Origin: Candidatus Thorarchaeota archaeon
GTDB lineage: Archaea > Asgardarchaeota > Thorarchaeia > Thorarchaeales > Thorarchaeaceae
Reading direction: 5' to 3'
Assembly: GCA_048884785.1 (NCBI GenBank)
Contig: JBHLQM010000063.1
Span: 1-21,128, forward strand
DNA: 21,128 nt
Shown: positions 1-21,128 of the stretch, piece by piece
Numbering within the stretch: the stretch's first letter is position 1
How the letters are laid out: each line of letters starts with the position of its first letter
Made by a program: the position numbers and the translations under genes
The notes under the pieces: generated by a model
What the model saw: only the letters and a program-made list of their open reading frames with translations
Told to the model about the DNA's origin: nothing
The model's database searches: none

Positions 1-23
1 TCACTGCTTGACAGGTGCTCAAA

Positions 24-740
24 ATGACCGTTTTTCTTAGAGCTAATGCTTTCATTGGAATGGTTGCAGCCGTGGCTGAGGGTTTCAAAAGCGAGGTTGG
101 GGGCCTTGTCTTTGGAGACCACTATTATACTTCAGAGAAATACATAGTTGAAGTAGTGATTCCGCTTCAAACCACAAAACGCTCACCCACTCAGGTTCAC
201 TTTCATCCTAAGAGAACCAAGAGAGTTCTAGACCTGTGGAATGAACTCTCGCCTCTTTGGTACCTTGGATCGTTTCACAGTCATCCGGAATATGGTGGCG
301 CCCAGTATCCCCCCGAGCAGAGCGAAGCTGATAGGATGGACCTCAAGGTAGGTGATATTGAGATAATCATGTCAATATGGGAGGCAACACGAAAAGAGGT
401 CCTTGGATACATTCGCGATGGGAAGCGAATCTCAGGTGCAGTTGGGGACTACTACATTCAGATTTCCGCATGGCATAAGAACAAGTATGAAGAAATCAAT
501 GAGCTTGAGCTCTGGTGTCCCTATATCAATATCATCAATGAGAGTCGTGAGAGAGGTATTGTTTCCAAGTGGGGGCGTCTGTTTGAAAGGCATTCCTTGC
601 TCCCTGAAACCAAAGTAAGAACACTTCAGAGAAGAATTGAGAAGTACGAAAACCAGGTCTTTCGAAATCCAAAAAATGAGAAGGTTGCCTTTTCTAGGAT
701 TAAGAAAACCATCAGAGAATTGTCTAAAGAAATACAGTGA
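24..740 (+). CDS. JAB/MPN+ (JAMM) metalloprotease-domain protein with C-terminal extension
   Basis: JAMM motif: E in EVGGLVFG, then FHSHP-x11-S-x2-D (GSFHSHPEYGGAQYPPEQSEAD). ATG at 24 preferred over GTG at 15. About 90 extra C-terminal residues, charged and probably helical. Confidence 0.8.
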   Translation: MTVFLRANAFIGMVAAVAEGFKSEVGGLVFGDHYYTSEKYIVEVVIPLQTTKRSPTQVHFHPKRTKRVLDLWNELSPLWYLGSFHSHPEYGGAQYPPEQSEADRMDLKVGDIEIIMSIWEATRKEVLGYIRDGKRISGAVGDYYIQISAWHKNKYEEINELELWCPYINIINESRERGIVSKWGRLFERHSLLPETKVRTLQRRIEKYENQVFRNPKNEKVAFSRIKKTIRELSKEIQ

Positions 741-752
741 TTCTGCTGACAA

Positions 753-1352
753 TCAGGTGATGTTACTCGAAAAGACAGTCTGGACAGTCACTGTAAAGTC
801 ATTGAGAGCTGCAACTGGTTCGAAGAGTGGTCCATCTAGACCAGCATCTAGAGTCCCTCTACCGCTCTTTACCATGATATGTCCCTTTTCAGTCTGGAAT
901 GTACACACATAGAGCCATGTTCCATCAGAATACAGAACTTCAATGATGAATCCTATGTGCGAACCCATTTCCATGACCCCTTGTATGATATCTTCCGAAG
1001 GATAAGTTAGATTCAATCCAGCAGTGAGGGCGTTGTTAATTGCGGTAACGTTCTCTAGTGAAATAATGAACGTCCGCTCGTATGATTCCGTGCTATCCCA
1101 GCCGCCCGAGTTATCAAGAAAAGAAGCAGAAACATGCCACATACCGAAAACATCACGGTCAATTGATGCCTCCATCAGCTCAGGATATACTATATCCGAG
1201 GTGTTGCCTATGATTGTAATGGATGTTACATCAGTTCCGCCGAAGCTGGTGTTTGAGGAATTGATGAAATACGTGAAGGCAACAGCAGAAACAGAGATCA
1301 CAATGACTGTGATTATAATTGCAGCCTTACTTCCTTGAGCACTCAAAGCCAT
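753..1352 (-). CDS. Hypothetical protein with N-terminal signal/membrane anchor
   Basis: ORF of about 200 aa. Hydrophobic N-terminal helix (AAIIITVIVISVSAVAFTYFI) followed by a polar domain with several N-x-S/T sequons. Confidence 0.7.
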   Translation of the reverse strand: MALSAQGSKAAIIITVIVISVSAVAFTYFINSSNTSFGGTDVTSITIIGNTSDIVYPELMEASIDRDVFGMWHVSASFLDNSGGWDSTESYERTFIISLENVTAINNALTAGLNLTYPSEDIIQGVMEMGSHIGFIIEVLYSDGTWLYVCTFQTEKGHIMVKSGRGTLDAGLDGPLFEPVAALNDFTVTVQTVFSSNIT

Positions 1353-1452
1353 ATCCCCCAAATTACCGCATAACTATGGTGGAGTATGCTCTTGAGCATT
1401 ATGATTTCAGTATTGGAATATGTGGTCTAAATATATCCGATTTCATTTTCGT

Positions 1453-1776
1453 CTAAGGTCCTCTACCAGAGAACACTAGATACCCTATATGATGATATTC
1501 ATCATTGCTCTCCAGAGTAACTGTCTTTCTCAGTTTCATCAGTTTTGGCATTCGTTGTCTTACAGCACCATTAATTATCATATGATAGAGCATTTTCAAG
1601 GTGGCCTTAGTAGCATTAGAGCGACTTCGTGGATTCTCAAATACTCCTGCATATGACTCTTCAACCTCAATACTCAAGAAGCCAGTGGCTTCGAAGATGT
1701 TCTTCCATTGATTGATATCGAGCATTGATACTTTCGCCCCAAGCATAGCTCCCATTGCAGTATTGATTGCCTCCAC
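1453..1776 (-). pseudogene. 3' remnant of a class I SAM-dependent methyltransferase
   Basis: QWKNIFEATGFLSIEV...HIGYLVFSGR resembles the C-terminal half of the methyltransferase at 20703-21128 (EWKTYFAEAGL...AGAVICVGTKP). There is no SAM-binding GxGxG half, an in-frame TGA lies just upstream, and there is no room before the fprA promoter. Confidence 0.6.
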
Positions 1777-1921
1777 AAATCCAGAATCGGCACGATTTCA
1801 ATTCCAGATGAATTGTTCACAATTGCACTGGAAACGAATGATCTAAAAAAGGGAGAAATTCATCGAGTGAGAACAGAAACATATTTATTATAGTTAAGTA
1901 TAATGTGGGGTGGGATGGATT

Positions 1922-3115
1922 ATGAAAGCAATCGAGGTCGTGAAAGACGTCTACTGGGTTGGAGCAGTTGACTTCAATGTCCGCAATTTCCATGGTTACA
2001 GTTATTCTGTCCATCATGGGACAACCTATAATGCCTACTTGGTTGTAGGCGAGAAGATTGCGCTTGTAGACGCAGTCATGGGGCCATTTGCAGATGAGAT
2101 GTTCGAGCGGATATCTCAGATAGTTGATCCAAAGAAGATCGACTACGTCATTTCAAATCACACAGAGATGGACCATTCAGGTGCACTTCCACTTGTGCTT
2201 GGGCAAGTTCCAAAAGCGATTCTTCTATGTACTGAGCGAGCCGTTGCAGCTCTCAAAAAGCACTATATTGACGGATGGAACATTAAGACTGTCAAGACAG
2301 GTGATGAACTAGATCTGGGCGGAAAGACTATCCGATTCTATGAGGCCCCCATGTTGCATTGGCCTGAGAGCATGTTCACCTACTATGTCGAGGAACAGCT
2401 TCTCATGCCCAATGATGCTTTTGGCCAGCATTATGCAACTGAGAGGCGTTTTGCTGACGAAGTCGACCAGACCGTGCTTTGGAGAGAGGCTGAGAAATAC
2501 TATGCCAATATCCTTTGGCCACTCAGTCGACAAGTGCAAAGGAAGATCGAGGAAGTCGTAGAGCTAGGACTACCAATCAAGATTATTGCACCGTCTCATG
2601 GGCTTATTTGGAGAAAGGACCCGCTTCAAATTGTCACTCGGTATCTAGAATGGGCTAAAGGGGAACGAACCACGGACAAGGTTGTGATCACCTGGGACAC
2701 AATGTGGGACAGTACAACCAAGATTGCACGCGCCATTGCCGAAGGCATAAGTGAAGAGGGTCTCACGCCATTATTGTATCTCATTCCACACAGCGATAGA
2801 AGTGATATTATTGCAGACATGCTAGAAGCAAAAGGAGTTCTTGTCGGAAGTCCGACCATTCATAATGAGATTCTTCCAACTGTGGCTCCGCTGCTTTCTG
2901 ACCTTGAGGCATTGAAACCCGTCAACAAGAAGTGTGCTGCCTTCGGGTCCTATGGATGGGCTGGTGGCGCAACAAAGAAGATTGAGGAAGCAATGACACG
3001 CGGAAAAATGGATGTTATCATGGAATCATTCTCAGTGAAATGGGTGCCAACTAGCCAAGAGCTCGGGGAGGCTTTTGCGTTTGGCAAAGAGTTTGGGAAA
3101 CGAGTTAAGGGTTAA
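1922..3115 (+). CDS. fprA: Flavodiiron protein (FprA/NorV family; metallo-beta-lactamase + flavodoxin domains), O2/NO reductase
   Basis: GTTYNAYL, NHTEMDHSG, PMLHWPESM, DAFGQH and IAPSHG diiron motifs. Flavodoxin motifs TMWDST and FGSYGW. TATA-like TTTATTATA about 30 nt upstream. Confidence 0.95.
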   Translation: MKAIEVVKDVYWVGAVDFNVRNFHGYSYSVHHGTTYNAYLVVGEKIALVDAVMGPFADEMFERISQIVDPKKIDYVISNHTEMDHSGALPLVLGQVPKAILLCTERAVAALKKHYIDGWNIKTVKTGDELDLGGKTIRFYEAPMLHWPESMFTYYVEEQLLMPNDAFGQHYATERRFADEVDQTVLWREAEKYYANILWPLSRQVQRKIEEVVELGLPIKIIAPSHGLIWRKDPLQIVTRYLEWAKGERTTDKVVITWDTMWDSTTKIARAIAEGISEEGLTPLLYLIPHSDRSDIIADMLEAKGVLVGSPTIHNEILPTVAPLLSDLEALKPVNKKCAAFGSYGWAGGATKKIEEAMTRGKMDVIMESFSVKWVPTSQELGEAFAFGKEFGKRVKG

Positions 3116-3166
3116 TCATGTGACTATCAATCGATATTTCAAAACACATCTGGTCGTATACGTGTT

Positions 3167-3409
3167 CTATCTGATCAATTGAAGAAAGACATTAGACGTT
3201 TGGAATCGAGCTTTTGCCTGTTCTTTGGCTTTCTCTGCCTCCATTTCGGATTTGAAATTACGAAAATCGGCTGGAAGGTCTTGAGCTCCCGGTATCGTCC
3301 TCGCTCGAATGATTCTTTTCTCTTCAGAAACCGGTTGATCAAATTGGATGCAAGTTTCCTCACCATCTTCAGTAACAACCGTTTTACAATGCATCTGTAT
3401 AGTGCTCAT
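3167..3409 (-). CDS. Small hypothetical protein (80 aa)
   Basis: GGTGA SD before ATG 3409, TATATA about 26-31 nt upstream, protein-like charged composition. No family recognised. Confidence 0.55.
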   Translation of the reverse strand: MSTIQMHCKTVVTEDGEETCIQFDQPVSEEKRIIRARTIPGAQDLPADFRNFKSEMEAEKAKEQAKARFQTSNVFLQLIR

Positions 3410-3528
3410 CACAATCACCAGTATTGGACGTCCTATATACCACTAAAGTACATATAACTATATTGGTCATCCAATACTCACAAGAGTGTTGCTCCATGTG
3501 TCCCTTTCGGAATTTGCGTACTAAATGA

Positions 3529-3672
3529 CTAGTCTTCAGTCTTGTACTTGGCCCATTTCCCGCAAGTGATGCATCGAAGATGAATGTATTTCACCGTTCT
3601 TCCTTGTTCTACCACTGACTCATCATGCTTCTCTTTGAGTCTGCCACCACAGTGGGGACACTTGTCAATCAT
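3529..3672 (-). CDS. CPxCG-type zinc-ribbon microprotein (47 aa), not in ORF track
   Basis: Manual translation MIDKCPHCGGRLKEKHDESVVEQGRTVKYIHLRCITCGKWAKYKTED* has two CxxC(G) knuckles. Purine-rich SD-like AGGAAG upstream. Confidence 0.8.
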   Translation of the reverse strand: MIDKCPHCGGRLKEKHDESVVEQGRTVKYIHLRCITCGKWAKYKTED

Positions 3673-3824
3673 ATTTCTTCTTCCTGCTTCCAGAATGCTC
3701 CAGAAAATACTATGAAAAAAGTGAATAAAAAGTAAGTCACCGGTCTAGAGAAGCCATGCTGGGCGCATTGGCTTCAGATATCATCATATGTAATTTGTGT
3801 GTTGCTGCTAGGAAAGGCATCTCC

Positions 3825-4736
3825 TCAGGATTTGGTGACAACGGAGGCTAGGAGCATAATACTAAGAAATATCCCTAGTGCGTATGAGATATCCAACACA
3901 ACAAGTGTTACTGTATAACTCTGAACCAGAATGACGTATGTACTAAGCAAAAGGACACCAGCCACCATAATCACAAGAAGTATCTCTTCAAGCAGAGAGA
4001 GTGGTCTACTATCGAGAGATCGAATCCAAAAAACAAGCAATACTCCCGCAATTGGTGGAAAAACAAGAAGTATGAGTCCCAGAGGCAGAAGCAATACACC
4101 ACTTAGTTGAGAACGAATTCTATCCATTCTTGCAGCATATCTCTCAAACTCCTTCGAGTAAACTTTACCATAATCCCCTCGTATCTTTACCTGATACCCT
4201 TTCCAGAGAGAGAACCCAAAATCGTCAGCTCTTTTGCGTAACTTGTCTGTGGCAGTCTCTTGCGTTTCTGGCTGATACCGTCCTTTGAAGGCAGGCAAGA
4301 TATAGACCGACAACAACAGCGACCAGACTCCGTATAGCGAAACAAGAGTTTCAATGAGTCCAAGTGTTTGACCGAGAATAAAAACGGCCATCATCTTGTA
4401 AAGTGCATAGATGACAATACCGATTATTGGAATGAGAAGAGCTCTCTTAATCAACCTCGCTCGACTTGTACTCCGTTTCATATATTCTGATGAAACTCTG
4501 AATGCTATCGCGCAAAATGTTGCATACGTGAGCATTATTCCAATCCCACTCAGGAAGTTCATAGTAGTGCCTGAAATTGTAAACAGGTTCAGCATTAGCT
4601 CAGAGCCGAGGAGAACATCAAAACTCCAGCTACTCTGATAGAGCATTATAATCAAGAGGACAAACCCTGACATGAAAGCAAGCAAGTAGATCTCTCTATA
4701 TCTGTCTGAAACAAATGAGGATAAAGTCGAGGTCAT
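3825..4736 (-). CDS. Multi-pass membrane protein of unknown function
   Basis: 303 aa with about 7-8 hydrophobic helices split by a charged loop. Confidence 0.75.
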   Translation of the reverse strand: MTSTLSSFVSDRYREIYLLAFMSGFVLLIIMLYQSSWSFDVLLGSELMLNLFTISGTTMNFLSGIGIMLTYATFCAIAFRVSSEYMKRSTSRARLIKRALLIPIIGIVIYALYKMMAVFILGQTLGLIETLVSLYGVWSLLLSVYILPAFKGRYQPETQETATDKLRKRADDFGFSLWKGYQVKIRGDYGKVYSKEFERYAARMDRIRSQLSGVLLLPLGLILLVFPPIAGVLLVFWIRSLDSRPLSLLEEILLVIMVAGVLLLSTYVILVQSYTVTLVVLDISYALGIFLSIMLLASVVTKS

Positions 4737-4859
4737 AAGGTATCAGAATCCTATGTGGAAAAATTTCAGGTTCATTGATAGATAATGAGTTGCTGATGAG
4801 TCTTTTGTCTTCTTTTGAAGCATATATTGGCCGTGAAGAGGAATTTTTTCCTTCCAATA

Positions 4860-5708
4860 TCACTTTCTGAATTTCTCACTCAAGTCATCACCAAGATTCT
4901 TTTCACTCAGTAATTTGAGAGCAGCTTCAAAGGAGTTGGAACATATCCAAGATGCACCTTGACTGAATTCAATTGGAAGTCTATTTGAAGGACCAATCCT
5001 TCGACACTCTTCTACTATATTCCTACCCTGATACAAATCAACCTCACGTGCAAATTTAATACCTGCTTCCATAGCTACCCTTTTCACACTTGCATCAACT
5101 GGCTGAATATGAGCAATCTCCTCAATGGATGTAACATGATTACCAATCTCATTGTAATAGAGGTCTACTAGGTCTCGTAGGTATGTGGAGACTGCAACAG
5201 ACCCTACACCATAGAACGAGTTGAGTTTCCGATAGTGGGGAATCAGTCTTCCTTTACCTATCTCATCAATGCTATACTGAACAATGTTGCCCGCCGGGAG
5301 TTCGGCAATATACCTTAGCAGACCTAAAGTATTGTATCCCCTCTTCTTCACTTCTGCTCCGAAGAGCAAATCAATGTCGCTCTCCTTCTTGTAAGATCTA
5401 CCATCGACTGTCAAGTCACGAAATGCCTGTTTAGAGTCATGCAAATCCTTGGTGCGTATGTTTGTTATGCCACTGGGGTTAACACAGTCAAGATGATTAC
5501 ACAGGACATCATCAATCATCTGACAGATCACTCTGGTGGTCTGTTCATGGCGTCCCTGAATTATCCTTGAGATGAAAAACCTGAATGCTTGAAACCAGTG
5601 TGTCCGAATTTCTGATGGACTCGAATCCAGATACTCCAAGTACTCTGCCCTATACAGCTTTGCGAATTTTGAAACACGCATTATCATGATGTCTTCCATA
5701 TTCTCCAC
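4860..5708 (-). CDS. Divergent HhH-GPD superfamily (DNA glycosylase-like) protein
   Basis: LNSFYGVGSVAVSTYL resembles the HhH motif. QPVDASVKRVAMEAG resembles PVDxHVxRxxxRLG. Start codon uncertain. Confidence 0.55.
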   Translation of the reverse strand: MENMEDIMIMRVSKFAKLYRAEYLEYLDSSPSEIRTHWFQAFRFFISRIIQGRHEQTTRVICQMIDDVLCNHLDCVNPSGITNIRTKDLHDSKQAFRDLTVDGRSYKKESDIDLLFGAEVKKRGYNTLGLLRYIAELPAGNIVQYSIDEIGKGRLIPHYRKLNSFYGVGSVAVSTYLRDLVDLYYNEIGNHVTSIEEIAHIQPVDASVKRVAMEAGIKFAREVDLYQGRNIVEECRRIGPSNRLPIEFSQGASWICSNSFEAALKLLSEKNLGDDLSEKFRK

Positions 5709-5759
5709 CGCGAAAAGAAACCCGCTGTATGGTTTGCATTGACAACTATTTGTCTTCTC

Positions 5760-6137
5760 TCATCCTAACTCTTCTGCATCAGGTTCCCAGGCCGGGTCTA
5801 CAATACAGAGAAACTCGAGAGGCATTTGACCCACAGACTCAATGTACTGGAGTGCCTTTGGGGGGATGTATACCACATCTCCCGGCTCGACTTCCTGGAC
5901 CTCATTATCAATGTGCATGATGCCTTTGCCTTTAGTAATATAGTACACTTCAGAGGCTTCCTTGAATCGATGCGGAAGAGATGACTTTCCAGGAGCAAGT
6001 GATGCATGGGCAAGACTGTAAGTAAGGTGCAAGGAATCATCGCCATGATTTGGATTCAAGAACTCCCTAACACGTGTGTCATCAAGGGCAGCAATTTCTT
6101 TCTGGTTTCTCAATCTTCTAATAATCACTCTTTCCAC
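5760..6137 (-). CDS. Cupin domain protein (Cupin_2-like)
   Basis: PHRFKEASEVYYITKGKGIMHI and VEPGDVVYIPPKALQYIES match the two cupin motifs. Confidence 0.9.
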   Translation of the reverse strand: MERVIIRRLRNQKEIAALDDTRVREFLNPNHGDDSLHLTYSLAHASLAPGKSSLPHRFKEASEVYYITKGKGIMHIDNEVQEVEPGDVVYIPPKALQYIESVGQMPLEFLCIVDPAWEPDAEELG

Positions 6138-6161
6138 CTTGACTCAATGAGGATACAATCG

Positions 6162-6977
6162 CTATACCTGACACTTTGGACAGATATAGCTTGTAGTTGA
6201 ACCTATCCGAATCTCCTCAATTGTAGCCGAGCACTCCGGGCAGGGTTCTCCTGTTCTATATCCAATAGGTCGATGTTTCATGTATCTACCTTTTTTTCCG
6301 AATAAGTCCTGTTCTCCCGGACCACCCCCATACCTAATACCATCTTTGAGGACACGTTGGATTGCGCCATGCAAATTCTCAATTTCGAACTCCTCGAGGG
6401 AATCCGCCTGTCTTGTTGGATGAAGCTTGGCATACCAAAGTATGTCTTGGACATAGACATTTCCAATTCCTGCTATGAAAGATTGATCGAGAAGGTATGA
6501 TTTGATCCGTCCCCGCTTCTTATGTAACATCTTGCCCAGAAGGTCAACCGTGAATGCCTTGCTGAGCGGTTCTACTCCGAGTTTGGAGATCTGAGGATGC
6601 GAGGAAAAGTCTCCTTTTGGAACTAAGTGTACATGTCCGAACCACCAATGATGTATCCCAATCCATTCTCCATTATCTAGGGTAAACACTACTCTGTGAT
6701 ATTCATGTACGGGTTCCTTACCCTTATCATGCAGGAGTATCTCACCCCCCATTCCGAGGTTGAAAGCAATCGACCACTTCTCATTCAGGTCTGATGTTAT
6801 CCATTTGCCTCGCTGATATGTTCTCTCGAAGCTTCTCCCCTGTACACCATTTTTGAATTTTCGAGGTGTCAAGTTCAAGCATTTTGGTTGGTTCACAATC
6901 ACATCTATTATTTTCTTCTTGGAAAGGCCCTCATTCATACTCTTGGCAAGTATATATACATCCGGCAGTTCTGGCAT
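6162..6977 (-). CDS. mutM: Fpg/Nei family DNA glycosylase (MutM-like, divergent)
   Basis: True start MPELPDV at 6977. RGKW, NLGMGG, LGVEPL, H2TH motif LLDQSFIAGIGNVY, C-terminal CPEC...CPKCQ zinc finger. Confidence 0.88.
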   Translation of the reverse strand: MPELPDVYILAKSMNEGLSKKKIIDVIVNQPKCLNLTPRKFKNGVQGRSFERTYQRGKWITSDLNEKWSIAFNLGMGGEILLHDKGKEPVHEYHRVVFTLDNGEWIGIHHWWFGHVHLVPKGDFSSHPQISKLGVEPLSKAFTVDLLGKMLHKKRGRIKSYLLDQSFIAGIGNVYVQDILWYAKLHPTRQADSLEEFEIENLHGAIQRVLKDGIRYGGGPGEQDLFGKKGRYMKHRPIGYRTGEPCPECSATIEEIRIGSTTSYICPKCQV

Positions 6978-7132
6978 TTCTATCGTATTTTCTTGGGGAC
7001 GCATTTGGATTAAGCTATGCGATAGGCGTAATCCTGCAGTGGCTTTCATATCTAATCTGCATGTATAAAAAACTGTAAGAATCAGGCCTAGCTAAAGGCT
7101 GATAAGATGAAGAGTCGCGCATTGAAATCATA

Positions 7133-7149
7133 CCATTCATTATGAATGG
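7133..7149. promoter_or_regulatory. Perfect 8-1-8 inverted repeat over the probable TATA box of the glycyl radical enzyme gene
   Basis: CCATTCAT-T-ATGAATGG, ending 34 nt upstream of ATG 7183 and containing TTATGAA. GGTGA SD at 7171-7175. Confidence 0.5.
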
Positions 7150-7182
7150 GCTTTAGAAATAACTCAGCAAGGTGATTCTCCC

Positions 7183-9549
7183 ATGCTCTCCGAGAGAGTG
7201 AAACGGCTTAGAGAACAGAGTATCAGCACCGAGCCCTACATTTCCACAGAGCGAGCTGAATTACTCACTGATTTCTACCAGAGTGGTGCCGGTGATTCGA
7301 AATCAACTCCAGTAGCTCGTGCTCTGGCATTCAAATTCATTCTAGAGAACAAGGAGATCTATATTGGACAAGATGAATTGATTGTGGGAGAGCGCGGTCC
7401 TGCACCTCGAGCCACCCCAACCTATCCTGAATTGTGCTGCCACTCGATTTCCGACTTCGAGATAATCCATAACCGAGTCAGGTCCCGCTTCAATGTGGAC
7501 GAAACCTCCAAAGAAGTCTACCAGGAGGAGATCATCCCCTTCTGGCGTGGAAAGACAATGCGAGAACGAGTATTCGAGGCCTTATCTGATGATTGGATGA
7601 GGGCTTTCAATGCAGGCGTCTTCACAGAGTTCATGGAACAGCGTGCACCGGGTCATGCAATACTTGATGACAAGATATACCACCGAGGACTACGCGACCT
7701 TATGGTGGATATTGAGAATCGAATACAGGAGCTTGACTTCTTCAATGACCCTGAGGCATATGACAAAGAACAGGACCTCAGGGCCATGGCTATCGCTGCA
7801 GAGGCCGTTATCACATTTGCCCAACGCCATGCAGATAGGGCGAAGGAACTGGTCGAGGAAGAAACCAATCCTCAAAGAAAGAAGGAACTTGAGAAGATTG
7901 CGGCCGTGTGTAGCAATGTCCCCTCCAATGCGCCTCGTGATTTTTGGGAAGCAATACAGTCCTACTGGTTCGTTCACCTCGGCGTCATAACGGAGCTAAA
8001 TGTATGGGACTCTTTTAATCCCGGAAGAATAGACCAGCACCTGCAACCTTTCTATGAGAAGGGATTGAAGTCTGGTAGTCTTACTCACGAGTTCGCTGAA
8101 GAATTACTGCAGTGCCTTTGGATCAAAGTGCACAATCAACCAGCTCCTCCCAAAGTAGACATCACTGAGGAGGCGAGTGGCACATATCAAGACTTTTCAC
8201 TGTTTAATACCGGCGGAGTCACCTTGGAAGGCAAGGATGCTGTCAATGATTTATCCTATCTTCTTCTTGACGTCTGCAAACACATGAAACTCATTATGCC
8301 TAGTTTATGCATCCAGCTGAGCACAGAGAATCCGGACTTATTCTTATTGAAAGCAATTGATGTAGTGAACGAGGGATTTGGCCAGCCATCACTATTCAAT
8401 ACAGATGTGATAATCAAGGAATTCCTAAGAGCCGGAAAATCAATAGAGGATGCAAGGAATGGCGGTCCGAGCGGCTGCGTGACCATTGGGGCATTTGGGA
8501 AAGAGTCGGTTATACTGACAGGGTATATGAACTGGCCAAAGATACTGGAAATAACTCTTCACGATGGTATAGATCCTAAGACCGGCATCAGGGTCGGCCT
8601 AGAAACTGGTAATCCTACTGATTTCAAGACGTATGACGAGCTGTTTGAGGCTTATACTAAACAGCTGAGATATTTTGTGGACCTTAAAGTCAAAGGCAAT
8701 AACATCATCGAACGACTCTATGCAGAGCATATGCCATCTCCCTTCATGTCTGTTCTCATGGACGACTGCATAAAAAAGGCAAAGGACTATCATCGAGGTG
8801 GCCCTCGATACAACAGCACGTATATTCAGGGAGTTGGAATGGGCACAATCACTGACTCGTTCACGGCAATTAAGTATCATATTTACGACAAGAAGCAGTC
8901 CACGATGGAAGAGCTGCTCCAAGCACTCGACACAGACTTCGAAAACAACGAGGCACTTAGGCAGACACTCGTAAATAAGACGCCAAAATACGGCAATGAT
9001 AATGACTATGCCGATACAATTGCGCAAGATGTCTTCAATGTGTATTTTGACATGCTTGATGGTCGACCCAACACTAAAGGAGGCGAATACCGAGTCAACC
9101 TCCTACCAACTACTGTACACATCTATTTTGGAGAGGTCACAGGGGCAACTCCTGATGGTCGAAAAACAGGTGCACCATTATCTGACGGAATTTCTCCCAG
9201 TCACGGCGCTGATAAGCATGGACCAACTGCGGTCATAAAATCGGTTGCCAAGATTGATCACTCGAAGACTGGCGGGACTCTTCTCAACCAGCGGTTCCTA
9301 CCTGAAGTCCTGTCAACTGAAGAGGGAAGAAGAAAGCTTGCAGATTTGGTGAAGACGTACTTTAGGCTAGGCGGGCATCATATCCAGTTTAATGTGGTCC
9401 GATCAGAGATTTTATGCGAGGCACAGATGCATCCTGAAATGCATAAGGATTTGATTGTCCGGGTTGCGGGGTACAGTGACTACTTCTGTGCTATTGGGAA
9501 AGAGCTACAGGATGAAATCATCGCTCGTACGGCACACCAAGGATTCTAA
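7183..9549 (+). CDS. Glycyl radical enzyme, trans-4-hydroxy-L-proline dehydratase (HypD/PflD)-like
   Basis: RVAGYS glycyl loop, Cys loop SGCVT, and HypD-type segments EFMEQRAPGH, WDSFNPG, SGTYQDF, LTGY, LPTTVH. No activase gene in the window. Confidence 0.9.
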   Translation: MLSERVKRLREQSISTEPYISTERAELLTDFYQSGAGDSKSTPVARALAFKFILENKEIYIGQDELIVGERGPAPRATPTYPELCCHSISDFEIIHNRVRSRFNVDETSKEVYQEEIIPFWRGKTMRERVFEALSDDWMRAFNAGVFTEFMEQRAPGHAILDDKIYHRGLRDLMVDIENRIQELDFFNDPEAYDKEQDLRAMAIAAEAVITFAQRHADRAKELVEEETNPQRKKELEKIAAVCSNVPSNAPRDFWEAIQSYWFVHLGVITELNVWDSFNPGRIDQHLQPFYEKGLKSGSLTHEFAEELLQCLWIKVHNQPAPPKVDITEEASGTYQDFSLFNTGGVTLEGKDAVNDLSYLLLDVCKHMKLIMPSLCIQLSTENPDLFLLKAIDVVNEGFGQPSLFNTDVIIKEFLRAGKSIEDARNGGPSGCVTIGAFGKESVILTGYMNWPKILEITLHDGIDPKTGIRVGLETGNPTDFKTYDELFEAYTKQLRYFVDLKVKGNNIIERLYAEHMPSPFMSVLMDDCIKKAKDYHRGGPRYNSTYIQGVGMGTITDSFTAIKYHIYDKKQSTMEELLQALDTDFENNEALRQTLVNKTPKYGNDNDYADTIAQDVFNVYFDMLDGRPNTKGGEYRVNLLPTTVHIYFGEVTGATPDGRKTGAPLSDGISPSHGADKHGPTAVIKSVAKIDHSKTGGTLLNQRFLPEVLSTEEGRRKLADLVKTYFRLGGHHIQFNVVRSEILCEAQMHPEMHKDLIVRVAGYSDYFCAIGKELQDEIIARTAHQGF

Positions 9550-9795
9550 GTGAACTCCAACAGACTCAGATTGCTGCTTCAGTTCCGCATATGCTATGAG
9601 TCGATTATGCAGCACAGTCTGGAAAGACATCCTAGCCTGAGGTGGACCGGGGCGTATCTGTTACGTTATTCGTGTCGATTACCTGAATGATAAGTCAGAA
9701 ATGAAGCAGTAGTACACAACAGTTTCATCGCTGACTTTGCCTTCACTACTTACACATCATTCAACGAAGAGGACACTCAGAGGATTCGGAGAGGG

Positions 9796-10176
9796 ATGAA
9801 CTCCATATACTCGGGGCTGGGAAAAAACATCATTGAGAAAACTGGCATGTCTGAGCTAGGCAAGCCTCTAAGGATCTTCATGCATAACGAACAGGATGAG
9901 ATCGTTGGCGGCTTAGCTGGAAACATCTTCGGAGGTTGGATATACATCTCTCTGCTCTGGATTGACAAGTCAATAAGAGGAAAGGGTTATGGAACGAAAC
10001 TCATGCAAATGGCCCAAAAAGAGGCAATTAAGTCTGGCTGCAAACACATTCATCTGGATACCTATAGTTTTGAGGCCAGACCCTTTTATGAACGACTTGG
10101 ATTTGAGGTCTTTGCGGTCCTCGAAGATTATCCTCAGGGTCATAACAAATTCTTCCTGAAGAAGCATCTTGCGTGA
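9796..10176 (+). CDS. GNAT family N-acetyltransferase (possibly slightly 5'-truncated)
   Basis: IVGGLAG...WIYISLLWI, RGKGYG acetyl-CoA motif, LDTYSFEARPFYERLGF. Confidence 0.88.
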   Translation: MNSIYSGLGKNIIEKTGMSELGKPLRIFMHNEQDEIVGGLAGNIFGGWIYISLLWIDKSIRGKGYGTKLMQMAQKEAIKSGCKHIHLDTYSFEARPFYERLGFEVFAVLEDYPQGHNKFFLKKHLA

Positions 10177-10310
10177 TGCTTTCTTCAGGAAAGTCGGGCA
10201 TGTACCAGATTACTCAGTGGATTTGATACATGATTGAAATGAATTCGAGCCAGAAACCTTTCTAGCCTGTTCATGCAACCAATGTGCACATGACTAGGAC
10301 AGGTCATAAG

Positions 10311-10422
10311 TTTTAAAAACAGACTTCTACACGTCGCGGGTTGTAGTAAGAATAGCCTGGGCTGCATACTATCTTGCAATCAAGCCAGTTGCCTAGTGCT
10401 GCAAAACTACAGGATGTTTAAG
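10311..10422 (+). promoter_or_regulatory. TATA box and about 80-nt 5' leader of the rpl3 operon
   Basis: TTTTAAAA at 10311-10318. The leader has complementary segments TGTAGT (10342-47) and ACTACA (10406-11). Confidence 0.45.
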
Positions 10423-11430
10423 GTGGCACATAGAAAGAAACACGCCCCACGAAGGGGTAGTCTAGCGTATCTTCCACGAGGCAAAGCTTCGAAGTTTGTA
10501 CCGCGTATAAAGAGCTGGCCGACATGGGAAGGTGACGCTTCAAAACTACTTGGTTTCGTTGGTTATAAGGCTGGTATGACACACGCAGTAGTGACCATTG
10601 ATAACCCGGACAGTCCATTTAAGGGACAAGAAACGGTCATTCCTGTCACAGTGATTGACACACCTCCGATACGCCCATTCTCAATTCGAGGCTATAGGAC
10701 AACACCATACGGAGGGAAGCTCGTGTCAGAAGTCCTTGCAGATAATCTCTCTGATGATCTCAAGAGAACCATGCCACTCCCGAAGGAGTACAATCAGGAA
10801 GTCAAGATGCAGGAGTTAGAGTCGAAGTTAGACTCCATTTCTGAGATTAGAATGTTGATACACACCCAGCCAAGACTTGCGGGAGTACCAAAGAAGAAAC
10901 CCGATATTATGGAGTACAAGATTGGTGCATCAAGTATCCAAGATGCCTTGGAATATGCAAAAAGTGTACTTGGAAAAGACGTACGTATCGCAGACATCAT
11001 CAGTGAAGGAATGCTTGTTGATACAATTGCAGTCACGAAAGGCCATGGTTTCCAGGGTCCAGTGCGACGCTGGGGTGTTAGAATACTGCAACACAAGTCA
11101 CGAAAGACGAAACGTGGTGTAGGCTGCATTGGTCCTTGGACTCCTGGAAGCATTCGCTATACAGTTCCTAGACCAGGTCAGACAGGGTTCCATACTCGAA
11201 CAAGCTATAACAACGCTGTTATCAAGCTAGGAGAACGTGGTGAGGAAATCACTCCCTCTGGCGGATTTGTGAACTACGGAGTTATTCGCGGTGACTATGT
11301 AATGCTAAAGGGTTCAATACCTGGTCCAGTTAAGCGACCAGTGCGACTCAGGTTTGCTATTCGTCCTACAAAGGGACACACTGGCTCGCCCATTCCAGTG
11401 AGCTACATCAGCACTGCATCAAAACAATAA
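10423..11430 (+). CDS. rpl3: 50S ribosomal protein uL3
   Basis: GTG start giving MAHRKKHAPRRGSL. GYKAGMTH, TKGHGFQGPV, GQTGFHTRT, LKGSIPG. Confidence 0.97.
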   Translation: MAHRKKHAPRRGSLAYLPRGKASKFVPRIKSWPTWEGDASKLLGFVGYKAGMTHAVVTIDNPDSPFKGQETVIPVTVIDTPPIRPFSIRGYRTTPYGGKLVSEVLADNLSDDLKRTMPLPKEYNQEVKMQELESKLDSISEIRMLIHTQPRLAGVPKKKPDIMEYKIGASSIQDALEYAKSVLGKDVRIADIISEGMLVDTIAVTKGHGFQGPVRRWGVRILQHKSRKTKRGVGCIGPWTPGSIRYTVPRPGQTGFHTRTSYNNAVIKLGERGEEITPSGGFVNYGVIRGDYVMLKGSIPGPVKRPVRLRFAIRPTKGHTGSPIPVSYISTASKQ

Positions 11431-11447
11431 TCGGAGGATGAAGAAGA

Positions 11448-12236
11448 ATGACAAGTGTAAAGACATACTCTCTGAAGGGTAAGGCTGGCACAGCAATCTC
11501 CCTCCCCTCGCAGTTTGATACACCCTATAGGCCTGATGTAATCAAACGTGCTGTCTTAGCTGTACAATCACGATCAAGACAACCACACGGCGTTGATGAG
11601 CTAGCTGGTAAGCGAAACACGGCGCAGAGCTGGCAGACTGGTCATGGCAAATCAAGAGTGCCTCGTATAAAGGGTAGCGGAACACCAGCAGCCAACAAGG
11701 CTGGATTTGCACCCGGTACAGTGGGTGGTCGTATTGCACACCCTCCTGAGGCTCGTGAGGTGATTATTGAACGAATCAATAAGAAGGAGAACCGTCTGGC
11801 AATCCGCTCTGCAATTGCAGCAACGGCTGATAAGAAGCGAGTTGGAGAGCGTGGTCACCAAGTTGAAGCTGTGCCTGAATTACCGCTAATTGTGGAGAAC
11901 AAGCTGGAAAGCCTGACCACTACAAAGGAATTCCTAGAAGTAGTCAACAAGCTTGGTCTTGAACAGGATCTTCAGCGTGCCATAAATGGTCGTGGAATCA
12001 GAGCCGGAAAGGGCAAGATGCGGGGCAGGAAACTGAAAACTCCCAAGTCCTTCCTAGTAGTAATTGGCGATGACCAAGGAATTGGTCTGGCTGCTCGAAA
12101 CCTCCCAGGAGTCGACATAGTCGAAGTTCATGGGCTCAACGCAGAGCTTCTAGCTCCGGGGACACATCCCGGTAGGCTAGTGTTGTGGACAGTGTCCGCA
12201 ATAGAGCGGCTCGGGAGTGAGAACCTGTTCAACTGA
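11448..12236 (+). CDS. rpl4: 50S ribosomal protein uL4
   Basis: RPDVIKRAV, GHGKSRVPR, GGRIAHPP, RAGKGKMRGR, LLAPGTHPGRL. GGAGG SD. Confidence 0.97.
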   Translation: MTSVKTYSLKGKAGTAISLPSQFDTPYRPDVIKRAVLAVQSRSRQPHGVDELAGKRNTAQSWQTGHGKSRVPRIKGSGTPAANKAGFAPGTVGGRIAHPPEAREVIIERINKKENRLAIRSAIAATADKKRVGERGHQVEAVPELPLIVENKLESLTTTKEFLEVVNKLGLEQDLQRAINGRGIRAGKGKMRGRKLKTPKSFLVVIGDDQGIGLAARNLPGVDIVEVHGLNAELLAPGTHPGRLVLWTVSAIERLGSENLFN

Positions 12237-12247
12237 GGTGATAGAAG

Positions 12248-12511
12248 ATGCGTGATCCAAACGAAGTCATACTGCGTCCTGTTGTCACTGAGGCTAGCCT
12301 CGAGGGAGTTGAACGGGAGAACAAGCTCGCCTTCTATGTGGCAAGAACCGCCAATAAGAACACAATCAAGTGGGCGGTAGAGTCACTATACGAGGTTGTA
12401 GTTGAGAATGTTAATACCCTGATAATGCCCAATGGAATGAAGAAGGCATTCGTGCGACTGGCACCGGAGTACAGTGCCGCTGATGTCGCAACCAACTTGG
12501 GTATATTCTAA
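12248..12511 (+). CDS. rpl23: 50S ribosomal protein uL23
   Basis: ILRPVVTEAS...ENKLAFYV...KKAFVRL...ATNLGIF. GAGGTGA SD and conserved operon position. Confidence 0.96.
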   Translation: MRDPNEVILRPVVTEASLEGVERENKLAFYVARTANKNTIKWAVESLYEVVVENVNTLIMPNGMKKAFVRLAPEYSAADVATNLGIF

Positions 12512-12523
12512 GGAGGCGGTCAT

Positions 12524-12595
12524 ATGGGAAAGCGAATTATTAGTTATCTTGGCGTTGTTGGTTGTGATGATGTGTTCAGGAGGTGGCCACGATAG
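12524..12595 (+). other. 23-codon uORF starting with an rpl2-like N-terminus (MGKRII), out of frame with rpl2
   Basis: AGGAGG SD (12511-16), ATG 12524, MGKRIISYLGVVGCDDVFRRWPR*. The stop TAG (12593-95) overlaps ATA (12592-94). Confidence 0.6.
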
Positions 12596-13314
12596 GAAAG
12601 CGAGTCCTCGTCCAACGCAAGGGAAGGGGCACTACGCAATGGCGCAGCCCCCGACATAAGAAGATTGCAGCAGCGAAGCACCCCAAGTGGGCACCAGACA
12701 AGACGTACTACGGTGTTATTGAAGGTCTCCTGCACGAATCCGGAAGAGGCGCACCTCTCGCCAAAGTCAAGTACGAGGGCGAAAAGGGCTATCACTACAT
12801 GGCCGCTCCAGAAGGAGCCTACGTTGGCCAGAATATCGAATGTGGTGAAGAAGCCACCCTAGCAACTGGCAACACACTCATGCTTGAATACATCCCAGAG
12901 GGTACTCCGATATTCAATATCGAAGGCGCCCCCGGAGATGGAGGTAAGTACGTGAGGTCATCCGGTCTAACAGCCACGATAATCTCTATCGACAAGCAAA
13001 AAGCCATTGTGCGGCTTCCAAGTGGAACCCAGAAGACCTTCAGTCCACGCTGTCGAGCTACCATTGGAATTGTTGCTGGCGGGGGTCGTGCTGAAAAGCC
13101 ATTCCTCAAGGCAGGAGCCGTGTGGCATCATGTTAAGGGCAAAGCCAGAAAATGGCCTGTTGTCCGTGGTGCTGCCATGAATGCAGCCTCACACCCTCAC
13201 GGTGGAGGAAGCCATCAATCCCCTGGTAGACCTAGCACAGTGAGCCGACACGCACCACCCGGTCGTAAAGTCGGTAACATTGCTGCAAGGAGAACCGGGC
13301 GTAAAAGTAAGTGA
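12592..13314 (+). CDS. rpl2: 50S ribosomal protein uL2 (start ATA 12592, or GTG 12583)
   Basis: GKRVLVQRKGRG, GRGAPLA, ATIGIVAGGGR, WPVVRGAAMNAASHPHGGG, PGRKVG. ATA occupies the expected Met position, with AGGAGG 8 nt upstream. Confidence 0.95.
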   Translation: MGKRVLVQRKGRGTTQWRSPRHKKIAAAKHPKWAPDKTYYGVIEGLLHESGRGAPLAKVKYEGEKGYHYMAAPEGAYVGQNIECGEEATLATGNTLMLEYIPEGTPIFNIEGAPGDGGKYVRSSGLTATIISIDKQKAIVRLPSGTQKTFSPRCRATIGIVAGGGRAEKPFLKAGAVWHHVKGKARKWPVVRGAAMNAASHPHGGGSHQSPGRPSTVSRHAPPGRKVGNIAARRTGRKSK

Positions 13315-13345
13315 AAGGCTCCTAGGAGCCTTTCCTCATTTCTTT
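13313..13345 (+). terminator. Hairpin plus T-rich terminator after rpl2
   Basis: Perfect 22-bp palindrome GAAAGGCTCCT-AGGAGCCTTTC (13313-13334) followed by CTCATTTCTTTTT. Confidence 0.75.
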
Positions 13346-13543
13346 TTAAGAATCATTTAGTTGCTCAACCTCTCTTTCAACTTCTGCCTTCAGTTTGGAT
13401 TTGAATTTGCAGACAGCTTTATAGCCTTTGGAAACAACATGGATATGCCTTACGCCTCTTCGTGGTGGAACGTGGAGTATGCTAGACAAAGGTTAGGAGC
13501 TTATTTCAACTTACTGAATAGAACATCAGAAGGTGAAAAAGAG

Positions 13544-14680
13544 ATGGAGAAAAAATACAGATTGCCTGTAATAGGTATCTGTTTGGTTTTCATATCAACA
13601 GGTTTTGTTGTTGCACTCTCTCAGCCATTTGACAGTCCCTTGGTTGTTGTCTTTGGCGATTCTAAAGCTGAAGATGCAGCTCTGGCAATCCTATTAGATG
13701 AGATGCCAAACAGTTTAGTCGTACAATATGATAGCTTTGCCTATGATTTTTTCAAAATGAAATCAATTGGTGTAGCTATATTGATTGGGCATGGGAATGA
13801 AGCAGGGATTTTTCAAAACGGAAAATTGGTTCAAGCCCAAGAGATTGTAGCAGAAATATCGAATACGCCAGCAAGAAGGATCATGATAACTGCATGCAAT
13901 TCTAAGGCAATTGCTGACCTTGATGAATCAGGTCGGAGTTTTGGATTTTCACATTATGTCGATGCAGAGCTTGCAGCATTTGAAACTGCAATTAGAGTTC
14001 AGATATTCTACAATATGCGTGATGCTGCTTGGAAAACATTTGAGAAGTTTCTTGATGTGCTTTCAACAAAGTTTTCCGACGAAACTAGTATCCTCCCACT
14101 AATGCCCATAGAAGGAGGAGGAGGCGGTGGCGGTGGCGGAACTCCACCTCCGACGCACAGCCTTAGTGGTTCTGAGCTATTTAATGCTGCTATGGTATTT
14201 GCTCTCGGATGTGTATTTGCCCTTGTTGGAATCGCCATTTCAATTGCTACTTCCAAATTAGGGGCTGCAATCTCCTCAAGATTAGGTTCAATTGGTTCTT
14301 CAGGTGGTATTCTAAGTAAGATCTACAACTTCTTCATAACCATTGGTCCAGCAGGGATAGGGAGTCTTTTGGCATTAGTAAACACTCTATTTGGAGGTAT
14401 ACTTAGTCTTGCAGGTGCATGGCTCACTGCCAGTGTTGACATAGTCGCATCTTGGATAGCAGCTATGGATATAGTTGAATGGATGATCTTCCTCGGTCTG
14501 ACTGGTATCGAGGTGATACTAGCAATCCTGACTGCAGGTGCAGAACCACTAGCCAGGCTTCAGATTGGAATCCTTGTTGCAATCATGAATGCTGCATTAA
14601 TTGCGATTTCTGATTATAATGACTACAACGATGTACCCTGTCAGTCAGTGATGCAGGCGGCATCCCAATTGCTTGGGTAA
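13544..14680 (+). CDS. Exported clan-CD (caspase/gingipain/CHAT-like) cysteine-protease-domain protein with Gly linker and hydrophobic helical C-terminal domain; candidate self-processing toxin
   Basis: AGGTGA SD at 13531 before ATG 13544. Signal-like MEKKYRLPVIGICLVFISTGFVVALS. AILIGHG (His83) and IMITACNS (Cys118), G9-TPPPT linker, then about 175 aa of Gly/Ala/Ile/Leu-rich helices. Confidence 0.65.
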   Translation: MEKKYRLPVIGICLVFISTGFVVALSQPFDSPLVVVFGDSKAEDAALAILLDEMPNSLVVQYDSFAYDFFKMKSIGVAILIGHGNEAGIFQNGKLVQAQEIVAEISNTPARRIMITACNSKAIADLDESGRSFGFSHYVDAELAAFETAIRVQIFYNMRDAAWKTFEKFLDVLSTKFSDETSILPLMPIEGGGGGGGGGTPPPTHSLSGSELFNAAMVFALGCVFALVGIAISIATSKLGAAISSRLGSIGSSGGILSKIYNFFITIGPAGIGSLLALVNTLFGGILSLAGAWLTASVDIVASWIAAMDIVEWMIFLGLTGIEVILAILTAGAEPLARLQIGILVAIMNAALIAISDYNDYNDVPCQSVMQAASQLLG

Positions 14681-14692
14681 TTTTCTTTCTAG

Positions 14693-14717
14693 AACTGCCA
14701 ACATATAGTTGGCAGTT
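14693..14717. terminator. Hairpin between convergent genes
   Basis: AACTGCCAAC-ATATA-GTTGGCAGTT, a 10-bp perfect stem followed by TCTTCTTTCTT. Confidence 0.7.
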
Positions 14718-14726
14718 TCTTCTTTC

Positions 14727-15416
14727 TTATGGTCTATCAACGAGTGTGTATGCAACTACATCAATCCCATCGGCAATGTCTAAAGCCGCTAACATATCCT
14801 GTATCTCACTTCGAAAAGCCTCTGGTATCTTCTTGCTAATTGACATATCATATACAGGAACATGCAATGTTATTTCCTTGTATGTGAATTTCCCTTCTTG
14901 TGATCCAGTAATCTCTCGAAGTTTAGCAAATCCCTTGATAGCAATCCTCCTATTGTAGACTGGGAATTGGAAAATGATCGCCACAATCGGAATTCCACAT
15001 AATATGGTTGTAATACCAAATATGGGAAGCAGGAATGGTCCAATTGGTTCCATTATCGCTAAGAGAAAACTGCTCCCAAATCCAGCTAGCATTACTGCAA
15101 TTACCCATGCCACAAGTGTAAGACCGATAACAATCATCCAAATTATCCCTGCAAAGAAACCCATGACCGCTCTTCTGAAATATTTCTCTCGATTATGTTT
15201 ATTTGGAACAATCATACCTACGGATGGATTCATTTTTGCCTCCTTGAACCTGTAAATGCCAATGGTATAATCATCCTCATCAATTGTATATTCTACTACT
15301 TTTTCTATTCCCCCAATAGGTTCGAAATCACTCTCATTAGGGAAGTTTTGACTTTCAATTGTGAAGTAATGAATTCGGTCAGTTTTTGTCGGGGACAAAT
15401 ACGAAATCTCATCCAT
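14727..15416 (-). CDS. Hypothetical membrane protein (central hydrophobic hairpin of 2-3 TM helices)
   Basis: About 230 aa with soluble N- and C-terminal parts flanking about 70 hydrophobic residues (AVMGFFAGIIW...IVAIIFQFP). Confidence 0.7.
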   Translation of the reverse strand: MDEISYLSPTKTDRIHYFTIESQNFPNESDFEPIGGIEKVVEYTIDEDDYTIGIYRFKEAKMNPSVGMIVPNKHNREKYFRRAVMGFFAGIIWMIVIGLTLVAWVIAVMLAGFGSSFLLAIMEPIGPFLLPIFGITTILCGIPIVAIIFQFPVYNRRIAIKGFAKLREITGSQEGKFTYKEITLHVPVYDMSISKKIPEAFRSEIQDMLAALDIADGIDVVAYTLVDRP

Positions 15417-15442
15417 AAATACCACACACTAAGAAACTCTTG

Positions 15443-15458
15443 AATCTATATATAGATT
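15443..15458. promoter_or_regulatory. Palindromic bidirectional TATA element between divergent genes
   Basis: AATCTATATATAGATT, a perfect 16-bp palindrome 27 nt from ATG 15416 (minus strand) and 60 nt from ATG 15518 (plus strand). Confidence 0.55.
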
Positions 15459-15517
15459 ATAGTCCAGAAACATGAAAACCCTTATCTTCTTCTTATTAAC
15501 GAATTGACTTGGTTAAG

Positions 15518-15823
15518 ATGGGCACCTATATTGAGGAGATTCCCTTTCCTTATGGTGAAGAAGATGCCAGAATTCGAATAAATAAGTGGAGAGAGAATCA
15601 CGGGAAGGATTTCAAGCTTGAGAAAAGGGGATCTAATTGGATCTTGATAAAGCACAAGACCATGCATTTCATCATCACCTTTCTTCCTGAAGTAGTCAAA
15701 ATAGAGGGCTGGGTGGGTGGAGTTACTAAGTACTCGATAAGTCCCGATGCCTTTGTAGGAGCTTACGCCCGAAGAAAAGGATGGAAAGTATATGAAACAC
15801 TTAGAGCCACATTTATCGATTAA
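15518..15823 (+). CDS. Small hypothetical alpha/beta protein (101 aa)
   Basis: ORF with protein-like amphipathic pattern, divergent from the neighbouring membrane-protein gene. No family recognised. Confidence 0.65.
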   Translation: MGTYIEEIPFPYGEEDARIRINKWRENHGKDFKLEKRGSNWILIKHKTMHFIITFLPEVVKIEGWVGGVTKYSISPDAFVGAYARRKGWKVYETLRATFID

Positions 15824-15955
15824 GGAGCCTTGAATGCGTAGCTCAGACATAGAAATCCGATTTCATTACTCATCCTTTCTTATGCTCAATCATCTAGAAG
15901 ATACCTAAACTATGAATTATATATAGTTAATACATGGAATCTTTGAGAGATGGTC

Positions 15956-16024
15956 GTGAAATATAGACGAGCCGAAAAATGTGGGTTTAGAGTTTCTGAG
16001 ATATCACTAGGTTCAGGGACTACG
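15956..16024 (+). pseudogene. 5' stub of an aldo/keto reductase
   Basis: GTG-KYRRAEKCGFRVSEISLGSGTT matches the typical AKR N-terminus MxYRRLGKSGLKVSEISLGSW. TTATATATAG box upstream (15917-26). Similarity ends abruptly at the rpl2 remnant. Confidence 0.65.
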
Positions 16025-16029
16025 GTGAA

Positions 16030-16231
16030 AAGTACATCCTGTCTTCAGGGCTTACTGTTACAATCATATCCACAGACAAGGCAAAGTCAACGATCCGTCT
16101 TCTAAGTGGTGTTCAGAAGGTTTTCAGTCCAGGCTGTAGAGCTACGATTGGAATTGTGGCCGATGGTGGACGGCAGGAGAAACCATTCCTCAAAAACTGG
16201 AGCAGTCTGGCATCACACTCGTGGCAAAGCA
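16030..16231 (+). pseudogene. rpl2: Second, partial, frameshifted copy of rpl2
   Basis: KYILSSGLTVTIISTDKAKSTIRLLSGVQKVFSPGCRATIGIVADGGRQEKPFLK[+1 A]TGAVWHHTRGKA aligns to rpl2 12946-13146 with 50/67 identical residues by manual count. No start codon. Confidence 0.93.
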
Positions 16232-16344
16232 GCCTTTCACTAAGCGCCCAACAGAAATTGTGATTTTTACTGGCATCCTTATCCTACCCCAGTATTACAC
16301 AAACACATATCCCTCTATGACACGGGTGCTATAGAGGACTAGTA

Positions 16345-16527
16345 ATGCGTCTAATAGCTGTACACCTGCCTGACAAACTCCTAGATGACATTCAACGCCT
16401 TGTTGACAATGGTCTCTATCCAAATCGGTCCGAAGCAATTAGGATTGCAATCAGAGACCTGCTAAAGCAGGAGCTCTGGGGGCGAAACAATCCAATAAGT
16501 GCAAAGGTGAGTGAGATCATAAGGTGA
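16345..16527 (+). CDS. cdrS: Ribbon-helix-helix regulator CdrS (cell division regulator)
   Basis: MRLIAVHLPDKLLDDIQRLVDNGLYPNRSEAIRIAIRDLL. Overlaps the ftsZ start (GTGA), matching the conserved archaeal cdrS-ftsZ2 arrangement. Confidence 0.88.
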   Translation: MRLIAVHLPDKLLDDIQRLVDNGLYPNRSEAIRIAIRDLLKQELWGRNNPISAKVSEIIR

Positions 16528-17789
16528 AGTCACTGATAGATTCTGCCAGAGAACATAATCGTGTTGAGAGGCCACTAGGTTCTTCACTTGATATGGGTCA
16601 GGCACGTATTGTGGTGATAGGCTGCGGAGGGGCAGGAAACAATACTGTCAAACGGCTAATGACAATAGGGGTACAAGGCGCAGAGTGCATAGCAATAAAC
16701 ACCGATCGCCAACATCTTGCAGTCACGACAGCTCACAGAAAGCTACTCATCGGAGAAAAAATAACACGTGGCCTAGGCGCTGGCGGATACCCCCACGTTG
16801 GACAGGCTGCTGCAGAAGAATCTGCGCATCAGCTCTCTGAGCTATTGCGTGATGCAGACCTAGTATTCATCGCAGCTGGCATGGGAGGTGGCACTGGTAC
16901 AGGAAGCGCGCCTATTGTGGCTGAAATCGCAAAACGGAATGATGCCATTGTTGTTGGAGTGGTCACCATGCCTTTCAGTCTTGAGAGGTCCCGTATTGAC
17001 AAAGCAAAGGCAGGTCTAGCCAGGCTACAGGAATTTGCAGATACTGTAGTGGTTATTGATAATCAGAAACTGATGGAGCTTGTCCCGGACCTTCCACTTG
17101 AGGAGGCCTTTGGTGTTGCAGATGAGGTCCTAGCTGCAATGACCAAGGGAATCACTGAGACAATCACCATGCCTAGTCTCATCAATCTTGATTATGCCGA
17201 TGTTCGTTCCATCATTTGCAATGGTGGGGTCGCTCTAGTAGGACTCGGTGAGGCAACAGGCTCAAATCGAGCTGAGGATGCTATTAAAAACGCACTGAAC
17301 AGCCCACTACTTGAAGTAGAATGGAAGGGTGCAACTGGTGCATTAATTCATATCACCGGCGGTCCCGATATGTCGCTGGCTGAAGCCAATGGGGTTGGTG
17401 AGAAGATCTCGGAAAAGATGAGTCTTGATGCAAATGTAATCTGGGGAGCACGTGTTGAGCCTCGTTTGACAGGTACTCTCCGTGTCATGTTGATTCTTAC
17501 CGGTGTGAAGAGTCCACAGTTACTTGCAAGGTCAAAGGAGGAGGTCGATTCAGGCAAGGGTCGCAGACGACTCTCTGATCTTGGTCTGATGAGCGACTCT
17601 GCAGGAACACTTGATCCTCGAAAGATAAAGGCCGAGTTTAGATCAATTGGTAAGGTTCCCACCGCCACTAGAAGCAGTTGGGAGGATCGGCTCAAGCCTC
17701 TTGAGAAGAGATTGGAAGGGCGGTCTGGTCCATTACCTGAGGAGAGAAAAAAGAGTCTGGATGACCTTGGACTTCGACGGATTATGTGA
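16524..17789 (+). CDS. ftsZ: Cell division protein FtsZ (FtsZ2-type context)
   Basis: [19 protein letters not shown], tubulin signature [10 protein letters not shown]7 loop INLDYADV. Confidence 0.97.
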
Positions 17790-17822
17790 CCTTGATCGAT
17801 TCCCGAAGTCATTAGATAAACT

Positions 17823-19514
17823 TCACAGATTCTCCTTCGAAACCCGCCGCTTCATGGCTAGAGCCAAAATAGCGATTAATACCAAGCCTGCACCACCAAT
17901 CATGATGGTGACATAGTTCATCGAATCTGGAATATTTGGAATTGTTGGAGTGATAGGTCCCGCATCAGTCATAGCGACCGCAAAGACGTTCATCTCTGAC
18001 TCATTCATAGTGACTTGAAATCCTGCATCTTTTAGGATGTTCATAGATCTCTCCAAATAGTTATGGAACGACTCCTCTTGTTGGACAACTGGATAATTGA
18101 TGTGCTCACTGATCGGCTCATAGTCTGGGTCCAGTGATGAATAGGATGTGTAATTCAGATACTGTGCTGTAGGTACAAGGATATGCTTTGCTGACCAATA
18201 GTCCAGTGCAACAGGATCCACACTGGCTCCTATGGTGTCTGTAGCACTCGTATGACTGTAGGCTCCCCATGGTCCTCTGTATATGGAGCTCTCAAGTGGA
18301 TTCGCATTAATCCAGACCATGTCCAGAATGTTGAGGACTGGAGCCCTAGTTTCAGCCATGAGGGTTCCCATACCACCATGTCTGACTGAATAGTGTTCGT
18401 GTAAGAAATCAGGATCCACATCTGGAACTATGAATCCCTGAGGGATTCCCATGTAGTGTTTGACGGATGCAGTCACACCAAGAAGTTCGTGACTCTTCAG
18501 CACTGGCATATTGAGTATCTTCAGTCCATCTGGGTCAAACCCTGTTCCATTTCTCCAGATTCCATTCTTGAAGCTGATGTACGCGCCTGTTGCTCGACTC
18601 TGGAACTTCGGGTATGAACAATATAGCTGTGTGTCCTCATGCCAAGTTGGAATCCTGACATATCCATCTGTGAAGTCCCCCTCATCATAATCGTCAACAG
18701 TACTGAAACGTAGGTCATCCCAGAGGTATGTGCTGACATTCCATTGTGTGAAGGAATCCGCCACATCCTGCGCAGACTGATTATGATAGTAGGAATTGGA
18801 ATAGGTTCTGTCCAAATCCCCCTCTCCCTGCCCATTATCAGCAATCACCACCTCTCCTGTGAATCCATCAGGATGATTGTGGATCGCATTAATCACACTC
18901 TTGATGAGGTCAGTATTTGTGCCGCCTCTACGATCCCATTGCCCATTCATCTTGATAATGATTACATCCTCACTACCGATCAAACCGTCTGGTGTGGTTG
19001 TGCTCTTATAGAAGTACAGCCCCTGCAAAGCCATCAAATCGATCAAAGCAATCACTGAAGAGTCCATGTTGCCCTCAGGCCCAGTCGCGTTCTGAACATA
19101 GAAGAGATTTGATGCAGTTTCAGGGGATTGAGCAGTCTGTTGAGTCAGGACTATTGGCACACGCTCTATATTCGAATCCACCTGAAGAGGCTCCAGACCA
19201 ATCTGAAACGGATCAGTTGCTATGGCAAATCCGCCCACTGTGAGAATCGACAGTATAGCTATTGGTTTCATCCACCCAGTAAATACTCGCAAGCTAGCAA
19301 AAGTTGACAATGAAACTGATGCAACTGTCTTGAAGAGTGAAATGTTTGCTAGTGCTGCCTGCTGGCAGGGATACACAATCCTTGAAGGTTTGGTTCCAGT
19401 CCTAATAACAAACCAGACTGTACTTGCAATAGCGACAATTGCTAGTGTCACAAGTCTTCGTTTCTTCCTTTCTCTTTCCTCCAATGGACAGCGTCCTTTC
19501 GAATTGTGACTCAT
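17823..19514 (-). CDS. DUF362-domain protein, membrane-anchored at both ends
   Basis: IIIKMN...TNTDLIKSVI, NMPVLKSH..GVTASVKHYMG, DPVALD. N-terminal TM segments around KPSRIVYPCQQAA; C-terminal Pro/Thr linker, TM and KRR tail. Confidence 0.78.
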   Translation of the reverse strand: MSHNSKGRCPLEERERKKRRLVTLAIVAIASTVWFVIRTGTKPSRIVYPCQQAALANISLFKTVASVSLSTFASLRVFTGWMKPIAILSILTVGGFAIATDPFQIGLEPLQVDSNIERVPIVLTQQTAQSPETASNLFYVQNATGPEGNMDSSVIALIDLMALQGLYFYKSTTTPDGLIGSEDVIIIKMNGQWDRRGGTNTDLIKSVINAIHNHPDGFTGEVVIADNGQGEGDLDRTYSNSYYHNQSAQDVADSFTQWNVSTYLWDDLRFSTVDDYDEGDFTDGYVRIPTWHEDTQLYCSYPKFQSRATGAYISFKNGIWRNGTGFDPDGLKILNMPVLKSHELLGVTASVKHYMGIPQGFIVPDVDPDFLHEHYSVRHGGMGTLMAETRAPVLNILDMVWINANPLESSIYRGPWGAYSHTSATDTIGASVDPVALDYWSAKHILVPTAQYLNYTSYSSLDPDYEPISEHINYPVVQQEESFHNYLERSMNILKDAGFQVTMNESEMNVFAVAMTDAGPITPTIPNIPDSMNYVTIMIGGAGLVLIAILALAMKRRVSKENL

Positions 19515-19599
19515 TCCTAATCGTCTCCTGCGATATCGTACTGGGCATGCTGAAGAGTCTGTTTCACTGAATATGAGTGTGTGAAATCAAGCAAACATG

Positions 19600-19636
19600 A
19601 AAATGTGCAGATAGACATCATAAATCTGCACATTTT
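19600..19636. promoter_or_regulatory. 13-bp perfect inverted repeat (terminator of the Lrp gene or operator of the DUF362 gene)
   Basis: AAAATGTGCAGAT-N11-ATCTGCACATTTT; minus-strand TTTATGA spans the spacer/arm boundary. Confidence 0.6.
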
Positions 19637-19663
19637 GCAACTGTTGAGGAAACAAATTGACAT

Positions 19664-20584
19664 TTAGGAATAGCAGACATCAAACCCTGCATTGACAATA
19701 TCCTCTCTCAGGCGGTCACGTGTTAGAATCGAGGATATCCGTGCTGGGTAGAACACTAGCGTTTCTAATGTCTTAATCTCATTGTATTTGGAAAGCTCAT
19801 TTGAGATTTTTTCTGCGTCTTTGATATGATCAACGAAGAATCTAGTGAAAAGTATAGAGTCGGATGCCGAAACGTAGGACTCCCATGTTTCTACAGGAAA
19901 TGCCCTCTCTATTCGTTCGATAAGCCTCTTTGCATCAGACAATCGTTCATCCAAACCAATCTTGGTGTAGAAACTCAGTCCGCTACTGAGTGCAGGATTT
20001 CTGGCAATTGCCAAAACAATCCCGGCTCCCGTCACAATCTCATCTAGAACACGCTTCACACGTCTTGGACTCAGGCTACTCTTTCTTGCAATCTCAGCAA
20101 CCGAAATTCTGGAATTCTGAAACAGTACGGACAAGACCTGCAAGTGGATTTTCTTTAACTCTACCTTCTTGCCTCTGTCAACCTGAATCAGATGCAATTC
20201 TACCTTATTGACATTCTCGAGTTTCCTAATGTATGAACCCAGTTCTGAGAGTCCATTGGTTCCAACTACAATAGCGTGGAAAAGAATATCCCCTGTTGCC
20301 AAGGGAATGACAGCATGGACCATTGAATGTTGAACTAGTTCTCTAACAAGATCTTCTCTTTTTCCTTCTTGAGTAACCCTGACATGCCCAAAGACATACT
20401 CTGCATCAACCATCGCGAGACTGTACCATGCAGAATACTCTTGGATTACACTTCTCTCCTCAAGCTTGCTGATTCTTTTTCTTACAACGCCTCGTCTAGA
20501 ATTGTACTTCTCAGCAATCTCCTGACATGAAATTCGGCTGTTGGTCATCAATTCAAGAATAATTGACTTATCTAGCAAATCCAT
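19664..20584 (-). CDS. Lrp/AsnC-like regulator with tandem duplicated wHTH + effector domains
   Basis: MDLLDKSIILELMTNSRISCQEIAEK... and a second repeat LQVLSVLFQNSRISVAEIARKSSLSPRRVKRVL. ATG 20584 preferred. Confidence 0.85.
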   Translation of the reverse strand: MDLLDKSIILELMTNSRISCQEIAEKYNSRRGVVRKRISKLEERSVIQEYSAWYSLAMVDAEYVFGHVRVTQEGKREDLVRELVQHSMVHAVIPLATGDILFHAIVVGTNGLSELGSYIRKLENVNKVELHLIQVDRGKKVELKKIHLQVLSVLFQNSRISVAEIARKSSLSPRRVKRVLDEIVTGAGIVLAIARNPALSSGLSFYTKIGLDERLSDAKRLIERIERAFPVETWESYVSASDSILFTRFFVDHIKDAEKISNELSKYNEIKTLETLVFYPARISSILTRDRLREDIVNAGFDVCYS

Positions 20585-20702
20585 AGTAGTAGCCTTTTTG
20601 GGCCCTTTGGCTATTATTTTTTTTAATCCAGTAATTTCATGACGAGCTCTTTTACGTCCTCTGGAGTAATGTGCCAATGAAAGCGTTGACAGACCAAATC
20701 AC

Positions 20703-21128
20703 TCACCCTGGCTTCGTCCCGACGCAAATGACAGCTCCTGCGTAACCTCTGGTGTCACGGTCCCGCATCAGTGCGTCCTTTAGTCGTCCTATGGGCATCA
20801 TTCGTCTTCGGAAACTGCCGTTGCTAGCCATGTCCCACGCGACCCGACCTATAATGCGGAGCAGTTTCCAGGTTCCTCCGATTGCAGCCGCCGTTTCGCG
20901 AAGTTTGTATCTGTAGTCTACTACCTCTTGACTTATGCTGTCCAGACCTGCCTCAGCGAAGTATGTTTTCCATTCCGACATTGTGGGAATCTTCATCGGA
21001 AGTCCGACAGCCTGTTCGAATCCCTCGAGTACTCTCTCGATTTTCGGTCTCACCTCCGAGGGTATCTCATCTGCGAAGAATAGCTCATTCATGCCGAGTC
21101 TCCCGCCGGGATTGAGTACCCTTGCAAA
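20703..21128 (-). CDS. Class I SAM-dependent methyltransferase, C-terminal part (runs off the window)
   Basis: The frame is open to the window edge: FARVLNPGGRLGMNE (RVLxPGG motif), EWKTYFAEAGL. Confidence 0.85.
   Translation of the reverse strand, partial: FARVLNPGGRLGMNELFFADEIPSEVRPKIERVLEGFEQAVGLPMKIPTMSEWKTYFAEAGLDSISQEVVDYRYKLRETAAAIGGTWKLLRIIGRVAWDMASNGSFRRRMMPIGRLKDALMRDRDTRGYAGAVICVGTKPG

Follow-up and report, generated by a model that had tools for sequence, protein, structure and literature searches.

Start codons are treated as nearly fixed in core genes, and gene callers assume that they are ATG, GTG or TTG. Some described systems depart from this rule or from continuous reading of the mRNA. 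In particular, the AUU codon of E. coli infC is a non-AUG start that is used for control, and the bypass of T4 gene 60 takes place between matched codons around a non-coding gap, with a stop after the take-off codon and a take-off hairpin. In archaea, termination-reinitiation at overlapping stop/start pairs, with a Shine-Dalgarno sequence (SD) inside the upstream ORF, is established (PMC6728339; PMC12548453). In E. coli, AUA, CUG and especially UUA are poor initiators whose efficiency is at most 1-2% of that of AUG (10.1101/063800), and in archaea aIF1 selects against start codons other than the canonical ones (PMC6237735).

Here, we describe an rpl2 gene from a genome of the Thorarchaeota (Asgard archaea), encoding the essential ribosomal protein uL2, whose start is duplicated and whose second copy carries ATA in the initiator position. 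According to our best reading, the scar of a mobile element has moved this essential gene onto a coupled non-AUG start, in an arrangement that is both inherited and recurrent. The kinds of mechanism involved are already known; what is notable is the gene affected and the absence of any canonical start in several species.

Materials and Methods

The window is the whole stretch of DNA that was analysed (21,128 nt), which is the entire 21.1-kb contig of a 3.6-Mb metagenome bin, 91% complete and with 5.4% contamination; its genome is denoted G000. All compared genomes are metagenome bins. uL2 was located in all 86 species genomes of the family, and the uL23-uL2 junction was readable in 78 of them. 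Contigs of four public runs were compared with positions 12000-16700, most of which is without contig cover. Sequence collections were scanned with a 17-base core motif; the matches were mostly due to chance, and two metagenome contigs (L227 and L297) were the sole new true cases.

Results

The rpl2 start is duplicated at the uL23-uL2 junction

All features of the junction are on the forward strand. In the list of open reading frames, rpl23 (uL23, 12248 to 12511) is the last gene ahead of the junction and ends in the TAA at 12509-12511; the gene order uL3-uL4-uL23-uL2 is found in relatives too, by tblastn synteny. The first copy of the rpl2 start (12511 to 12535) comprises the ancestral ribosome-binding site, AGGAGG (12511-12516) followed by 7 nt and ATG (12524-12526), and rpl2 codons 2-4 (GGA AAG CGA, 12527-12535). 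The same type of sequence lies directly 3′ of the uL23 stop in 70 normal junctions of the family and is intact in all insert-bearing genomes, and here it is now the start of an upstream ORF (uORF). This uORF (12524 to 12595) has 23 codons and a TAG, passes through a second SD and ends on the uL2 start, where its TAG (12593-12595) overlaps the ATA (12592-12594) in the motif ATAG. Between the two copies lie 42 unique bases of insert (12536 to 12577). The second copy (12578 to 12594) consists of the SD AGGAGGTG (12578-12585), 6 nt and the ATA in the initiator position; it is followed by GGA AAG CGA at 12595-12603, offset by 68 nt from the first copy, and removing 68 nt restores the frame exactly. 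It aligns without gaps with the second copy in G001, a genome of the same genus, which has ATC at the position of the ATA. A GTG (12583-12585) overlaps the second SD and is the sole canonical in-frame codon between the in-frame TGA at 12568-12570 and Gly-2. From Gly-2 to its stop, rpl2 is intact (12595 to 13314; Pfam Ribosomal_L2_C) and is the single full uL2 match in the assembly. A terminator-like hairpin with a T-rich tail (13313 to 13334), found by a consensus scan only, lies directly 3′ of it. The earlier note on this DNA had described the duplicated start, its coordinates and a uORF that stops on the ATA, and re-reading the sequence gave the same picture.

The junction RNA is not predicted to hold a conserved structure, as its folds are no better than those of shuffles (z = +1.65, +0.47 and -0.73), and a long-range helix between 12484-12496 and 12557-12569 is predicted in G000 and not in G006, another genome of the same genus. 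A frameshift fusion of the uORF with uL2 was considered and rejected: no slippery site was found by inspection, the shift needed would be -1, and the spacing of the SD appears to fit neither known type.

Independent contigs carry the insert and the ATA

An RNA-library (metatranscriptome) contig from a different study covers 12382-12797 with two substitutions elsewhere and no indel, leaving 12592-12594 unchanged. A third study provides a DNA contig that matches 12533-12741 with 0 differences. Three independent assemblies therefore agree on the insert and the ATA. The earlier note had called for confirmation of both features, and had considered an ATG at 12592 or a misassembly; the contigs from the two other studies have the 68-nt insert and the ATA, and both thus exist in nature. 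A 12-nt repeat in two copies could by itself be due to chance, but the agreement of independent assemblies, the homologous insert of G006 and the recurrence in 10 loci of four genera show that it is real. The uORF and uL2 are co-directional, and the RNA-library contig runs from uL23 through the uORF to uL2, though its depth is about 3.5 and it could derive from carried-over DNA. It has no joint that skips the insert; the unspliced form alone was seen, in this one low-depth contig, and contigs drop rare forms.

A non-AUG codon in the rpl2 start position recurs in the family

The uL23-uL2 junction is normal in 70 of the 78 readable cases, with the uL23 stop, about 18 nt including GGAGG, and then a start codon (67 ATG, 2 GTG and 1 TTG). 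Eight junctions, in 4 of 16 genera, carry an insert after rpl2 codon 3-4. They belong to G000, G006 and G001 in the genus of the window; to G051, G063 and G054; to G046; and to G094. All eight show the uL23 stop, an intact SD and ATG with 2-4 rpl2 codons, and then unrelated sequence, until uL2 resumes behind a second GGAGG that lies a constant 11 nt from the Gly-2 codon, apart from G006, where the distance is 13 nt. The arrangement of GGAGG, 8 nt, a codon and Gly-2 is constant in 7 genomes. The initiator position is occupied by ACG in three genomes, by TTA in two, by ATA or ATC in others, and by ATG in G006 alone. L227 and L297 are further cases of the ACG type, which brings the total to 10 insert-bearing loci. 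The start duplication thus recurs in 10 loci and four genera, and the insert with a non-AUG codon in the start position is a recurrent feature of the family that is not private to this genome. These loci are related, so that 10 of 10 does not stand for ten independent events. Each insert-bearing assembly has one copy of full-length uL2.

A short ORF ends on the uL2 start at every insert locus

At all 10 insert loci, a uORF of 19-31 codons, in a frame other than that of uL2, passes the second SD and, behind the conserved GGAGG, ends on the uL2 start, with its stop at -7 to -2 of Gly-2; among shuffled sequences, the arrangement arises in 4-6% of trials per locus. In G000 and G006, the uORF starts at the old rpl2 ATG; elsewhere it starts at the ATG of a leader copy described below, which in G001 is a GTG. 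The homologous uORF of G006 has 22 codons. Four stop solutions are found (C-TGA-CG, A-TAA-TC, A/T-TAG-G and TGA-G-ATG), which create the overlaps ATAG at 12592-12595 here and CTGA, ATAA or TTAG in relatives, and the arrangement TGA-G-ATG in G006. The uORFs of the long inserts keep a conserved SD and ATG, and their length differences of 18 and 36 nt preserve the frame; the uORF peptide is unconstrained.

The open stretch of the uL2 frame ahead of Gly-2 spans 7-10 codons, and at 5 of the 10 loci it contains no ATG, GTG or TTG; the presumed restart codon in the window, ATA, is likewise non-canonical. The uL2 gene itself is under strong purifying selection, with a dN/dS of 0.03-0.07 among the insert-bearing genes, and codons 2-13 change synonymously while the protein is conserved. 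Ribosomes must therefore enter the uL2 frame at one of the 7-10 codons that are open ahead of Gly-2. The GTG at 12583, which the earlier note had put forward as a start, could serve in this genome, although it is not conserved, being in another frame in G006 and absent from G001; GUG 12583 is the less likely start. Automatic annotation would choose it for rpl2 here, and for some relatives would either miss the start or call a truncated one.

The long inserts end in a block resembling the rpl3 leader

The native leader of the operon lies ahead of rpl3 (10341 to 10425, forward strand) and comprises a conserved hairpin (10341-10411) and the uL3 start. This structured leader is strongly conserved in the family, and native leaders were also located in relatives (L352:1436-1556, L355:1432-1552, L094:1456-1576 and L097:2211-2331). 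They share an invariant base stem with an internal loop and a variable upper stem, followed by a GGTGA SD and the start; the leader matches no Rfam family and is a candidate autoregulatory ribosomal-protein leader. In this genome, the GGTGA SD of the relatives is altered, and the apparent uL3 start is either GTG 10423, in alignment with the relatives' ATG, or ATG 10414, which lies three codons further 5′.

The last ~200 nt at the right end of the inserts are conserved and contain a hairpin with a few compensatory changes. All six long inserts hold a copy of the operon's own rpl3 leader at this end, and native leaders and copies share the invariant elements TGTAG.A.GAATAG, CTGCAAAACTAC, the GGTGA SD and the ATG. 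Past this ATG, the native leaders lead into uL3 and the copies into an unrelated ORF of 19-31 codons. The right-end block is a paralogous copy of the native rpl3 leader. The window contains no second leader copy, and the exact core motif occurs once in the genome.

Some inserts of relatives carry a gene with a predicted LAGLIDADG fold

The inserts of relatives are 1-3.6 kb long; three genomes have uL23 and uL2 on one contig, at a distance of 3.6 kb (G054), 2.5 kb (G046) and 1.0 kb (G094). A 746-aa ORF precedes uL2 in G054, G051 and G063, a truncated C-terminal part of it is found in G094 and only its last ~37 residues in G001, while G046 has other genes in its place. The inserts include ORFs on the opposite strand, and their left ends are unconserved and variable in position.

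Sequence searches of Pfam and the PDB with the 746-aa product returned no useful match. An alignment of 25 sequences shows invariant D251-G252 and D348-G349 in two LAGLIDADG-type motifs, and the AlphaFold (AF2) model of residues 200-746 has a pLDDT of 85 and a pTM of 0.83. The top Foldseek matches of the model are PI-SceI, I-Tsp061I (TM 0.55 on the target), I-DmoI and PI-PfuI, and its best matches comprise only LAGLIDADG homing endonucleases and WhiA, which derives from them. The modelled structure thus indicates that the insert gene has a LAGLIDADG fold and is homing-endonuclease-like; the protein additionally has N-terminal helix-turn-helix (HTH) repeats and extra domains. Its 29 protein homologues all come from Thorarchaeota, and the family, with members at L097:5573-7813 (G054), L095:3606-5789 and L096:375-2504, is multi-copy: it occupies many loci, with as many as 13 matches in one genome, and has no match in the genome of the window. 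No source gives the family a name. We infer that the endonuclease-like gene caused the insertion.

Further, the uL2 body of L227 (contig VAPA010025953.1) is nearly identical to that of G054 (dS 0.10), while its leader copy and uORF block are of the G063 type. Judged from this mismatch, L227 looks recombinant, consistent with mobility of the element, and implies separate histories for the element and the uL2 gene. Together with the patchy distribution of the insert (8 of 78 junctions, 4 of 16 genera), L227 bears only indirectly on site-specific cleavage of the empty allele and on homing. On a contig of G051 (C26; L101 and L105), two rpl2 stubs lie 3.5 kb apart, one after a full uL23 and the other after a partial uL23 copy (aa 59-87), which suggests repeated insertion at the same site. 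In G068 (L094:3376-3830), no more than 125 nt separate uL23 residues 1-48 from uL2 residues 176-237, and no full uL2 was found in this 93%-complete bin; the locus is thus a deletion allele that spans the junction.

The 68-nt insert is inherited and read as a deleted long insert

The insert of G000 is homologous over its whole length to the 70-nt insert of G006 (0 of 500 shuffles reach the alignment score), and the short insert is therefore inherited. Because the short and long inserts share their site and the design of their right end, and because G001 still has the leader copy and the endonuclease tail as an intermediate, we read the 68 nt as a long insert that was internally deleted, a descent that no sequence similarity supports. 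In particular, homology by eye between the 42 unique bases and the ends of the long inserts was without support on test. Two other sources were tried and rejected: a tandem duplication of rpl2 codons 4-20 as the origin of the 42 bases found no support, and derivation of the uORF body from the 3′ end of uL23 gave p = 0.02 in one of eight tests, with the others at chance.

Under this descent, an insertion would have split rpl2 after codon 3-4, with relatives keeping variable cargo. The right end of the ancestral insert would have held the leader copy (hairpin, GGTGA and the rpl3 ATG), a short ORF, the second GGAGG and the rest of rpl2. Nearly all of the insert would then have been deleted in the G000/G006 lineage, and as a consequence the old rpl2 ribosome-binding site would now start the short ORF.

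A scar of gene replacement had been among the earlier proposals. The scar stands, in the form of an insertion at rpl2 codon 3-4 that is still complete in relatives; replacement does not. The uL2 tree, although poorly resolved with 15 of its 26 inner branches open, groups sequences by genus and not by insert state, which argues that the uL2 body was not replaced and, likewise, that uL2 did not travel with the element.

The window also contains a uL2 pseudo-fragment at 16024-16230 (aa 116-185, with a frameshift in an A-run), which sits a short way upstream of an RHH gene (16346-16528) and ftsZ (16524-17789). In relatives, intact rpl2 occupies this site, and in G001 uL2 runs straight into ftsZ; the DNA of the pseudo-fragment is 69.5% identical to rpl2 of the window and 75% to that of G005. 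The 5′ duplication is common to G000, G006 and G001, and G006 and G001 have neither the downstream cargo of the window nor its pseudo-fragment. The 5′ duplication is thus older than the downstream rearrangement and independent of it.

Discussion

Taken together, the arrangement makes termination-reinitiation at AUA 12592 the most likely route to uL2, with a probability of roughly 0.55. Ribosomes would load at the strong first site (12511-12526) and translate 23 codons through the second SD. They would terminate at the UAG (12593-12595), where pairing between the SD and the anti-SD, 8 nt upstream, would hold the ribosome, and they would restart on the overlapping AUA (12592-12594; AUAG, the counterpart of the common AUGA), yielding uL2 with a normal N-terminus. 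The earlier note had listed this mechanism among its options, and it fits because a uORF that stops on the start recurs in 10 of 10 insert loci. Its weak point is efficiency, as poor start codons sit badly with an abundant protein. A stronger version is tentative and clearly less probable than the mechanism itself. It holds that uL2 synthesis in a set of Thorarchaeota depends obligatorily on termination of the tiny uORF, with restart on AUA, CUG or UUA positioned only by the SD. The loss of AUG would perhaps be a response to a resident LAGLIDADG endonuclease that targets the native start region, where a change gives immunity, and the copied rpl3 leader and the strict coupling would keep rpl2 under the operon's own translational control.

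The alternative that comes nearest, although we consider it unlikely, accepts the insertion remnant and has uL2 initiated de novo at the second SD, on AUA or on GUG 12583, so that the uORF is an incidental by-product of the retained old start. The SD at 12578-12585 is indeed ideally spaced to the ATA, as in the native sites of the family, G006 has a proper ATG at that place, and the unconstrained uORF peptide is as expected. De novo initiation leaves unexplained, however, why a stop in the same alternative frame falls at -7 to -2 of Gly-2 in 10 of 10 loci through four sequence solutions, and why the long-insert uORFs retain their conserved SD and ATG and remain open despite indels of 18 and 36 nt; moreover, AUA, CUG or UUA would support only very weak initiation of this kind (10.1101/063800). 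Removal of the insert from the mRNA as an intron, with translation from the first ATG giving MGKRVLVQR, would account for the exact frame restoration, for the intact first SD and ATG in every insert-bearing genome and for the presence of a LAGLIDADG gene, as such genes typically ride in introns in archaea (the fold matches I-DmoI and I-Tsp061I). The observations nevertheless make an intron, whether of 68 nt or of the kilobase lengths of relatives, improbable: the RNA-library contig spans the insert unspliced, candidate bulge-helix-bulge (BHB) motifs are at chance level without a consistent frame-restoring position in five same-contig inserts of 5 genomes, and the three long-insert loci and the window have no group I or II Rfam match at E<=1 and no match to any other Rfam family. 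In addition, the left ends of the inserts are variable and unconserved, genes on the opposite strand and a separate leader copy lie within the inserts, and the two copies of the rpl2 start differ in G006, where a shared splice register is not evident. The loss of 68 nt from the mRNA that the earlier note suggested is thus without support.

Ribosomal bypassing, also raised at the outset, is less probable still. It could take the form of a hop over 68 nt between the matched GGA AAG CGA codons, which are present in this genome, or of a short hop from CGA 12590-12592 over the UAG to CGA 12601-12603, where, as in T4 gene 60, a stop comes after the take-off codon. For the long hop, ATT and not a stop follows the take-off codon and there is no take-off hairpin; the short hop would have the conserved GKR give way to an unconserved 23-residue extension. 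The codons are mismatched in G006 and other relatives, and bypassing is impossible across kilobase inserts. The least probable explanation is an assembly artefact, or a dead rpl2 with a working gene elsewhere. The 5.4% contamination of the bin lends it some weight, as does a second rpl2 3′ fragment that starts contig C149 (L036, 1-171) and is followed by unrelated genes. At the DNA level, however, that fragment is most similar to a different genus (88% to G011), and C149 is thus probably mis-binned. The explanation is also at odds with the agreement of three independent assemblies, with the finding of only one full uL2 both here and in each relative, and with the strong purifying selection on uL2.

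Whichever route is used, an essential ribosomal protein gene in several Asgard species lacks ATG, GTG and TTG, yet is clearly kept functional. If reinitiation on AUA, CUG or UUA is true, it widens the known rules of translational coupling in archaea. It would also show how a gene of the host can survive when a mobile element invades right at its start, and would serve as a warning that genes of this kind are mis-called by automatic annotation. If the obligatory coupling is true as well, it would be a natural case of efficient non-AUG reinitiation for an essential and abundant protein, in the archaeal lineage closest to eukaryotes. The analysis also adds two new objects, a Thorarchaeota-specific multi-copy family with a LAGLIDADG fold and a conserved rpl3 leader that was copied to serve rpl2.

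Compared with known systems, the locus resembles T4 gene 60 in that matched codons flank a gap of tens of bases and an SD-like element precedes the landing site, but here there is neither a stop after take-off nor a take-off hairpin, the match is unconserved and the gap reaches kilobases in relatives. With the AUU of infC it shares a weak start on a gene of the translation apparatus, conserved among relatives; the codon here, in contrast, varies (ATA, ATC, ACG/CTG, TTA) and always overlaps or abuts an upstream stop. Homing endonucleases, both free-standing ones and the archaeal enzymes I-DmoI and I-Tsp061I that are encoded in introns, offer the same double-motif LAGLIDADG fold with invariant acidic residues, insertion at a highly conserved site of an essential gene, differing histories of element and host (as in L227), and full, truncated and nearly lost stages side by side. 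The gene of the relatives differs from them in having no surrounding intron or intein, in its N-terminal HTH repeats and extra domains (746 aa), and in its multiple copies at many loci. The closest likeness in layout is to the archaeal and bacterial termination-reinitiation pairs (ATGA, TGATG; Huber et al. 2019, PMC6728339; reviewed in PMC12548453), which have co-directional ORFs, a 4-nt stop/start overlap and an SD that lies within the upstream ORF, a few bases ahead of the restart site. In those pairs, the restart codon is NUG and the upstream partner is a gene; here, restart would take place on AUA (in relatives on CUG, AUA or UUA), the ORF upstream is tiny and unconserved, and the downstream partner is an essential, abundant ribosomal protein.

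Follow-up and report, generated by a model that had tools for sequence, protein, structure and literature searches.

We analysed a gene of Candidatus Thorarchaeota archaeon carried on a stretch of 21,128 nucleotides (contig JBHLQM010000063.1 of assembly GCA_048884785.1, hereafter called the window), whose product joins a predicted protease head, a flexible linker and a hydrophobic tail. Comparison with its homologues points to a hitherto undescribed family of small, modular membrane proteins that spans the Asgard archaea, and on balance we are inclined to read it as a polymorphic effector-partner system headed by a clan CD peptidase, either toxin-immunity-like or concerned with kin recognition. 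The family was found in 111 of the 301 Asgard genomes sampled and in 42 of 70 genera. Several genomes are multi-copy, with up to nine matches in a single genome (E <= 0.001).

To our knowledge, archaeal conflict and self/non-self systems, notably those of Asgard archaea, are almost unknown experimentally. The literature searched contained no paper on a Thorarchaeota polymorphic toxin system and none on the head-tail family; Makarova et al. 2019 (mBio) lay outside that search. The features of the locus are collected in Table 1.

Table 1. Features of the head-tail gene and its surroundings, in window coordinates.
Feature	Position	Strand	Basis or description
Terminator-like hairpin directly 3' of the rpl2 stop	13313..13334	.	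9-bp stem followed by a T-rich tail, on both strands
Shine-Dalgarno-like AGGTGA	13531..13536	+	7 nt 5' of ATG 13544
Head-linker-tail membrane protein CDS (P0001), 378 aa + stop	13544..14680	+	Translation; start backed by homologue N-termini
N-terminal signal-anchor helix, residues 1-26, N-in (predicted)	13544..13621	+	Hydrophobicity, topology predictions
Predicted extracytoplasmic CHAT/caspase-like (clan CD) cysteine protease head, residues 28-190 (~160 aa)	13625..14113	+	AF2 model, fold searches, conservation
Junction Leu186 (in ILPLMPIE)	14099..14101	+	Kept in 104/111 members, unrelated tails included
Flexible linker G9-TPPPT, residues 191-204	14114..14155	+	pLDDT <50 at residues 192-199
Type-A tail, residues 205-378, four to five predicted TM helices	14156..14677	+	Hydropathy, model, alignment
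Terminator-like 11-bp hairpin between head-tail gene and convergent partner gene	14692..14718	.	
Convergent partner gene, 232 aa	14727..15425	-	Adjoins the orthologous head-tail gene in three genera
104-aa soluble ORF, divergent from partner gene	15509..15823	+	Divergent pair recurs in G004
Degenerate rpl2 fragment near the right edge of the inserted block	16024..16197	+	72% aa identity to rpl2 residues 120-177

Fold and relatives of the protease head

The head carries the motif AILIGHG with His83 (codon 13790-13792) and, 35 residues further on, IMITACNS with Cys118 (codon 13895-13897). Among 111 diverse homologues Cys118 is kept in all, His83 in 110 and Gly84 in 105; in the same set Gly88 is present in 106, Ser120 in 104 and Asp140 in 105. 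Such conservation argues that the motifs are not there by chance.

A Foldseek search with the model of the whole protein gave marginal E-values only, because the tail dilutes the score, and the head was then folded alone. The resulting AF2 model had a pLDDT of 97.8 and a pTM of 0.92, with His83 following a strand at residues 77-81, Cys118 following a strand at residues 112-116, and two helices (141-155 and 159-177) after strand 5. In clan CD peptidases the catalytic His lies at the C-terminal end of strand 3 and the Cys at the end of strand 4 (PMC4357240), and the head places its two residues in the same way, in an AF2 model rather than a solved structure. Its best Foldseek matches all belonged to clan CD: SAVED-CHAT 8tl0 at E 1.4e-4 (TM 0.60-0.64), the MARTX CPDs 3gcd, 3eeb and 8yjc at E 6e-4 and with 19% identity, the highest of any match, and further C11, legumain and caspase-7. 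A structure search independent of Foldseek also ranked 8tl0_A first (Z 12.1 over 150 of 163 residues), with generic alpha/beta folds below it at Z <= 10.1. Models of CHAT clusters in the ESM Atlas matched the head at TM 0.63-0.72, and hhalign of the head family against seven Asgard CHAT domains gave P 0.016, with His set on His and Cys on Cys. According to the model, the head has the clan CD (caspase-hemoglobinase) fold with a His83/Cys118 dyad and is a predicted protease. An earlier note, made from the DNA letters, had expected such a fold once the head was run separately, and the model quality, the clan CD matches and the position of His and Cys after strands 3 and 4 bear it out.

The same note had listed gingipain beside CHAT and C80 as examples of clan CD. 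The closest fold is that of CHAT, not of gingipain (PF12770; SAVED-CHAT 8tl0, Csx29/craspase, separase, DdvA), at TM values of 0.6-0.7. Like CHAT domains, the head has its His-Gly and Ala/Ser-Cys motifs after consecutive parallel strands, but it is much smaller (~160 aa against ~290 aa), is free of TPR, SAVED or any other sensor domain, and is held between TM segments and fused to swappable membrane tails. PF12770 was absent among the 25 of 31 matched families listed for the 111 members (E <= 0.1); this model does detect seven true CHAT domains in related Asgard genomes. Taken together, the head looks CHAT-like and probably forms a family of its own.

The C80 peptidases of MARTX and of the clostridial toxins TcdA and TcdB have the same clan CD fold as the head, and a profile match of low strength covers its first strand-helix-strand. 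In toxins, C80 domains carry out autoprocessing by cutting after Leu, a parallel to the conserved junction Leu186 of the head-tail family. In C80 a beta-flap after strand 5 forms the InsP6 pocket and replaces helices 4 and 5 (PMC4357240), whereas the head model has two long helices at this place and no InsP6-binding beta-flap. The candidate cleavage site lies C-terminal to the head, whereas the MARTX site is N-terminal to the CPD; moreover, the host is archaeal and activation by InsP6 is not expected. PF11713 matched no member among the same 25 of 31 matched families listed (111 members, E <= 0.1). A PF11713 search of the window's own genome was silent, as were control genomes. PDB sequence searches, whether started from the single protein or from either of two family profiles, gave chance-level matches only, the family profile reaching E 1.6-1.8 over 32 residues.

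Anchor, tail and locus of the window's copy

The N-terminus has a hydrophobic core of 19 residues that is conserved in close homologues. An N-terminal helix is present in 94 of the 111 members, with a mean K/R of 3.66 before and 0.34 after it, and this positive-inside bias therefore places the head outside the cell. The N-terminus had been described as signal-like; its hydrophobic core agrees with this, but the segment may stay on the protein as an uncleaved signal anchor instead of being removed as a signal peptide. At the other end of the head, the model gives residues 178-187 a pLDDT of 97 and places a beta-bridge at residue 185, and Leu186 is a candidate docking or P1 residue. PIE-G9-TPPPT spans residues 188-204, and in relatives this linker is a recombination breakpoint.

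The tail contains four to five segments with Kyte-Doolittle means of 1.6-2.6 across 170 residues, and E211, E312, W313, E323 and R338 are conserved in the type-A tail. Its C-terminal end reads DYNDYND, then VPCQSVMQAASQLLG; the acidic DYNDYND-VPCQS end is predicted to be cytoplasmic, and DYxDxND-VPC is conserved in the window's clade. As the tail is strongly hydrophobic and polytopic, the Sec machinery should insert it in the producer's own membrane. The tails look like integral membrane domains and not like soluble pore-formers. A payload resembling the helical bundle of colicins or bacteriocins, as first supposed, was rejected: the four to five strongly hydrophobic TM helices correspond neither to a soluble bundle with one hidden hairpin nor to a short amphipathic peptide with a leader. 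Among the 25 of 31 matched families listed for the 111 members (E <= 0.1) there was no colicin family, and Bacteriocin_IIc matched two members only (E 0.054). A search of the ESM Atlas with the tail gave no credible look-alike (scores <= 0.84, TM <= 0.36).

The start at ATG 13544 is supported by the homologues, which begin M-x-K-K just ahead of the first hydrophobic helix. The public gene call (P0002) has 413 aa, 35 residues more than the 378-aa version, which puts the public start at ATG 13439. In these respects the earlier reading of the locus proved accurate: the start with its AGGTGA, the 378-aa protein with both catalytic motifs, PIE-G9-TPPPT and the DYNDYND end at their places, and the AT-richer block between its own terminators. 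Its suggestion of a probable Asgard host is likewise supported, homologues and related loci carrying Thorarchaeota names. The GC content is 0.36-0.44 across the stretch holding the gene and 0.50-0.52 in the upstream ribosomal genes. Relative to congeners, a 3-kb block with the gene is inserted between rpl2 and RHH-FtsZ; it is missing in three congeners, which run from rpl2 straight to RHH/FtsZ. This comparison indicates that the gene arrived within the insertion. The hairpin behind rpl2 forms the left edge of the AT-richer block.

The partner protein has a soluble N-terminal domain with a PTKTDRxHYF motif, two to three TM helices and a soluble C-terminal domain, and is predicted to be mostly cytoplasmic. 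It remains adjacent to the head-tail gene in three genera (window, G014 and G011) with differing flanking genes; in all three it is conserved and convergent, and in the window it is not co-transcribed with the head-tail gene. An obligate linkage of the two was rejected, since the partner family also occurs without the protease gene: the congener G004 has the same divergent pair of 104-aa ORF and partner, and no protease gene. A second head-tail copy in G014 has no adjoining partner.

The window's copy belongs to a conservative clade that combines the type-A tail with the convergent 232-aa partner. All 15 members share this one tail type, and the window's protein is 62% identical to P0003 in the tail and 52% in the head. 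The head-tail gene was found once in the window's genome.

Exchange of tails and partners across the family

Beyond this clade the tails sort into at least eight unrelated types, and placing the tail type on the head tree needs 28 changes against a minimum of eight. An invariant C-terminal domain had been set beforehand as the observation that would speak against a toxin; the tail is indeed uniform in the window's clade, but across the family unrelated tails follow the head. A plain membrane-anchored protease with a conserved anchor, the reading suggested by the five closest homologues, was dropped after this family-wide analysis.

P0035 and P0039 share 73-93% identity as far as the poly-Gly run and 3-23% beyond it (30-column windows), and paralogues within single genomes (G010, G039, G093) have heads that are 80-100% identical and unrelated tails, with the break near the linker. 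At the DNA level the G010 paralogues show 86-100% identity from about 50 nt 5' of the start codon through the first 250 nt of the gene and 65-86% over a further 180 nt upstream; past the first 250 nt the identity falls to ~60%, reaching background within 500 nt. Gene conversion of heads among old paralogues could yield part of this head-versus-tail pattern without recent exchange of cassettes.

An adjacent small partner gene, mostly coding for a membrane protein, co-varies with the tail and not with the head. Between genomes like tail goes with like partner (81% identity with 76%, 48% with 30%), and tandem genes with similar heads and dissimilar tails have unrelated partners. One locus of G075 (G075:C4, L051) contains a full-length gene and four 5'-truncated orphan copies, which share one truncation point some 15 aa ahead of the catalytic Cys, each with its own tail and its own small membrane-protein ORF. 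Head remnants were also seen in L037, L040 and L041, and remnants and frameshifted copies are frequent in the family. The window itself holds no orphan cassettes.

These sequence patterns indicate that genes exchange the part that starts at roughly the catalytic Cys, and that the neighbouring partner gene moves along with it. As the earlier note had expected, one protease head does occur in Asgard genomes with variable C-termini, and the co-varying partners and orphan cassettes came in addition. Unrelated C-termini on one head, tail-partner co-variation and orphan cassettes together form the evolutionary signature of an antagonism or recognition system.

The same features are found in the bacterial polymorphic toxins (CDI, Rhs, MafB and others), said to be the subject of Zhang et al. 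2012: a constant N-terminal part with unrelated C-terminal modules swapped at a conserved junction, an adjacent gene co-varying with the C-terminus (its immunity role is putative here), orphan cassettes truncated at the 5' end and arranged in arrays, and a caspase-like peptidase that immediately precedes the variable module. In contrast to these toxins, the Asgard proteins are tiny (~350 aa) and devoid of repeats, filament or secretion-system domains, their variable modules are integral membrane domains without known toxin fold, the orphan copies begin inside the protease domain, and the partner in the window is convergent. Among archaea, the VARTIG module of Thermococcales consists of a surface protein whose C-terminal part is hypervariable, together with variable genes downstream, and is read by its authors as polymorphic-toxin-like or as self/non-self recognition (PMC8416519). 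Both traits resemble those of the head-tail family, but VARTIG consists of Ig domains without a protease, its sequences are unrelated and its lineage is different.

Possible functions of the head-tail family

By sequence and model, the N-in signal-anchor helix sets a minimal CHAT/caspase-like protease head outside the cell, and the near-invariant Leu186 and the Gly/Pro linker connect it to the hydrophobic C-terminal module. Under the effector-partner reading, the head may bind the junction Leu and cut the linker, which would free or activate a membrane-active tail, and the cognate partner would neutralise this tail, or recognise it, inside the membrane. Scans against Pfam, NCBIfam and PADLOC gave nothing useful for the protein and its partner, for the 104-aa ORF, for eight long relatives or for nine partner proteins encoded downstream, and tails and partners matched no known toxin, immunity or defence family in these scans or among the families listed. 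The proteins contain no delivery apparatus or trafficking domain, only the Sec-type signal anchor. A more specific version of the reading, which we consider possible but rather doubtful, is a home-grown Asgard weapon or kin-recognition system, whose membrane effectors would be activated by the CHAT/caspase-like ectodomain cutting after the junction Leu, passed between cells by membrane fusion, protrusions or vesicles, and neutralised by cognate membrane partners.

In the Myxococcus anti-sigma factor DdvA, a flexible linker connects a periplasmic CHAT domain to a TM helix, and this linker has been proposed to be cut by autoproteolysis (PMC11506125). The example of DdvA demonstrates that such a domain can be located outside the membrane next to a flexible linker, as in the head-tail protein, and it favours a transmembrane device for sensing or regulated proteolysis, in which the outward head would cut its own linker on a signal, the acidic end of the tail and the partner would relay inward, and variable tails would be different outputs. 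The conserved charged membrane residues and DYxDxND-VPC end in the window's clade, the mostly cytoplasmic partner and a nearby RHH regulator agree with it. We nevertheless consider such a device unlikely. The gene lacks a linked partner of the DNA-binding, sigma or kinase kind; the RHH-FtsZ pair also occurs in congeners without the insertion and is therefore not part of the module; and orphan arrays, tail-partner co-variation, pseudogenised copies and patchy multi-copy spread typify conflict systems and not signalling.

Alternatively, the protein might be an ordinary membrane-tethered surface protease processing other envelope proteins, with a fast-drifting anchor for a tail and with gene conversion keeping paralogous heads similar. 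Strict retention of the catalytic residues, the outward head, the Ig-like or fn3 surface domains on some long relatives, and the conservative clade and single copy of the window's genome are in keeping with this. However, a mere anchor leaves unexplained why partners co-vary with tails, why orphan cassettes are cut at one fixed point, each with a partner ORF, why Leu186 is kept at the junction of unrelated tails and why the window's protein is better conserved in its tail than in its head, and we hold this explanation to be quite improbable.

Least probable, in our judgement, is an effector that permeabilises the membrane of its own cell (in abortive infection or programmed death, or as an addiction module), held in check by the partner and unleashed by the head: a few members' tails match glycine-zipper families and one gives a weak holin-like match, the modules are mobile, the window's copy being an insertion, and defence systems often combine a conserved activator with variable effectors, but a sensing head outside the cell is unusual for virus sensing, no PADLOC model matched, and known defence genes were not seen linked in the loci read.

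We thus retain the polymorphic effector-partner system as our reading of a widespread and unannotated family in which a caspase/CHAT-like protease is combined with membrane modules that can be exchanged and with their cognate partners. The exchange of head-tail-partner cassettes needs explaining even should the weapon reading fail. If the proposed mechanism is true, the heads would be a new family of clan CD peptidases, and the whole an Asgard polymorphic effector-partner system of a kind not found in the literature searched. It would also provide a compact case of protease-gated membrane effectors, which would bear on the origins of caspase-controlled cell death.

Gene limits and head domain

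The ORF list and its translation give a 378-aa product running from ATG 13544 to the stop codon ending at 14680; AGGTGA precedes the start by 7 nt, and every motif quoted in the earlier note was found at its residues. The open frame continues for 61 codons upstream of this ATG (13361-13543), and the public gene call (P0002, 413 aa, 35 residues longer) starts at ATG 13439. This public start is probably too early, since the N-terminal extension is not common to the homologues; the M-x-K-K N-termini of the close homologues, immediately ahead of the first hydrophobic helix, favour 13544. The gene follows rpL3-rpL4-rpL23-rpL2 and is followed by a convergent gene for a 232-aa membrane protein (the partner), a 104-aa ORF, an RHH gene and FtsZ. 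As had been described from the sequence, it lies in an AT-richer block (GC 0.36-0.44 vs 0.50-0.52 in the ribosomal genes) between terminator-like hairpins (Table).

The window protein has no match in Pfam, NCBIfam, PADLOC or PDB sequences. An exhaustive HMMER search gathered 140 representative clusters, mostly of 320-400 aa. Aligning 111 full-length members showed Cys118 to be invariant and His83 (110 members), Gly84 (105), Gly88 (106), Ser120 (104), Asp140 (105) and Leu186 (104) to be nearly so. With this alignment the fold was predicted at pLDDT 87 for the whole protein, and at pLDDT 97.8 and pTM 0.92 for the head alone (residues 28-190); every structural statement made here refers to predicted models. 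The best Foldseek matches of the head alone are all clan CD peptidases, including SAVED-CHAT 8tl0, a C11 enzyme, legumain, caspase-7, Csx29 and GPI8, as well as the Vibrio cholerae and V. vulnificus MARTX CPDs (19% identity). A structure search independent of Foldseek also placed 8tl0_A on top (Z 12.1 over 150 aligned residues), two Z units over generic Rossmann-like folds, and ESM Atlas models of CHAT clusters reached TM 0.63-0.72. Profile-profile comparison with seven genuine Asgard CHAT domains was weakly significant (P 0.016), His falling on His and Cys on Cys. In the model His83 comes after strand 77-81 and Cys118 after strand 112-116; clan CD is defined by such a placement of both residues behind core strands (PMC4357240), which, together with the top structural matches, agrees with the clan CD fold anticipated in the earlier note. 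The Pfam CHAT and C80 models are not among the matches listed for any of the 111 members, and after strand 5 the head is helical, whereas peptidase C80 has a beta-flap there. On these models the head thus probably represents a new CHAT-like clan CD family, belonging to neither the CHAT nor the C80 Pfam family.

An N-terminal hydrophobic helix is present in 94 of the 111 members, with a mean of 3.66 Lys/Arg ahead of it and 0.34 behind. This excess predicts an N-terminus inside and a head outside, and the Ig-like or fn3 domains added in some long relatives are consistent with an outward-facing head. The post-linker region of the window protein comprises four to five strongly hydrophobic helices, which indicates an integral membrane domain, as opposed to a soluble bundle of the pore-former kind.

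Exchange of tails and partners

In the five closest homologues the tail is better conserved than the head (62% vs 52% identity with the family member P0003), which at first suggested a plain anchor; the diversity of tails across the family counters this reading. Profile iteration, controlled with reversed-sequence decoys, united 66 tails, including that of the window, in type A, and sorted the others into at least seven further unrelated types and singletons. Mapped on the head tree, tail type requires 28 changes where 8 would suffice, and sister heads bear unrelated tails. In 30-column windows the members P0035 and P0039 are 73-93% identical from the first residue to the poly-Gly run and 3-23% beyond it. 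In another clade the break comes directly after the IDA motif, and the junction Leu is kept even within the otherwise unalignable region. Paralogues within single genomes (G010, G039 and G093) likewise have similar heads and unrelated tails. Between the two G010 paralogues, DNA identity is 86-100% over a stretch that begins about 50 nt ahead of the start codon and takes in the first 250 nt of the gene, with 65-86% across the 180 nt preceding this stretch; past these first 250 nt identity drops to about 60%, reaching background within 500 nt. The variable C-termini expected behind one protease head thus occur family-wide. An invariant C-terminal domain, named in the earlier note as a refuting result, is excluded for the family by the unrelated tail types; it partly applies to the window gene's own well-supported clade, whose 15 representatives all carry type A.

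Most family genes have a small gene immediately downstream, usually encoding two to six transmembrane helices; none of the nine partner proteins scanned matches any known family. By sequence comparison the partner tracks the tail rather than the head. Type-B tails of two genomes are 81% identical over their full length and their partners 76%; for type-D tails of two genomes the values are 48% and 30% (E 3e-35). In G093, tandem type-B and type-D genes have head starts 90-100% identical and are unrelated in both tail and partner. Among cassette loci of the family, a 20-kb stretch of another genome is the clearest (L051, G075:C4:892500-912499): one full-length gene is accompanied there by four orphan copies truncated at one common point, about 15 aa ahead of the catalytic Cys. 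The tail differs from copy to copy, and each copy has a small membrane-protein ORF to itself. Several Thorarchaeota MAGs hold head remnants and frameshifted copies beside intact genes.

Of the 301 genomes sampled from the phylum, 111 contain the family, which is represented in 42 of 70 genera (Thorarchaeota and Promethearchaeota being the NCBI names on homologues and loci). Several genomes are multi-copy, with a maximum of 9 matches in one genome (E <= 0.001). At three loci (L017 in G025:C22, G013:C17 and G020:C7) the family head opens very long ORFs of 988-1871 aa; the ones scanned gave no Pfam match.

The window locus

Features of the window locus and of the related pair in a congener
Feature	Position	Remark
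Terminator-like hairpin	13313-13334	
Terminator-like hairpin	14692-14718	
104-aa soluble ORF	15509-15823	divergent from the partner
Degenerate rpl2 fragment	16024-16197	72% aa identity
Divergent pair of congener G004	L019 4869-5932	without any protease gene

No family copy other than the window gene was found in this genome. Three congeners have RHH and/or FtsZ immediately behind rpl2, so that 13315 to about 16340, with the protease gene, the partner, the 104-aa ORF and the rpl2 fragment, reads as an insertion, one that looks to have carried or duplicated part of rpl2. Contig C149 of the same genome (1-168, L048) begins with the last 56 rpl2 codons (96% aa identity), followed by unrelated genes; this end may be a sign of heterogeneous strains or of another assembly path at the window locus, in a genome with a contamination rating of 5.4%.

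Two other genera, with differing flanking genes, keep the convergent partner beside their orthologue of the window gene, which indicates that the pair travels together. The partner family is also found without a protease gene; since G004 has partner and 104-aa ORF in the same divergent arrangement, the partner may form part of a second two-gene unit in its own right. A second G014 copy of the window's clade has no adjoining partner gene. This copy (L014, G014:C1:433000-443000) is convergent with aspartyl-tRNA synthetase; immediately upstream of it are the gene for a Vps4-like MIT-AAA ATPase and two small genes like those of ESCRT neighbourhoods, an association with ESCRT genes that may be due to chance.

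Proposed mode of action

Models and sequence comparisons together show a protease head with a conserved dyad, predicted to face outward, on which the conserved junction Leu appears docked (pLDDT 97); behind it come a flexible linker and exchangeable membrane tails with co-varying partners. The head would cut at or near the junction, activating or freeing a tail that would act on membranes and that the partner would counteract or recognise. C80 peptidases prefer Leu, the residue conserved at the junction here. For DdvA it has been proposed that a CHAT domain outside the cytoplasm cleaves its own linker (PMC11506125); DdvA resembles the family in having such an outward domain beside a flexible linker. 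By these analogies junction cleavage with tail activation or release is plausible.

A role of the family as a weapon or in recognition is mildly favoured, at this strength because a polytopic tail would have to reach another cell; vesicles or fusion could be envisaged, as could an action on the producing cell. A signalling device, which could share the outward head and junction cleavage, seems unlikely. A plain surface protease, which would also fit the outward head, is rather improbable. An effector directed at the producer is the least probable. The weapon or recognition reading accords with tail exchange, co-varying partners and cassettes, which are hallmarks of polymorphic toxin-immunity loci, where a caspase-like peptidase just upstream of the variable module is thought to release it (PMC3482391).
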